Assembly (NCBI GenBank): GCA_965215515.1
Contig: OZ244057.1
Location: 1,760,001-1,824,000, forward strand
DNA length: 64,000 bases
Source of the DNA: Oligoflexales bacterium
GTDB taxonomy: Bacteria > Bdellovibrionota_B > Oligoflexia > Oligoflexales > JAPPIL01
Reading direction: 5' to 3'
A program made the position numbers and the translations under genes. A model generated the notes under the pieces. The model was not told the origin of the DNA and made no database searches. It was given only the letters and a program-made list of their open reading frames with translations. Positions 1 through 64,000 of this stretch are shown here, piece after piece. The stretch's first letter is position 1. Every line of letters starts with the position of its first letter.

Positions 1-303
1 GGCCGGTAACGGCAGTTGTACGAGAATACCATCGATCGCACCGTCGTCATTGAGTGCCGCAATCTTCGTCCGCAAATCCCGCTGGGTGACAGTACGCGCT
101 AACTTGACATCGACGCTGTCAATCCCCACCGCCGCACAGGCTCGGCGTTTGCGCTGCACATAAACACCGCTGGCATAATCGTCCCCGACCAACACCACCG
201 CCAGACGCGGAGCCTGCCGCGAGGCAGTGAGTGCGGCAATTTTCCGTCGCAGCTCGGCATTAAACCGTGCTGCCAACGCTGCACCATCAATTATCTGCGC
301 CAT
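1..303 (-). CDS. folD: Bifunctional methylenetetrahydrofolate dehydrogenase/cyclohydrolase FolD, N-terminal part (runs off the left edge)
   Basis: Manual translation from ATG at 303: MAQIIDGAALAARF...PRLAVVLVGDDYASGVYVQRKRRACAAVGI...LNDDGAIDGILVQLPLP, classic FolD motifs; absent from ORF track. Confidence 0.95.
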   Translation of the reverse strand, partial: MAQIIDGAALAARFNAELRRKIAALTASRQAPRLAVVLVGDDYASGVYVQRKRRACAAVGIDSVDVKLARTVTQRDLRTKIAALNDDGAIDGILVQLPLPA

Positions 304-1510
304 CGCCGTTCTTCCGCAAAAAGCTCACCACACCATCATGCACATTTTGCACAGAAGTGATAACATTGTCATCGCCATTTTCACTTTTGCCGCAAGAATC
401 GCCGCAGAAAAAAAGCCCTGTCGCGGCATCCTGCCCCTCACCTAACGGCAAACAATGCGCCGCGGGGACAAGGGCAATCAAGCGAGGCCCCGCATCTGCC
501 GTGTAAATGCGATTCAGAGTGCGCAACGCCCGTTTCAGTTTGCCCACCGCAGCGGTCACGGCTGGAGCGCGCAGCTGTGTCTCGTAAGACAACACCCGCG
601 CCAGGGCCAATTCACCCCGTGCCGTGCACAACACATGCGTGCCTTCCGCAGCGACACACAGTTCCGCAGGCATCGTCTCTATCGCCTCAGTCGGGGTAGT
701 GACGAGACAGACCACACTGTGCGGTCTGTTCTTGCGCACCGCTTTTGCCAGCGCGGCAGGCCAATACGACGCGGCAAGCCACCCACTCGCCTGCCAAGGC
801 GGGTGGGCCACCACCAGTGTGCGGCTGCGCTGTGTGCCCTGTGCACTGTGCAGCTCCCAGATGCCGTCTTTACGTCGAGCATCGACGACCTGACACTCTG
901 TACGTACGACGATGCTTTTATCGGCTATCAGCCTTTGCATGACCTGCTGCCAGTCAGCAGTAAACAACTCGCACGCACGTTGTACAGCAAGCTTTTGGCG
1001 CAGCTGTGCAACACTCAGGGAGGACAAACTCGGCAAGGCCAGCATTACCGCAAGCTTGTCGAGCAAAGTGGCAAGCGGCGGATCGTAGTGCTTCAGTGTT
1101 TTCTTAGACCCCTCCGTCTGCATTGCAACGCACAACTTTTCCCATCCAGAGGCGAGCACACTGCCGCTGAGCTGTCGCACGATGTCAGTGCTAAACAAAG
1201 CGTGACGATCAGTAACGACCATCTTTGTCGCCGCCACCAACAACGCAAGTTGAGTGTGCTGGTGTAGAGCAGGCAACTCTTGCAACCCCGCCTGTGCCCC
1301 TGAAGCACAAGTCTGAACGCAAAGAAAGTCGACCAGAGCACGGCTGACAAGCTGTAAATGCGGGATATTACCGCACAGCCGCCCGCCGAGATGTGCCTCC
1401 TTCTCCAGCACCGCCAACCTGGCCGTCGGTAACGTACGAGTTAACCGCATGGCAAGCAACAAGCCGCTGCAGCCACCACCGACTATCGTGATGTCATTGT
1501 CCGCGGGCAT
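287..1510 (-). CDS. FAD/NAD(P)-dependent oxidoreductase (amine oxidase/renalase-like)
   Basis: N-terminal ITIVGGGCSG...VLEKEAHLGGR dinucleotide-binding motif; C-terminal GLFFCGD; overlaps folD start. Confidence 0.75.
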   Translation of the reverse strand: MPADNDITIVGGGCSGLLLAMRLTRTLPTARLAVLEKEAHLGGRLCGNIPHLQLVSRALVDFLCVQTCASGAQAGLQELPALHQHTQLALLVAATKMVVTDRHALFSTDIVRQLSGSVLASGWEKLCVAMQTEGSKKTLKHYDPPLATLLDKLAVMLALPSLSSLSVAQLRQKLAVQRACELFTADWQQVMQRLIADKSIVVRTECQVVDARRKDGIWELHSAQGTQRSRTLVVAHPPWQASGWLAASYWPAALAKAVRKNRPHSVVCLVTTPTEAIETMPAELCVAAEGTHVLCTARGELALARVLSYETQLRAPAVTAAVGKLKRALRTLNRIYTADAGPRLIALVPAAHCLPLGEGQDAATGLFFCGDSCGKSENGDDNVITSVQNVHDGVVSFLRKNGDGADN

Positions 1511-1523
1511 CGATCCCTACACC

Positions 1524-1604
1524 TCCTTGAGGAGGCAGCGGTGAAAGACAAGTTTTATAGGGAGGGGCAAATAGACTTGAAGATCACCGCCGCTTCCTCA
1601 GGAA
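1524..1604 (-). promoter_or_regulatory. Long imperfect hairpin covering the RBS of the oxidoreductase-folD operon
   Basis: Minus-strand arms TTCCTGAGGAAGCGGCGGTGA / TCACCGCTGCCTCCTCAAGGA plus inner CAAGTCTAT / ATAAAACTTG stem; 3' arm contains part of AAGGAGG. Confidence 0.45.
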
Positions 1605-1611
1605 GCGATAC

Positions 1612-1642
1612 AGAGGAAGATTGTTAAATGCAACCTTCCTCC
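1612..1642 (-). terminator. Hairpin downstream of the His/Tyr-rich lipoprotein gene
   Basis: GGAGGAAGGTTG-CATTTAA-CAATCTTCCTCT, 12-bp stem with G-U pairs on minus strand; no clear U tract. Confidence 0.4.
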
Positions 1643-1657
1643 AGCCTTTCTGCTAGA

Positions 1658-2383
1658 CTAATAGCAGCTTGTCGTTCGGTAGAAACAATAGGCGGTCGTG
1701 TTGGGGTAGTAGACGAAATACCTATAACGCGAGGGCTGGTAGTAGTAGGTATTGTAGAAACGATAGTTACCCCACCAGGTATTGGGATAGTAAGACGAGC
1801 GATAATACGGCCGATAGTAAGTGTGATAGTAGGTCATCGGACGAGCATAGTTGCCGACATACAACGGATAGTTGCGGTAGCCATGATGCCTATGCCCACG
1901 CTTGTAGCCATGATGCCTATGCCCACGCTTGTAGCCATGATGATGCCGTCGCCCATGCCCGTAGCGGTGATCATCGACATCGTGCTGTGTCGAGCGGTGG
2001 TGATCACGTTCATGGTCACGGGCGACATGCCGCAGATTGTGCGCCAAACGCGTCCGCGCACTAGTCCGTCCTTCGTCCCACATAGAGGCCATGCGCTCGC
2101 CGCTGAGCTGCTGCGAGTCGAGATTATCGAAATGCCTGACTTCCGCCTGCGCTTGCGCACGCGGCTCGCCCTTGTCATCGATGGGCACACGCACCACCAA
2201 ACTGCGCGGCAAGTTAGCGTGCTCCGCACTCAGCTGCTTACGATCATCGCGGGGGAAACGCTCGACATCGTTGAGATCATCGAGAAAAACAGGGTGATCG
2301 TTGCGCTCATCGGCACAACCAACCAGCGCCATCGCACCTAACGCAAGCCCCGCAAAAAGATTCTTGGTAAAGTAAATATACAC
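1658..2383 (-). CDS. Putative lipoprotein with His/Gly/Arg- and Tyr-rich low-complexity C-terminus
   Basis: Lipobox LVGC after hydrophobic stretch; GAGGAGG RBS 7 nt before GTG at 2383; HHGYKRGHR repeats. Confidence 0.75.
   Translation of the reverse strand: MYIYFTKNLFAGLALGAMALVGCADERNDHPVFLDDLNDVERFPRDDRKQLSAEHANLPRSLVVRVPIDDKGEPRAQAQAEVRHFDNLDSQQLSGERMASMWDEGRTSARTRLAHNLRHVARDHERDHHRSTQHDVDDHRYGHGRRHHHGYKRGHRHHGYKRGHRHHGYRNYPLYVGNYARPMTYYHTYYRPYYRSSYYPNTWWGNYRFYNTYYYQPSRYRYFVYYPNTTAYCFYRTTSCY
1877..1942. repeat. 27-bp in-frame tandem repeat (2 full copies plus a partial)
   Basis: GTAGCCATGATGCCTATGCCCACGCTT x2 then GTAGCCATGATG; encodes KRGHRHHGY on minus strand. Confidence 0.9.
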
Positions 2384-2493
2384 AATCAATCCTCCTCATG
2401 TAATCGGTCACGCCACGGGCGGAGTAGAACATACGGAGGCACGTATTTCAAGCAAAAAGTTAAATTATTTTTTAAGTATTAATTAATACTGAG

Positions 2494-3687
2494 TTATTTT
2501 TTCTGATTATTAATGTTGGCCGAGTAGTCAATTATATCGCCATAGTCGATGGAGTTGTGCGAATCGACGGTACTGGCGAGAGATGGCATGCTGCTGGGGG
2601 GCATGTTGTCCTGTCGTGCCTGGGTGGCGAGAATACGCAGCTTGTTCCAGCGGTATTTTTCTTTCGAGTAGGTGACGAGAGGGGTGGGACGAGCTGTCTT
2701 GAGGATACGGTAGCAGGATTCGAGAGTTTTCAAATCGTTACTCTGTTCCAAGCAGTTCCAGACGAGCAGTGGATGGGACGAGGAGGAGTAGGTGGCACGA
2801 TGGTCAGCGCGGGTAGAGATCAGTGCACGTGCTTGCCACATGATGCGCTCACGAATGACCGTCGCAAGTTGATCGTCGGGCAAGGACAGATCGATGAAGG
2901 CACTGTAAGCCGACAGGAAGCAGGCATGTTCGTAACTGTTGGGGTAGTGCCAGTGAGGAACAGTTCTCTCCCGCAGCCAGGCAGGGTCCCACGACAGCAG
3001 GAGACTCCAGTAGGTGGTGAGGAGTTTCTGTTGAGTGAGCAGTTCTTGCCAACTGCTCAAACTGTTCCGCCACATCTTGCGCCAGTTAGCGCGACTGCAG
3101 TCGGCGGGGGTTTTGACCTCCGACTGTTCCCTGAGTACTGCCATCACCGTAGGCTTAAGCTGACCATCGTCCCAAAAGGCCAGGGTCCTGAGCACAGGCA
3201 ACCATTGGGGCGAAGAGGATAGCGATGCGGCGAGCTTGTCAATCAGTGCTGTATCTGCTTGCAGAATTTCCATCGCACGGGGGTAATCAGCATTACGATA
3301 GTGCCGCATGGCACTCTGCAAAATGTCTGCTTGGCGACGATGGTACAGGTAGTGGGCCGCGGCCGCCACGCCGAGCAAGACAACCACCACCAGCATGGAG
3401 GTCAGCAGAAGAGAACCGCTCTTGCGCGGCTTGGGGACATATTTCTCATAGGCACTGACGAGGTTTCCTTTGGGGGCGGCCGTGCGATGGAAGATGCTGA
3501 CCATCTCTGGGTAGTGTTTCTCGAGGGCATCGCGGTTGCGGAAATACACCCACGGCCCCAGATTGCTACTTACCTCATCGTTGATACTGCACTGTTTGCG
3601 GTGGTAAAGCTCGCCGAGCGCAGCTAGATCGTGCGGGCCGAGCAGTGATTCTTGGTTACGCCGCACCAGGTAGTACTTGCCGCTCAT
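2494..3687 (-). CDS. Membrane-anchored hypothetical protein with GYF_2-like N-terminal domain
   Basis: YYLVRRNQESLLGPHDLAAL...DEVSSNLGPW pattern; single TM LLLTSMLVVVVLLGV; overlaps phosphatase stop. Confidence 0.6.
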   Translation of the reverse strand: MSGKYYLVRRNQESLLGPHDLAALGELYHRKQCSINDEVSSNLGPWVYFRNRDALEKHYPEMVSIFHRTAAPKGNLVSAYEKYVPKPRKSGSLLLTSMLVVVVLLGVAAAAHYLYHRRQADILQSAMRHYRNADYPRAMEILQADTALIDKLAASLSSSPQWLPVLRTLAFWDDGQLKPTVMAVLREQSEVKTPADCSRANWRKMWRNSLSSWQELLTQQKLLTTYWSLLLSWDPAWLRERTVPHWHYPNSYEHACFLSAYSAFIDLSLPDDQLATVIRERIMWQARALISTRADHRATYSSSSHPLLVWNCLEQSNDLKTLESCYRILKTARPTPLVTYSKEKYRWNKLRILATQARQDNMPPSSMPSLASTVDSHNSIDYGDIIDYSANINNQKK

Positions 3688-4421
3688 GCTGCGGTAACCT
3701 CACAAACAAGCACGGTAACGTTGTCTCGTCCGCCGCGCGCACAGGCTTCCTTGATGAGCAAAGACGGGAGATGATGGGCAGCATGCTTGTTGTTGTACAG
3801 AATTCTCAAAATCCTGCGGTCATCGACCATATCCGATAAACCATCGCTGCACAGCAAAAAAATCTGCGATGCGGCCACCGCGAGGCGATAAATGTCGATT
3901 TCGATGGTGCGTGCCAAACCCACTCCCCGTGTCAGCACATTTTTCTTGGTATTGTGCGGCAGCGTGTCAGGATCGAGCCAACCATGATGAATAAAACTGG
4001 CGACGTTGTGATCGATAGTCAACTGAAACAAATGATCGTGCATAAACAAATAAGCCCTGCTGTCACCGCAATGAGGGATAAACACCTGCCGTCCCGCGAA
4101 GTGAATTGCGGTAGCTGTCGTGCCCAAACCACCCATCTCACGATAACGTTCACCGAAAGAAAAAATCTTGTTGTTTATCTCCTCCCACAGCTCCGCGTAC
4201 GCTTCAGGCATTTGGGCGGGATTCAGACGTGCCCTACGCCCCTGCGTGAAACGAGCAAACTCCTGCACAACAACACCCGAAGCCACATCCCCACCTTTGC
4301 GTCCTCCAATCCCGTCAGCGACCACCCCCGCTTGTGTACGCTCGTCGTAAAATATACTGTCCTGATTGCTTTTCCGCACCACACCGACGGAAGTCTCCCC
4401 AAACATTCTGACAGCAGTCAT
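3684..4421 (-). CDS. PP2C-family Ser/Thr protein phosphatase (Stp1/PrpC-like)
   Basis: RKSNQDS, VADGIGG, GTT, HCGDSRAY, LLCSDGL, GGRDNVT motifs. Confidence 0.93.
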   Translation of the reverse strand: MTAVRMFGETSVGVVRKSNQDSIFYDERTQAGVVADGIGGRKGGDVASGVVVQEFARFTQGRRARLNPAQMPEAYAELWEEINNKIFSFGERYREMGGLGTTATAIHFAGRQVFIPHCGDSRAYLFMHDHLFQLTIDHNVASFIHHGWLDPDTLPHNTKKNVLTRGVGLARTIEIDIYRLAVAASQIFLLCSDGLSDMVDDRRILRILYNNKHAAHHLPSLLIKEACARGGRDNVTVLVCEVTAA

Positions 4422-4599
4422 GAGCGGATGTCCCGAAAATAAACTCGCGGACAAAAATCGTTTCCAATTACAGATATTTTTGCGTACACTCTAATGTATC
4501 CCCAGGTTGTGCAGGTCGCTGAGCATGACAGCAACACAGACGCAGGTAGCAAACCCACCTCCACCAACCTCCCGACCCACGACCGCACACCTGCTGGCA

Positions 4600-6363
4600 A
4601 TGATGAGAGCAGGCTCACTTTTATTAGCACTTATCCCTCTCCATAGTAAGGCAATTGCCAAAGAGAGTATACACAAAAAGGCACTGAAATACTCAAAAAG
4701 CCTCCACGCGGGCAAAAAAGCCTTCCAGCAGAAGGACTATGTGCGAGCACAGAAACACTTTCGTCACCATTTACAACGCTTCAAAAAAGACTACGATTCA
4801 TGGAATTACCTAGCGGCAGCCTACTATCATTTGGGCTTACCCAAAAAATCTTTGCGGTATTTAAAATATATCTACAAAAAAACTCGCATGAAATCTTTCA
4901 ATCTACTCTATCGTGGATTGGCTTTGATAACTTTAAAAAGGAATGCCGCAGCCATCAAGATGCTCAAGCGTGCCATCGATTATCACGACAGTTACGGGGA
5001 ACTGGCTACTTTTGAAATGGCACTGCTGCACTATCATACGGGGAACAAAGGCGAAGCTCGCAAGTGGGGCAAGACATACCTCAAGCGCCATAGCAAGGGC
5101 ATATATGCTGCGCAAGCCAAGCTAATGCTGGATAGTATGAGTTTGGGGCAACAACTAGATGACTTGGAAGGCATTGAGAAGCCTAACCTGACGGAGGCAA
5201 AGTTCAAGTATCATCATCTGTCCTTGTTTAATTTCCCTCACTTTTGGATGATACAGCTGGGCAATGAGGCGTTTGATTTCACAGGGAAGCGTCCTGACCA
5301 AGGGCGAGAGCTTATCGACCATCGCAATCAGGTGTTTGGTTTGCTATCTAACTTCGGGCTGGGTATCGGGCCTTTTCGCTCCGATCTGCTTTCGGTTTGG
5401 GTGGCTTACACTTATCTCCAGAAATGGTTGACCAATACGGGGCGGGTGAAGCTTTTTCTCGATGAACCTTCTGATGTTAAGTATTTTCCTTTTCGCTTTG
5501 ATCTCCTAGAACGCACCCACAAGCTCTCCAGCTCGCTTACCGTCAAGCCACATGCACAGGTGAACCTCGGTCTTTACGGGGAGTACAGCTATCGCCTGAT
5601 GGGTAGCAATAAATTTTCCGATCCAGATGGCTTTGTTGACTTGAAGAGTAAGATTCCGCTGGCACACTCGATGCTGATAATTCCTTGGGTAGGTATCTCA
5701 TACCTTACCTATCTCAGAAGTTTCGTCTACGCTTACGTAGGAAAGACAGTGGATTTATCTGATCCCGATTTCAGCAACGTTACTTTTGGGCGTTCGGGAG
5801 ATAGCTTGCTCGATTATTTTTTTCTGAGCTGGGGAGGGCGACAGGTCTTTGCTCTCAAGGAATATGATCTGTCCCTAGAGCTTGATTTGTTTCTAACCCA
5901 CCACCTGTTCAACGACTACTGGTTAGATTTTAAACGCTACGGGGGGGCGGCGAAACTAAAAATGGGGATCTTGTCAACGGTATACTTAGCAGGAAGGTTC
6001 GGTTATTTTTTGGATGAGTATGGCACGGAAGTCATCAAATTCGGTAACTGTAGCGACATCATCGGGCAGCTACAACCTCAAAATATTCCCCAGACCCCCA
6101 CCGCCTGTGAAAGGCAAGATGTCGCTATTATGTATGAATTTAGCGGCAGTTTTGATCTCTCCCCTACCAAGAGAATCGAATTACAGGTTGTGCGGGTAGA
6201 AAACGTAAACTTCCAGCTCAAAGAATACGAAAGAGCGGAAACAAAATTCAAACTACGCCTCACCTTTGCTTTTCCTTCGGCTAAAAAAACACTTAGCTAC
6301 GTTGATAAATTCTCTGATCCAGTTTACTTAATTGGAAAGGAAGACTATGGCTATATCAGGTAA
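4600..6363 (+). CDS. Secreted TPR protein with probable C-terminal beta-rich/beta-barrel region
   Basis: Signal-like MMRAGSLLLALIPL; TPR-like helices (YLAAAYYHLG, LYRGLAL); aromatic alternating strands C-terminally. Confidence 0.65.
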   Translation: MMRAGSLLLALIPLHSKAIAKESIHKKALKYSKSLHAGKKAFQQKDYVRAQKHFRHHLQRFKKDYDSWNYLAAAYYHLGLPKKSLRYLKYIYKKTRMKSFNLLYRGLALITLKRNAAAIKMLKRAIDYHDSYGELATFEMALLHYHTGNKGEARKWGKTYLKRHSKGIYAAQAKLMLDSMSLGQQLDDLEGIEKPNLTEAKFKYHHLSLFNFPHFWMIQLGNEAFDFTGKRPDQGRELIDHRNQVFGLLSNFGLGIGPFRSDLLSVWVAYTYLQKWLTNTGRVKLFLDEPSDVKYFPFRFDLLERTHKLSSSLTVKPHAQVNLGLYGEYSYRLMGSNKFSDPDGFVDLKSKIPLAHSMLIIPWVGISYLTYLRSFVYAYVGKTVDLSDPDFSNVTFGRSGDSLLDYFFLSWGGRQVFALKEYDLSLELDLFLTHHLFNDYWLDFKRYGGAAKLKMGILSTVYLAGRFGYFLDEYGTEVIKFGNCSDIIGQLQPQNIPQTPTACERQDVAIMYEFSGSFDLSPTKRIELQVVRVENVNFQLKEYERAETKFKLRLTFAFPSAKKTLSYVDKFSDPVYLIGKEDYGYIR

Positions 6364-6943
6364 ACATCAAAAACTAATCCGCGATGCCTGGCAAGATGAA
6401 CGCTACGTCTATCTCACTGGCGACGGTCTTGATATTCGTTTTCAAACCAAAATTATCGATGTTAAAGACGATTATCTTGTCCTCAACAACAGTGTAACCC
6501 CAGAACACCTTAAGAAATTTATTAGGTCAGATAATTTTTTCGTACAGATTTTTTTGGTAAACTTCAGAGCCGACTCTATCGATACAGATGGCAAAAACAT
6601 TTTGATTCCCATCAGAGACTCTCTCGGCATTAAGGAGACAAGGCAGAGCGTGCGACACGAATTCTTCCCTCATCGCAAAGAGTTCTGCGAATTCACCAAC
6701 CCTTTCGATCACAAGACACTTCTACGCAAGAGGTTGATGGATCTCTCTGAAGACGGTTTCTCTCTCGTAAGCTTTGTCGAAACCAAGCTGTTCAACATAG
6801 GCTTGGTGATAGAGGATATTGTGTTCTTTCAAGATAAAGCAAGTCAAAAAATGACAAAAACTGCTGAAGTAAAGTACACCAAGATGCTGGTGGACATCAA
6901 CGGCAAGCGGCATGTGCAAGTCGGCTTTGAATTTGTGAAATAA
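6347..6943 (+). CDS. PilZ-domain protein (YcgR-like layout)
   Basis: RQSVR (RxxxR) and DLSEDG (DxSxxG) motifs; ends VGFEF. Confidence 0.75.
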   Translation: MAISGKHQKLIRDAWQDERYVYLTGDGLDIRFQTKIIDVKDDYLVLNNSVTPEHLKKFIRSDNFFVQIFLVNFRADSIDTDGKNILIPIRDSLGIKETRQSVRHEFFPHRKEFCEFTNPFDHKTLLRKRLMDLSEDGFSLVSFVETKLFNIGLVIEDIVFFQDKASQKMTKTAEVKYTKMLVDINGKRHVQVGFEFVK

Positions 6944-6963
6944 ATTTCACTTTTAACAGCAAA

Positions 6964-9210
6964 TTAACGTGCAGGCCATGCTTGGCGGTAAAAGCGATCG
7001 ATATCTATAAGGAGATGAGTTTTTTCGTTCTCGTGTTCATAAAGGCGTAGCAGTGCCGCCAGTGATTCTACTGCTGCGAGCGAAGGAATTTTTATTTCCT
7101 TATCACTTGCTGCTCCTAGCTTCAACGGTTCGCGATACTCATCGAGATTGAGTTCGGCAAACGCTTCAAAAAAACTTTTATCCTCTTTAAGGTAAGCCAG
7201 CTTGGAGTTAGCATACCACACTTTTTTCTGCCAGCCATCGAGAACACGAGCAACACTCATCAAGCTCCCGATCGCCACCGCGGTAGGCACAGTGCTGTGA
7301 TTTACTTTACCACGCAAGTAGTGCCATAACGTCCAGTCGACAACGTTACGCGGCCCAGAATGAAACACACCCCACATGTTGTTGAACTTGTGATTTTCGA
7401 TGGTGATGTCATCGCGCCACAAGAGAAAATAAATATTTTGTACGTAGATATTGAGTAGAGCATAAGTTAACGACAACGCCGCAGTGTTTTTGAAACGTCC
7501 CTGAATGCCTCCATCCGCACTGCCGATAGCCATGGTGCGCAGATATGCACCTAGTAAGTTATCGACAGAATTGAGCATAAAGTTCTTGCTAGTGATAGGG
7601 TTGATTCCACGATCGAGATGTGACTTGATGTCGGTATAACGAGCAACACTGAAATGGTTGATTAAATCAAGACTTAACAGTAAATCACCGCGGCTTTTCA
7701 TGTTGTAAAAAGGAATAAACTTGTTCCAACTGCTGGTGATAGCACGTGCGGCAGCACCAATTCCCCAAAAGCTGATCGGTATTGCCACAATATTAAACGT
7801 GTTATTGTAAATGCGGCTGTTCTCTTCCCGCTCGTCCAATAACAACAGGGAACGCTCCGCCTGCAAACTTTTTATTCCCCGTACACTACGCATCAGAAAG
7901 GAGAACGCGGCGGTTACAGAGGCGAGCGGCATCACCTGCGGGCGAATTTTTTTGATCAGGAAACCAGCGGCGAACATCGTCCCGTAAGCAGCTTGCGACC
8001 AGGCTTCCGTCATTCTGACGGAGGTGCGCCCCCAGCTGGGGTGACAGAAAGCTGCCAGAAGATCGAGACTGTCTTCCTTCGTGTAGCTGTTGAGCAGCGA
8101 CCACAACACCAAACGATACTCCTCGATCTCAAAATCTTGACCGTGACAGGCATTATCGCGCACGTCCTGCTGTGTCGCCACCCAGTCGATGTAAGTGCGA
8201 TCGACTAGACGGGCAACCTGGTAGAGAGTATCATCGCTGAGGTTATCGATATATTTTTCTACGTCACTATCGAGTGCAAACATGAAATAAAATTGTAATG
8301 CACGTAGATTAGTAATTTGTCCTTTATTGAGCACGATCTCTTTGTTTTTGATGGTTTTTATTTTAATTGCATCGATGTTGTTGCTGAATTCATCCACCTT
8401 CGCCATCAAAGGGCGCAACTTACGTGCAAAATCAAACTCCAGCCGTTGCATCACACCTTCATGATGGCCATTGACGAAGGCGAGCACGAAAAGCTCGTGG
8501 GCAAGCGTTCGCCCGCGCACATCGAAGTGCCGCAAGCTCCGCCAACGCAGCAGCGGAAATTTTTCATAGAGAAGCTCCAAGCGTTGCTGCGGATAGCCAA
8601 ACTGCATCTTCTCCAGCGCGATGGGGTAAATAGGGGGAAAAGCCAACTGCTCGATGCGTCCCACATCTCGTGACCAAAAGGGCGGGTGCTGCCAGTTGCG
8701 GCTGCGCAGTCTGTGCCAATTGCCCCGCCGCAGGATATGCTTGATGAACATCAACTCGTAAGAAACACGCAACAACACCCGCATGTTGCTCGCCCGCCGC
8801 AGGGTAACACTACGACGCAGGTGCGTCTCTGTCTCTCGCATCGTCCGTTGCTGAGCCGCTATCTCCTCCCACGCCGTGCGGTTGAGCCGCGGGCAATGAG
8901 AGGGAAAGTGCACCTGTGGAAAAGTTTGGTGGGCGTAGAAATAAGCCATCTTTTTCTCCAAAGCGAGCGATCGCGCCAGCATGTGGGCACGCATTTCATG
9001 GCGTAATTTGCTGCGTATCGCCTGCACCCCCCCCGCAGCGTGTGCGTAACGCTGGGCGAGGTCTTCCTTCAGCCCCTGCTGCTGGCACACTTTGTTGAGG
9101 GTGCGCAACGAGAAGGTGGGTGGTAACTGCTGCAACTCCAAACTATCCTGTGCTCGTAGCGGCAGAGCATACGCACCGAGAATATAGAGATATGCACACA
9201 GTCTTTTCAT
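6964..9210 (-). CDS. Large hypothetical protein with signal peptide and C-terminal hydrophobic segments
   Basis: Long ORF; MKRLCAYLYILGAYALPLRA signal; no recognised family. Confidence 0.7.
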   Translation of the reverse strand: MKRLCAYLYILGAYALPLRAQDSLELQQLPPTFSLRTLNKVCQQQGLKEDLAQRYAHAAGGVQAIRSKLRHEMRAHMLARSLALEKKMAYFYAHQTFPQVHFPSHCPRLNRTAWEEIAAQQRTMRETETHLRRSVTLRRASNMRVLLRVSYELMFIKHILRRGNWHRLRSRNWQHPPFWSRDVGRIEQLAFPPIYPIALEKMQFGYPQQRLELLYEKFPLLRWRSLRHFDVRGRTLAHELFVLAFVNGHHEGVMQRLEFDFARKLRPLMAKVDEFSNNIDAIKIKTIKNKEIVLNKGQITNLRALQFYFMFALDSDVEKYIDNLSDDTLYQVARLVDRTYIDWVATQQDVRDNACHGQDFEIEEYRLVLWSLLNSYTKEDSLDLLAAFCHPSWGRTSVRMTEAWSQAAYGTMFAAGFLIKKIRPQVMPLASVTAAFSFLMRSVRGIKSLQAERSLLLLDEREENSRIYNNTFNIVAIPISFWGIGAAARAITSSWNKFIPFYNMKSRGDLLLSLDLINHFSVARYTDIKSHLDRGINPITSKNFMLNSVDNLLGAYLRTMAIGSADGGIQGRFKNTAALSLTYALLNIYVQNIYFLLWRDDITIENHKFNNMWGVFHSGPRNVVDWTLWHYLRGKVNHSTVPTAVAIGSLMSVARVLDGWQKKVWYANSKLAYLKEDKSFFEAFAELNLDEYREPLKLGAASDKEIKIPSLAAVESLAALLRLYEHENEKTHLLIDIDRFYRQAWPAR

Positions 9211-9250
9211 TTTATGATTAAGGCCATCTTTCAAAGAGTTATTTACAGTT

Positions 9251-9532
9251 TTACTGAAATTTCCTTAAAGTTTCAAAGGAATAGATTCCCGTACGGTGTC
9301 CGTCGGAAAACGCAATCAACAGCGCATACCGCCCCACCGATTTTATTTCGGTAGGGCGAACATGATCGTCCGTTGCAATTTTGTCGGTCGCGGCGGATTT
9401 CTGCTCCGCACACGCGGCGCAGGGACAACCACGCCGCAGCGCGACGACATCGTACAGTCGCTCCATGCCGTCGTCCCACACGATTTTCAGGGTGCGTTCG
9501 TCGTGCTGGCTAATTTGCTGGGGGAAACTCAC
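9251..9532 (-). CDS. DUF971 (GBBH-like N-terminal) protein
   Basis: LRRGCPCAAC and VGRYALLIAFSDGHRTGIYSF. Confidence 0.9.
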   Translation of the reverse strand: MSFPQQISQHDERTLKIVWDDGMERLYDVVALRRGCPCAACAEQKSAATDKIATDDHVRPTEIKSVGRYALLIAFSDGHRTGIYSFETLRKFQ

Positions 9533-10452
9533 TGCTGCTTCTCCTTCGCCTGCCAGACGAGATGGAAACTGTGCATCTTGTCATCAGCGGCGACCGCGGC
9601 TGCGAGTTGGGCTTCGATCTGCTCGACAGCTTTACGATACGCAATGGCACTAGTGGCATTGGGGTACTGGAGTACTATGGGAATACCCCGATCGGATGTC
9701 AAGGCAACGTTTGTCGCGAGCGGGATTTTCCCCAGCAAGGGCACATTTGCCTTGCGTGCCAGCTTCTCTCCTCCCGCACTCAGGAACACATGGTGTTCTT
9801 TCTGGCAACCATCACAGACAAAACTACTCATCGTCTCGATGATCCCCAGCACGGGCACGTTAGTGGTGGCAAACAAGCCCAGTGCCTTCTCGACATCCCG
9901 CAATGCCACGTCTTGCGGGGTAGTTATCAGCACCGCCCCGCTGAATGCTACCGCTTGAGAGAGAGTTAGTTGAATATCGGAAGTGCCAGGCGGATAATCG
10001 ACGATCAGGTAATCGAGTCTACCCCACGCGACCTGTTCCAGAAACTGCTTGATCACCGCGGCAGCCATCGGCCCCCGCAGGATGTTGGCCTTCTGCCGTG
10101 TCTGGAACATCGCGACGGAGATGACCTTGACTCCGCCCAACTCAGGCGGTCGCACGGGGTGGCTGTTGTCTCGGGGATAGACGACGGGCTCGACCCGCGC
10201 GGTCAGCAGCGGAATCGAAGGGCCGAAGATGTCGGCATCGAGCAAACCCACCGCTAGACCTTTGTCGGCGAGCGCATAGGCGATGTTGACGGCGGTGGTC
10301 GATTTCCCCACCCCGCCCTTGCCGCTGGCGATGGCGATGACACGATCGACCGCCGCGAGAGTAGACCGCTCGCGCCCAGCAGTGACACGGCGGGCAGCAG
10401 CACCTCCGAAGGGCTTACCTGCTGTTCTGGCGGTTGTTCCAGCGGGGATCAT
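9529..10452 (-). CDS. mrp: Mrp/NBP35 (ApbC) Fe-S cluster carrier ATPase
   Basis: ASGKGGVGKST, LDADIFGPS, LRGPM, DYLIVDYPPGT, TTPQ, CDGC. Confidence 0.93.
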   Translation of the reverse strand: MIPAGTTARTAGKPFGGAAARRVTAGRERSTLAAVDRVIAIASGKGGVGKSTTAVNIAYALADKGLAVGLLDADIFGPSIPLLTARVEPVVYPRDNSHPVRPPELGGVKVISVAMFQTRQKANILRGPMAAAVIKQFLEQVAWGRLDYLIVDYPPGTSDIQLTLSQAVAFSGAVLITTPQDVALRDVEKALGLFATTNVPVLGIIETMSSFVCDGCQKEHHVFLSAGGEKLARKANVPLLGKIPLATNVALTSDRGIPIVLQYPNATSAIAYRKAVEQIEAQLAAAVAADDKMHSFHLVWQAKEKQQ

Positions 10453-10519
10453 AGGCCATCCAACCAACTCAAACGAGTTGCTAGCAGAGACAACACAAAA
10501 ATAAAAGCCTTAAAAATTT

Positions 10520-11449
10520 TTACCACATCCGAGGAGGCCCCGTCGTCATCTCCTCCTGCGGGGGAGGAAATTCACGCAAGTAGTCGGCACTGAAAATAAG
10601 TTGGAAATACTCCCGCAGGGTGACCAGCAACTGCTCGATGCTGGTGACACGGTAAGGCTCGCTTGCGTCGCTGGTCACGATAAAAGGATACGCGCTAGCA
10701 AGGTCGAGCTCCGCCTGCCCCCAATTCCATTTCGCCAGCTGTGCGTTGCTGTTTCGCCAAAAACCGTAAGACCCCCTCCATGCCTCGACAGTACCCCCGA
10801 CGATGAAGAGACTGGTGAAAAATAACGCAGGCCTGCTTCTGAAGAGCCTAAGACCATTTTCCATCTTCGCGAGACCCTCCCTGTGAGACTTGAGATGATC
10901 TTCCCAGCGCAAGTCTGGATTCTTTGTGCTGGCCTTTCTCCAAGTTCTCTCGGCGTTAGATTTAGATAAGTCATCGAGATATCTAGCGATGTCGGCATCG
11001 CCCATCTTGTGCAATGTCCACAGCTTGGTGAAGGCAAGGCGTGCTGCCTTCGGGGTGAGCACGCAGGCCAGGGCAACAAAGCCCAGTAGCGCAGCTGTCC
11101 CTGTCACGTAGCGTAACGCTTTACCCCCCACCCCTCGGATACGTAACCCCCCCGTCGCGGGGACAGCGGTGAAGACGACAGGGCTGCCGTCCCTCTCCTC
11201 AAAGGGGTTGAAACAACGCACCTGCAAGGCGGTCGCCGCACCCTCGCTAGCATCCACTGCCCGCAGAGGACAGAGCTGAAAATGATAGGGAGCTTCTCGC
11301 TCGACAAGATTTACCCGCGTCAAACTAAGCACATAACCCTCGTCGGCCACCGCCTGTGGCCGTGCCGCGGGCACAGGGCCACCACAGCTGGCAACAAACA
11401 ACACGAGAACCAGGCAGATACAACGAAAGCATGTAGTGCGTAATCTCAA
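10520..11449 (-). CDS. Hypothetical lipoprotein with two internal hydrophobic segments
   Basis: LFVASC lipobox; GGAGG upstream of TTG. Confidence 0.65.
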   Translation of the reverse strand: MRLRTTCFRCICLVLVLFVASCGGPVPAARPQAVADEGYVLSLTRVNLVEREAPYHFQLCPLRAVDASEGAATALQVRCFNPFEERDGSPVVFTAVPATGGLRIRGVGGKALRYVTGTAALLGFVALACVLTPKAARLAFTKLWTLHKMGDADIARYLDDLSKSNAERTWRKASTKNPDLRWEDHLKSHREGLAKMENGLRLFRSRPALFFTSLFIVGGTVEAWRGSYGFWRNSNAQLAKWNWGQAELDLASAYPFIVTSDASEPYRVTSIEQLLVTLREYFQLIFSADYLREFPPPQEEMTTGPPRMW

Positions 11450-11684
11450 AGAAGCCTCCGTTAGGAGGCAATACTATACCAAAGATTAAATAATACTACA
11501 ACAATTAAATTTATATTACAGCGGAGATGATATGCCTATTATGCCAAAATAACCTCTCTCTGAGAGAAGGTATGCAATATCTGTGTGTTGTATAAATAAA
11601 TTGCACTATAAATTACAGTTTTAAAAAAAATTGTCGTTGACAAGAACGTTGCTGTGGAGTTTTGAAAAAAGTTGGATCACAAGC

Positions 11685-12746
11685 TCAATCGCTCAGCCAA
11701 TCGAGCATCGCTTCCTTGACCGCATTATCCATCTGCGTCGCATGCGTTGTAGGTGGCATAACCCTGCCGACACCGTTGATCCTGTCGATCATGACATCCT
11801 TGCTTCGCCAGGCTAAACTGACGCTCCTCGCATAATCTGGATGACATGAGCAATATCGGCGGAAATGCTCCCCCATAGATTGCTTATAGATGTCTTGCTT
11901 CGCCGCCGTGATGCTAGCATCGACACTCAGCGACTGTGCATCACAACCCGTATCGGCAGCCGTCGCGGCACGCACCGTAGCAAAAGAAAACGATAGCGTA
12001 TGCTCAACCTCCATGTCCGCGACGAGAACAGTCGTATTCTCAAAGCCCACCAAATTGCTGAAGGGCGGACGAGCAGCACAAGCAACTCTCGTTAGACTGG
12101 CATTAAGCGAATTCCAAGCCCCATTGACCAGCGGCTTGATACCCTCCAAATACACCGCGTGCTGCGTGCTGAGCTGTAAGTTCCTAAGCTCGTAGCCACC
12201 TCCATCGCTGAGTGGCTCGATGTCCATCTGGAGCGAAATGCTCTCTTTGCCGTAATTGCTATCGACAAGATCGCCAATGTCGTAATGCAGCCTATTTCTG
12301 CCCGCTGGATCGAGAAGCGCCGTGCTCAGCACACTCGCCGCACTGCTTTGCCTCGCCTCTTTCCACGCGCCGATCGCCGCGATCAATGCGTCCCCCTCCG
12401 CCTGACAGTCGCGCGCACAGTTATGATGATCGTCTTTCAGACGACGCACAAGCCGCGAATTAGGAATGTTCTGAAAATCAACCTTGTTTCCCTCCATGAG
12501 GACACGCTGCGCGGCAGCCGCATCTCTGACAGCAAACAGCGGAGCTTGCTGCTGCCCATGACAAGACGCACAATGCTGCAACGCAGGCAACAAATGCTGC
12601 TCAAACGCCGCCACAGAATCAGCTGCCACACCGCCGCCCCCACCAGTCGTCTTGCCAGCTCTTGACACAACGTTGATACTGTCGGAACAAGCATATAGCA
12701 GAACCACCAACAACAAGACTTTCTTGTCATCGCCACACATCACCAT
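11685..12746 (-). CDS. Putative c-type cytochrome lipoprotein
   Basis: LLYAC lipobox; CASCH heme motif; HHNCARDC; C-terminal CSCH...MPP. Confidence 0.7.
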   Translation of the reverse strand: MVMCGDDKKVLLLVVLLYACSDSINVVSRAGKTTGGGGGVAADSVAAFEQHLLPALQHCASCHGQQQAPLFAVRDAAAAQRVLMEGNKVDFQNIPNSRLVRRLKDDHHNCARDCQAEGDALIAAIGAWKEARQSSAASVLSTALLDPAGRNRLHYDIGDLVDSNYGKESISLQMDIEPLSDGGGYELRNLQLSTQHAVYLEGIKPLVNGAWNSLNASLTRVACAARPPFSNLVGFENTTVLVADMEVEHTLSFSFATVRAATAADTGCDAQSLSVDASITAAKQDIYKQSMGEHFRRYCSCHPDYARSVSLAWRSKDVMIDRINGVGRVMPPTTHATQMDNAVKEAMLDWLSD

Positions 12747-12756
12747 TGCCCTGGCA

Positions 12757-14205
12757 TCACGCTTTCCTGATGAACAGGTAGTCGTCGAGTTCCTCAGCCC
12801 GAATCGGACTGCCCTGCACAATTTTCTGTAGCTCGCCTTCCCGTCCCTGCCAGGCTAACCAGTTTGCGAGCACCGCAGTCGCATGTGCCCCAGGATTCTC
12901 GCTGATTTTGCCATGTCGTTCAGGATTGAGATCGACCGTGCCACCGTCAGCCGCACGATAAGCACCCATCTGCTTGAAAACCAGATCAGGCCTCCCACTA
13001 GGGTCATAGAGGAGCACAAAAGCCGCCGCACGAGTCTCGCTATCACCCCGCCAGACATATTTTTCCACCCCATCGCCCACATCCTCCGCAGCCGCATTAA
13101 CGTTGGCATCAACACCCCCGTCGGTATAAACATGCAGCATCAACTTGCGTTCCAGGGCCGCGGCCATCGCTAACACTGTGCCGATCACCTCACCGGCCCG
13201 CTCGTCCCGCTCTTCCCCTGTCGTCGCTGTGCCATCGTGGTAATCATAGCCACCCATGGCAATCGTCCCCGCTCCCGCATAGCCCATCAGCGACAAGTAG
13301 GCGACTTCGACCGCCGCCTCAGACACACCTCTCAGCACCCCTGCACGGTTGAGCGCCGCCAACTTGGGATGGCGACGAGGATCGAGATCACTGGCCGTCA
13401 CCGCACTGCTCTCACCATCGTTCGCAGTCAGCAAGTCTTTAGCATCGAGGTAACCACACTTGATCATCTCCCGTGCCTGCTCAGGCAAACTCAAACGAGA
13501 GAACTGCTGCAACTGTGTCTCGCTCAGGTCCTCCAACAACGCCAAAACCCCCGCCATCTTCCGCGGGGAACGTTTCCAGAAATCGCCAGGCGAAATCAAC
13601 TGCGTCGCACTCGCAATATCCCTGATGAAAGCAGGAGTGACCCCGCTGGGGAACGGCGTGGCGGAATTACCCCCCGAACCACCTGGAAAAGAGGGGCGCG
13701 TGCCGACGAGAGGAGTGACCAGACCACCCCCGCCCGCCACGAAAATGCCAGGAGCAGAAGCCAGACGATTGCTGGCAGTATCATCGGCAGATTGCGTGCA
13801 GATGACACAACCGCTTACCTTCGCCAGAGCATCCGCCGCCACCGCACGTATCCCTCGCAACATCGGACTTGCCGCGTGCATCGCCAATCCCGCCTCGTGA
13901 TTGATCATTCCGTCCAAATGCGGAGCGAGTGCCGTCGGCAAACCTAAACCACGATAATCGCTGAGCAAATCGCCCCCGCGGTCGTAAACCATGATATTGT
14001 TACCCGCGATGCTCGCACCGCCTTGTAGGTCAATCCCGATGAAGGCGGGCGCATCACTGGCCACCTCCGCTTTCTCACATCCAGCCGCCGCCAACGCCCT
14101 GCCGTCGAGAAGCAACGTCGTCAAGCTCGGCAGACATACCGAAGCGGAAATCGGCACCGCCCCCGCGGCACTGAGAAAATCACGGCGCGACAGGTGTTTT
14201 TTCAT
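12757..14205 (-). CDS. Tat-exported DUF1501-like protein
   Basis: SRRDFL twin-arginine signal; DLQGGASIAG; GGYDYHDG; YTDGG. Confidence 0.75.
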   Translation of the reverse strand: MKKHLSRRDFLSAAGAVPISASVCLPSLTTLLLDGRALAAAGCEKAEVASDAPAFIGIDLQGGASIAGNNIMVYDRGGDLLSDYRGLGLPTALAPHLDGMINHEAGLAMHAASPMLRGIRAVAADALAKVSGCVICTQSADDTASNRLASAPGIFVAGGGGLVTPLVGTRPSFPGGSGGNSATPFPSGVTPAFIRDIASATQLISPGDFWKRSPRKMAGVLALLEDLSETQLQQFSRLSLPEQAREMIKCGYLDAKDLLTANDGESSAVTASDLDPRRHPKLAALNRAGVLRGVSEAAVEVAYLSLMGYAGAGTIAMGGYDYHDGTATTGEERDERAGEVIGTVLAMAAALERKLMLHVYTDGGVDANVNAAAEDVGDGVEKYVWRGDSETRAAAFVLLYDPSGRPDLVFKQMGAYRAADGGTVDLNPERHGKISENPGAHATAVLANWLAWQGREGELQKIVQGSPIRAEELDDYLFIRKA

Positions 14206-14225
14206 CCTCTATCCCTCCATCGTTA

Positions 14226-14873
14226 CTAGTGAAAAACCACCGCGGCACTGGCCAGCATGGCGTTACAGACCCCGAACAATACCTCGCCCGTGCTTCCCAT
14301 CCTCGTGTTTCCGCCGCGCAGGTAGCGTGCTTCGCCCGCCCCTTCGCCCAACGCTTCGGCGATGAACGTGCTGATGTCAGTAACCGCCTGCTGACGGTCT
14401 ATCTCGACCGACGCAGCTCTGCGCCAAAAAGCATCGCTAAGAGTATCTACAATCTCGGCACGGCGGGCAGGGGCGAGCGCCTCCGCGGGCGCAGCTGCGA
14501 AATCGATGCTCGGCAAGATTGTCGCACGCACATCGGTATTCTTGTTGATCAGCTGATTGCAATAAGCACCTGCGAGACGAAAGACACCCACCTGCATTTG
14601 ACCGTTAAAACCGCTGAGCGAGTTGTCGAGTGGCAACATACTGCTAACAATCTGATAATCGCCACGCACCGCCTTGCTATCGATGCCCGTCAGCTGACTC
14701 AGCGTGATGTTGATCTCGCGAAAGTCACGCACCGCAGCTGACATGCTCCCCTTACCCGCTGCCGCAAGAACATCTGAATAGGCATCATCTTCGCCTGTCG
14801 TGTTGCGGAGAAGCCCCTCCCTCTCGCTACAGGCGACCGACACGAGCAAAAAAACAATCAGCAATGCGTGCAT
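14226..14873 (-). CDS. Hypothetical lipoprotein of the four-gene cluster
   Basis: LVSVAC lipobox; ATG overlaps upstream stop (TGATG); RDFREINITLSQLTG...LAGAYCNQL. Confidence 0.7.
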   Translation of the reverse strand: MHALLIVFLLVSVACSEREGLLRNTTGEDDAYSDVLAAAGKGSMSAAVRDFREINITLSQLTGIDSKAVRGDYQIVSSMLPLDNSLSGFNGQMQVGVFRLAGAYCNQLINKNTDVRATILPSIDFAAAPAEALAPARRAEIVDTLSDAFWRRAASVEIDRQQAVTDISTFIAEALGEGAGEARYLRGGNTRMGSTGEVLFGVCNAMLASAAVVFH

Positions 14874-16240
14874 CACCCGCCCCCTTTCCCCGCCAAGCAA
14901 GTCACCGCAGTGGCGGCGAACAGCTTGCGCATGTTGTATTGCCCCTGCTCGAAATAATTAGCCAGGGTACTGGTAAGTGCAGCATCTTCCTCGCCTGCTG
15001 CGGTGGAACAGACTTGGCGTTGCGCGTGTGTCGCCATGCACGTTGCGAAGGCTTGGCTGGAGGCAATCATGATACCCCACTCGCGTGCGCCGTTGCCGCT
15101 GGTTTTGCCGCGCCAACCGAGAGCATCGTTCTGCCCTGTCGTCCACAGATTTCTGAAGGAATCGGTGGCGTTTTCCTCCTTGCGATAGTCATAACCGCCT
15201 GCATAGACAATATTTCTAGTGATCTTTTTGCGCACCAACCCGCTGCGGTAGATGAGTTGCTCGCCGAGATAGCGTCCGCGATCGGTGAACTTGACCTGAT
15301 CTTCCTCAAAATCATAAAAGACATTCCAGCCGCTGAGAGCATCCAACCCCGCGTGGCAACCGATACAACGTCGTTTGAACAGTTGGTGGTCACCGCCTGG
15401 CTCACGATGCACGTCGGGACGGATGAAACCATCCTGCACCGTGATGTCGTGCAACTGCTCCATGTCGTGACAGAGAAAATACTTCAGCACAAACGCCGTC
15501 GCTCGCCTGTTCGTGCCTGCCGAATAGTAGGCACTGGCAAACCCACGGGTAGAGAGAACGCCTGCGATTGCTGCCGTCGGCATCGCACCCTCCGCGACGA
15601 TCGACCAGCGTACCCGTCCTCCCGTCGCACGATCGTCCCCTTCGATACGAAACCACTGCCCCCGTGGGGTTTCTGACTGTCGCCGTCGCTGCAATGCTGC
15701 CTGCAAATCATGACCATCTAGACAGTGGTAGTGTTCGTTGGAATCACCTCGATAGGAGGGAAACACCCCGTCCTTGCACCACCCGTATTGTGCGTTGCGG
15801 GAAATCGGTTGCCCTTCCTCGTCGAAGTAGCTCTTCGGCTCGACGATCAGGCCGTCATTAGCGGTGTAGAGGTGATCACCATACAGTGCCTCCCTGAACG
15901 GAATGTCGTCCCTGACAATGCCGATCAAGGTCGCGATCATATCGTTAAGCACGACGTTGGGGTTGCCCGCAACGTTCGACCAAGAACTGAACAGACTGCG
16001 CAATTTGAGGTTGTAGAACGCGGGGTTCTGTGTCGCCAACAGTGCCGCTTGCTGTGGTTTGTCCTTGGCCAGTAACTCGACCATCTCGGTCAGCGTCCCC
16101 GCCGACGGCGGTACGCCAGCAATGCGGTTGTGCATCAACACCGCGGTCGCGGTCATCTCGTCTCTGCTCGCGGCAGATTGCAACACGCCCGCGAGCAAGA
16201 TGCACGCACACAGAGCGACCCCTTTGCATAGCCTATCCAC
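14873..16240 (-). CDS. Secreted CxxCH protein with DUF1585-like C-terminus
   Basis: Signal peptide; CIGCHAGLD; C-terminal GAREWGIMIASSQAFATC...YNMRKLFA. Confidence 0.7.
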   Translation of the reverse strand: MDRLCKGVALCACILLAGVLQSAASRDEMTATAVLMHNRIAGVPPSAGTLTEMVELLAKDKPQQAALLATQNPAFYNLKLRSLFSSWSNVAGNPNVVLNDMIATLIGIVRDDIPFREALYGDHLYTANDGLIVEPKSYFDEEGQPISRNAQYGWCKDGVFPSYRGDSNEHYHCLDGHDLQAALQRRRQSETPRGQWFRIEGDDRATGGRVRWSIVAEGAMPTAAIAGVLSTRGFASAYYSAGTNRRATAFVLKYFLCHDMEQLHDITVQDGFIRPDVHREPGGDHQLFKRRCIGCHAGLDALSGWNVFYDFEEDQVKFTDRGRYLGEQLIYRSGLVRKKITRNIVYAGGYDYRKEENATDSFRNLWTTGQNDALGWRGKTSGNGAREWGIMIASSQAFATCMATHAQRQVCSTAAGEEDAALTSTLANYFEQGQYNMRKLFAATAVTCLAGKGGG

Positions 16241-16339
16241 TGCCGTTCTCCCCTCTAGATGCCCCCATCTCCACTGTCTTATCGGCAACATACTGTCCTA
16301 CCTTAGAAACATCCCTATTTTTTGCTAACAATAAAAATT

Positions 16340-17731
16340 TCAGGAAGTTAGCTTGCGGAGGTGCGCGATCACGATACCTGTGGCACTGATGGTGATCCCG
16401 ACGTACAGCGCATCGAGCCATGCGTTGTTGGGGTAGAATTTCCAAGCCGTTACTCCTGCCGCGGAGGCCAGGCAGATGCTAACGAATTGCCTGTCCTGCA
16501 GTTTGTGACGCGCACAGAAGTATCCGTGGAGCACGGGTAGTAGCAGGCAGGCGGCGGAGTATGTGCCTAATGTTTTCCATACTTGGGGAATATTGTTCTG
16601 GAATAGCTGCACCAGTGCCAGCGTCAGCAGTCCTGAAAGAGTAAGGGCAAGGATATGCGGCCATTTCGACGTGTTCTGCTTGTAGCCCAGCAGGTCGAAC
16701 GACACCGATGTCGAGGCGATGAAGAGGTAGGAATCCATCGTCGAGAGGATGGTGGCACAGATGCCTGCCAGCAGCAGACCTTTCACCCCCGCGGGCAGGA
16801 TGGACAAGCCGTAGGTGAGGTAGGCGTGTGCGGCATCGAGCTCTGGGTACACGGCACGGGCGTACATTGCGCCGAGCACGGTGCAGAGGTCGAAGGTTAC
16901 CCAAATGCAGGTGCTGAGCACGATACCCTTGCGCGCGACGGTAAGCGAGCGGGCGGCGAACACGCGCTGGTAGAAATTGGGATCGACCAGTGTTGACAAG
17001 GCGATAAACCCCCATACTAGGGTGGGCAGGAGTAGGTCGCTGCTAAACGGTGTGAGGTGAGTAGGGGGGAGGTGTTGCCGCAAGAAATCGTAACCGCCGT
17101 AGGTCAGGTAAGAAAACAGCAGCACGATCGCTACTGCCGTGTACATAGCGATGAACTGCGCGATATCCGAATAGACGATGGCACGAAACCCGCTCACCGC
17201 CGAGTAGCAGACGATGGCCAGCAAGCCCACTGCGGTGCAGACAAAAAAATCACCGCCGCTGAGTATCTGCAAAAAAATTCCCAGGCTGATAGCATAGGCG
17301 AGGGGCAGGACGTTACAGAAATTAAATATGCTGCTCAGTCGTCCCGACCACGGCCCGAACATCTGCGTCACTAGTTCTGGCAAGGTCATGGCATCGAACT
17401 TGCGCACTGCGGGGGCGATCAAAAATGCAAACAGCAGATAGGTAACGTACCAGAAAACACCTTGCACCAGGAAGGCGTACACACCCTTCTCAAAGGCAAA
17501 TTGTGTCACTCCGAAGATACCGCCGTACCAGGTGGCGGCGAGTGTCGCGACGAACAGCGGCAGCGTCAACTGCCGCCCCATCAGCATGTAATCGAGCACG
17601 CCAGCTTGTGTCGAGGAGAGCTTGCCTTTGCGCTGCGTTCCGTGAACGACCAGCAAGAGTGTCGCGGTCAGCACCGCTGCAAACACTAGCCAATCGTAAA
17701 CGGTGACAGCCGCGACTACCTCTGCGGTCAT
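16340..17731 (-). CDS. Sodium:solute symporter (SSS) family transporter
   Basis: Multi-TM; ATWYGG, TLPELV, YSAVSGFRAIVYSDIAQ, FYQRVFAARS, ILSTMDS. Confidence 0.9.
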   Translation of the reverse strand: MTAEVVAAVTVYDWLVFAAVLTATLLLVVHGTQRKGKLSSTQAGVLDYMLMGRQLTLPLFVATLAATWYGGIFGVTQFAFEKGVYAFLVQGVFWYVTYLLFAFLIAPAVRKFDAMTLPELVTQMFGPWSGRLSSIFNFCNVLPLAYAISLGIFLQILSGGDFFVCTAVGLLAIVCYSAVSGFRAIVYSDIAQFIAMYTAVAIVLLFSYLTYGGYDFLRQHLPPTHLTPFSSDLLLPTLVWGFIALSTLVDPNFYQRVFAARSLTVARKGIVLSTCIWVTFDLCTVLGAMYARAVYPELDAAHAYLTYGLSILPAGVKGLLLAGICATILSTMDSYLFIASTSVSFDLLGYKQNTSKWPHILALTLSGLLTLALVQLFQNNIPQVWKTLGTYSAACLLLPVLHGYFCARHKLQDRQFVSICLASAAGVTAWKFYPNNAWLDALYVGITISATGIVIAHLRKLTS

Positions 17732-17869
17732 CTAGTTGTCCTACACGCTGTTGCCGTTGCATGCTAGACACCCTCAGGTCGCAAACAACGCTGCCGTGTA
17801 TGTTTTACTGCACACGGAGTTTTTTGCCAAGCGGCTCTCGGGGGAGGGCGAGCGAGTTTTGGGGCGCGC

Positions 17870-18874
17870 TCAGTAGACCTGTTGCAGCAAGCTGCGTCTG
17901 ATAATCTCCACTTCGTACTGGTGAGAGCCTTCGGCCTCGTAGTCGTCGAGAAATTCAGCAATTTTGCGTGCGACGGCGGGGTCGCGTTGGGCGAGGCGTA
18001 AATCGTCGAGTGCTTCTTGTACGGCTCCGCCGCGCAGCAGCAGCACTCCGCGCTTGAAGTAGAGCGGTGCTGCGTCGGGGGCAAGCTGCAGGGCGTTACT
18101 GTAGTAGAAGTAGGCGAGCGGCGGGTCGGCGTAGTCTGCTGCCACGAGCAGGCGTTGCAGGGCAAAGTTGTGATTGACTCCCGCGGCGGTGAGTAGCCCC
18201 ATGACGAGAGCGGTAAGCAGTGCGATGCGTAGGCCACGACGACGATCGGTCAGTACGAGTCGGTTAGGGCGTAGGTAAAGAATCGCCATCGTTGCCACGA
18301 TACCAAACAGCAGTCCTCCGATATGCGCAGCATTATCGATCCCAGGCATGATAAAACCGAACAGCACGTTGATGCCGACGAGGAGGGTGAATTGACTCCA
18401 GCCGCGTCGCATACCACCTAGTGCTTGCAAACGCTGCTGGAAACGGCGATCGAGATACCAGCCTGCGCCGAGCAGACCGAACAGTGCTCCTGATGCTCCT
18501 GCGCTGATACCGAGGGTGAATACGGCACTGCACAGGTTACCAGCGAGACCCGCACCGAGGTAGATAACCAGAAAGAGGTATTTGCCGAAGATCTGTTCGA
18601 TGTGTCTGCCGATGACGTACAAGCCTAGACTGTTGAAGGCGAAGTGCATCACGCCGACGTGAATGAAGATGGGGGTGAAAAAACGCCACCACTCGCCTTG
18701 TACCAGCCGCACGGTATCTTTCGCCCCCAGGGCAATCAAGACATCGGTAGGTGGTGCACCGAAGAATGTGCCGCTCAGCCAGCAGGTGACAAGAAAGATG
18801 GTGAGGTTGAGAAGAAATATCCAGCCTGTTGCGGTGTGTAGTAGGAAGCTGCGTGCCGCGTCGGAGTTTATCAT
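17870..18874 (-). CDS. Rhomboid intramembrane serine protease with C-terminal TPR
   Basis: WWRFFTPIFIH, HFAFN, GASG, AHIGG; GGAGG RBS before ATG 18874; TPR tail. Confidence 0.9.
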   Translation of the reverse strand: MINSDAARSFLLHTATGWIFLLNLTIFLVTCWLSGTFFGAPPTDVLIALGAKDTVRLVQGEWWRFFTPIFIHVGVMHFAFNSLGLYVIGRHIEQIFGKYLFLVIYLGAGLAGNLCSAVFTLGISAGASGALFGLLGAGWYLDRRFQQRLQALGGMRRGWSQFTLLVGINVLFGFIMPGIDNAAHIGGLLFGIVATMAILYLRPNRLVLTDRRRGLRIALLTALVMGLLTAAGVNHNFALQRLLVAADYADPPLAYFYYSNALQLAPDAAPLYFKRGVLLLRGGAVQEALDDLRLAQRDPAVARKIAEFLDDYEAEGSHQYEVEIIRRSLLQQVY

Positions 18875-19081
18875 GCTGTGTATGTCCTCCGTGGCGTGAG
18901 AGCGTGCGGCAACTCTTGACTGCACGTGCCCCGCCTTAGCTGCGCAGCATACCACGAACAGCACTCGGCAGGAAGATACCCACACGCAGCGTACATGTTC
19001 GGCAGTTGTGCTAGAATATCTCTGTGAGATCGCGGTGCTGGGGTAAGTCACGGCTGGATACTATCGGGCGAAGGAGGTCGC

Positions 19082-19450
19082 GTGCAGGATAGTTGGCGGC
19101 GTGTAAGTCTGTCGCTCGGCTGGTTTTTTCTTCTCCTCGCACTCGCAGGTATCCCGCTGCCGTTGTTGCCGACTACGCCGTTTCTGCTGCTCGCGGCGTT
19201 TTTTTTCTCGCGCGGCTCACCTCGCTTGCATCGCTGGCTACGCACTCATCGTCTGTGCGGAGCCATTATTCGTGATTGGGAGGAGCACAAACGCATCAGC
19301 TTACCCGCTAAGTTCAGTGCTACCTTCGCTCTCGTGCTACTCTGCGGTTTATCGCTGCTGTACGGTGGGTTACACCTTGCGCTCAATATCACCCTAGCGT
19401 GTATCGCCGTCGGGGTGTTGGTCTTTATCTGGACACGTCCGAGTCGCTGA
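19082..19450 (+). CDS. ybaN: YbaN/DUF454 family inner membrane protein
   Basis: GIPLPLLPTTPFLLLAAFFFSRGSPRLHRWL. Confidence 0.9.
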   Translation: MQDSWRRVSLSLGWFFLLLALAGIPLPLLPTTPFLLLAAFFFSRGSPRLHRWLRTHRLCGAIIRDWEEHKRISLPAKFSATFALVLLCGLSLLYGGLHLALNITLACIAVGVLVFIWTRPSR

Positions 19451-19473
19451 ACCCTACCCACGGAACTCAGGTT

Positions 19474-20466
19474 TCAAGCTTCCTCCGCACAAGCACGCAA
19501 GTAGTTACGCACCTCCAGCTGCAAACGTGCCGAGAGATGAAGGTTGGCACTGCGCTGCTCCCTGTCGGATGTGAGTTGCCGTAACTCCTCCCGCACGCCG
19601 AGACGGGTGACCTCTGGTAAAGCATTGAGCACCGTGTCGCAAGTTAGAGTGTCGGTGTTGAAGAGAATGTAAGCAATGTCACGCTCGGCACGCTCGGCAA
19701 AAACCGCGGCCACCTCTGGAGGCGTTAGAGTCGCGATGCTCTCGAAAGGCAAGAAATGACGACGCAACTCCTGCAGCAGTTGAGGTCTGTGCTGCAACGA
19801 AGCTAGCATCTGGTAGGAGTCGTCTTTGCTGAGGTTGCTGATTACCGCACCGAGATAACGAGCGGTGTGCGGCTCGTCCAGGCAACGCTGGGTGAGTTTC
19901 TTGCCTTTGCGGGCAAGAAAGTGCAGCAAGCTGTCGAGGTCATCTTCGCTGACCAAGTTGATGGTTTGCAAAGCTGTCATCAGCTTTTGTTTTTCTGACT
20001 CGGATGTGCTCAGCAACACGGCTTTGCTAACCCGCAGGGGCGACAGACAAGAGAGGAGAGCAGCACGTAGCTCGTCGGGAACATTTAACATCAGGTGCAG
20101 CAGTTGTGCACTAGACAGTTCCGCCAGCCAACCTGGACTTTCGAGACGTAACCCCAGGGGACTGCGAGCAAACTCAGCCGCGGCGATGTCGCGATGGAAA
20201 AGATGCAACGCCCGTCTACGCAAACCACGCAATCTTGCCAATAGGTTCGCTTGCAACGAGAGGACAGTCAGCTGCTTGAAATGCGCGACCGTAAGCTCGA
20301 CAATCAGCAACTGCACGATCTCACGCTCAAAACAGAGTAGCAGCGCTAGCACTAGCTCCCGCCGCGGCTGCTCCTCCATCCATTCCGCCAGCACCTGCGC
20401 GGGCACATCACTACGCTGGCTATGCAGAATTTCGATCTTCGTGCGACAATCACTGAGTATCCTCAC
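19474..20466 (-). CDS. Orphan protein with FliG middle/C-terminal-like domain
   Basis: LRRHFLPFESIATLT...DIAYIL...VLNALPEVTRLGVREEL resembles FliG_C. Confidence 0.55.
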   Translation of the reverse strand: MRILSDCRTKIEILHSQRSDVPAQVLAEWMEEQPRRELVLALLLCFEREIVQLLIVELTVAHFKQLTVLSLQANLLARLRGLRRRALHLFHRDIAAAEFARSPLGLRLESPGWLAELSSAQLLHLMLNVPDELRAALLSCLSPLRVSKAVLLSTSESEKQKLMTALQTINLVSEDDLDSLLHFLARKGKKLTQRCLDEPHTARYLGAVISNLSKDDSYQMLASLQHRPQLLQELRRHFLPFESIATLTPPEVAAVFAERAERDIAYILFNTDTLTCDTVLNALPEVTRLGVREELRQLTSDREQRSANLHLSARLQLEVRNYLRACAEEA

Positions 20467-20534
20467 GTTTTCCAGCTTTTCCTTCCCCCCTTTTGTTCGC
20501 GCTGAGATGCTTGCATCACCTTCTAAAAGCGGTT

Positions 20535-22223
20535 TTAGAGGTCGCTGGAAGGGTCTTGGGTATCTACAGCATCACCTTGAAATTTTCCATACACCGACAC
20601 TCGCGGGTCTCCTTGATCCATCTTGCTTCTGCATGCAGAGATGCCTTTTTTAACTTTTTCTTCGAAATCAGGAAGATAATTGTAGCAGTCTTTCTCATAA
20701 TCCATACGACAATAGTAGACAGTGAAGCCCTTCAGATCTAAACTATCCCACGTATCAGCTCTAATTTGGTTAATATAGGTGTATGGAATCTTATCGAGAT
20801 TGTCCCAAAAGCTCCACTGGCCCACTAAACCGTGCTTTCGCTCCGATTTAAAAGTCAGATAAGTGTCTTTTTCCTCGAAGGTAAGGTTCGTGGCATAAAC
20901 GGCAGGGCAGTGATGTTCTCCTGGCATCAGTTCTACGTGAACACGTTTGTGGGATACGTGCTTCTTCAACCACTTGTAAAGGTCACTAGCAGCCGACCCT
21001 CCTACGATAGTAGCTCCTCCAACCATAACCAAACCCACACCCACACCACCAGTACTAGCCGCGACAAGTGATGCAGCAACACCTCCTATTGCTACTACTC
21101 CTAGCTTAATGAAGCCAGCCCAACGTCCCGCACTGGGTTTTTTCGCAGAGGTTTCGAGGGTCAATTTCAACTCTCTATTTTTTTTGCCGTCTGGATCTCT
21201 CGACGGACGTGGTGCGATAACAGCCAGCTTGCTCCGCTCAAGTTTCTCCCCACGATCGTGGTCGTGATCATGCACCGTGGGGTCAACTGGAGGAATATGA
21301 TGACCGCCGCCGCCACCTCGCATGTAGTTGATTAGCTCGGCGTTGAAGTTGGGAACATTCACCGCGAGCTGGAAACCGTTTTGTTGCCATGGCAAGATAA
21401 TGTGCATGTCTATGCGTCCGCCGCGCGGCATGAAAGGCTGGCCACCCTTACCGTAATCAACCTGCCCGACACCTTGGACAGGATCACCTTCACCGTAACC
21501 GATCTGCTCGACACCCTGGACGGGGCCTTTCTCCACGGGCATGGCGACCTTGCCCGCTTGCTGCTGTTCCACGACAGCAACTACTGCGCCCTTGCCACCA
21601 CCCTTGTCAGCACCATGCGGCACAAAAGAGCCTGTCGGCGGTGCGATGAGCGCCACCCAAATAACCTTGCCATCTACATGGTCGGTGGTTTGGCAGAACT
21701 GAACACCATTCGCCACCGCAAACCTATGGCATCGACCAATAAACAGGCTGGCAAAGCGTTCTGGGGTCAAGCGCACCTCACCGCCGCTGTTAAAACGTAT
21801 TGTCGGTGGCGGGTAGTTCTCATAGCCTGGGAGGTACTTGACCTTGATGGCCAGAGCTTTGTTCGCAAAGAGATTGCTTATAGCGGCTGTGTCCGCTGAC
21901 TGATGGCGGCAAAGAGAACTGTCGCCCCTGTTGATCGCTCCTGTTTGCTGCCGTGAGGATTCAGGGATCAACTCGTAGACAAGGTCGTCAAGACGGCTGG
22001 GCACGGGACGGGGAACATCGCCACAATTGAGACGCGCGTTTCTTTCCCACGCAGGTATCTGCTGGTCGCGAAACGACAGGGTTGTGACCGCAGCGTGGGC
22101 CAATAAATTGCCCGCGGTATCCACCACCCTCGTTTTGGTACGGCTGGACTCGAACCCCAGCTTGCAACCGACGAAGAACACGAGAGCAGCCAGCAAGGCA
22201 AGCCTAACTCTACTACGAACCAC
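20535..22223 (-). CDS. Modular hypothetical lipoprotein
   Basis: FFVGC lipobox; internal 14-aa repeat; Gly-rich hydrophobic hairpin; GAGGAGG RBS. Confidence 0.7.
   Translation of the reverse strand: MVRSRVRLALLAALVFFVGCKLGFESSRTKTRVVDTAGNLLAHAAVTTLSFRDQQIPAWERNARLNCGDVPRPVPSRLDDLVYELIPESSRQQTGAINRGDSSLCRHQSADTAAISNLFANKALAIKVKYLPGYENYPPPTIRFNSGGEVRLTPERFASLFIGRCHRFAVANGVQFCQTTDHVDGKVIWVALIAPPTGSFVPHGADKGGGKGAVVAVVEQQQAGKVAMPVEKGPVQGVEQIGYGEGDPVQGVGQVDYGKGGQPFMPRGGRIDMHIILPWQQNGFQLAVNVPNFNAELINYMRGGGGGHHIPPVDPTVHDHDHDRGEKLERSKLAVIAPRPSRDPDGKKNRELKLTLETSAKKPSAGRWAGFIKLGVVAIGGVAASLVAASTGGVGVGLVMVGGATIVGGSAASDLYKWLKKHVSHKRVHVELMPGEHHCPAVYATNLTFEEKDTYLTFKSERKHGLVGQWSFWDNLDKIPYTYINQIRADTWDSLDLKGFTVYYCRMDYEKDCYNYLPDFEEKVKKGISACRSKMDQGDPRVSVYGKFQGDAVDTQDPSSDL
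21443..21524. repeat. Imperfect 42-bp in-frame tandem duplication
   Basis: Encodes PVQGVEQIGYGEGD / PVQGVGQVDYGKGG. Confidence 0.75.
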
Positions 22224-22456
22224 AGTATCCTCCTCACATCTACTTTTTTTGGTTTGACGGTAGCCTAACTAGCACAAACGAACCCCATAATCCCATTCTA
22301 ACATACCTCGTGGCAGAGGAGAAATCAGCGGACGATCCTGTCTTTCTGTGCTCGCCAAAACAGTACAAAAAAACATGTCTGCCCTGTTTTTTATGGACAA
22401 AACAAAAACACAGTGGCATGCTCCCCGCCGAGCTGGGCTGCTCGGGAGATGACACG

Positions 22457-22849
22457 ATGTTGTGTGCGAAAGATGTCATGAGTTCCGATGTCGTGTGGAT
22501 TACTGCACGGCATACACTCGACGAAGCCTTCGCGACGATGACCCAATTCAAAGTTAACCATCTTCCTGTTGTCGAAAAACAAAGGGTAGTCGGCATTATC
22601 TCCAAAAGAGAGCTCTTCAGGCATGCCTTCAGGGGTGGACGGCGTACGGGGTCGGCCGTCGTCAGTGACGCGATGCATCGCGATGTCTTCACCTGCCCCG
22701 CGCACAGTGCGGTGACGAAGGTTGCTCGGGCAATGTTGCAGTTCCGTGTCGATGCCGTGCCTGTGTTGAGCCGCGATGAGCTGGTGGGCATCATCACCGC
22801 TACCGATATTCTTGCCTGCTCGTCGAGGGCAAAGGCGAGGATTGCCTAG
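22457..22849 (+). CDS. CBS-pair domain protein
   Basis: KDVMS...HLPVVE...VGIIS and DAM...AVPVL...LVGIITATD. Confidence 0.88.
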   Translation: MLCAKDVMSSDVVWITARHTLDEAFATMTQFKVNHLPVVEKQRVVGIISKRELFRHAFRGGRRTGSAVVSDAMHRDVFTCPAHSAVTKVARAMLQFRVDAVPVLSRDELVGIITATDILACSSRAKARIA

Positions 22850-24372
22850 GGGTTTCTGCCTTTCAGTTGTGGGAAGAGAATCACGTCTCGAATGGACTGG
22901 TTGTCGGTGAACAGCATCATCAGGCGGTCGATGCCGATACCCGCTCCTGCAGTAGGTGGCATGCCGTATTCGAGGGCACGAACATAGTCGAGATCGACCT
23001 CACAGGCTTCTTGATCTCCCGCGAGTCGTTGTAGGTTTTGTGTGCAAAAACGCTCATATTGGTCGTCGTAGTCGTTTAGCTCGTTGAAACCGTTGACTGT
23101 CTCCCTGCCCGCGATGAAAAGCTCAAAACGATCGGCCGTGCTCTTGTCGTCATCGCTGCGCCGTGCTAACGGGGATACCGCGACGGGATAGGCGGTGATA
23201 AAGGTCGGTGCTTGCAGCTGGTGCTCGACAAAATTTTCGAATACCGCCACCAACAGATGTGCTGCAGAGGGGGCGAGCTGCTTGTCTACCGCAATTCCCC
23301 GCCCCTGCAACCAAGCGTGCAGTTGCGCGGCATCGCCGAGATCCTCGTCAACAAGGTCGGTGTAGCGCAGTACAGCCTCTCGCATGGTCAGGCGGGCGAA
23401 GGGTGGTGCGAGGGAAATTCGCTGCTCGCCATAGCTAAAGTTGTGCGCGTCGAGCTTAAGTTCGGCACAGATGGTGGCGAACAGCTCTTCGATCAGAGAC
23501 ATCAGTTGTTGATAGTCGCAGTAGGCCGCGTAAAATTCGAGCATGGTAAACTCTGGATTATGTTGTCTGGAAATTCCTTCGTTGCGGAAACTGCGGTTGA
23601 TTTCAAAAACACGTTCAAACCCTCCGACGATGAGGCGTTTCAGATACAGTTCTGGTGCAATACGCAAAAACATATCCATGTGCAGACTATTGTGGTGTGT
23701 CTGGAAAGGTTGTGCTGTTGCCCCACCTGCGATCGGGTGCAGCATCGGAGTCTCAACCTCCACATAGCAATGGCGAGCGAAGAAGGCACGTATGATCTGC
23801 ATGATGTGTGTGCGACGCAGAAAAGTCTCCCTGGTCTTGGGAGTCACCAGCAAATCGAGATAACGCTGTCGATAGCGGGTTTCGACATCACTCAAGCCAT
23901 GAAACTTCTCTGGCAGAGGACGAATACCCTTTGTTAACAGGATCACCTGCTTGGCTCGCAGGGTCAGTTCGTCGGTTTTGGTTTTCATGGCAGTGCCGCG
24001 CAGCCACACGATGTCGCCGACTTCTAGCAGTTCCTTGCACATGCGCTGAAAATCGTCACCCAGTTCGTCTTGGGCAAGGAAAGCTTGGTAACGACCACTA
24101 CCATCGACCAGCTGGAAGAATGCAGCTCTGCCGAACATGCGTACCGCGCTGAGACGACCTGCCATGCAATGCTCGGTACTGCTCGCGGCCAGCGCCTCTC
24201 TGCTCTGGGAAGCGTAGCGGCGCACAAACTCCGCGGCTGTCGTATCCCGTGTTACTCCATGCCTGAAAGGAGTAATTCCCTGCGCCTTGAGTTTGTCTAG
24301 TTTGGCACGGCGAGCGGCGATGTGCTCATTGTGCTCACGGGGGTGGAGTCTCTTTAGGTCAGCAAGTTTCAT
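22846..24372 (-). CDS. lysS: Lysine--tRNA ligase (class II)
   Basis: RYRQRYLDL, RIAPELYLKRL, FRNEG, HNPEFTMLEFY, YGMPPTAGAGIGIDRL. Confidence 0.98.
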   Translation of the reverse strand: MKLADLKRLHPREHNEHIAARRAKLDKLKAQGITPFRHGVTRDTTAAEFVRRYASQSREALAASSTEHCMAGRLSAVRMFGRAAFFQLVDGSGRYQAFLAQDELGDDFQRMCKELLEVGDIVWLRGTAMKTKTDELTLRAKQVILLTKGIRPLPEKFHGLSDVETRYRQRYLDLLVTPKTRETFLRRTHIMQIIRAFFARHCYVEVETPMLHPIAGGATAQPFQTHHNSLHMDMFLRIAPELYLKRLIVGGFERVFEINRSFRNEGISRQHNPEFTMLEFYAAYCDYQQLMSLIEELFATICAELKLDAHNFSYGEQRISLAPPFARLTMREAVLRYTDLVDEDLGDAAQLHAWLQGRGIAVDKQLAPSAAHLLVAVFENFVEHQLQAPTFITAYPVAVSPLARRSDDDKSTADRFELFIAGRETVNGFNELNDYDDQYERFCTQNLQRLAGDQEACEVDLDYVRALEYGMPPTAGAGIGIDRLMMLFTDNQSIRDVILFPQLKGRNP

Positions 24373-24457
24373 ACATCTCCCCCTCGCTAGTCGGGGCAGC
24401 AGCAGTGCAAAAAAACAGCAATCGGGTTATACTAGCCGCGCGGTCTTCTAGCATAAG

Positions 24458-26047
24458 GTGGTGCTCTTGTCAGTTCATTTTCGTGTTTACCCACAATCTA
24501 TCGTCGTCAGTGGCAACACTTACACCCATCGGGAATCGTTCAAGGGTTGGGGAGGGCGTTTTGACGGCGGTAGTAAAGCGTGGCACTTGCCGAATTCAGA
24601 ACAAAACCGTACTCGTCTGCAAGCGTTGTGTGCGGCACATGGCGGGGGTGAGTTGCCTTGCTTCGTCACGGAACAGGATGAGAGCGATGCTACTGACGTA
24701 CAGCAGATTGTGTCTGGCAATGAATCCGCACCTGGGCTGAGCATCGCAGCGCTGCTGACGAGAGCCGAGACAGGTTTGCGGGGAAGTTTTCCTCATCCCG
24801 TATGGGTGGTAGGTGAGGTGCAGAATTGCGTTCGCAAGGAACACATTTATCTGCAACTCGTCGAAGCACAGGAAGGCAAACAACAGACTTTAAGCGTCAG
24901 TGCGGTGATTTGGAAAAATTTCATCAAACCGCTTGAGGAACGAGGTGGGGTTGATTTCTTGCGGGACGGACTGCAGATTCGCTGCCTCTGTGATGTACAA
25001 CTTTACCGCGAGCGCGGGGCATTGAGTTTGCGGGTGCTTGAAGTCGATCCTGCCTTCACGCATGGTGCACTAGCACTGGCTAGGGAAAGACTGCTGCGCG
25101 CACTGCGGACAGCTGGTAAGGATAAGGTCAACAAGAGTCTACCACGTGTACGTGTGCCGCAACGTATCGGCTTGATTACCGCGGCAGGGTCACGTGCTTA
25201 TGGGGATTTTTGTGACCAACTGCGTACCTTGCGAGTGCCAGTGCAGGTGTTCTTCCGCCCTACTCCGATGCAGGGCGAGGAGGTGCTCAAGGAGGTGCCG
25301 CGTGCGCTTACCGCACTGCAAGCTTGTGATATCGTTGTCATTACCCGTGGAGGGGGGAGTGCTGCTGATTTGCGTTGGTTTGACAGCGAAGAGGTGGCAG
25401 AGGGAATTGTCGCCGCCCGTGTGCCCATCGTAGCAGCTATCGGCCATCACGAAGATCTGTGTGTAGCGGAGGAAATCAGTTTCATGCGGCAGAAGACTCC
25501 CACCGCGGCGGCTGATTTTGTTGCGAGTCTCTTCACTGAGCTGGAGGAGCTGCAGCGGTCTTTGTCTGCCGAGCTTACCGCTGCCCTGCAACACAGCTGG
25601 CAGGCGGTGCAGGCTCGCTACGTATTGCTCAGCAACAGGTTAAGCGGTGAGGCGTTGGCTTGGCAACACCGTGGCAATGTGCGTTTGGCGGAGATGGCAG
25701 CCGCGGTAGACGGTGCGGCACGGGAAGGTATGCAGCGGCGTTATGTTGCTCAGCGCGATTTTGCCACGTCTCTACATGAGTGTAGTCAACGTCAGTTACA
25801 GGAGCGTGGCAATGTCCTGCAGGAGCTGGAGAAGCGGCTGTTAGCTGTTGATCCTCGTGCTTGGTTACGCAGGGGTTGGGCAAAAATTTACCACCGCCGT
25901 GGTTTGGTGAAGAGTATCATGCAAGTCACGGTAGGTGAACAGGTGAGTGCGGTGCTAGACGATGGCAAGCTCAGGATGCGGGTTATTGACACAGAATCGT
26001 CCACAGGTGAAGGGAAGAGTGATGACGGAAAAGCGAGCTACTTATGA
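24458..26047 (+). CDS. xseA: Exodeoxyribonuclease VII large subunit with extra N-terminal domain
   Basis: VWVVGEV OB-fold, RIGLIT, RGGGS, AIGHHED, TPTAAA, LRRGWA. Confidence 0.93.
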   Translation: MVLLSVHFRVYPQSIVVSGNTYTHRESFKGWGGRFDGGSKAWHLPNSEQNRTRLQALCAAHGGGELPCFVTEQDESDATDVQQIVSGNESAPGLSIAALLTRAETGLRGSFPHPVWVVGEVQNCVRKEHIYLQLVEAQEGKQQTLSVSAVIWKNFIKPLEERGGVDFLRDGLQIRCLCDVQLYRERGALSLRVLEVDPAFTHGALALARERLLRALRTAGKDKVNKSLPRVRVPQRIGLITAAGSRAYGDFCDQLRTLRVPVQVFFRPTPMQGEEVLKEVPRALTALQACDIVVITRGGGSAADLRWFDSEEVAEGIVAARVPIVAAIGHHEDLCVAEEISFMRQKTPTAAADFVASLFTELEELQRSLSAELTAALQHSWQAVQARYVLLSNRLSGEALAWQHRGNVRLAEMAAAVDGAAREGMQRRYVAQRDFATSLHECSQRQLQERGNVLQELEKRLLAVDPRAWLRRGWAKIYHRRGLVKSIMQVTVGEQVSAVLDDGKLRMRVIDTESSTGEGKSDDGKASYL

Positions 26048-26237
26048 AGAGATGTTGGCAGAGGTGGAGACAATCATTGCCGCGTTGCAGACGGAAGATT
26101 TGCCTTTGGAGCGTGTCGTCAGCATGGTCAAGCGCGGCCACCTTTTGCTCACTGCCTTGAAGGGCAGTCTCGATACGGTAAGCTTGCAGATTACCGAACT
26201 GCGGGATGGCAAAGCGGCTGAAGAAGAGACACAGTAA
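26022..26237 (+). CDS. xseB: Exodeoxyribonuclease VII small subunit
   Basis: TYEEMLAEVETIIAALQTEDLPLE; overlaps xseA end. Confidence 0.85.
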   Translation: MTEKRATYEEMLAEVETIIAALQTEDLPLERVVSMVKRGHLLLTALKGSLDTVSLQITELRDGKAAEEETQ

Positions 26238-26298
26238 GCCGTGGGCTGGTATAACACACTCTCTATCCTCCTTCTCTTTTTCCTGTCCATGGGGGTGG

Positions 26299-26847
26299 CT
26301 AAAGGCTGAGCAGCTCCTTCTCTTTTTCAGCCAAACGACTATCGACGATGGCGATGCAAGCATCGGTTTCCTTCTGCACCTCTTTTTGAATTTTTTTGCT
26401 CACATCTTCCGCAAGGTCTTTGTTCTTTCTTATTTTGTCGTTGGCATCACGGCGCAGTAGCCTGATGGCAACCTTGGTATCTTCGCCCAGTTTTTTGATC
26501 GCTTTTACCAACTCTTTGCGACGATCTTCCGTCAAGGGCGGCACGGGAACGCGCAGGATGTTGCCATCGTTGCTGGGTTGCAGACCGAGATTAGCCGCCA
26601 TGATCGCTTTTTCGATATCGCCGAGGGTTTTCTTCTCAAACGGAGTGACCACCAGCGTCCTGGCATCGGGCACAGTAAGTGTCGCCACCTGAGCGAGCGG
26701 AGTCGGCGCACCGTAATACTTAACCATCACCTTGTCCAGCAAACTGACCGAAGCTCGCCCCGTCCTTACCCGCCACAGCTCCTCGGCAAAACTATGCAAG
26801 CGCTTGTCCATGCTCGCCCGACAGGCCGACACATACCCCTCTTCCAT
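26299..26847 (-). CDS. frr: Ribosome recycling factor
   Basis: RTGRAS, YYGAPTPL, PSNDG, PPLTEDRRKELVK. Confidence 0.97.
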   Translation of the reverse strand: MEEGYVSACRASMDKRLHSFAEELWRVRTGRASVSLLDKVMVKYYGAPTPLAQVATLTVPDARTLVVTPFEKKTLGDIEKAIMAANLGLQPSNDGNILRVPVPPLTEDRRKELVKAIKKLGEDTKVAIRLLRRDANDKIRKNKDLAEDVSKKIQKEVQKETDACIAIVDSRLAEKEKELLSL

Positions 26848-26873
26848 CCCTTAACCTCCCTGTGTAAAAAACC

Positions 26874-27716
26874 TCAGACCCCAATCTGAAACCGCACAAA
26901 GCCCGTAACCTCAACCTGCGGGGCATGCTGGCGCAAAAACGCACCGACACTCGTCCTCGGCTCTTTTATATGGGGCTGATTGAGGAGACACACCTCGTTA
27001 TAAAACTTATCGATCTGCCCCGCGATAATCTTGGGAATAATGTTGTCTGGCTTACCTTCCTGACGCAATTTTTTCGCCGCAATCTCCTTCTCCTGCTCGA
27101 CTTCCTCCGTACTGATCTCAGCGGGGACGAGATAACGCGGCGCACTCGCCACAATCTGCAAAGCCAAATCCCGCCCCAACTCCCGATGCTGCTCAGGCGT
27201 GGCCGTCTGCAAACCTACCAACGTCCCCAGTTTGCCGCCGAGATGCACATAACCGCTGACAAGCCCCTGCTTCTGCAGCTCACACAGGGCAACCCGTTTG
27301 ATGCTGATATTCTCGCCGATCTTACTGACCAAATCTACCACCCGCTCCTGCACCGTGCGCTGATCCAATTCAGCCGCGGCCAACGCCTCCACCGTGGCGA
27401 TACGCCGCACCGCCGCCAGCTCCGCTAACCGTTGCACGAAGGCACTGAACTCCTCGTTCTTGCTGACAAAATCCGTCTCGCAGTCCACCTCCACAATCGC
27501 CCCACACCGCCCCGTGGCATCGATATGCGTCGCCACCAAGCCTTCCGTAGCCGCACGACTGGCCTTCTGCGCCGCCCGCGACAAGCCGCGCTCCCGTAAA
27601 TACAATACCGCCTTGCTCATATCACCGTGCGTCTCCTGCAGAGCACGCTTGCAATCCATCATGCCCACACCTGTCTTCTCCCGCAACTGCTTGACCGCCT
27701 GTGCGCTCACCCTCAT
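26874..27716 (-). CDS. tsf: Elongation factor Ts
   Basis: VKQLREKTGVGMMDCKRAL, CETDFV. Confidence 0.98.
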   Translation of the reverse strand: MRVSAQAVKQLREKTGVGMMDCKRALQETHGDMSKAVLYLRERGLSRAAQKASRAATEGLVATHIDATGRCGAIVEVDCETDFVSKNEEFSAFVQRLAELAAVRRIATVEALAAAELDQRTVQERVVDLVSKIGENISIKRVALCELQKQGLVSGYVHLGGKLGTLVGLQTATPEQHRELGRDLALQIVASAPRYLVPAEISTEEVEQEKEIAAKKLRQEGKPDNIIPKIIAGQIDKFYNEVCLLNQPHIKEPRTSVGAFLRQHAPQVEVTGFVRFQIGV

Positions 27717-27718
27717 CG

Positions 27719-28609
27719 CTACTCCTCTCGTTGCTCCTCGTTGTCAGGCACGCTCTCCGTTACCTGCACCGCCGCTTCCTGCTTCTCGCCGACCCCCTCA
27801 GCGTCACCGTCACGCGACTTGCGCCCTCGCTTCTCGACCGCTACCGCACGTCCCCGCGCATCGTAAAACGAGCCTTCGGTGACCGCCGCAGCCTTCTTCT
27901 CCTTTTCGGCGGCGAAATCAGGTGCTCGTGCCTTGCCGAGCGCACACGCCTCCGCCAGCGTCGTGACGAACAACGTCAACGACTTGAGACTGTCATCGTT
28001 GCCAGGGATAATGTAATCCAACCCCGTCGGGTCGGCATTGGTATCGGTGATGGCCACGATCGGAATGCCCAACCGCCTAGCCTCGCTAACCGCAATAACC
28101 TCCCGATGCGCATCGATAATCACCACCGCATCTGGTAAACCATGCATGTCCTTGATCCCACCGAGGTTACGGTTGAGCTTGAACTTCTGATGCTCAAGGT
28201 TAAGCACCTCCTTCTTCGGCAACTTGTCATACGTGCCGTCGGTGCTGATTTCCTCGATCTTACGCAAGCGATGGATACTCTGCCTGATAGTCTGAAAATT
28301 AGTCAGCGTTCCCCCCAACCAGCGATGATTGACATAGAACATCTTGCATCGCACCGCCTCCCTCGCCACGATCTCCCGCGACTGCCGCTTAGTGCCGACA
28401 AATAACACCCGCCCGCCCGATGCCGCCAGGTTCTCCAGAAATACCGTCGCCGCCTGAAAGTGCTGCACCGTCTGCTGCAAGTCGATGATGTGAATGCCAT
28501 TGCGCGCCGCAAAGATATACGGACGCATCTTCGGATTCCACCGCCGCGTCTGATGCCCGTAGTGCACCCCCGCCTGCAACAACTCCCGCATGTTGATCGC
28601 TATCGCCAA
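27719..28609 (-). CDS. rpsB: 30S ribosomal protein S2
   Basis: AGVHYGHQTRRWNPKM, RWLGGTLTN, PGNDD. Confidence 0.98.
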   Translation of the reverse strand: MAIAINMRELLQAGVHYGHQTRRWNPKMRPYIFAARNGIHIIDLQQTVQHFQAATVFLENLAASGGRVLFVGTKRQSREIVAREAVRCKMFYVNHRWLGGTLTNFQTIRQSIHRLRKIEEISTDGTYDKLPKKEVLNLEHQKFKLNRNLGGIKDMHGLPDAVVIIDAHREVIAVSEARRLGIPIVAITDTNADPTGLDYIIPGNDDSLKSLTLFVTTLAEACALGKARAPDFAAEKEKKAAAVTEGSFYDARGRAVAVEKRGRKSRDGDAEGVGEKQEAAVQVTESVPDNEEQREE

Positions 28610-28627
28610 CTGCTACCCCTCAATCTG

Positions 28628-28695
28628 AAGGTTAATTCCACCGCCGCTCCACACACCAGCCGTGTGGCGCGCCCGCTACGCACGTGCCGTCCTTC
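28628..28695 (-). promoter_or_regulatory. Possible rpsB autoregulatory leader (t44-like)
   Basis: CCACAC/GTGTGG stem and GTGGAATTAACC just upstream of RBS, in the position of known S2 leaders; similarity judged by eye. Confidence 0.35.
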
Positions 28696-28821
28696 ATAAC
28701 ATTCTTCGCACGTCCCGTAAACGAGTGATACCGCACCGCTCCCAGCCACAATCCTTACCACCACAGCATGGAAGTATGTAATGCCTCCCGCCCGAAGATG
28801 CAAGACCGAGATGCCTTAATC

Positions 28822-30240
28822 TCATCCCTCAATAGTCGTGCTTCGTCTTGCGCGCATTAAATACAATGTTCGGTGTGTGTCGGTTAGCCTGTGCTGGTGG
28901 ATAAACACAAAAAACTTCTCAAATTGCGTGACAAAGTTATCTCGGTGATAAAAAGCAAAGGCATGATAATTATCCCGCATATGGGCAAGCAGTGTCGCCG
29001 TGCGTGTGTCTTGACGATCGACAAATTCGATAATCAGATACGGTGCAGTGGCCGCAAAGAGTTCTGCCAGCATGTGAAAACGACACTGGTGAGAAATGCA
29101 AAGATGATGGAGTACAGCAAGTGCTAGGCTGCAGCTGATGCTGGCTGTCCCGATGCGCTGTAGAAAAGAAGTGCGCTCGTTGTTGGCAAAACCATACGCA
29201 GGGGTGGGGTTGGTGATGTCTAACAACAGAGATAACACATTTTGGGTAGAGCGTTGTTGATTGTGTTGCTGCGCATGCTCGACGGCAAGTGGATCGTTGT
29301 CACAGGTGATGACATAATCTTTGTCCGCGGCATAGTCACGAGAGAAAAAACCGTTGTTGCCCCCGATGTCCAGAACACGCGCAGCATTTATCTCTCGCAA
29401 CCACTGCCGTACCATCTTGCCTTTTTCCTTGAAAGCTACGGGGGGATAGCTAGTATCATCGTAGTAGTCTCCCCACGGTGTCTGCTGCGCGGGCAGCTGA
29501 AGGTCGCTGAGACCCGCACGCAGATAGGTGAACAAACAACGGAGTAGCTTGCGAGAAAGCTTAGCGTTTTTAGATTTCTTTTTGTGTTTATCAACCGCAG
29601 CTGCATGGCGATGCACCGTGCTCTGCACAAACGGCAGAAAGCGAGTGCGGAAAGGTAAAAGCCGTGCCCCGTGAGCTAAAGGTATCCCGTCGAGAGCACT
29701 GGTTAGCTGGCGGTTAATGTCGGGAGCACAGTAGCGCATCAACAGTAGTGGCACAACGAAGTGTCGACAAAACTGCCCAAACGCATACCAAGGCCTATCC
29801 TGCAAATAAGGAGCGAAAGAAAGAGTGTCGATAAATACCGCCCGCGAGCCGACAAACTGCACGTTATAACTCGAAGCATCCTTCAACAGCATACCGTGCT
29901 CAAGTGCTAACATGTTTATGCGCAGGTGCAGCTGTGCCGCCTCCTTCAGCATGCTAAAAGACCACTCACACGGGTAGCTGAGGAAAGGGATGCGAGATGG
30001 TTTGATCACTAGCTGTCGTTCGTTTTGAGCAACAAGCGTGTGTGAGACCAGTAGTTTAGCTTGCACCAGCTGGTCATACAACCCACTGCGCTGCAAATGA
30101 TGGTAGGCAGAGAAGTAGGGAGCGTTAATCGCCCGATACACCTCACCTTCCCGCTCGAAAACATAGCCCGCGGGATCACGAAACGACGCACCATGGTGTC
30201 GCTGTTGCCTGGATGTAAAACGTGTCGACGGCAATTTCAC
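28822..30240 (-). CDS. NoeA-like protein: kinase-like N-terminus plus class I SAM methyltransferase
   Basis: SFRDPAG, SYPCEWSF, LKDASSYN, FIDTLSF; VLDIGGNNG, ALAVLHHL. Confidence 0.8.
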   Translation of the reverse strand: MKLPSTRFTSRQQRHHGASFRDPAGYVFEREGEVYRAINAPYFSAYHHLQRSGLYDQLVQAKLLVSHTLVAQNERQLVIKPSRIPFLSYPCEWSFSMLKEAAQLHLRINMLALEHGMLLKDASSYNVQFVGSRAVFIDTLSFAPYLQDRPWYAFGQFCRHFVVPLLLMRYCAPDINRQLTSALDGIPLAHGARLLPFRTRFLPFVQSTVHRHAAAVDKHKKKSKNAKLSRKLLRCLFTYLRAGLSDLQLPAQQTPWGDYYDDTSYPPVAFKEKGKMVRQWLREINAARVLDIGGNNGFFSRDYAADKDYVITCDNDPLAVEHAQQHNQQRSTQNVLSLLLDITNPTPAYGFANNERTSFLQRIGTASISCSLALAVLHHLCISHQCRFHMLAELFAATAPYLIIEFVDRQDTRTATLLAHMRDNYHAFAFYHRDNFVTQFEKFFVFIHQHRLTDTHRTLYLMRARRSTTIEG

Positions 30241-30800
30241 TTAGCCCAACTGAGCTGCACCCGCGCCCGTGAATTGCCCAGCACCAGCTGTAGCGGCGCG
30301 GCACGACGATAAGGCGGAGCATCAAAGACAAGCAGATACTCGCTGCTCCAAGGGGTAACGTGATCAAAAAACAATTCGAGCTTGTCCTTGTTGTGAATTT
30401 TTGTGATCGCCACGGGTTCAGAACTACTGTCCCCGTCGCGGAGACGCACCGTCCACAGCAAGTAATCCCGCAAATCAACCCGCTGGGGAGCAGCAAGACT
30501 GACCAGAAACGCAGTCTGGTGCGCACGGGAGCTGCGCGCCAAAATATCGCTATGCGCACCCGCCAACAGACGATGCCGTGTGCGAAACGCATGCAGAAAA
30601 GCAGACGACAGGTGCGTAGCATTGACGGAAAACTGATGCTCGATGCCACGATAAACCCGCGAAGTGCGCGTCGAACGGTGATAAGCACTGGCATAGCCGC
30701 GGTCGTGGCGCACCTCGGGCAACACCTCGACCCTGCGGTCGAGCCGATGCAAGCACGCACTCACCACTGTCACGACGAAGATGAGAAGGATACTAGGCAG
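30237..30800 (-). CDS. Hypothetical lipoprotein (start uncertain)
   Basis: ILLIFVVTVVSAC lipobox; overlaps both neighbours. Confidence 0.55.
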   Translation of the reverse strand: MPSILLIFVVTVVSACLHRLDRRVEVLPEVRHDRGYASAYHRSTRTSRVYRGIEHQFSVNATHLSSAFLHAFRTRHRLLAGAHSDILARSSRAHQTAFLVSLAAPQRVDLRDYLLWTVRLRDGDSSSEPVAITKIHNKDKLELFFDHVTPWSSEYLLVFDAPPYRRAAPLQLVLGNSRARVQLSWAK

Positions 30801-31710
30801 TGACGCGGTTGCGTCCTGAAGTTTTCGAGGTGTAGAGCTTTTGATCGGCCTTCTCAAGTAGTTCCTCGGCAGTGGTGATCGCACTGTTCAATTCAAAAAT
30901 ACCCAGCGAGATGGTCTGGCGATGATTGACCACCCCTCCCTTGTCCTTCTTTAAGCGAAAATCATAGCCAGCAACCGCCTGTCGTAACCGCTCGGCAAGA
31001 TCACGACAGGTGGCGAGCGGCGTGTTAGGTAGAATGACGATGAACTCTTCCCCGCCAAAACGACCGAGAGTGTCGTCCTTACGGATGGTGGAAGTGACGA
31101 TCTTAGCTGTCTGCCGCAACACCATATCGCCTGCATTGTGCCCATAGGTGTCGTTAACTTTCTTGAAATAATCGAGGTCAAAATAAATAATCGACAGCGG
31201 TTGGCGACGCGTGCGATGGAACTTGATCTCCGACTCCAACGTGTCCACCACATATTGCTTGTTATAAATCTGCGTCCCCGCATCGATGGTAGCCATGCGA
31301 TAAATCTTATCCTGCACGATCGCATCGACATTGTTGCTCGCAAAAAACTTCAACAACACCGCACCGAGACGCAAAAAATCACCGTCCCGTAGTCTAACCT
31401 CGCTGCTGATGCGCTTGTCATTGATAAACGTACCGTTAGCACTGCCAAGATCGGTGACCGAAATAGCACCGCTGCTCTGGTTGAACTTGACATGCTTCCT
31501 CGAGACACTCTGCTCGTCGATACGTAAATCCACATCGGGTGACCTCCCCGCGACATGCGAAGGAGAAGCAAGATCGAGGTGAAAACACTTGCCCACACGA
31601 TTCCCGCTGTATTGAATCAAACACGCCGTCTGACGTTTCCGCGCGTCGGCATAAACGGTAAGATCAACGTCTTGGGCGATAATGGTTTTATCGTCGAGAT
31701 TATCGGACAT
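30793..31710 (-). CDS. FHA-GGDEF diguanylate cyclase (DgcB-like)
   Basis: FHA GR...SVSRKH...DLGSANGTFIN; DLDYFKKVNDTYGH; RKDD I-site; GGEEF. Confidence 0.92.
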   Translation of the reverse strand: MSDNLDDKTIIAQDVDLTVYADARKRQTACLIQYSGNRVGKCFHLDLASPSHVAGRSPDVDLRIDEQSVSRKHVKFNQSSGAISVTDLGSANGTFINDKRISSEVRLRDGDFLRLGAVLLKFFASNNVDAIVQDKIYRMATIDAGTQIYNKQYVVDTLESEIKFHRTRRQPLSIIYFDLDYFKKVNDTYGHNAGDMVLRQTAKIVTSTIRKDDTLGRFGGEEFIVILPNTPLATCRDLAERLRQAVAGYDFRLKKDKGGVVNHRQTISLGIFELNSAITTAEELLEKADQKLYTSKTSGRNRVTA

Positions 31711-31985
31711 TTTCCCTGACCATCATTGCGGTGGCTACTACCTAATATACCACGTCTCCCGACAGGAACAAAACAGCATAAACCTGACGAGTATGCCCAT
31801 GGCTAATTTGCTTTTCTCGCTGAAGTTTTTTTATTACACGCAGTAAAAATGGTGGCTTTTCGCGACACAGCTGTTTAGTTTTTTATAGTTTCTTTTGGTA
31901 TTGCCTCTATCGAGTTCAGCGCGCCGATTGCGCTAGGGGAGTTGCTCGCGGGCAGGACGATACCTATTGAGTCCGACGGCAAGGG

Positions 31986-32011
31986 TGCGGGAAGGGGTAT
32001 ATGCCTTCCCG
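31986..32011 (-). terminator. Hairpin downstream of OMP-like gene
   Basis: TGCGGGAAGG / CCTTCCCGCA inverted repeat. Confidence 0.5.
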
Positions 32012-32037
32012 CAGACAAACGTGCTGAGCACTTGTGT

Positions 32038-33024
32038 TCAGAAAAGCGTGTAGCTTATCTTGGCCATGTTCAACAGCCTGGTTTCGCCAGGTGGTGTTTT
32101 GCTGGCGTAGAAACCGTCGAGAAAGTAGTAAAAACTGTTGGAAATCTTCATTTTGTCGCTGATCTCGTAAGAAATCATGAAAGCGTTTTCAACGCCATCG
32201 TCAGAACGATAACCACTGCGTTTGATCACCGCCTCACTTCCTTCACCCTCTGCTTCCCATACGGGAGAACGACTGAGCATGTAGGTAGTGCCGACCGCGA
32301 GTGCCAGCCCGCTAACGATCTCTGGCTCATAGCTCGCCCACACGCCAGCTTCCGAACTGTAATGCGCGTAGTCCTCCTTGATGGTCAGCTCGTCCCCTTC
32401 GCTGGCAGTCAGACCATAGGTCTCCCGAATACTCTCACGACGACCCTCACCCGCGACGTTAGCCACCGCGGTCTCGTTACGTCCGATATGCTGTGTCACA
32501 TAGAGGTCGGTCCTACCACCGACGGTAAGCTCACCACCTGCCATCTGCAAGCCGCGCTCGGAAGTTATCTCCGTGCCCAGTGCAAGTGCCAGCTGCGAAC
32601 TGCCGTATAGTGGAAAAGTCAAACCAGCCCACGGCTTGAGTGCAAGCATCTCGTTATCGATCAGACTGTAGACCGCATACAACTCTGGATTACGCTGACT
32701 GACGGTGCGACTTTGAGGAAACTCCTCCGTCTCCAGCACCTTGTTCAACCCCAAGGTCAGAAACGTGTCGAGCTTGTTGTCGAGCCACTTCGTTCCCACC
32801 GTCCCCCGCAGTTGCATGAAAGGGGTGGGGTTCTTCGCCCCATCGACAATCTCGACATAGTTACGCAGGCTAATCCCACTATACGCAGTGGGAAAATAAT
32901 CCCGCCAATTGATTTTGCTGGCCGTGACTTCCTCCTCGGCAAAAACCTGCGTCCCGAACGACAGCCCCAGCACGGCAACCGTCGCGCACAGCACAGATAC
33001 TTTCCACCCAAAAACTCGCAACAT
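32038..33024 (-). CDS. Putative outer-membrane beta-barrel protein
   Basis: Signal peptide ending VFA; amphipathic strands; terminal KISYTLF; AAGGAG RBS. Confidence 0.65.
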   Translation of the reverse strand: MLRVFGWKVSVLCATVAVLGLSFGTQVFAEEEVTASKINWRDYFPTAYSGISLRNYVEIVDGAKNPTPFMQLRGTVGTKWLDNKLDTFLTLGLNKVLETEEFPQSRTVSQRNPELYAVYSLIDNEMLALKPWAGLTFPLYGSSQLALALGTEITSERGLQMAGGELTVGGRTDLYVTQHIGRNETAVANVAGEGRRESIRETYGLTASEGDELTIKEDYAHYSSEAGVWASYEPEIVSGLALAVGTTYMLSRSPVWEAEGEGSEAVIKRSGYRSDDGVENAFMISYEISDKMKISNSFYYFLDGFYASKTPPGETRLLNMAKISYTLF

Positions 33025-33097
33025 AACCCACTCCTTCACAAGTAATAAAAACACCCCGCCCCGCAGGAGACGACGCTACCGCCACCCGCAGCGAACG

Positions 33098-34135
33098 TCA
33101 AGCCTTACCGCTAAAATCGTAACCATGCGCACACCCCCGCCGCCCCACAAACCCCGCCGCCCGCAAGCCATCTACGTACTCCCGCAGCAGATCGAGGGCA
33201 ACCTTGATCCGAGTCACCGTGTTGATTTTTTGCCTCACCTCCCGCGCGCGCGGCCAACCCTTCACATACCACAACAGATGCTTACGCATACAAACAACCG
33301 CGCGCCGCGTATCACCATATTCCTGCCGCTGCCGTTGCAAGTGTTCCTCCACTACCCGCAACCACTCGTCAACATCAGGACTTCGAGTAGGCTGGGCTTG
33401 AAAAATCCACGGGTTGCCGAGCGCCCCACGCGCAATCATCAAGGCATCCACCTGTGTTCGTGTGCGCGTAGGAGCGAAGTCAGCCGCGCTGAGCAGATCA
33501 CCGTTGCCGATGACAGGGATCGCCAACGCTCTCTTGAGCTCAGCGATGGCCGCGAGATCGACCCGCTTACCGTAGTTCTCCGTGCGCGTCCGCCCATGCA
33601 CCGTAATCCAATCCGCTCCCGCCTCCTGCGCAGCTATACCGACCTGCACGTAATTAAGCTGGTTGCGATCCCACCCCAGCCTAATCTTAAGCGATAAAGG
33701 CTTCGCAGTCGCCCGCCGCGCTGTCTGCACAATGCGGTAGACACCCGCCACATCACGCAACAAAGCACTGCCGCAACCACTGTTGACCACCTTGCGCACA
33801 GGACAGCCCATGTTGATATCGATCGTATCATAATCATAGGCATCGAGACGCGCCACCGCCTCTCCGATCTCACGCGCCCCACGTCCCGTCAACTGCACAC
33901 CCAGCGCAGCGCGCCCTCGCTTAACTGCCATCATCTCCAACGTGCGACGATTACCGCGGATAATAGGCTGGGCAGCCAACATCTCGATGTAGGTCAGACA
34001 TGCACCGTGCGCCGCACACAAGGAACGAAAGGGATAGTCCGACACCCCCGCCAACGGAGCTAGCACCAACGGCACACCCGCACCGCCCCGTGCCTCAAAA
34101 AACGGCGGTAACATCGGCCTCGCTGAGCAAGCCAC
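33098..34135 (-). CDS. dusB: tRNA-dihydrouridine synthase
   Basis: LAPLAGVSD, IDINMGCP, VHGRT, IGNGD, RGALGNPW. Confidence 0.92.
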   Translation of the reverse strand: MACSARPMLPPFFEARGGAGVPLVLAPLAGVSDYPFRSLCAAHGACLTYIEMLAAQPIIRGNRRTLEMMAVKRGRAALGVQLTGRGAREIGEAVARLDAYDYDTIDINMGCPVRKVVNSGCGSALLRDVAGVYRIVQTARRATAKPLSLKIRLGWDRNQLNYVQVGIAAQEAGADWITVHGRTRTENYGKRVDLAAIAELKRALAIPVIGNGDLLSAADFAPTRTRTQVDALMIARGALGNPWIFQAQPTRSPDVDEWLRVVEEHLQRQRQEYGDTRRAVVCMRKHLLWYVKGWPRAREVRQKINTVTRIKVALDLLREYVDGLRAAGFVGRRGCAHGYDFSGKA

Positions 34136-34234
34136 CCCGCAGCATCACCCCAACCACCAGAAACCACGACGACAGGAGCGCGGCTCTAGAAGCTTCCGTA
34201 CCGCAACGCAAATGACAAAAAACACCTGCCCGAA

Positions 34235-34684
34235 TCAGTCGCAATAGTAGCCGCCAAACCTATCGCAATCACTGACGGCGGGATTATCTGGAGTGCGGCT
34301 GTGCTCATGCCCATGGTCTTCGTCCTCACCACCTTCTTCCGACCACACGGGCTCACCACACTGCCAGCCCCAACCTGTCAGACGACTGATCAGTAACTCA
34401 GCTTTGCGCTCGCAATAACCCTCGGTATGATGGGCATGCCACAACACCAGCCATCCTGCCTCAGGGCGTTCGATCGGCTTCGCATAGCGCACTTCACACG
34501 GGACATGCTGTGCGTCAGCCAAATACGCCACCCTCACCAGACGCTCTTTGCTGCCGTGCTGACACGTAGTCGTATAGCCGTTGTAAAAAGGCCCAAAAAC
34601 ATCATCATCATCAGAAGCAGAAGCGGGGGCAACGCCGCTCAGCGCAAGCACGCCCAAAAACACCATCAAGTAAACTCGCATCAT
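34235..34684 (-). CDS. Secreted Cys-containing hypothetical protein
   Basis: Signal peptide; CEVRY...LWHAHHTEGYC...GWQC. Confidence 0.65.
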   Translation of the reverse strand: MMRVYLMVFLGVLALSGVAPASASDDDDVFGPFYNGYTTTCQHGSKERLVRVAYLADAQHVPCEVRYAKPIERPEAGWLVLWHAHHTEGYCERKAELLISRLTGWGWQCGEPVWSEEGGEDEDHGHEHSRTPDNPAVSDCDRFGGYYCD

Positions 34685-34723
34685 TCCTCTCCCAAAAACA
34701 AAAATCATGGCAGGAAACCAACC

Positions 34724-36580
34724 TCACCGCGGAAAACCACCCCCACCGTCGCGGCATCTCTCGTACAGGGAGGTGCTGTCCCCCAAGTTAACACCGACCT
34801 CTCTTGGCGTAAATGCTTTTCGCACCTCGGGAAAAAATTTCGCTACCCCCGCATCGAGACGCACAACGCTATCGCTATAATGACGAGCCAGTCGTTGATC
34901 GTGCAAAGAGGCGATCACCGTGTGCCCCTGCCACGTAAGACGACGCAACATACGCATCACCTGCCGCTCCTGCTGACCATCGAGTGCCGCAGTCGGTTCG
35001 TCGATGATAACGAGCGGACTAGCATTGTTGAAACCACACGCTAACATTACCCGCTGCCGTTCACCCGCACTCAAAGTATTGACCGCACGACTACGAAAAT
35101 TCGTCAGTCCCAGTTGCTGTAAAATCATCTCGGTGTGCGCATGGTCATGCGCCTGCGGCATACCCTGATGCCAAGGATAACGTCCGAGCAACACCACCTC
35201 ATACACTGAAAAAACAAAACTCGGTAACCGCATCTCAGGAATCCAACTCAACAACCTTGCCCGCTGCCTAGCCGACATCACAGTAACTGACATATCATTC
35301 AACAACACCCGCCCCTCACCCGCAAGACCGACAAGACACCGCAACAAAGTCGTCTTGCCCGCCCCATTACGCCCCAACACACTGATAAACTTTTGCCCCC
35401 CTAACGTGCAGCTGAAAGGGTGCAAAATTTTTTTCCCGCCAACAGTAGCTTGCACATTTTGCAATTCCAATTTTAAGCAAGGCACACAGGGTGGCGACGA
35501 AGACGGGGGTGCGACACGCAGGCGCGGTGCAGGTGGAACATAGGCAGGGCGGCGATTTTGTTGCAACAACACGAAGAGAAAAAAAGGGCCGCCGAGCAGC
35601 GCGGTGACGATACCCACATCGAGTTCACGCACCCCACCCCAGACACGGGTCAACACATCGACGAGCAGCGTAAAACTCATGCCATTGATGATGCTCTTGC
35701 CGAGCAGATTGCGGTGCTCAGCGCCGTAAAAAAGACGACACACATGGGGAATCATCAGCCCCACGAACGGCAACGCGCCCGCTACCGCTACCGTGCTGCC
35801 CACCAGCAAGGCGATCGCCACGATGGCCAGCGCACGCAGACGCACCAAGCTGAGACCGAGCGCACGCGCCACATCTTCCCGCAAACACAACACATCGAGC
35901 GGCACACAGATACGGTAACAGAGCACACCTCCCAACAGACAGGGTAACAGCAACAGCGGCACGTGCGACCAGCCTCGCCCCGCGAACCCCCCGAACAACC
36001 AGTGCAACACACTGCCGATACGATAGTGTTCTTCGATCAGCAAAAAAATAACTAACGAAGTCAGTGCACCGCAGAAGGCATTGATGGCAAAGCCTGCCAG
36101 CAACAAGCGTTCCGTGGAGGCGATGAGATGGCGTTGGGCGAGAAAAATTACCCCTGCGGTGACTAGCAATGCCCCCGTGAAAGCCGCTAGCGGCAGGCTA
36201 TACCAGTGATGCAGCACCGTGCCGCCATAAAACGCAAGTACAGCCCCCAGACCACCACCGCTCGAAGTCCCCAACACCGCGGGGCTGGCCAAGGCATTGC
36301 GGAACAAACCCTGACTAACCACTCCTGCCGCCGCCAACGCCCCGCCGCACAGTGCCGCAATCAAGGTACGAGGCACCCGCAACTCCCCAAACACCACGAC
36401 GGCTAGCGGATCGAGGCTGACACAGGCACTACCCAAATAACAAGCAAGCCAGTCACGCAACAGGGTATACAAGTCCGCTAAACCCAGACCACTGCTACCG
36501 ATGTGCAACGATAACAGCAGCACCACGCACAGCAGCAGGCGACCGCTGCTATGGCGCAGAAAAACAGAAGCTTTCGCCAC
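34724..36580 (-). CDS. Fused FecCD/BtuC permease + ABC ATPase (iron-chelate/heme/B12 class)
   Basis: RVPRTL, QGLFRNALASP, FVGLMIPH, GGPFFL, then GRNGAGKTT, LSAGERQ, DEPT, SLHD in one ORF. Confidence 0.9.
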   Translation of the reverse strand: MAKASVFLRHSSGRLLLCVVLLLSLHIGSSGLGLADLYTLLRDWLACYLGSACVSLDPLAVVVFGELRVPRTLIAALCGGALAAAGVVSQGLFRNALASPAVLGTSSGGGLGAVLAFYGGTVLHHWYSLPLAAFTGALLVTAGVIFLAQRHLIASTERLLLAGFAINAFCGALTSLVIFLLIEEHYRIGSVLHWLFGGFAGRGWSHVPLLLLPCLLGGVLCYRICVPLDVLCLREDVARALGLSLVRLRALAIVAIALLVGSTVAVAGALPFVGLMIPHVCRLFYGAEHRNLLGKSIINGMSFTLLVDVLTRVWGGVRELDVGIVTALLGGPFFLFVLLQQNRRPAYVPPAPRLRVAPPSSSPPCVPCLKLELQNVQATVGGKKILHPFSCTLGGQKFISVLGRNGAGKTTLLRCLVGLAGEGRVLLNDMSVTVMSARQRARLLSWIPEMRLPSFVFSVYEVVLLGRYPWHQGMPQAHDHAHTEMILQQLGLTNFRSRAVNTLSAGERQRVMLACGFNNASPLVIIDEPTAALDGQQERQVMRMLRRLTWQGHTVIASLHDQRLARHYSDSVVRLDAGVAKFFPEVRKAFTPREVGVNLGDSTSLYERCRDGGGGFPR

Positions 36581-37114
36581 TCAAGAGCCTTCCGTGGCGG
36601 GAGGTAGAACATTGCTAAATTGCCAGCGTTCGACGTAGGTGGCATAGCTGGCGGTAAAATCGCTTTCATCCCACTGCTCGATGGTAATGAAACGCTTGTC
36701 CTGGGTGTCAATCAGTTCCCAGTAGATAAACTCCTCCGCCTCTTTGCCCTGTTCGCGATAGAACAACCCCGTGCCCGACTCTTCGAGATGATATTGCTGC
36801 CCTTGCCAAGTGACGATGCGGGGAGGATCTTCGGTATCGAGAATACTGCGGCGCACATCGGGTGTCAGTGCAGCTAAGGCTATCTTTGTTCCCCAACACC
36901 AGCTGACTTCGTCATCACAGCTGCGCTGCAAAAAACAACGCTCATTGCCGTGCTCGATTTCCCACTCCCGTGCCTGGTGATGCTTGCCGTAAACGTAGTC
37001 ATGCACCGCCAGCACTTGCCAGGTACGCATGTCGTAATCAAACAGGTAACCACGCTGCATGTCGTGCAAGGCAAGCGATGCGGGCGTAGGCTTTTTTTTG
37101 AAAAAATTAAACAC
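36581..37114 (-). CDS. DUF4178 domain protein
   Basis: GYLFDYDMRTWQV...REW...PPRIVTWQG...TIEQWDE. Confidence 0.75.
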   Translation of the reverse strand: MFNFFKKKPTPASLALHDMQRGYLFDYDMRTWQVLAVHDYVYGKHHQAREWEIEHGNERCFLQRSCDDEVSWCWGTKIALAALTPDVRRSILDTEDPPRIVTWQGQQYHLEESGTGLFYREQGKEAEEFIYWELIDTQDKRFITIEQWDESDFTASYATYVERWQFSNVLPPATEGS

Positions 37115-37178
37115 ACCCCCTCCGTGCAGTGTGCGTCACCGCGCTGCCCAGATCGCCAGCAGGCTTTTGCTGTCCAAG

Positions 37179-37258
37179 TGGGGACGGAGAGACTCGAACT
37201 CTCACGCCGAAGCACTGGATCCTAAGTCCAACGTGTCTACCAATTCCACCACGTCCCC
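37179..37258 (-). tRNA. tRNA-Leu (anticodon TAG), CCA not encoded
   Basis: GGGGACG acceptor; GGAATTGGTAGAC D-arm; loop CTTAGGA; variable arm; GTTCGAGTC T-arm. Confidence 0.95.
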
Positions 37259-37392
37259 CCTGTGCGAGCGGCCTAAGGCTTTCCACAGCAGATCTGCGGA
37301 AAACTGCCGTAGCTCCGCTGACAGCCTGTAACCACACCCTCTATAGATAACAAAAGCTGTTTAATTGCAGTGTGGACAACCTTAAGCACACA

Positions 37393-37752
37393 CTATAGCC
37401 CCGCCGCACTCTTAGCACGTTGCACCAGGGCACGGAACGCTGCTTGATCGGTAAGAGCGATATCTGCCAGCACGCTGCGATCGAGTGCGATACCTTCCTT
37501 CTTTAGTCCGTAGACGAACTGCGAGTACTTGATATCCAGCTCGCGGCAGGCCGCGTTTATCTTCACGATCCACAGACGACGAAACTCTCTTTTCTTGACT
37601 CGACGATCGCGGTAGGCGTAGGCCAGCCCGCGTCGCAACACCTGCATAGCCCCGCGCAGGGTGCGGCTGCGTGCACCACGATAACCGCGCACCGCCGCCA
37701 TGATCTTCTTGCGTCGCCGCCGCGCCTTGAAACCCCGTCTCACTCTAGCCAT
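37393..37752 (-). CDS. rplT: 50S ribosomal protein L20
   Basis: MARVRRG...YAYRDRRVKKREFRRLWI. Confidence 0.98.
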   Translation of the reverse strand: MARVRRGFKARRRRKKIMAAVRGYRGARSRTLRGAMQVLRRGLAYAYRDRRVKKREFRRLWIVKINAACRELDIKYSQFVYGLKKEGIALDRSVLADIALTDQAAFRALVQRAKSAAGL

Positions 37753-37761
37753 GTTTTTCCT

Positions 37762-37956
37762 CTATGCACTGAGACATCTCCTGATAGCCCCGCTGTCACG
37801 GCTGTGCACGTACGTCTGTTTTTTCAATCTGTTCTTACGGGAGCGTGCCTTCTTGGTCAAAATGTGACCTTTGTTCGCCTTCGACCGCTTGATCTTGCCC
37901 GAACTCTTGAGAATGAAACGCTTCTTCGCCGCTCGTTTAGACTTTAACTTAGGCAT
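37762..37956 (-). CDS. rpmI: 50S ribosomal protein L35
   Basis: MPKLKSKRAAKKRF...HILTKK. Confidence 0.97.
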   Translation of the reverse strand: MPKLKSKRAAKKRFILKSSGKIKRSKANKGHILTKKARSRKNRLKKQTYVHSRDSGAIRRCLSA

Positions 37957-37987
37957 CACTCACCCCACCACCTCACCGAGGCGGTGC

Positions 37988-38016
37988 ACCGTAGCACGAT
38001 TGTGGTGCAATGGCAA
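37988..38016 (-). promoter_or_regulatory. Putative sigma70 promoter for rpmI-rplT
   Basis: TTGCCA-17 nt-TACGGT with TG extended -10. Confidence 0.4.
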
Positions 38017-38018
38017 CG

Positions 38019-38753
38019 TCAATTGTGCTGGGAGGCGGGAAAAATAACCGCAATCCGTGCTTTTGCTAGCAACGCAGAGTTGTCGCGGGCAAACTCCCGC
38101 CAAGCACGGTCATCTACTTCCAGCACGGCGGGGGAAATTTCCCGCACCGTCAGTTCTTGTGTGCGTTGTCCGACGTAGCGGCTCAGCTGTGGTGCGGACA
38201 TGTGACGAAAGTAACGACCCATCAAGCCGCGGCGAAAATATTCCTCCTGCACCATGCTGGCATCGAAGTAGCGTCGTCCGCTTTTCCCTCTTATCTCGTA
38301 TACCGCACGGGGCGGGAAGTAGTGCACGGCACGCAGAATCAACCCCGAATGGCGTGCCTGTGGCAGTTGCACCTTGGCCGCGCCGCGCACGGCAACAGCA
38401 AAAACGTTGGCTAACGAGCTGTTGAAGGTGAGTCGCACACGGCGATCGCTGAAAAAAAACGTCTCTTGCAGTTGTAGGTTGCGGAAAACAAGGTTTGTCA
38501 CCTGTTGTGGCACGATGCCCGTCGCGGTGGGATGATGTTGTGCGTAGAGGTGTGGCATCACTCGCTGCAGATGTCGAAAACCCTGCCACCAAGCCAGTTT
38601 CTCCAATTTCACCCACGTCGTGCCGTGTGCCGTGCCGTGAAATGCAAGCCGTAACTGCGACCAGTTGAGTCGTACCCCTTCGTGCTCGGTAACCACCTGC
38701 TGTGCCGTGAGCGGCGTGCTCGCCCACAACAGGATGAGGGTCAGTTTACGCAT
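38019..38753 (-). CDS. Secreted hypothetical protein (weak LPP20-family resemblance)
   Basis: Signal peptide MRKLTLILLWASTPLTA; SGLILRA...GLMGRY. Confidence 0.6.
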   Translation of the reverse strand: MRKLTLILLWASTPLTAQQVVTEHEGVRLNWSQLRLAFHGTAHGTTWVKLEKLAWWQGFRHLQRVMPHLYAQHHPTATGIVPQQVTNLVFRNLQLQETFFFSDRRVRLTFNSSLANVFAVAVRGAAKVQLPQARHSGLILRAVHYFPPRAVYEIRGKSGRRYFDASMVQEEYFRRGLMGRYFRHMSAPQLSRYVGQRTQELTVREISPAVLEVDDRAWREFARDNSALLAKARIAVIFPASQHN

Positions 38754-39657
38754 GTCCCAGATCACGACTGATGAACCCCGCCAGCCGTGACACCGTTACG
38801 GCGTTGCCTGCGATAATATTACCGCCTTCGATGTTGAAGTCGGTGGCTGAGTAGTAGTTGCGCACTTTACCGCCTGCCTCCGTGACCAGCAACCAGCCCG
38901 CCGCGACATCCCACGGTTTTAGCCCTTGTTCCCAGAAACCATCGTAGACACCACGTGCTACCAGGGCAAGATCGAGAGCCGAAGCTCCGTCACTTCTGAC
39001 CGAGCTGTCCGAGCCTTGCGTCACGAGATCACTGCATACCAGTTCACCGCTGGTCGCCTGTTCGCGCACTGTGCCGAGACCTGTGGCTAGAAAACTATCC
39101 TGCAGCTCTCGCTCATCGGCGACCTTGAGACGTACCCCGTTGCAAAAAGCCCCGCCACCCTGATAGGCGAGATATGTCGTGTTATCGACAGGGTTATGAA
39201 TTCCACCCGCCAAGGTCACCATGCGCCCGCTAGCACGCACCTCCGCGAGGGCAACCGAGACGCAGTAGAAAGGGTAGTTGTTAGCGAAGTTGGTCGTGCC
39301 ATCGAGTGGATCGATAAGCCAAACGTAGTCGCCTTTCTGGCGTGCGGCAAATTTCCAGTCGGGCTCGCTCGCTTCCTCCTGCCCCCCGTCGTCATCGAGG
39401 GTGAGAGGGAAAGTCGTCATGGCAGAGGCGAGGCTGCAGCCAGATTCTTCAGAATAAACGTAGTCGTTGCCGAAGAGGCTTTTGATCTGTTCGACAACAA
39501 CCCTTTCACTCGCCATATCCGCAGCGGTAACCAGCGAGCGATCTTTCTTCTGCCTGACTTGCAGATGGGTTGAGATGCAGGCGGTGATCTCCTTACCAGC
39601 CTTGCCTAGCAGTGTCTCGAGAAAAGCAAACAGCTTATCCTGGGAACGTGATAACAA
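38746..39657 (-). CDS. suhB: Inositol monophosphatase family protein
   Basis: LVTAAD, EES, WLIDPLDGTTNF, GASALDLALVARG, WDVAAG. Confidence 0.9.
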   Translation of the reverse strand: MLSRSQDKLFAFLETLLGKAGKEITACISTHLQVRQKKDRSLVTAADMASERVVVEQIKSLFGNDYVYSEESGCSLASAMTTFPLTLDDDGGQEEASEPDWKFAARQKGDYVWLIDPLDGTTNFANNYPFYCVSVALAEVRASGRMVTLAGGIHNPVDNTTYLAYQGGGAFCNGVRLKVADERELQDSFLATGLGTVREQATSGELVCSDLVTQGSDSSVRSDGASALDLALVARGVYDGFWEQGLKPWDVAAGWLLVTEAGGKVRNYYSATDFNIEGGNIIAGNAVTVSRLAGFISRDLGHA

Positions 39658-39714
39658 AAAAACACTCCTTGCGATTCCCCGTGCTCTGCACTTGCTGTAT
39701 AATGAAGAGCGTGG

Positions 39715-40437
39715 GTGTCACTGTTGCAAAGTCTACCGCACATGCTTCAGACAGGAACAGATGCAGTAATAGATAATGTCAGGACATATTGCAAAGCAAA
39801 TCAATACGACAGTGCCCGCAAACTCCTGTCCGCCGCGCTGGTAGCTGACCCTGACAACGCCCGCCTGCATTTTTGGTTAGGCAAGACGTGGCATCACTGT
39901 AACAAGTTTACCGAAGCACTGGCAGCATTCAACCTTGCCCTCAAAGCCGATGCTAATTGCGCCGAAGCGGCCATCTGTCTCATCGCACTCTACTGTGATC
40001 TCGGCCGCTATCAGGACGGGATAGAACTCTACACCCAGCTGCGCCGCTACCACGATCCCGCCCGCGGGCTGCATAAGCTGGCACTGCACAAGCTTGCCCA
40101 ACAGCACATGCGTTGCGGCGACCTCTACGTGCAGATGGGCAAACGGCCTGAAGCGCAGCGCGAATATCAACGTGCCCTCCTCCTTGCACGCGACAACAGC
40201 ACCTGTCGTTTGCGGCTTGCTGTATCTTGTTATTTTGCGGTCAGTCTTGATCGTGGGCGCGAGGAGATCGATACCGTGCTTGCCGCGGAGCCAGAACATT
40301 TCGAGGCACTGTTGTGGTCGGGGTTGGCCTTTTACCAGCAAGATGACCAGCAGCGCGCTACCGAACAGTGGGAGAAGGCTCGCCGTCTACGCCCCCAAGA
40401 CGCGACGGTACGAGCGCTTATCAGGATGAATGCGTGA
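39715..40437 (+). CDS. TPR protein
   Basis: Repeated TPR helices; TGTATAAT just upstream. Confidence 0.8.
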   Translation: MSLLQSLPHMLQTGTDAVIDNVRTYCKANQYDSARKLLSAALVADPDNARLHFWLGKTWHHCNKFTEALAAFNLALKADANCAEAAICLIALYCDLGRYQDGIELYTQLRRYHDPARGLHKLALHKLAQQHMRCGDLYVQMGKRPEAQREYQRALLLARDNSTCRLRLAVSCYFAVSLDRGREEIDTVLAAEPEHFEALLWSGLAFYQQDDQQRATEQWEKARRLRPQDATVRALIRMNA

Positions 40438-40928
40438 TGCAAATTTCACCGCGACAGCTCGACAACTACCGCCACTGGTGCGCGGCACGTGGCCTGCCTT
40501 TCGCTGACGATGCTTGTCCGTTCTGTGCCTTTCGTCCTCAAGGTCGGAGTGAACTGCGCATCTGTGCCTACAGCTTGATCGCCGTCGAATTCCAACAGCT
40601 GCACGAGACTGTTCCTGCCTTGCGTCCGTTTCAGCACACTCGCCTCTTCACCTGTCCTGCAGCTGCGGGACAACTATGTACCTTGCAACGACGTGATTTG
40701 CGCAGAGTGAAGACCATCGTTTTGTTGGGTAATCTCTCCGCCCAGCTGGTCACGGGGACACGCCACTTTGCTCGTCAGCAGGGTCGCCCTTACCACAGCG
40801 CGGGTTGGGATAACGTTACCTTCATGTTGACCTTTCATCCCGCTGACCTGCGGCGTTATCCGCCTGCACACACCCTGTGGCGACAGGATTTGCAGCGAGC
40901 TGGCTGTCGTGTGGTGCAAGATGGGTAG
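40437..40928 (+). CDS. Degenerate uracil-DNA glycosylase superfamily protein
   Basis: IVLLGNLSAQLVTG...QGR...TFHPADLRRYP...DL matches family-4 UDG C-terminal half. Confidence 0.6.
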   Translation: MQISPRQLDNYRHWCAARGLPFADDACPFCAFRPQGRSELRICAYSLIAVEFQQLHETVPALRPFQHTRLFTCPAAAGQLCTLQRRDLRRVKTIVLLGNLSAQLVTGTRHFARQQGRPYHSAGWDNVTFMLTFHPADLRRYPPAHTLWRQDLQRAGCRVVQDG

Positions 40929-42252
40929 AGTGCTCCTGCTATCCCTGTGTTTCCTGTGCAGTATGCGGACGGGGCAGGCCCGTGCCGACAAGACACCGAT
41001 TTGGCTGGAGCTGTCCGTCGGGATTATCAGTACCGCAACAGTAGAGATGTTGACACGGGCGGTGGAAACGGTCACGACAGAAAACTATCAGGGTTTGTTG
41101 ATTAAGCTCGACACCCCTGGCGGTGCACTGGAAGCGACACGCAAGATTGTGCAGCAGATGTTTTCCGCCCCTTTCCCGATCGTCGTGTGGGTGGGGCCTG
41201 GCGGTGCGCATGCGGGCAGTGCGGGGGCCTTTGTGACGATGGCGGCGACGGTCGCGGCGATGGCTCCAGGCACCAATATCGGTGCTGCACACCCCGTGCA
41301 AGCGGGAGGTAGGGATGTGGACGAGGAGGAAAAGGTTGGCGAAAAGATTATCAACGATACCGTCGCTTTCATCGAATCGATTGCCGCAGTGCGCCAGCGC
41401 GATGTCGAGATGGCACGTTCGTTTGTCATCACCTCGATGTCGATTACGGCTGAAGAGGCACTAGAGCACAAGGTCATCGATCTCCTTGCCAGTAGTCGTG
41501 AGCAGTTGTTGGAGAAGTTGCACGGGCGGGAGGTGACTCAACAGGAGCGCACGATGACTGTCGTCTCTGCGCAAGCCCGTATCGTTTCTTACCAGCCTTC
41601 GCTGCGCCAGAAAGCGTTAGAACTGCTCGGCAACCCTAATCTTTTTTACCTACTCTTTCTGGCGGGATTGATCGGGCTTGGGTTTGAGCTGACCCACCCT
41701 GGGGCGCTGTTCCCTGGCATTTTTGGGGCGATCTGTCTGCTGTTGGCGTTGATTTCAACTGCCGCGTTGCCTGTCAGTTTTGGGGCTGCGGCACTGATTA
41801 TCCTTGGGTTTGTATTGTTGATTGCCGAAGTATTTGTCCCGAGTTTCGGTATCCTCGGCATCGGCGGGGTGGTGGCGTTTCTGGTCGGCTCGGTGTTTCT
41901 CGTCGATCCCGACAACACCCACGGTTTGCGGGTGTCTTGGTATACGATCGCCCCTGGTGCGATCACTATCTGTGCGTTTGCCCTGACCATCGGCTATCTG
42001 ATCACCAAAAGTATTAGAGCGAAGGTTCGTTCTGGTGCAGAGACTATCGTCGGGGCACAAGGCACTGCGTTGCAGGATTTTCACTCCGATGGCACAGGAC
42101 AAATTCGTGTACTGGGCGAAGTGTGGGCCGCCGCATCATCCTCCGCCCCTCATCCTGTGGCTGGTGAGCAGGTCGAGGTGCTTGCCGTGCAGGGCTTGCA
42201 GCTGACAGTAGCCAAAACCACCCTAGAACCACCCGACACCCCTCAGGTATAG
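40921..42252 (+). CDS. nfeD: NfeD family membrane-bound ClpP-class protease (long form)
   Basis: LDTPGG, AGSAG, MAPGTNIGAAHPV, TM region, C-terminal GEVWAA OB fold. Confidence 0.92.
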   Translation: MGRVLLLSLCFLCSMRTGQARADKTPIWLELSVGIISTATVEMLTRAVETVTTENYQGLLIKLDTPGGALEATRKIVQQMFSAPFPIVVWVGPGGAHAGSAGAFVTMAATVAAMAPGTNIGAAHPVQAGGRDVDEEEKVGEKIINDTVAFIESIAAVRQRDVEMARSFVITSMSITAEEALEHKVIDLLASSREQLLEKLHGREVTQQERTMTVVSAQARIVSYQPSLRQKALELLGNPNLFYLLFLAGLIGLGFELTHPGALFPGIFGAICLLLALISTAALPVSFGAAALIILGFVLLIAEVFVPSFGILGIGGVVAFLVGSVFLVDPDNTHGLRVSWYTIAPGAITICAFALTIGYLITKSIRAKVRSGAETIVGAQGTALQDFHSDGTGQIRVLGEVWAAASSSAPHPVAGEQVEVLAVQGLQLTVAKTTLEPPDTPQV

Positions 42253-42502
42253 TTCCTCTCCTGAATCACGTGAGTAGTGCGAAGGGGTATCTACAGGATC
42301 AACTTTCCCTATCTCATCGCCTTCACACCTAGGAGGTATATGGGGTTTCAACAGGCTGGGTAGACTGTCCGTTTTTTGGGGGCAACTCCAACTTGTACCA
42401 CCTGTGCGAACAAAACGGCAAAGTGAGCGAAGATCGCCACATCGAAGTCAAAGCTTGTGGCAAAGGAAAGTGTCGATGAGCGGATAATCTGCACAGCAGC
42501 GA

Positions 42503-42844
42503 CTAGTCTAGCAAAAAACCTTTGTCGGGCGAGTACTGGTCTTGAAAATCGAGATCGATGTCAACTTGTCCCTCTTTGATACGGGTTTGGCAGCCGAGAC
42601 GTATTGAGCCGTCGGTAGGGAGGTGCATGCTGGCGAGCAAGGCACGCTCATCGTCAGCCATCGGGGTAAGGTTGGCTGCGGGCTCGACCCGCACGGCACA
42701 CGTACCACAGCGGCAGGAGACGCATCCGTAGCGCATTTTAATTTTACCTTTACGGGCCGCAACCAGTATCTTACAACCCGTGTTGACGGAAACACTTTTG
42801 TTGCTCGGTTTAAAAACAAATTCAGCCACTTTTAATTTAGCCAA
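42503..42844 (-). CDS. 2Fe-2S ferredoxin
   Basis: CVSCRCGTC and RLGCQ. Confidence 0.9.
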   Translation of the reverse strand: MAKLKVAEFVFKPSNKSVSVNTGCKILVAARKGKIKMRYGCVSCRCGTCAVRVEPAANLTPMADDERALLASMHLPTDGSIRLGCQTRIKEGQVDIDLDFQDQYSPDKGFLLD

Positions 42845-43902
42845 TCTTGCAGTTTTACGGTAAATTTTTTATTGAGCCTGTGTGATGCACGGCGAAAAAC
42901 TTTTATTGCAGGATTTTTTAGAATTTTTTTCCATGCGTTCCATTCTTCTTGCATTGTTTTGATGGTATAAGGGGAGTTAGAAGACTTCGAACCCTTTGAA
43001 AACGTGTAGTTGTTGAACAAATACACGGAGGTGTGCTTGAGCCATTTGTAGCTCGGCAATTCATTACTGTGTTCAGGAATTTTAAAGAACACGATAATGT
43101 CACCGTAATTTAATGCAGTGGTACGTGGGTTTATCTCGTAGAAATTTTCATCCAACACTCGCCACAACTCATCATGATTGATCATAGCACGATGGTATCC
43201 TGTCTCTTCTTTAACATTCAAGAACGTAGATTTCGGGAAGGATGGGTCTTGAAAAGCAAGCACGGCGTGAAAACAGTTAGGGCCGCGAAAAATAGTGTAA
43301 CGCTTTACCATACGAGCAGCAAAACTAGGCAGCAACTCTCTGTCTACAACAATATGCGATGAAGTTAACAGTTTTTTTCTTATTTTCTTCAGCCCCCTCG
43401 AGGAGAAAAAATATTTCATTTGATTAAGCAGAAGATATTTTTTGTTTGCCTTCATTTTTGGGGGAAAAGCTAACAGGCGATGGTGGTAGGAAGAGAACAT
43501 CTGCGTTAGTTTTTGTGGGTCAACGTGGCGCAAAATTTCTGGTGTGATAACTATATCTCGTGCATTTTTGCTGGTCGGTATATTTTTCTTAATGCCGTGG
43601 TAGAGGTACACTGTGTGTCCACGGCGAGAGAGTTGTTCGCTAAATAATCTTAGCGATTTTTCTTTAATTTTTAGTTTGACGGGTTCAACTCGTGGATCAG
43701 AGCGGTAACGCATGACACGTGATTTTATTTTAGAAAAAGAAATTTTTATTTTTTCGATTGAATCACGCAGTGGCAATCTCAAACCAGGTGATAGGCTTGA
43801 AATATCTCTGACGAATGAATTTTTGGCTGCAATTTTTCCTGTAGCCGACTCTGCGGGGCAGAGAAGCGCGAGCGACAGCAGCAAACATTTTCTGTTTTTC
43901 AT
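42832..43902 (-). CDS. Secreted hypothetical protein with NlpC/P60-like Cys-His C-terminal domain
   Basis: Signal peptide; GPNCFHAVL...GDIIVF...HTSVYL...FSKG; AT-rich. Confidence 0.6.
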   Translation of the reverse strand: MKNRKCLLLSLALLCPAESATGKIAAKNSFVRDISSLSPGLRLPLRDSIEKIKISFSKIKSRVMRYRSDPRVEPVKLKIKEKSLRLFSEQLSRRGHTVYLYHGIKKNIPTSKNARDIVITPEILRHVDPQKLTQMFSSYHHRLLAFPPKMKANKKYLLLNQMKYFFSSRGLKKIRKKLLTSSHIVVDRELLPSFAARMVKRYTIFRGPNCFHAVLAFQDPSFPKSTFLNVKEETGYHRAMINHDELWRVLDENFYEINPRTTALNYGDIIVFFKIPEHSNELPSYKWLKHTSVYLFNNYTFSKGSKSSNSPYTIKTMQEEWNAWKKILKNPAIKVFRRASHRLNKKFTVKLQDWLN

Positions 43903-44076
43903 AATGCAACCAATACTGGGCTACGCTGTGGTTTCGGAATTTAGGGGCACTATGTTAGCTTTAATTGGGGAATTTTTACGATGATATTGCTATCTTGCTG
44001 TTGGCATTAGGGCGACAGAAATGGTTTTGCTTAGCAAAATATGTGTGCTAAAATGAAAGAAAGGGGGGTGAGTGTT

Positions 44077-44787
44077 ATGGCAAAGCTTCTTATTGCTGAT
44101 AGCAGCAAGGCTAGTTTGGTGATGAGTACAGAGGTTTTTAAAGAAAAAATCTCAGGGATTTCTATCTCAGTAGCTGATAATGGTCGTGATTTCTTGCAAA
44201 TGTTACCAGAGGTTGCGCCTGATATTGGTATTGTCGATTTTGATTTGCCTGATGTAGATGGTACAACTTTGGTAAAGTATGCACGTGAAATCTTTGACGG
44301 GCCAATTCTACTTACCGCTTACCTTGACGACAAAATAAAAAAAATAATTAATCGTGAATTGTTTGCTTACGAACAGGAAGGTGTATGTATAGCAAAGCCG
44401 ATAAAATTCGAAAAAATGGCCGCGGCTATCGATCGTTTTTTAGTTTCTGGTAAACGTATTTTGAAAAGATTTCAAGCTAAGGGAGATTTACGTTTGCTGC
44501 ATAGCAATGAAAACATCAGCTTAACTAAAGGCAAGCTGATAAACATCAGTGTCGGTGGGGCGTGTGTGCGATATGATGATGAGTTTGATGCTTCATGCAA
44601 AAATTGTGTGATTACTTTGGCTATGCGTTTGTCCCAGCCAGATAGTAATAGTATGACGACAAAATTACCAGGTAAGATATGCTGGATTGATCCTCAACAA
44701 AAAATGCTAGGCATAAAGTTCATACAACTTTCTGAACCGCGTAAACATGCTCTGGAAAAGTTTTTGCGTTTGAGTGCTGGTCTTTGA
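44077..44787 (+). CDS. Response regulator receiver + PilZ
   Basis: LLIAD, IVDFDLPDVDG, LTAY, KP; RILKR and NISVGG. Confidence 0.85.
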   Translation: MAKLLIADSSKASLVMSTEVFKEKISGISISVADNGRDFLQMLPEVAPDIGIVDFDLPDVDGTTLVKYAREIFDGPILLTAYLDDKIKKIINRELFAYEQEGVCIAKPIKFEKMAAAIDRFLVSGKRILKRFQAKGDLRLLHSNENISLTKGKLINISVGGACVRYDDEFDASCKNCVITLAMRLSQPDSNSMTTKLPGKICWIDPQQKMLGIKFIQLSEPRKHALEKFLRLSAGL

Positions 44788-45449
44788 GAAGTGTTGCACG
44801 CTGGCATTACCCTGCTGTTTTACTGTTAACTTTTGTCATACCGATAGTTCTTGCCCATCTATACAATGTGATTCCTCTCCAAACGTGGTTGGCTGCGGCG
44901 ATTGTTAACTCAGTTTTGTCTTTGTTATTGCTTATTGTCTATCGAGATAAAGTTGCGGCGTGGTTTTTCACTCGTCATAGTTATCTGTTTTACCTTCCTG
45001 CCTTAGCGGTGTTTATTTTTTGTGTTCTTGCAATTTTGGTAAGTTCGTTTTACAGTGATCCTTTACGAGGGACGGTGTCTGTGCCTCAGTACCTCTGGTT
45101 GTTGTGGATTCCTATTGTTGAAGAGATTGTTTTTCGTCTCGGCATTGGCAGTTGGTTGCGCGGTTGGGCGGGTAATTTTTGGGGTGGTTATTGTGCCGCG
45201 TTGTGTTTTGCCTTGGCCCACACCTTGCCGACTTGGCAACGACTCACTGCTGGTGAAATAGGTGTTCCTGTAGGGGTGCTGTTGTTGGGAGTGATATGTG
45301 AGTTTCTTTTTGTGCGCAGCAAGAGCCTTATGCCTTGTATTGTTTTCCACGCTGCTTGTAATGCTAGTGTGCCGTTGTTTACTTATTTTGATCAGAGATG
45401 GTTTGCGTGGTTGAGTTTGTTGTTTCAAACTAAGGTTACCTCGTCATGA
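44784..45449 (+). CDS. CPBP (CAAX/Abi) intramembrane glutamic endopeptidase
   Basis: EEIVFR, FALAH, HAACN. Confidence 0.88.
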   Translation: MRSVARWHYPAVLLLTFVIPIVLAHLYNVIPLQTWLAAAIVNSVLSLLLLIVYRDKVAAWFFTRHSYLFYLPALAVFIFCVLAILVSSFYSDPLRGTVSVPQYLWLLWIPIVEEIVFRLGIGSWLRGWAGNFWGGYCAALCFALAHTLPTWQRLTAGEIGVPVGVLLLGVICEFLFVRSKSLMPCIVFHAACNASVPLFTYFDQRWFAWLSLLFQTKVTSS

Positions 45450-45673
45450 ATGTGTCGGACAAAAAAAAGGCACGTATTCTCAAGTTGCAGCGTGTGGTTT
45501 GCATTTGCAAGGGTATCCCGCTAGGCAAAGTCTTGCCTGCCGTGCTGCGTAGTCGCACCGTTGAGGAGGTCAACCGCCGTGCAGGCACAGGACAGGGAGG
45601 GTGCGCAGGACGGCGTTGCGGGCCACGCATCAAAACCCTGCTGGCCAAATCCCAACAACTGTCTAAAAAATAA
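45446..45673 (+). CDS. BFD-like [2Fe-2S]-binding protein
   Basis: VCICKG...AGTGQGGCAGRRC. Confidence 0.8.
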   Translation: MNVSDKKKARILKLQRVVCICKGIPLGKVLPAVLRSRTVEEVNRRAGTGQGGCAGRRCGPRIKTLLAKSQQLSKK

Positions 45674-45768
45674 ACAGATAGAACGTACACACTAGTCTTC
45701 GTAACATGAGGAGTTTCGTGTGCTATATTTTTGGTACACCTTTTGCACGGAATATGTCGGAGGCATGT

Positions 45769-47376
45769 ATGCGGATTACCGTGCTGATATCGATGATGAT
45801 GTTAACAGCTTGTATCTTTGACATAAGAACGAAGTCGCAGCAAGATCGTGTGCAGGTAGTAGATGCTTTTTTTGAATTACAGGTGCTTTATCATCTCGCG
45901 TTTGAAAAGCATATCTACGTTAATCTTGAGGGGTTATATGACTTAGAACAAAAAACTGCGAGAGCGTTGCATGACAATACGATACCTTCTGCGCATGTAG
46001 AGCGAGTGAAAAAGTGGCATCACAAGCTACGTAGTTACATTATTTTTCTGTTGGCTATGCGGCCCATCGATGATAATGGGATAATCAAAACAAAAATGTC
46101 TTCGTTGCTGTTGCATCAACTGCGCAGTGAATCTCCTGATCACATCGACCTTACGCTTTCTAAGCAAAGCTTTTATCAAGATATGCGGCAGGGAAAAGTT
46201 TCTACAATGGATTTCTCGGAAGAAAGCGTACAGAAATTTTTTGCTAATTTTATAACAACGGTGATGTCTGTGACCGAGCAGACGATAAGCAAGTATCAGA
46301 GCTTGTTCACTTTTGAGCCACACACACTGGCTGGCTTGTGTTACCAGGCAGGATATGATGGTTGCCAGCGCTTTGAAATTGGCGATAATACGGCCCAAGA
46401 CGGTAAAACAGCTGAGCTAGAAAACGTCATGATGCTAGTTAATACAACTGCTAACAGTCTAAATAAGATTATTACTAATTTGCAACTTTTAGAGACACAT
46501 AAGCCTGTCCACGACAAGGAAGAGAAACGGCAACGCGATGAGATACACCGCAATATTCAATATCAGAAATACGAATTAATCTTGTTGAAGGCAGCGCAGC
46601 AGGGGATTCTGCCCATATTTTTTACCGATGTATTTAAAGAAAAAAGCGGTAGTGTGCAACTAGATATTACCGAAAATTTTCAACATGCAGACAACAAATT
46701 GCTGACGGAAATCACGGCTACTGCTCTTAGACAAGCGGTTGTTGAATTAAAAAAAGAACTACTTGTGCATTGGCATGAAATAAAAAAAATACAGCAACAC
46801 CATCGTAAATTAAGCGAAAGAGATATGTACATCTGGGCAAGCAACAACGAAGTTGCTACGGCACGTTTGCTAGTGCAAAGTCCTGAATATGCCCCTGTAG
46901 TTAGTTATCTTTTTCACAAATATGAACATAAAGTTAACGATAGGAAATTTCACAAAATAGTTAAGGCAACTCTAACCACGGTTGGTCTAGGCACGCTGGG
47001 ACTGTTCGCGATGAGTTTCACTCCCATTTTTCCTATTAATGCTGCACTCAGCAAGGCGATTGTTATCAGTGCGGCGGCAAACTTCGGTTGGATTGGGCTC
47101 AATTTAAGTGAAAGCGTTGTTGCTCACAGCCGTCATCTTATGATGGAACGAGCTTTGCTCAGCGGAACTTCACAACAGATAGGGGAAAATCTCAAAATGC
47201 TACAGGAGTTTGAGGCCGCCCGTAAGAATGCCATTTTATCAGGCGTAATCGGTTTAACTATGACAGCCGCTTCTTACAATCAGGTTTTGAAAAGCCTCAA
47301 CAGCAGTAGCCGTCCGTTTATCTCCAACTACATTCAAGACCTATTTAAACCCAAGACGAACACAGATGGCGAATAG
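45769..47376 (+). CDS. Hypothetical helical lipoprotein with C-terminal hydrophobic segments
   Basis: MLTAC lipobox; GGAGG RBS; AT-rich. Confidence 0.7.
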   Translation: MRITVLISMMMLTACIFDIRTKSQQDRVQVVDAFFELQVLYHLAFEKHIYVNLEGLYDLEQKTARALHDNTIPSAHVERVKKWHHKLRSYIIFLLAMRPIDDNGIIKTKMSSLLLHQLRSESPDHIDLTLSKQSFYQDMRQGKVSTMDFSEESVQKFFANFITTVMSVTEQTISKYQSLFTFEPHTLAGLCYQAGYDGCQRFEIGDNTAQDGKTAELENVMMLVNTTANSLNKIITNLQLLETHKPVHDKEEKRQRDEIHRNIQYQKYELILLKAAQQGILPIFFTDVFKEKSGSVQLDITENFQHADNKLLTEITATALRQAVVELKKELLVHWHEIKKIQQHHRKLSERDMYIWASNNEVATARLLVQSPEYAPVVSYLFHKYEHKVNDRKFHKIVKATLTTVGLGTLGLFAMSFTPIFPINAALSKAIVISAAANFGWIGLNLSESVVAHSRHLMMERALLSGTSQQIGENLKMLQEFEAARKNAILSGVIGLTMTAASYNQVLKSLNSSSRPFISNYIQDLFKPKTNTDGE

Positions 47377-47377
47377 A

Positions 47378-50122
47378 TCAGCGCAATAACTCAATGAGTT
47401 CTTGGCGGGTGAGGTTTTTGAAAATTTCTTCGTCTTTCTCAAGATATTTTTCAAACAAATCCTGTTTCCTGCGGATGAGGCGGTCGATTTTTTCTTCGAA
47501 AGTATCCTTAGTAATCAGTTTGAAAACTTGCACGTTTTTGTTTTGACCGATACGATGCACACGATCGGTCGCTTGGTTTTCCTTGCTAGCATTCCACCAG
47601 CGGTCATAGTGAATAACAATCGAAGCGGCAGTGAGGTCGATCCCAATACCACCTGTCAATAGCGTGGCAACAAACACATGCGTGTCGTTATCTTCCTGAA
47701 ACTGGGTGATTAACTTCCCACGTTGGCGACTCGCACCCGTAAGAGAAACAAATTTTATTTTCTGTTGATTGAGATAAGCACTGATAATATCCACCATCTT
47801 CAGATACTGTGTGTAGATGACTATTTTTTGATTTGACTCCAAACCCTCGAAAATCAATTCTTTTAGCAACTCAAACTTGCCACTCTCATGTTTATCAAAT
47901 TCTAAACCATCTAGCACCAGTAACGGATGATTGCAAATCTGTTTCAGTAAATTCAAAATAGCAAAGATATGCACTACAGGAACATCGCTTACCCCCTGCT
48001 CCAACTGCTCCGACAAGGGACGTGCTTTGAAATCAATGACGCTTTGGTAGAGTTTCTTCTGTAGCGATGATAGCGTGCATGTCCTGAAATCGATAATCTT
48101 GTCAGGTAAATCAGGCAACACCGCCTCTTTCGTGCGGCGCAACTTGAACGGATGAATGAGGCGTTTCAACACCATCTCATCGCCAGGGCCGCCGTTAGTT
48201 TTGAGTGGACGTAAAATGTTCTTGTTGAAAAAACGATCCGAGCCAAGATAACCAGGTAAAAGAAAATCAAAAATTGACTTTAACTCACGTAGGTCATTTT
48301 CAAACGGGGTGCCCGACAAACAAATACGCATGGCATTTGGCAAACGACACGCGGCACGATAGGTGCTTGTGCTGCTGTTTTTGACATAATGTGCCTCGTC
48401 CAATACCACCACATCCCAATGGCTCTTTTGGAGTTCAAACACATCACGCTGTAACACACCATAACTGGTGATTGTCGTGACATTGCCGCGCATCACACGT
48501 GGCAACGACAGAGCACGCGCCTGCCCGTGATAAATCATGGGATGCAACGAAGGAGCAAAGTCGCTGACCTTTTCCTGCCAATGCGTCAACACCGTTGTGG
48601 GACAGACGACGAGGAAACGAAAATTTCGTTTCTCACTCTGAATCGCCGCCAACAACGCCATCGTTTGATGCGTCTTCCCCAAACCCATCTCATCGGCTAA
48701 CAAGCCGTGCAACCGATTGCGATACAACCACCACAACCACTTGAAGCCAAAGTGCTGATACGTGCGTAGCTGCAAGTCAGTGTGCGCCAACGATGGCGGT
48801 GCAAGCATATCATCGAAAACAGTGCGGGCACTCAAACGTCCCAGCAGTTTCTTCGAACCGACAAAGGCATCATAGTCCCCGAGCGCCGCCCGCAAACGAT
48901 GAACGTCAAGTGCCGAAGCGACGATCAACTCTCCTGTACTATCCATCTGCCAGTCAATTTCAGTCAACAAGGCAGGCACTTTGAACCAATGCTTGTCGTG
49001 TGTCTTCAGATAACGGCGCTTTTTATTGCTGGTAAGCAACTTGGTCAGCGGAATAGCCGTTTTGCCATCGTGATAACTCAAGGACAGATGGAAAGCGCCA
49101 CCCTGCACCGCCTTGACCTCAATACGAGTTTGCTTGTGATCTGCAACGATCTTCTCACCCCGCAACTCCCGCGCGACAAAAAGATGCGAACAACTGCGCA
49201 ACTCTTCAAAGTCGCTCTGGATCAAAGCCGCAGCTTGATCCCCGAGATAACGTTTCGTAGAAGGCAACTCTCCCCACGAGCTGTCTTTCGCCACCGCCAC
49301 ATAGCCACAACCCGACAGAAAAAGATACTTCGTGCCTAGCCTTGCTTCCATCTGAGCCGCGACGAGATAATCGATGGTTGTCGCTTCTTCCTCCCCCTGA
49401 CGATACACCGTTGCGCGCCGCAACGCAGGGGTGGTACGGGCAGGAAGCTCGCAACCCTGCGCCACATTCAATACCAACACCCGTTGCCAAAACAACGATT
49501 CGTGGGCATCCTGGCAAAGATAGATAGCACGCGTGGCAGTATACTCGTGACACGTGCTAGCCCGCACGCCCTCCGTGCTGCTGGCAAACTCCGCGGCCTG
49601 GTCAATGTCAAGATCATAAGTCGTAGTCTTGCCTTTCTTGATTTCGACATCGATCGTCATACGCCCGTCATTATGCAAACGAGTTTGCAAAATCGAACCG
49701 CGCAAGTGCGACAATACCGAACGCTGCACCGACACCGCAGCCTTGCGCACCCGCTTGCTCACCGACCCCGTGGGACGAATCAGCATCTCCAAGTCTAAAT
49801 CTTGCACAATACGATGTTTCTCACGATCAAGATGAAAAATCACCGCAATGATATGACGACAGAAGTGTCCCCGCATTCTGTTTTCGGCACAGGTACACTC
49901 CAACCACTGAATGAAACGCCGACTGGCATGCATCTTGATGCGCACCTCGAATTCTTGAAACTGCCCGTCGTCACGCACCCTACCGACAACAAGTGACTCG
50001 ACCGTCGCTAAATGCGAAATCGCACCCGCTTGGTACAACTCCAACCCCGTCTGCCAATCCAAATCAGAGGTAAACTGGTAGAAATGGTTGATTAACTCAG
50101 TATCAGCCGATACCGCCGACAT
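47378..50122 (-). CDS. SWIM zinc finger + SNF2 helicase/ATPase
   Basis: CTC...CRH; LADEMGLGKT; DEAH; SGTPFEN; QATDRVHRIGQ. Confidence 0.93.
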   Translation of the reverse strand: MSAVSADTELINHFYQFTSDLDWQTGLELYQAGAISHLATVESLVVGRVRDDGQFQEFEVRIKMHASRRFIQWLECTCAENRMRGHFCRHIIAVIFHLDREKHRIVQDLDLEMLIRPTGSVSKRVRKAAVSVQRSVLSHLRGSILQTRLHNDGRMTIDVEIKKGKTTTYDLDIDQAAEFASSTEGVRASTCHEYTATRAIYLCQDAHESLFWQRVLVLNVAQGCELPARTTPALRRATVYRQGEEEATTIDYLVAAQMEARLGTKYLFLSGCGYVAVAKDSSWGELPSTKRYLGDQAAALIQSDFEELRSCSHLFVARELRGEKIVADHKQTRIEVKAVQGGAFHLSLSYHDGKTAIPLTKLLTSNKKRRYLKTHDKHWFKVPALLTEIDWQMDSTGELIVASALDVHRLRAALGDYDAFVGSKKLLGRLSARTVFDDMLAPPSLAHTDLQLRTYQHFGFKWLWWLYRNRLHGLLADEMGLGKTHQTMALLAAIQSEKRNFRFLVVCPTTVLTHWQEKVSDFAPSLHPMIYHGQARALSLPRVMRGNVTTITSYGVLQRDVFELQKSHWDVVVLDEAHYVKNSSTSTYRAACRLPNAMRICLSGTPFENDLRELKSIFDFLLPGYLGSDRFFNKNILRPLKTNGGPGDEMVLKRLIHPFKLRRTKEAVLPDLPDKIIDFRTCTLSSLQKKLYQSVIDFKARPLSEQLEQGVSDVPVVHIFAILNLLKQICNHPLLVLDGLEFDKHESGKFELLKELIFEGLESNQKIVIYTQYLKMVDIISAYLNQQKIKFVSLTGASRQRGKLITQFQEDNDTHVFVATLLTGGIGIDLTAASIVIHYDRWWNASKENQATDRVHRIGQNKNVQVFKLITKDTFEEKIDRLIRRKQDLFEKYLEKDEEIFKNLTRQELIELLR

Positions 50123-50208
50123 ACGTATGTTCCATCGTTGGATTCAGAGTTATATTATGCCACAACTTTTCGACGTTGACAGCAGTTATCTGTCGAACTG
50201 CCACCCAC

Positions 50209-52011
50209 CTAGTGTTGGTCGATTTTCAAAACAGCCAGAAACGCCTGCTGCGGAATCTCTACCTTGCCAATCTGTTTCATTTTTTTCTTGCCTTCCTTCT
50301 GTTTCTCCAACAGCTTGCGCTTGCGGGTGATATCCCCCCCGTAACACTTGGCAGTCACATCTTTGCGCAGTGCCTGAATCGTCTCCCGCGCAATGATTTT
50401 CGCCCCGATCGCCGCCTGCAAGGGAATTTTAAACATCTGTCGCGGCAGCAGATCTTTGAGTTTTTTGCACAATCCCCTTCCCCGTGCGAAGGCATGACTG
50501 CGGTGCACAATACACGACAAAGCATCGACCACTTCGCCGTTGACAACGATGTCCATCTTCACCAAATCGCCGCGGCGATAATCACATAACTGATAGTCCA
50601 TCGAAGCATAACCGCGTGAAATGCTCTTCAAACGGTCGTGAAAATCAAAAATCATTTCGTTCATCGGAATATCATAGACCAAGCGCACCCTTTTGCTCTT
50701 CGTATACTGCAGGTCTTGTTGCAGGCCGCGGCGTTCGGTCAGCAGAGCTAATACCGCACCGATATAGCTGTCAGGAGTGTGCACCTGCAAAGTCACGTAG
50801 GGTTCTTCGATCCTGTCGATCGTCGCGACATCAGGCATGTGTGCGGGGTTTTCAATCTGTACCATCTCGCCGTGGCGTAGATAAACCCTATACAACACCG
50901 ACGGGGCGGTAAAAATAAGTGCCAGGCCATACTCACGCTCAAGTCTGGCTTGAGCGATTTCCAGATGCAGCAAGCCCAGAAAACCCACCCGAAAACCCAA
51001 CCCTAACGCTGAAGAACTGTCTTTCTCAATGGTTATGCTTGCATCGTTGAGTTGCAGTTTTGCCAAAGACTCACGTAACAGATGGTAGTCATTAGCATCG
51101 ACGGGAAAAATGCCCCCAAAGACCATCTGTACCGCCCGCACGAAACCAGGCAAAGCCTCCGTCGCGGGACGCACCGCATCGGTTACCGTGTCGCCCACCT
51201 CAGTGTCGGCGATGTTCTTGATCGCTCCGCTAAGACAACCGACCTCGCCCGTCCCAAACTCCTCGACAGCCACCGCCTTGGGAGTCAAGCGGTTGAGTTT
51301 CAACACCTCGAACTTCTTACCGCTCGCCATCATCATGATGCGTTGCCCGCGTTGTAGTTTGCCTGACTCGACCCGCAGCAACGACACTGCACCGAGAAAA
51401 GGATCGAACCAACTGTCGAAAATCAATGCCCGCAGAGGTTCGGTACTATTGTCCCGCGGCGGAGCAATGCTACGCACAATCATCCGCAACAACTCTGCCA
51501 CTCCCGCACCTGTCTTGGCACTGACCAGCACCGCATCCTCCGCTTCGATGGCCAACTCGTCCTCGATTTCTCGCCGCACCCGTGCCGCGTCGGCACTAGG
51601 CAAATCTATTTTGTTGATGACAGGCAGTAGATTCAAGTTGAGATGCATCGCCATTTCAACGTTAGCCACCGTCTGTGCCTCAACCCCCTGGGTGGCATCG
51701 ACCACTACCAACGCTCCTTCACAGGCGGCGAGACTGCGCGAGACCTCGTAGCTGAAATCCACATGCCCTGGGGTGTCGATCAAGTTCAACAGATACTCAT
51801 GCCCCGCGTGTCGGTAGCACATCGAAGCCGTCTGTGCCTTGATGGTGATACCACGCTCACGTTCCAGCTCCATACTGTCGAGCACCTGCGCTTTCATCTC
51901 CCGATCCGACAGACTGCCCGTCTCCTCCAGCAAACGGTCGGCCAACGTCGATTTGCCGTGATCGATGTGAGCGATTATGGAAAAATTTCTAATATATTTA
52001 GGATGGTACAT
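50209..52011 (-). CDS. lepA: Elongation factor 4 (LepA)
   Basis: [35 protein letters not shown]. Confidence 0.98.
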
Positions 52012-52090
52012 TGAACAGGTAAAAACATAAAGCTTGCAGACTGGCAACAGCGTAGCAAAATCTGCCGCGTATTTCAAGTTGCAGCTTCCC

Positions 52091-53536
52091 TCAAGACAAT
52101 GCCGTAGCCAGCAGACGTGCCTGCCTGTCGCCACCCGCGAGACTATAGGCATCGTAGCCGAATTCCTGCATCCGCTCGGCAACCGCGACACTCAACAAAC
52201 CCGCCTCGCAGTAGACGATGTAGGTCGGCTCGGCAGGCAGGGTGCGGCAAGAAAGCAGCAGCTGGTTGAATTCGTGATGCCGCGCCGCAGGGTAGTGCCA
52301 CCGCTCGTAATCTCGTTTAGAACGACAATCGATGACCACAGCGGTGGAGGGAATGTCGGCACGGCGCAGATGTGTGCTCGTTGCGTGCAATGCGGCAACA
52401 CGATGCACAGGCACGATATGTGCTTGTGCGGCCGCCTCCCGCAGCAGTTGCAGATCGAGTTTTTGTTCTTCAGCTGCGGCACGTTCACCGCTCATGGCGG
52501 TGGCAGGACGTGCCTGGTTGAGTTGGCAGTACTCCCGCACGTGAGCGCTGTGCGCACGGGTGTTTATCTTGGTAGCGAGGGCGATGATCTGCTCCTTGTG
52601 GTAGCCGAGTAGCGGACGCAGCACGGGCAAAGAACAAGCTGGATCGATGGCGGCAAGATTACTGAGCGTTTGCGAGGAGACCTGACCGAGCACCTCACCC
52701 GTGACGATTGCCTGCGCCTGGCGGTGCGTGGCAACGTGCGCAGCGCTGCGGTAGAAAAGACGCTTCAACAACACCTGCTGATAGCGCGGGGCGATTTTGT
52801 GCCGCAAATCAGCGAGCACGGCAGTAAAATCGAGGCAAAAAACCCGTGGCAGATCACCATAACCGCAATTCTGGCACAGCGCTGCAACCACCCGTAAGAC
52901 GCTCAGCTCATGTGCTTTCCCGCCATGGAGGTTGCAAAAAACAAAATCGAGACTCAAACCGCGATTATACATCAGGAAGGATGCCACCGCCGAATCAAAA
53001 CCTCCCGAAATCAAACTGATCGCTCGTCCCCCCGTACCGATCGGCAAACCACTCTGTGCGGTAACAGTGCGGGTAAAAAACAAAGCACACCGCTCCCGTA
53101 TCTCGATATTGACAGTGATATCGGGGTTGTTCAGATCAACTCGTGCCGCGTAAGGTAACAGCGCCGTGCCCACCTCACGGCTGATCTGTGCCGAACTAAA
53201 GGCGTGGGCAGAGCGGCGTTTGGCACGTATCGCAAAACTGTGCCCCACCACACGGGTGCGATAAAATGCGCAGGCATGGGCGACGATAGTCGTGGCTACG
53301 GGGGCGCAGGAAGTGTCGATAGGAGAGTACGAGGCAATGCCCGCCACGTTCTGGAGCGGCGCGAGAGCTTGCTCATCGTCAAGTTCGAGAAAAAACCTGC
53401 TCCACTCATCACGCAACTGGTACGCAGTGCCACGCAATGCCGCGGCGATGTTTCTTTTCAGTTTTTGCTGAAAACGAGCCCGTACCCGCGTCGATTTCAA
53501 CGTGACTTCCGCGCCAATGCGAATCAGAACCAGCAT
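52091..53536 (-). CDS. thiI: tRNA 4-thiouridine synthase with THUMP and rhodanese domains
   Basis: SGGFDS PP-loop, [17 protein letters not shown]-terminal YCEAG. Confidence 0.93.
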
Positions 53537-53668
53537 CTTCGCCCACCTATCAGAGCTCCAATGTAATAAATCGACCGTCAAAATGTCCACCCCCACCAGC
53601 AGTTATCTGTCCACAGTCGTGCAACATCTGCTATAAGGTGATGAGGGGGCTGTTGTGAGGATAGCACT

Positions 53669-54517
53669 ATGCGTAGGATAACGACCTTGAACGAAGGCGA
53701 TGGCAAAATTCTCGTGCGCTACCTGCACGCACAAGGGCTTGAGGTCGTGCTGCGCGCCGAGACACACGGGGTAGATTTTGAACTGTGGGTAGTGGACGAG
53801 GAGCATGGCGACGAGGTGCGGAGAATTCTCGCCGCCTTCCGCCAAGACCCTACCGATGCCCGCTATCGCAACGTCACACCTCGGCCCGCGACAAAAACCT
53901 CGCCCCGCAACCGCTATGTCGATGTACGGACACAGCTTTTTCATCATGCCGCACTGCGCGGAAAACTTACCGCAACGTTGATCGGCATCACCGTATGTGT
54001 CTATCTGCTGCAAGTATCGGGACTAGCCCCGCAATTTATCTCCCTGCTGTATATCTCCGAGTTTGTGCGCCCCTACTTCGTTGAGATTCAGCAAGGTCAA
54101 TTATGGCGGCTAGTTACACCCATTTTTCTACACTTCGGCATCCTGCACGTGCTCTTCAATATGCTGTGGCTGTACACGCTCGGTAATCAGATAGAGCGGC
54201 GGGGCGGACGACGACAGCTCGTGGCACTGGTGCTGGCCATTGCCGTCGCCTCTAACGTCGGACAGTATATCGTCGCTGGCCCCGCGTTCGGGGGGTTCTC
54301 TGGTGTCGTCTACGGAATGCTCGGATATGTGTGGATTATGGCACAGTTTCAGCCCGCCAGCGGTTACGTGATGGATCGTTTCACCATCGGCTTCATGCTG
54401 GTGTGGCTACTGCTCGGGCTAAGCGGTATGTTTGCGGGGATGGCTAACGCCGCGCACCTCTTCGGTCTGCTCAGCGGAGTGCTTTGGGGGTTGTACAGAA
54501 CGAGGAAAAAAGCATGA
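53669..54517 (+). CDS. glpG: Rhomboid protease GlpG
   Basis: N-terminal soluble domain; WRLVTPIFLH, HVLFN, GFSGVVYG, AHLFG. Confidence 0.88.
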   Translation: MRRITTLNEGDGKILVRYLHAQGLEVVLRAETHGVDFELWVVDEEHGDEVRRILAAFRQDPTDARYRNVTPRPATKTSPRNRYVDVRTQLFHHAALRGKLTATLIGITVCVYLLQVSGLAPQFISLLYISEFVRPYFVEIQQGQLWRLVTPIFLHFGILHVLFNMLWLYTLGNQIERRGGRRQLVALVLAIAVASNVGQYIVAGPAFGGFSGVVYGMLGYVWIMAQFQPASGYVMDRFTIGFMLVWLLLGLSGMFAGMANAAHLFGLLSGVLWGLYRTRKKA

Positions 54518-55221
54518 CGCGGGACACACTGATACTGAAACACGACAGAAAGTGGAGCTTTGGCAGAGCACAGGTAGCGAGCAACTTCGACGTGCACGTG
54601 GCAAACTCCGTGCCACTCTACCACCACAGTCACGATTTAATTTGCGCCTTTGCAGAATTTTATCTCAGCGAAGGTTCGTTGTGCTACGATCTCGGTTGTG
54701 CCACAGGTCGGCTCAGTGCTCGCCTCGCCGCCTGCCACCCACAGGTCACCATCAAGGCCATCGATATCGAGCCGCGCATGCTCGCACGTGCCGCGGCGAC
54801 GCATTGCCGTGCCTCAGCTAACGTCGAGTTATTGACCGCAGACATCACGCAGTTTGAGTACGTCACCGCCGATCTGATGATCGCCTGCTACACGCTACAA
54901 TTTGTCAAACCGCGTCTGCGTCCTGCCCTGCTGCACAAAATTTATCGTAACCTGCAGCCTGGCGGGACACTGCTACTGTTCGAAAAAGTTATCGCCGCCG
55001 ATGCCGCCCTACAGGAGATGACCGCCCTTATCCACACCAACTTCAAGCTGGCACACGGCTGTCAACCCGAACAGGTAATCGCCAAAGCCAACAGTTTGCG
55101 CGGTGTACAGCAACCGCTGACTGCCGCGGCCAACAGAAAAATGCTGCGTGCGGCAGGTTTTTCACGCGTCTTTACGGTAATGAAGTACCTATGCTTCGAG
55201 GGTTATCTGGCTAGCAAGTAA
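54514..55221 (+). CDS. CmoA-like class I SAM-dependent methyltransferase
   Basis: FDVHVANSVPLY, YDLGCATG, YTLQF, LFEK. Confidence 0.8.
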   Translation: MTRDTLILKHDRKWSFGRAQVASNFDVHVANSVPLYHHSHDLICAFAEFYLSEGSLCYDLGCATGRLSARLAACHPQVTIKAIDIEPRMLARAAATHCRASANVELLTADITQFEYVTADLMIACYTLQFVKPRLRPALLHKIYRNLQPGGTLLLFEKVIAADAALQEMTALIHTNFKLAHGCQPEQVIAKANSLRGVQQPLTAAANRKMLRAAGFSRVFTVMKYLCFEGYLASK

Positions 55222-55296
55222 GAGACGGTGACAGGGCAAGGAGATATTGCTTTCGTGCTGCACGGCGGCTATGCTCGCCGTCTCAGGAGAGAGAAG

Positions 55297-56244
55297 ATGC
55301 CCACACCTCCACCGTCACAACCCGCACTCGCTGCCTTCGGTATTTCCAAAAAGTTTGCTGACCTGCAGGCGGTCAACAAGGTCGACCTCAAGCTAGCCCA
55401 AGGGCAGTGTTTTGCTTTACTGGGACGCAACGGTGCGGGCAAGACCACCATCTGTGAAATGTTGGTCGGAGTCGTCGCTCCTGACCGCGGCTGTATCGAA
55501 ATCTTCGGCCAGCCTTTTCACGCGCACGTCCCCGACAAACGTGCCATGCTGGAAAACATCGGCGTGCTCTCGCAGGAGACACAGCTCTACCAAAAATTTA
55601 CCGTACGCGAAACACTTGCCCTGTTCGCTAGCTTCTATGCACGTAGCCTCGCAGTCACAACGGTGTTGACACTGATGGCCTTGCATGACAAGCGTGACAA
55701 GCGGCTGGAACAGCTGTCGGGGGGAGAACGGCAACGTGCTTATCTCGGTGCAGCACTGGTCGGCAATCCCGATCTGCTGTTTCTCGACGAACCGACAACA
55801 GGGCTCGATCCGTTGTCGCGCAAAAATGTTTGGGAAATTATCGAGGATTTGAAACGACGCGGGAAAAGTATCTTTCTGACCACGCACTACATGGAGGAAG
55901 CGGCACAGCTGGCAGATGAGATCGCCATCATCGAACGAGGGGAGATAGTTGCACACGGCGAGCCGCGGCAGTTGATTAAGCGTTACTGCGAGGAAGATGT
56001 CATCAGCGTGCAGCTTGACAGATCTCTGCCGTTGGACGATGTGCAAGCTTTGCAACCCCGTTTTCCCCTCGCACGAGAACTTAAACCGCAGCACTACGAA
56101 TTGAAAACATCAGAGACTTTCAAGGCAATCAAGTATTTGATCACCCTCTGCGACCAGCTCGGTATCGTCATTCAGGCGATGGAATTCAGGAAGAGTACGT
56201 TGGAGGATGTCTTTTTTCAGTTGACAGGCAAGAAACTACCATGA
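55297..56244 (+). CDS. ABC-2 exporter ATP-binding protein
   Basis: GRNGAGKTT, LSGGERQ, FLDEPTTGLD, TTHYMEEA, TLEDVF. Confidence 0.93.
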   Translation: MPTPPPSQPALAAFGISKKFADLQAVNKVDLKLAQGQCFALLGRNGAGKTTICEMLVGVVAPDRGCIEIFGQPFHAHVPDKRAMLENIGVLSQETQLYQKFTVRETLALFASFYARSLAVTTVLTLMALHDKRDKRLEQLSGGERQRAYLGAALVGNPDLLFLDEPTTGLDPLSRKNVWEIIEDLKRRGKSIFLTTHYMEEAAQLADEIAIIERGEIVAHGEPRQLIKRYCEEDVISVQLDRSLPLDDVQALQPRFPLARELKPQHYELKTSETFKAIKYLITLCDQLGIVIQAMEFRKSTLEDVFFQLTGKKLP

Positions 56245-57290
56245 AGACGAACTGTCCTCGGCTGTGGTGCAGCGCTCTGCGGGAAAACGTTTTCTGCCGT
56301 TGGCGGGAATTTTTGCGCGAGCCGTCGGCAATCTTATTCGTCGTCATCATGCCACCGTTGTGGATCGCTATTCTTGGCACGATCTTCAGCTCTACCGCAG
56401 CCCCGCACTACGACATCGGTGTGGTGCGGAACAGTACTCCAGCGGTGGTGGAGACGTTGCGTGCCGATGCGGCCCTGAGATTGCGTGAGGGGGCACTGGA
56501 TGAACTCTTGCACGCCGCAAGCCAAGGCGAGGTGCTGACTATCGTGCAAGCCGCTGGCGAGCAGGTGGTTTATTACCTCGACAGCAAGAACCAGGACAGC
56601 GTAGGGGCGAAGCTTTACGTCGATAACAAGATTCAGCATTTTTTTCAGCGTCGCGATGCCGTGCCCACACTGGACAAGCCTGCCCCGCCTCGCACGCGCT
56701 ACGTTGATTTCTTCATCCCTGGCCTGCTAGCGTTCAGTATTATGAGTTCCAGCTTCTACGGCGTGGGGATGACGATCGTCTCCAATCGCCGTGAAAATTT
56801 ACTGAAACGCTACCTGGTTACACCGATGCCCCCGCTGGTCTACATTTTGTCACACATCATCGGCCGTCTGCTGGTCTTGCTGGTGGAAATCGTCATCATC
56901 GTGTTGTCTGGCATGCTGCTGTTCGATTTTGAGATCGCAGGTAATCCCCTCAGTTTCATCGCCTACGCCGTCATCGGCACGGCGACCTTCACCGCCCTCG
57001 CAACCCTATTGAGCAGTAGAGGGCGTAACATCTCCACCTGCTACAGCCTTATCAACCTGATTACCTTGCCGCTCGCCCTGTTCTCGGGTGTGTGGTTTGA
57101 CACGGCTTGGCTACCGCGTTGGCTGGCCACCATCTGCTCGTGGTTACCGCTTACCCCGTTGGCAGAGGGACTGCGAAGCATCGCCGTCGGTGGTACGAGC
57201 ATCGCCGCCCTAATACCACAACTACTGCTCATGTTTGCCTACACGGTAGCGGCAGCACTCTGCGCCAGAATGCTGTTCAAGTGGTACTGA
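56241..57290 (+). CDS. ABC-2 exporter permease
   Basis: YVDFFIPG, RENLLKRYLVTP, LPLTP. Confidence 0.9.
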   Translation: MKTNCPRLWCSALRENVFCRWREFLREPSAILFVVIMPPLWIAILGTIFSSTAAPHYDIGVVRNSTPAVVETLRADAALRLREGALDELLHAASQGEVLTIVQAAGEQVVYYLDSKNQDSVGAKLYVDNKIQHFFQRRDAVPTLDKPAPPRTRYVDFFIPGLLAFSIMSSSFYGVGMTIVSNRRENLLKRYLVTPMPPLVYILSHIIGRLLVLLVEIVIIVLSGMLLFDFEIAGNPLSFIAYAVIGTATFTALATLLSSRGRNISTCYSLINLITLPLALFSGVWFDTAWLPRWLATICSWLPLTPLAEGLRSIAVGGTSIAALIPQLLLMFAYTVAAALCARMLFKWY

Positions 57291-57898
57291 TAGGTAACCA
57301 CGCCACGTCGTTTGTCAACGCCTACACCCAAGGCCTGCTCTGCCTGCACCCTACCGACACCCTGGTAGGCTTAACAAGCAATGATTACGCCGCCCTCACG
57401 GCCTACAAACAACGTCCGCCACAGCATGGTTACGTGCACCTTGCGGCTGGCTTCGAGCACGCCTGCCGCGCTTGGCAACCACTGCCTGCGTCATGGGATA
57501 AGCTCCTGCAGACAATCTGGCCTGCACCCCTGACCGTCGTCTGGCAAGCCGCCAGCCCCACACAACCAGGCACCCAAGACGGATGGCTGGCAATCCGTGT
57601 GCCACGTCTGTTCCCGCCACACAAAAAATGGTTCGCTACCTGTCTGCACACCCTGCAACTTATTCCCAGCACCAGCGTCAATACCCATCGTCACACACCG
57701 CTAACTCCCGCGGTAGCGAGCAGACAATTACAAGACGATGCACGCATACATGTGCCCGTACCGCTACAACTAACCACCAACAACACCCTTGCTACTCCCT
57801 CCACCCTCATTAAACTGCAGCACGACGGTAGCTGGCAACTGCTGCGGCGCGGTGCGTACGCCACCACCCACCTGCCCGATTGCTGCAACAACCTCTGA
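57281..57898 (+). CDS. tsaC: Sua5/YrdC/TsaC family (threonylcarbamoyl-AMP synthase-like)
   Basis: PTDTLVGL, KQRP, WPAPLT, AIRVP, STSVN, PSTLI, LRRG. Confidence 0.75.
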   Translation: MVLIGNHATSFVNAYTQGLLCLHPTDTLVGLTSNDYAALTAYKQRPPQHGYVHLAAGFEHACRAWQPLPASWDKLLQTIWPAPLTVVWQAASPTQPGTQDGWLAIRVPRLFPPHKKWFATCLHTLQLIPSTSVNTHRHTPLTPAVASRQLQDDARIHVPVPLQLTTNNTLATPSTLIKLQHDGSWQLLRRGAYATTHLPDCCNNL

Positions 57899-57921
57899 AG
57901 CAAGACCCATAGAAACACAAA

Positions 57922-59220
57922 TCATAACTTGATGACATTGATGTTACGCACATAAATGTGGCGTGCTCGTGCCTCTGTTGCCGCAGGTGATTGCTGACGA
58001 TTGACAAAGACAGATTGTAAACCGAGACGCTGCTCGCCTTGCGGGAAACGGGTCAAATCAAAGTAAACGGCAACATTGACACGCTGGCTAGGAGGTGCGC
58101 TCGCCCTGTGCTGTGCAAGACGGGCAGCGGGCAGATTAGTGGTGAACAACGCAGGAGCAAAACTATTGGCACGCAGGCGCGCATTACTGTGCATGTTAAC
58201 CAACACCGCATATTCAGGAGCGTGCATGCCTAGCCAGTAGCGCAACCGTGCGCTGTGTCGCTCACTCTGTGCGGAACGGTAGCGAGGCATGTTGGTCTCG
58301 ATACGCATCGTTTGCGGGTTCTCAACGAGAGCAAAACCGTAATACATCTCGCTGCCACGGTTAAGCACCTTGCGATTGTCAAACGGTGCATAAATAAGCG
58401 CAGGCAAATGCAACGAGTCAGCAAAAAAAGACATCTCGGTAAAAAACCCTGGATTGAACTTGAGTTTGAGAATTTTCCACACAAAATCAACCCTGATAAC
58501 CGTGCGTATCGGCCCCGCTCGCCACGCGGACATTTTGGTTTCTATGGTGTCCTGGTTTTCTTCAAAAGTAAGAAAATACTTAAAATCAAGCTTCAGATAA
58601 AAACTCGACCAATCGATCAACGAAACATGCTTGCGGCCTAATTTAAACAACACCTCTTCAATGGCAAGATAGTTACGCTTGTTTAAACTCAACCGATAGT
58701 TGGCCGTCTCAACAGTCGATGTCATCTGGTTGAATTGCACATAGGACTCAGCCGTAAGAGGAGGAGGACTTTTGAGAAAAATAGCGACATAAAAAGTATT
58801 ATGCTGCCCACGACGGCTAGTGACCACCTCGTAAACACGGAAAGGTTTGTTGCTGAAAGGCCAATGTATGGGTGGCTGACGAATCCCGAGGTCGCCGCTC
58901 ATCAACGATAACTCATCGAGACGATCGAAAATATAATTAGCCTTATCATGAGGACGATCGCTGCCGAAAACAAAATCGCCGTAGACGTTCATTTCGTCGA
59001 TTTGAAAAGGAATTGCCACCGCCCTGCCGTCGGGTGCAGTCCTGAACACACGCAGGAAAGAAACAGGGTAGTTAACGATAGGATCGATATCTTCTGCCCT
59101 GAAAACTATCGGCACGGAAGGCAGAACAAGCTGAGGTGGAGCACTGCCATTGGCCAGCACACCGTCTGCCCTACCGACGTAGAGCACCGTCAGCATGACA
59201 TACGCTAGTCTCATCCGCAC
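57922..59220 (-). CDS. Secreted hypothetical protein
   Basis: Signal-like N-terminus; IPFQIDE...DELSLM...GPIR; GGAGG RBS. Confidence 0.7.
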   Translation of the reverse strand: MRMRLAYVMLTVLYVGRADGVLANGSAPPQLVLPSVPIVFRAEDIDPIVNYPVSFLRVFRTAPDGRAVAIPFQIDEMNVYGDFVFGSDRPHDKANYIFDRLDELSLMSGDLGIRQPPIHWPFSNKPFRVYEVVTSRRGQHNTFYVAIFLKSPPPLTAESYVQFNQMTSTVETANYRLSLNKRNYLAIEEVLFKLGRKHVSLIDWSSFYLKLDFKYFLTFEENQDTIETKMSAWRAGPIRTVIRVDFVWKILKLKFNPGFFTEMSFFADSLHLPALIYAPFDNRKVLNRGSEMYYGFALVENPQTMRIETNMPRYRSAQSERHSARLRYWLGMHAPEYAVLVNMHSNARLRANSFAPALFTTNLPAARLAQHRASAPPSQRVNVAVYFDLTRFPQGEQRLGLQSVFVNRQQSPAATEARARHIYVRNINVIKL

Positions 59221-59250
59221 CCTCCCTCAATGACTGCACCACCGCCTTAG

Positions 59251-59280
59251 ATTCTACCCGTTCTCCTAACCGTTGTGCAA
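59251..59280 (-). promoter_or_regulatory. Putative sigma70 promoter for the 57922-59220 gene
   Basis: TTGCAC-18 nt-TAGAAT. Confidence 0.45.
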
Positions 59281-59284
59281 AGTA

Positions 59285-59473
59285 TAAATCCCCAGACAGA
59301 GAGGTCGCGATCGTCGCTCACGAGGGGCGCAGCGAACTTGTCGCATAACTCAGCAGGCAACAGGCGCGCCAGCAAGGGAGAGTTCGCTGACGCACCATCT
59401 CCAGCCGAGAATTCCAACCGTACCCGCGCTGGAATGCCATCGCAGCACCGTATGCTTAGACGGTCGGAATTTT
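59285..59473 (-). ncRNA. Candidate structured ncRNA (~190 nt, 6S-like size)
   Basis: Ends pair (AAATTCC/GGGATTT); inner stems GCGAT/ATCGC and CAGCGAACT/AGTTCGCTG; TATAAT just upstream. Confidence 0.4.
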
Positions 59474-59553
59474 TCAAAAATTATAAAAAAATAAGAAATT
59501 TAACTTTTAATTCAATGTTTTACGTCGATACTTTGCTGTAATTTGATGAAGAA

Positions 59554-61062
59554 TTAAATTCTGACAATTTGGTATGGTTCGCGTTCCCACGCGGGGTCGT
59601 GCCAAGGTAAGGCGAGCAATTCGATACGGATGCTGAATTTTTTTTGCAGATGGTCGAGGTGTTTTTTTTCTTCGCTAGTGATAAAGCGGTAGATATCCTC
59701 CCTGACCCTCAGCTGCATGCGGTTGGTTTTAGTGTGGTGGTAGATACGGTGCACATCGCGAAAAAGTTCGTAGGCGATAGTGGCGTTGCTCTTTTGATGG
59801 CCGCGTCCCTCGCAGGCAGGGCAGGTGGTGGTGAGCGTTTTTTCTAATGATTCACGCGTGCGCTTTCTTGTCATCTGTACTAGCCCGATATCGCTAATTT
59901 TTAAAATACTGGTGCGTGCCTTGTCATATTTCATCTGTTGTAGCAGAGCGTTGTAGACTTTATCACGATCGGCTTGGGTGTCCATGTCGATAAAGTCGAT
60001 AACGATAATACCGCCTATGTCTCGCAATCTAATCTGCGTAGCAACGACCTTGACCGCTTCGAGATTGGTCAACAAAATGGTCTTGCTGGGGTTTTTGCGC
60101 CCTGTATACTTGCCTGTATTGATGTCGAAGGTTGTCAGTGCTTCCGTCTCGTCGACTACCACAAAACCGCCTGAAGGCAAGTCGACACGTGCCTGCAAGG
60201 CCAGGTCTATGTCCCGCTCGATACCGTAGATGTCGAAGACGGGTACATTGCCACGATAAAACTCAATCTTGGCAGTTGAATTGTCGTCAATTTTTTTAAA
60301 AAAAGCCAGTAACTCTCGGTGGCTACTTTCATTATCGACGACTATTTTTTGCACTTCGTCGGTGTACAGATCGCGCGCCACCCGTGTGACAATGGAATAG
60401 TCCATGTGTAGCAGATGAGGGCTTTTGCCACTGTCCTTGCGGGCGGTCATTTTTTCCCATAGTTCCGTCAAGTAGAGCAGATCACGGTGCAGATGTTCCC
60501 TTCCTACCTTTTCTGCTGCGGTGCGTACGATAATACCCAGCGGCTTTTCTCTGATACTGCTGATCAGTTCACGCAACCGCCGTCGCTCTGTTTCGCTGGC
60601 GATTTTGCGTGATACCCCCGTGCGGGAGGAGGCGGGCAACAGCACTAGGTAGCGCCCTGGCACTGCTACCCCCATTGTCAAGCGCGGCCCTTTCGAGCCA
60701 TATGACTCCTTGATGACCTGCACGACGATCCGTTGCCCTTCCCGAATCAGTTTCTCGATCGGTTGTTGGTTGGCGGGGTAAGGACTGTCACCTTCTTCCT
60801 CGTCGTCGGCGACCTCCGCACCCAGCGCATCTTTTGCGTAAAGGAAGCCTGCCTGTCCGACTCCGATATCGACGAAGGCCGACTGCATGCCAGGCAAGAC
60901 ACGGATGACTCTACCGAGATAGACATTGCCGACGATGCTTTGTTTGTGGTGGCGCTCGATATGAATGTTGACCAGCTCGTCTCGCTCCAGCAAGGCGATG
61001 CGTGTTTCAGAGACACTGGCGTTGATGATTATCTGTTTAGTTGCCACGTTCTTCGTGTCCAA
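59554..61062 (-). CDS. rng: Rne/Rng family ribonuclease (RNase G-like)
   Basis: GNVYLGRV, PGMQSAFVDIG, DINTG, GGIIVIDFIDM, CPACEGRG. Confidence 0.92.
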   Translation of the reverse strand: MDTKNVATKQIIINASVSETRIALLERDELVNIHIERHHKQSIVGNVYLGRVIRVLPGMQSAFVDIGVGQAGFLYAKDALGAEVADDEEEGDSPYPANQQPIEKLIREGQRIVVQVIKESYGSKGPRLTMGVAVPGRYLVLLPASSRTGVSRKIASETERRRLRELISSIREKPLGIIVRTAAEKVGREHLHRDLLYLTELWEKMTARKDSGKSPHLLHMDYSIVTRVARDLYTDEVQKIVVDNESSHRELLAFFKKIDDNSTAKIEFYRGNVPVFDIYGIERDIDLALQARVDLPSGGFVVVDETEALTTFDINTGKYTGRKNPSKTILLTNLEAVKVVATQIRLRDIGGIIVIDFIDMDTQADRDKVYNALLQQMKYDKARTSILKISDIGLVQMTRKRTRESLEKTLTTTCPACEGRGHQKSNATIAYELFRDVHRIYHHTKTNRMQLRVREDIYRFITSEEKKHLDHLQKKFSIRIELLALPWHDPAWEREPYQIVRI

Positions 61063-61169
61063 GACGGCATCCCATACCCACTGATTAGAGCACTTTTAGG
61101 ACAAAATATGCAAGGATACTTTATCAATCCAGCCAAATGCTGTTATGATGAAGCTAGGAGGCGAGGCGT

Positions 61170-61955
61170 ATGCGAGAGCACATCCCCCACCCGCAACGAG
61201 TCAGCCTTACTTGGTTCGTTGGCACAGGTCGGACGCGTTTTTTGTCGGTGCGTGTTGTGCACCTCAGGGCGTTGGCGCTGTTTGCTGCGGCACTGGTGCT
61301 GTGGGGGGGGCTGTCCCTGTACTTCATCTTCGGCTTGGTACGAGAGACGGCGCAACTACAGGGCATTCTGCAAAATTCGCTCACGGCCTTGTTCGATTAT
61401 CAAAGTCGTTACGATGGGGTTTACGAGCTGGCTTATCAGATAACACCGCCTGTCTCGCCGTCTTCTGCCCCCACGGTCGTTGCGACCAGCTCCCCCGCGC
61501 CCCCTACTCCCCTCAAACCTCTGCATGTGCGCAGAGCACTGCCCGATCCCCAACTGGCCAGCGGTGAGCGCAAGGACTGGCCCTTGTTGGTGAAGCAACC
61601 GTTGTTCACCGCGACAGGGAAAGAGTTTGTGTTGCAGGTACAGCTGCGCAACGCCCACAAAGGCAGGAAAACCGTGCGTGGCGAGATCACGGCACAGGCC
61701 AAGCTCGTGCGTAGCGATGGCCAAGAACTGCTACTATCCCCTGCGCAACAAGGCAGCGGCAAGTACCGCATCAAAAACCGCAAAACCCAAACCTTCGGCT
61801 TCGTGCTCCCCCCCGCCAGCGCGGGACGTATCGTGCATATCAGCATCAAGATGCGCAACGCCGCCAAGCAGCGTGCGACTTGGCTGCTGCCGATAAACGT
61901 GCCCTATACCACCGCTCCCTCCCGCCTGACACTCAGCAAGAGCATCTCGCCCTAA
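61170..61955 (+). CDS. Membrane-anchored hypothetical protein
   Basis: N-terminal TM, helical segment, Pro/Ser linker, beta-rich C-terminus. Confidence 0.6.
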   Translation: MREHIPHPQRVSLTWFVGTGRTRFLSVRVVHLRALALFAAALVLWGGLSLYFIFGLVRETAQLQGILQNSLTALFDYQSRYDGVYELAYQITPPVSPSSAPTVVATSSPAPPTPLKPLHVRRALPDPQLASGERKDWPLLVKQPLFTATGKEFVLQVQLRNAHKGRKTVRGEITAQAKLVRSDGQELLLSPAQQGSGKYRIKNRKTQTFGFVLPPASAGRIVHISIKMRNAAKQRATWLLPINVPYTTAPSRLTLSKSISP

Positions 61956-62044
61956 CTTCCTCGTCCTCTATCCTCCGCAGCTCGTCTTCGCACAACACTT
62001 GTGCTACAATTTTTTTAGATGCGCTACATTCACGTGAGGAAGGC

Positions 62045-63097
62045 ATGAACGCATTTATTTTGTTTTTAATTTTGTTTACTTTTGCTTGTGAAAACAGAGA
62101 TCGTCGCTACTTTTACTATAAAGATCGAGATGATGACTATCGTGCCGTTATCAGCAGAATCAGGGATGTAGGGGTGAACAGGCGTTTTGACGTGCGGGCA
62201 ACACTCAAGGATCACCGCAATGATACCTTCACGGCGCGCACGGAAGTGGAGTTGCTCTTGATTGGCGGTAATCGTAACGCCGAGTTGCGTGGTGACACGG
62301 AGAGAAAGACTACCCGCGGGAGGGTTACCTTTTCTAATTTGCGTATCGATCGCGGAGGAAGAAATTATCGTCTAAGGTTAACCTTTGAGATCGATGATGA
62401 AATTTACTACAGTAGGAGTAATTATTTTGATGTGATTGATGACGATGATTATGACGATGATGGTATTTCTATTGGAGGGTCACTGTTCAGTGTGGAGATG
62501 GATGGTTTGCCTGACCGTATCGAAGCGGGACGGGCGTTGCCTGACTTAACTTTTACCATGAAGATGCTCGGGAACGAGAGCACTGGCGGAACGGTAACGC
62601 TTAAAGTACGAGATACACGAGGCGCTAAGCGTGACGATGCTTTGCTGGTATGGCGCAACCCTTCCCTCAGTGCTGGTGTCAGTAGCGGCAAGGCGGTGTT
62701 TACGGAAGCTTTTTTTACTCAGGAGCTCGATGAAGGTGCGGAACTGATTGCCCGAGCGGTGCGTTTTGTGGGCACAGAAGAATTTTATTTGCCTCGTGTC
62801 CGTCCTGCGGTGATCACGGCAGATGTGAGTCGCGTTACGGTGAGTATGGGCAACACCCAGGTATACGCTGTTCTGCGCATCGATGATCTGCCCTGTGTGA
62901 ACTGCACTGTAAACTCCTACCTTGTCGGTGGCGATAAAGTCAAAGATGCGGCTGTGACAACCACCGACAACAACGGCATGTTCGTTGCCACCATCGCTGA
63001 TTGGGTTTGCATAACGGGCAGGTCTTATCAGGGGGCGGTGAAAGTTTTTCACATGCGCAGCAACTACTATACCATGCTGCGCGCTAACTGCGGCTGA
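62045..63097 (+). CDS. Lipoprotein with Ig-like domains
   Basis: FTFAC lipobox; GAGGAAGG RBS; GRVTFSNLRIDRGGRNYRL. Confidence 0.7.
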   Translation: MNAFILFLILFTFACENRDRRYFYYKDRDDDYRAVISRIRDVGVNRRFDVRATLKDHRNDTFTARTEVELLLIGGNRNAELRGDTERKTTRGRVTFSNLRIDRGGRNYRLRLTFEIDDEIYYSRSNYFDVIDDDDYDDDGISIGGSLFSVEMDGLPDRIEAGRALPDLTFTMKMLGNESTGGTVTLKVRDTRGAKRDDALLVWRNPSLSAGVSSGKAVFTEAFFTQELDEGAELIARAVRFVGTEEFYLPRVRPAVITADVSRVTVSMGNTQVYAVLRIDDLPCVNCTVNSYLVGGDKVKDAAVTTTDNNGMFVATIADWVCITGRSYQGAVKVFHMRSNYYTMLRANCG

Positions 63098-63125
63098 TTA
63101 CCTGCCTCACTTTCTCGCGCAAGAA

Positions 63126-64000
63126 TCACTTAGATATAGGTGATTCAAAGTCTTCGTCTGCACCTTGCATAATGTAGGTATCGGTGAAAGGATCGCCTGT
63201 TTTGCTATCGTATTTTTGTTGATAACGATACATTTGTTTTTCATCGATAGATACAATTTCAGCACGAGCCTTATTACGAAGATGGCTTGCTGCCGAGTAG
63301 TTGCGCACTATCTTACTGAATTTAGCACGGGCTTTCCGCAAGTTTTTTTTGCCGTAACGATAGACAAGTGCGAGATGAAGCATAATTTCATCGCTGGTGG
63401 CGATATCTAATCCGTCTTCAAAAGCCTCAATTGCATCATCGAATTTGTTGCGCAGATAATAAGCAATACCCATGCCGAGATATGCAGATTGGCAATCACT
63501 ACAACGTGTGATCACTTCTTTAAAAGTCTCATGCGCGTAAAAGGAGTTTTTGGCACGTAGATAGAGAAAACCTAAATTCAAACCGCTGGCGACCTCTGTG
63601 TTCGAACGATAAAAAGCATGTCTAAAAATTGCCGCGGCTTTTTTAAAATCATTGTCATTTCTGGCATTATACAGTGTGCACAGACCGAGCACATTTTGTG
63701 CCGCGGCATTGGTATTGTTCAAGCGCAATACCTTGTGAGCATAGAAGCGTGCACTGCGATATTTTTTTTCCATGAACAGGGCACTGGCATATAGGGTTAG
63801 TAAACGTTCATTGCCAGGCTTTGACGCTAAGCGATTTTTAATCTTAAGGCTGGCAACATTCCAACGCCCTCTGGCAAGGATATCGTTGATAGGATCATCG
63901 TCAGAATAACTAAAATCAAGCCAAGCGCTACTGCCTTTGTTAGCATAGGAGGGAGAAGTCTTGCCACCTGATTTTACAATGCGGTAGTCCTGCGACTTAA
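63126..64000 (-). CDS. TPR protein, 5'-partial (start lies beyond the window)
   Basis: Frame stays open from 63773 to the window edge; TPR motifs NLGFLYL, AYLGMGIAYY. Confidence 0.8.
   Translation of the reverse strand, partial: KSQDYRIVKSGGKTSPSYANKGSSAWLDFSYSDDDPINDILARGRWNVASLKIKNRLASKPGNERLLTLYASALFMEKKYRSARFYAHKVLRLNNTNAAAQNVLGLCTLYNARNDNDFKKAAAIFRHAFYRSNTEVASGLNLGFLYLRAKNSFYAHETFKEVITRCSDCQSAYLGMGIAYYLRNKFDDAIEAFEDGLDIATSDEIMLHLALVYRYGKKNLRKARAKFSKIVRNYSAASHLRNKARAEIVSIDEKQMYRYQQKYDSKTGDPFTDTYIMQGADEDFESPISK

Follow-up and report, generated by a model that had tools for sequence, protein, structure and literature searches.

A conserved four-gene operon of an Oligoflexales bacterium encodes predicted haem proteins, lipoproteins, and a Tat substrate with a predicted alkaline-phosphatase-like fold

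Organization of the locus

The window examined in this study (the whole 64,000-nucleotide stretch of the contig) contains four co-oriented genes, here called A, B, C, and D, on the minus strand (Table 1). Direct reading of the sequence shows a TGATG overlap at the A/B junction (14875-14871) and intergenic gaps of 20 nt between B and C and 10 nt between C and D. A preliminary description of this DNA had reported four co-oriented ORFs with an overlap and gaps of about 20 and 10 nt, as well as the motifs CIGCH, SRRDFL, GGYDYHD, CASCH, HHNCARDC, CSCH, and MPP, and all of them were recovered at their places. An in-frame ATG at 16291 is a possible alternative start of gene A; a homologue with 89% identity (P0124) is also 455 aa long, the same as the GTG-started product.

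When all six-frame ORFs of at least 300 aa in the genome were scanned, CxxCH was present in 16/999 ORFs and [ST]RRxF[LI] within the first 40 residues in 1/999, and the set of motifs at the locus is more than chance. Contigs from three public runs (belonging to one study, which is possibly the source of this DNA) cover positions 11000-17000 unbroken with zero letter differences or indels, so the contracted CSCH motif of D probably does not stem from an assembly error. The promoter and terminator scan returned 6 and 4 sites, against expectations of 2.6 and 5.0; past D there are two terminator-like sites (11553-11569 and 11454-11469), a count no higher than chance, and the RNA search listed no RNA match. 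The three flanking genes have no homologues across 40 related loci and are not counted as module parts.

Table 1. Coordinates and properties of the operon genes, their motifs, and the flanking genes
Feature	Position	Strand	Remarks
Gene A	16240-14873	minus	455 aa, GTG start; Sec-type signal, single CxxCH (C292-H296), PSD2/DUF1585-like C-terminal helices
CIGCH haem-attachment motif of A	15353..15367	minus	C, C, and H each in 201/201
Gene B	14873-14226	minus	215 aa, predicted lipoprotein (Cys15)
Gene C	14205-12757	minus	482 aa, predicted Tat substrate
Twin-arginine motif SRRDFL of C	14173..14190	minus	RR in 347/350; TatC in genome
D321-Y-H323 (GGYDYH), predicted metal-site motif of C	13237..13245	minus	D and H each in 350/350
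Conserved residues of C			D59, D142, T143, N146, D321, H323, D362, D388
Gene D	12746-11685	minus	353 aa; lipoprotein predicted at Cys20; cytochrome c domain at the N terminus (CASCH, then H108-N-C110...C114), a middle domain, and a cytochrome-like C-terminal domain restricted to the lineage
CASCH haem motif of D	12558..12572	minus	C59, C62, and H63 invariant in 34 rows
Contracted CSCH (C299-H302) of D C-terminal domain	11841..11852	minus	common to 7 close homologues
M330-P-P of D	11751..11759	minus	in 8/8 CSCH proteins
Flanking SSS transporter	16340-17731		not an operon part
Flanking ORF	10520-11449		not an operon part
Flanking ParA/NUBPL-type ATPase	9529-10467		not an operon part

Conservation of the operon and fusion of D and B

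The order A-B-C-D is kept in 36 of 40 own-phylum loci, and all nine paralogous copies in G001-G003 retain the four genes; one of the 40 loci has C by itself (L050) and another is missing D (L056). Among 80 distant loci, which come from Gammaproteobacteria, Myxococcota, and other groups, 70 have a single D+B fusion gene with B as the C-terminal domain, and the resulting order, A-(D+B)-C, is seen in several phyla. LamG was present in all seven D+B fusion proteins scanned, two fusions bear Ig/cadherin stalks, and named Alteromonas strains have the fused form (L125 and L126). A, B, C, and D make up a conserved operon, and the synteny survey agrees with the earlier proposal of one conserved module. 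Gene linkage and the D+B fusion together suggest that the four proteins are likely to belong to one membrane-tethered complex. Prediction of an A+C complex gave a score of 0.00 in two runs without control pairs, which carries no weight either way on binding.

Predicted fold and putative active site of C

The predicted model of C (pLDDT 86) points to an alkaline phosphatase (AP)/NPP/sulfatase fold. All 50 fold matches listed by VIA are of the AP/NPP/sulfatase/iPGM/EptA type (the best with Z 12.0 and rmsd 3.7 over 215 aligned residues), and the best Foldseek match is TAB5 alkaline phosphatase (E 2.8e-4). Identity to solved AP-family proteins is 6-14%; single and profile sequence searches against the PDB gave nothing at E<=0.001, and the C profile did not match six NPP-family proteins (probability 0.2%).

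PMC3145672 gives the two-metal site of SPAP as Asp49, Thr89, Asp300/His304, Asp345/His346, and His491, and D59, T143, D321/H323, D362, and D388 of C match its order. D59 lies at the end of strand 1, and T143, which precedes helix 151-156, occupies a position with Thr or Ser in 336 of 350 homologues. G363 and D388 are each present in 350/350, and the six presumed active-site residues (D59, T143, D321, H323, D362, and D388) occur jointly in 331/350. Based on motif order and secondary structure, T143 would be the nucleophile equivalent of the AP superfamily, and two His residues that bind metal in the AP site appear to be replaced by G363 and D388, so that the Zn2 hydrolase site would not be intact. 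C is likely a metalloenzyme. It had earlier been cast as a redox catalytic subunit; the catalytic role is in line with a likely metalloenzyme, but redox chemistry is only one option because the superfamily to which the predicted fold is assigned is one of hydrolases and transferases.

The TAT_signal score of C in Pfam is 15.3 bits, below the cut-off of 22.7. Cys43 and Cys250 are both present in 315 of 343 ungapped rows, and lipidation of C at C43 as a Tat substrate was judged less likely than a C43-C250 disulfide following the ALA cleavage site. With 1,375 representatives (50% identity, E<=0.001), the C family is large, and its three nearest Atlas clusters, all at 0.97, are auto-named 'general secretion pathway protein GspF family'. 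Unlike GspF of type II secretion, a polytopic inner-membrane protein, C has a soluble AP-type model, and the T2SSF domain was found in none of 75 C rows; on both grounds the label is likely a propagated misannotation.

The haem-motif proteins A and D and the lipoprotein B

Both A and D are predicted to carry covalent haem: each has an export signal, their CxxCH motifs are invariant (201/201 in A; 34/34 in the N-terminal domain of D), and the genome encodes CcmF. TatC and Lgt are encoded as well, in agreement with the export signals that had been assigned to the module proteins. B and D have atypical lipoboxes, in which the Cys is kept in 34/35 and 34/34 rows, respectively.

The model of A has a pLDDT of 91 and no solved match (no Foldseek hit at E<=0.001; best VIA Z of 5.3 over 48 residues for the whole chain), which does not prove a new fold. 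Single and profile sequence searches of A against the PDB also gave nothing at E<=0.001. T243-N244-R245, D276, and D300 are invariant, and disulfides C257-C401 and C411-C448 are likely. C257 was also considered as a SoxA-type haem ligand; its disulfide with C401 is preferred on the weak evidence that both residues are lost jointly in 2/201 rows. No Pfam match to PSD2 or PSCyt3 above the cut-off was obtained for the window's own A, whereas its relatives include PSD2 in 25/84 and PSCyt3 in 15/84 rows at E<=0.1 and weak PSCyt2 matches in 11/84, and PSD3, PSD4, and PSD5 are absent from the 23 families listed for these 84 rows. The DUF1585-like tail previously ascribed to A can thus be seen in relatives but goes undetected by Pfam in the window's copy.

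B has a likely disulfide (C105-C203) and no Pfam family, and PSD1 is not among the 25 Pfam families shown for 97 rows of its family. The Atlas leads for B are PSD2 (0.83), DUF1800 (0.78), and PSD1 (0.77); within the own phylum, PSD1 was found in 1/131 genomes, below the cut-off.

In the N-terminal domain of D, H108 is kept in at least 90% of 34 rows and is the likely distal ligand of the haem. The C-terminal domain has CSCH in place of the canonical CxxCH spacing, with M330 as a likely distal Met; paralogues have CX2CH, CX3CH, or CX4CH at this place (canonical CxxCH in L039 and L068). Relatives of D carry mostly weak matches to carbohydrate-binding-like inserts (GH115_C in 7/34, CBM_35 in 3/34, and CBM_6 in 2/34 rows) and a weak PSCyt1 match in 2/34; the window's D is without a CBM-like insert.

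Comparison with known systems

In the literature consulted, PSCyt/PSD modules with DUF1501 or DUF1552 are termed conserved and functionally unknown (PMC3542564, PMC5615132), PVC modules of DUF1501 with PSCyt1/PSCyt2/PSD1 sometimes include LamG (PMC3542564), PSCyt genes of Verrucomicrobia bear CBMs and adjoin sulfatases (PMC5615132), and PSD1 and PSCyt2 have 41 copies each in R. baltica (PMC2754498). The operon is a compact, split four-piece variant of these modules. Like the PSCyt3/PSD (DUF1587/1595/1592/1588/1585) clusters with DUF1552, it encodes an exported single-CxxCH protein with a PSD2-like tail and an adjoining Tat protein; unlike them, it has a shorter A lacking PSD3/4/5, no HxxSHH in C, and two extra lipoproteins, B and D. 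With the PVC DUF1501 modules it shares a Tat protein containing GGxDxH (GGYDYH in C, GGFDTH in the DUF1501 set), a later strand motif (TDG vs SDFG), and LamG, here in the D+B fusions. The differences are DDTxN in C as opposed to TTSH, an Asp on strand 1 of C, a G-D in C without the His of GRDH, a cytochrome partner split into three genes, and a B without PSD1 match.

C has no Pfam match to DUF1501 (PF07394), which is likewise absent from 75 family rows and from G000; for DUF1552 (HXXSHH, PF07586), there is no HxxSHH motif in C and no Pfam match in the 75 rows or in G000. Comparison by hhalign of C with DUF1501 gave a probability of 33-49% (E 1.8e-4) over residues 301-366 only, against 0.2% for the control of A with DUF1501, and the DUF1552 profile matched C in the signal region only (2-18%). 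The preliminary description had likened GGYDYHD of C to the GGWDTH motif of DUF1501; C has this motif likeness and a twin-arginine signal, but it is not a DUF1501 member by Pfam. Searched against 202 ORFs, the A profile matched CxxCH partners at 14 of 15 DUF1552 loci, with E values from 1e-6 to 0.045. It also matched partners of DUF1501-type genes, down to E 1e-9, and as far as such profiles indicate, A and the PSCyt3/PSD2 partners are remotely homologous. These matches, along with an Atlas neighbour cluster of C having 45% DUF1501 (at 0.94), back the proposed kinship to the PSCyt/PSD layouts.

Compared to the AP superfamily (NPP, PhoK/SPAP, sulfatases, iPGM, and EptA), C shares the predicted core fold and the order Asp, Thr, Asp/His, Asp, and differs in the apparent lack of two His ligands, the low identity, the Tat export, and the fixed haem partners. 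PMC7096707 cites a contracted haem motif, CKCH, from a tetrahaem cytochrome of Kuenenia; the putative haem motif CSCH of D also has one residue between the Cys pair, then His, and differs in lying in a predicted monohaem His/Met lipoprotein domain and in the paralogue spacing of 1 to 4 residues. A literature search, mostly without subscription journals, found no functional study of the module family.

Possible function of the complex

Our tentative first choice is a membrane-tethered periplasmic complex in which C would act on a phospho- or sulfo-ester by cleavage or group transfer, using a two-metal site and the Thr143 nucleophile, and A and D would transport electrons as that substrate is oxidized in a coupled step. 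C may fold and take up metal in the cytoplasm and leave through Tat, while A, B, and D would use the Sec route, with haem attached by system I (CcmF). Lipidated B and D would anchor the complex to the membrane, and B may bridge D to A or C. The exchangeable middle part of D, which holds a CBM-like insert in relatives and LamG in the Gammaproteobacteria, might select a glycan-like substrate, and its additional CSCH/MPP domain could provide a third haem as electron exit. We count in favour of this interpretation the synteny, the D+B fusion, the fold matches and AP-like residue order of C, the CBM-like inserts, the CBMs and sulfatase neighbours of verrucomicrobial PSCyt genes, and the presence of CcmF, TatC, and Lgt. 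Counted against it are the apparent replacement of two AP His residues, the 6-14% identity, the negative NPP profile comparison, a window copy of D without the CBM-like insert, and an own-phylum neighbourhood with no conserved substrate-specific gene. To our knowledge, no AP-superfamily hydrolase requires cytochromes, which also counts against it.

The alternative closest to the preliminary model is that C is a redox metalloenzyme on an AP scaffold, whose carboxylate-rich Fe/Mn site (D59, D142, D321, H323, D362, and D388) performs oxidative chemistry and is wired to the respiratory chain by the haems of D and A. The apparent change of two His to Gly and Asp, after which five acids and a single invariant His are left, speaks for this, as do haem partners that adjoin C nearly always and the distant loci, which often have thioredoxin-like (one cluster at 46/80) or ApbE (10/80) genes. 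However, the presumed nucleophile position is Thr/Ser in nearly all homologues, the structural matches listed are hydrolases, mutases, and transferases, and none of 41 own-phylum stretches, window included, showed the ApbE and barrel neighbours. We consider this alternative unlikely, and slightly more doubtful still is its specific form, in which an AP fold has turned into a haem-wired redox enzyme with the metal site of C fed via a new-fold cytochrome A and the lipoprotein D, the last haem being on the contracted CxCH.

It is improbable that A itself is the catalyst, namely a peroxidase- or MauG-like haem enzyme with an open distal site that draws electrons from D and modifies C or the product of C, for example in maturation of an active-site residue. 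A has no invariant distal His or Met (H170 in 144/201; M299 in 136/201, Leu in the window's copy), polar T243, R245, D276, and D300 are invariant, and the remaining Cys look paired; but the distal ligand might be K339 (189/201) or supplied by a partner, no peroxidase or MauG-like protein is among the structural matches listed, and the MauG analogy is drawn from general knowledge. Marginally less probable again is a role as envelope sensor or scaffold without catalysis, in which C would bind a metal or anion but turn over no substrate, with the haems reporting redox or ligand state. The incomplete AP ligand set of C, the Ig/cadherin stalks, and the TPR, MotA/ExbB, ExbD, and barrel genes that adjoin 20-34 of the 80 distant loci are consistent with such a role, whereas the joint retention of the six presumed active-site residues and an own-phylum operon neighbourhood in which neither a signal-transduction gene nor a transmembrane output is conserved argue against it. 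That the four genes are mere neighbours without a common function is very improbable and largely refuted by synteny: in spite of the two incomplete loci, the full operons, duplication of the unit, and the fusion order kept in several phyla all oppose it.

The module is a compact form, often in single copy, whose subunits are separable, and with named Alteromonas carriers, knock-outs and reconstitution are feasible. It also comprises a large C family that carries a misleading GspF label, a confidently modelled A without a solved match, and, in the CSCH domain of D, a spacing that varies naturally from 1 to 4 residues and lends itself to probing the tolerance of Ccm. If the haem-wired redox reading of the AP fold were true, the chemistry that underlies the many PSCyt/DUF1501/DUF1552 copies of planctomycetes and myxobacteria would have its minimal form in this four-piece operon.

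Organization of the operon

All four ORFs lie where the preliminary description placed them, with the TGATG overlap, gaps of 20 and 10 nt and every quoted motif, and region 11000-17000 showed no differences from contigs of three runs of one study, possibly the source of this DNA. One homologue of A is named Bacteriovorax, which points to a Bdellovibrionota-type lineage. In the genome (G000; 2.18 Mb, one contig), A, B, C and D are each single-copy by tblastn, and CcmF-type, TatC and Lgt genes were found. Among 999 six-frame ORFs of ≥300 aa, CxxCH occurs in 16 and a Tat-like motif within the first 40 residues in one. None of the four proteins reached a Pfam or NCBIfam cut-off.

Coordinates of the operon genes and of further features (window positions unless a genome or locus is named)
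Feature	Location	Strand	Observation
Gene A	16240-14873	-
Gene B	14873-14226	-
Gene C	14205-12757	-
Gene D	12746-11685	-
Lipoprotein-like ORF	10520-11449	-	309 aa; two internal hydrophobic stretches; just downstream of D, AT-rich gap between; no match in Pfam or NCBIfam
FliG_C-domain protein	19474-20466	+	no obvious flagellar cluster around
Long ORF	6964-9234	-	756 aa; no family above cut-off
Long ORF	20535-22223	-	562 aa; no family above cut-off
Small exported proteins	G000:C1:310435-310893, 310929-311315, 1099925-1100449		three stand-alone proteins like D's haem domains, outside the window
L033	G002:C1:2323063-2324592		one of four paralogous operons; TAA stop inside C
L124, D+B fusion	L124:3534-8984		1,700-1,800 aa; 6-7 Ig/cadherin repeats between N-terminal CxxCH and core
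L128, D+B fusion	L128:3765-8948		as L124

Proteins A, B and D

The CxxCH put forward as the haem site of A is invariant in 201/201 homologues, as are T243, R245, D276 and D300; four further Cys, kept in 194/201, probably pair as 257-401 and 411-448, and none of the His or Met residues that could act as distal ligand is invariant. The model of A is confident (pLDDT 91). At E≤0.1, relatives of A match PSD2 (25/84), PSCyt3 (15/84) and PSCyt2 (11/84). Run against 202 ORFs, the A profile picks up the CxxCH partner at 14/15 DUF1552 loci, with E between 1e-6 and 0.045, and at 4/5 DUF1501-type loci, with E between 1e-9 and 6e-8. A second module type, in which an A-like protein with two CxxCH motifs precedes a DUF1501-type gene, was seen at four own-phylum loci (L240, L241, L242 and L244), with a weakly B-like gene upstream in L240 and L244 (E 0.0016 and 0.012). 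The close relatives G001, G002 and G003 contain another 1-3 weak DUF1501-like genes (L211-L217; 520-610 aa), which were not found in G000.

A Cys after the hydrophobic stretch is kept in 34/35 rows for B and 34/34 for D. B, which has no family match, keeps a Cys pair in 95/97. An N-terminal CxxCH domain in D precedes H-x-C. D proteins from other families of the phylum contain an insert that weakly matches carbohydrate-binding modules; D of the window's own family lacks this insert and has an added C-terminal domain similar to the N-terminal haem domain of D itself (76%, 22 columns). Among 18 proteins compared, CSCH and MPP occur together in eight (window, P0388, P0390-P0393, L031 and L038), CX2CH in two, CX3CH in two and CX4CH in three; the motif is absent from three (L037, and P0389 and P0394, which end early). 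The contracted CSCH, a putative haem site, can be likened to CKCH of a Kuenenia cytochrome, reported functional in PMC7096707. Two of the three small G000 proteins carry CX4CH (CGNGGCH, CAQSSCH) and one CxxCH; this lineage seems often to use non-standard haem-motif spacing.

Protein C

The C model (pLDDT 86) hits the AP superfamily in Foldseek (best E 2.8e-4; three rows at E≤0.001), and all 50 listed VIA rows belong to it at 6-14% identity, the best being Xac NPP (Z 12.0, rmsd 3.7 over 215 residues). Of 350 homologues, all keep D321, H323, D362, G363 and D388; D59 is D/E in 344, D142 is kept in 348, T143 as T/S in 336, N146 in 343 and H110 in 308, and six positions are jointly kept in 331. The SPAP site comprises Asp49, Thr89, Asp300/His304, Asp345/His346 and His491 (PMC3145672, in part). 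Judged by order and secondary structure, the conserved residues of C would fit this site, with Gly and Asp filling two His places. A comparison of the C profile with six NPP-family proteins gave no match.

With E≤0.001 as the limit, the C family numbers 1,375 representatives. By Pfam, C is not a member of DUF1501 or DUF1552 (0/75 family rows). The likeness to DUF1501 proposed for it would be confined to residues 301-366, which align with 31 DUF1501-type proteins (probability 49%, E 1.8e-4). Alignment with 30 DUF1552 proteins is confined to the signal region; smaller sets gave 33% (DUF1501-type, 8 rows) and 18% (DUF1552, 13 rows). The nearest Atlas clusters are named 'GspF family' (0.97), and a 45%-DUF1501 cluster lies at 0.94, weak results with a query recognition value below the tool's mark.

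Synteny and distant homologs

Including G000, 42 of the 131 phylum genomes match the C profile. Of 73 match places listed, 40 from 27 genomes were fetched, with preference for long flanks; following all-against-all clustering, these loci also supplied the B and D profiles. The order A-B-C-D on one strand recurs in 36/40, so the survey that had been proposed reveals a conserved unit; a stop splits C in L033 and a frameshift splits D in L061. L066 and L067 are cut by contig ends, L056 lacks D and L050 holds C alone. Close relatives hold complete copies (three in G001, four in G002, two in G003); the stop in L033 reflects either a decaying copy or an error. Genes flanking the operon are not conserved among own-phylum loci.

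A narrower C alignment gave at least 593 relatives in GTDB, the best 80 of which were kept (mostly Gammaproteobacteria, some Myxococcota, Deltaproteobacteria and Spirochaetales). D and B form one chain in 70 of these best 80; the other ten are four frameshifted fusion copies, five loci cut by contig ends and L129, which is A-B-C-D. A was found in 66/80, the other 14 loci starting ≤1.7 kb from C. All seven fusions that were scanned contain LamG, and two of them have Ig/cadherin stalks as well; the repeats of L124 and L128 suggest a stalk raising the module off the membrane. Frequent extra genes are thioredoxin-like, barrel, TPR, MotA/ExbD, ApbE or methyltransferase genes, none of which adjoins the window's operon. 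ApbE/thioredoxin clusters are described in PMC8238504, and the terms laminin and GspF are absent from the part consulted.

A carnosine-N-methyltransferase-like gene (PF07942) directly follows C in 26/80 distant loci, occurs in six of the 40 own-phylum loci (L042, L047, L058-L061) and was not found in G000. These genes, which carry a Trm112-like or PqqD-like extra domain, thus accompany the operon in two groups that are distant from each other; the enzyme could modify C in the cytoplasm ahead of Tat export.

Proposed function and alternatives

We tentatively favor a periplasmic complex tethered by lipoproteins. In it, C would likely cleave or transfer a phospho- or sulfo-ester by means of a metal site and Thr143; A and D may serve as electron carriers for a coupled oxidation, and the exchangeable domain of D may select the substrate. 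That C is itself a redox metalloenzyme is rather unlikely. It is improbable that A bears a catalytic haem and matures C, and slightly more so that the module is a non-catalytic sensor or scaffold. With the four genes forming a conserved unit, chance neighborhood is most improbable.

PMC3542564 and PMC5615132 describe PSCyt/PSD + DUF1501/DUF1552 modules as functionally unknown, with CBM/LamG domains, and propose that they act in electron transfer or in the use of carbohydrates. We found no study of the A-B-C-D family in the limited literature covered. The operon is very probably a real variant of the PSCyt/PSD + DUF1501/DUF1552 design, a kind of module already known but uncharacterised.
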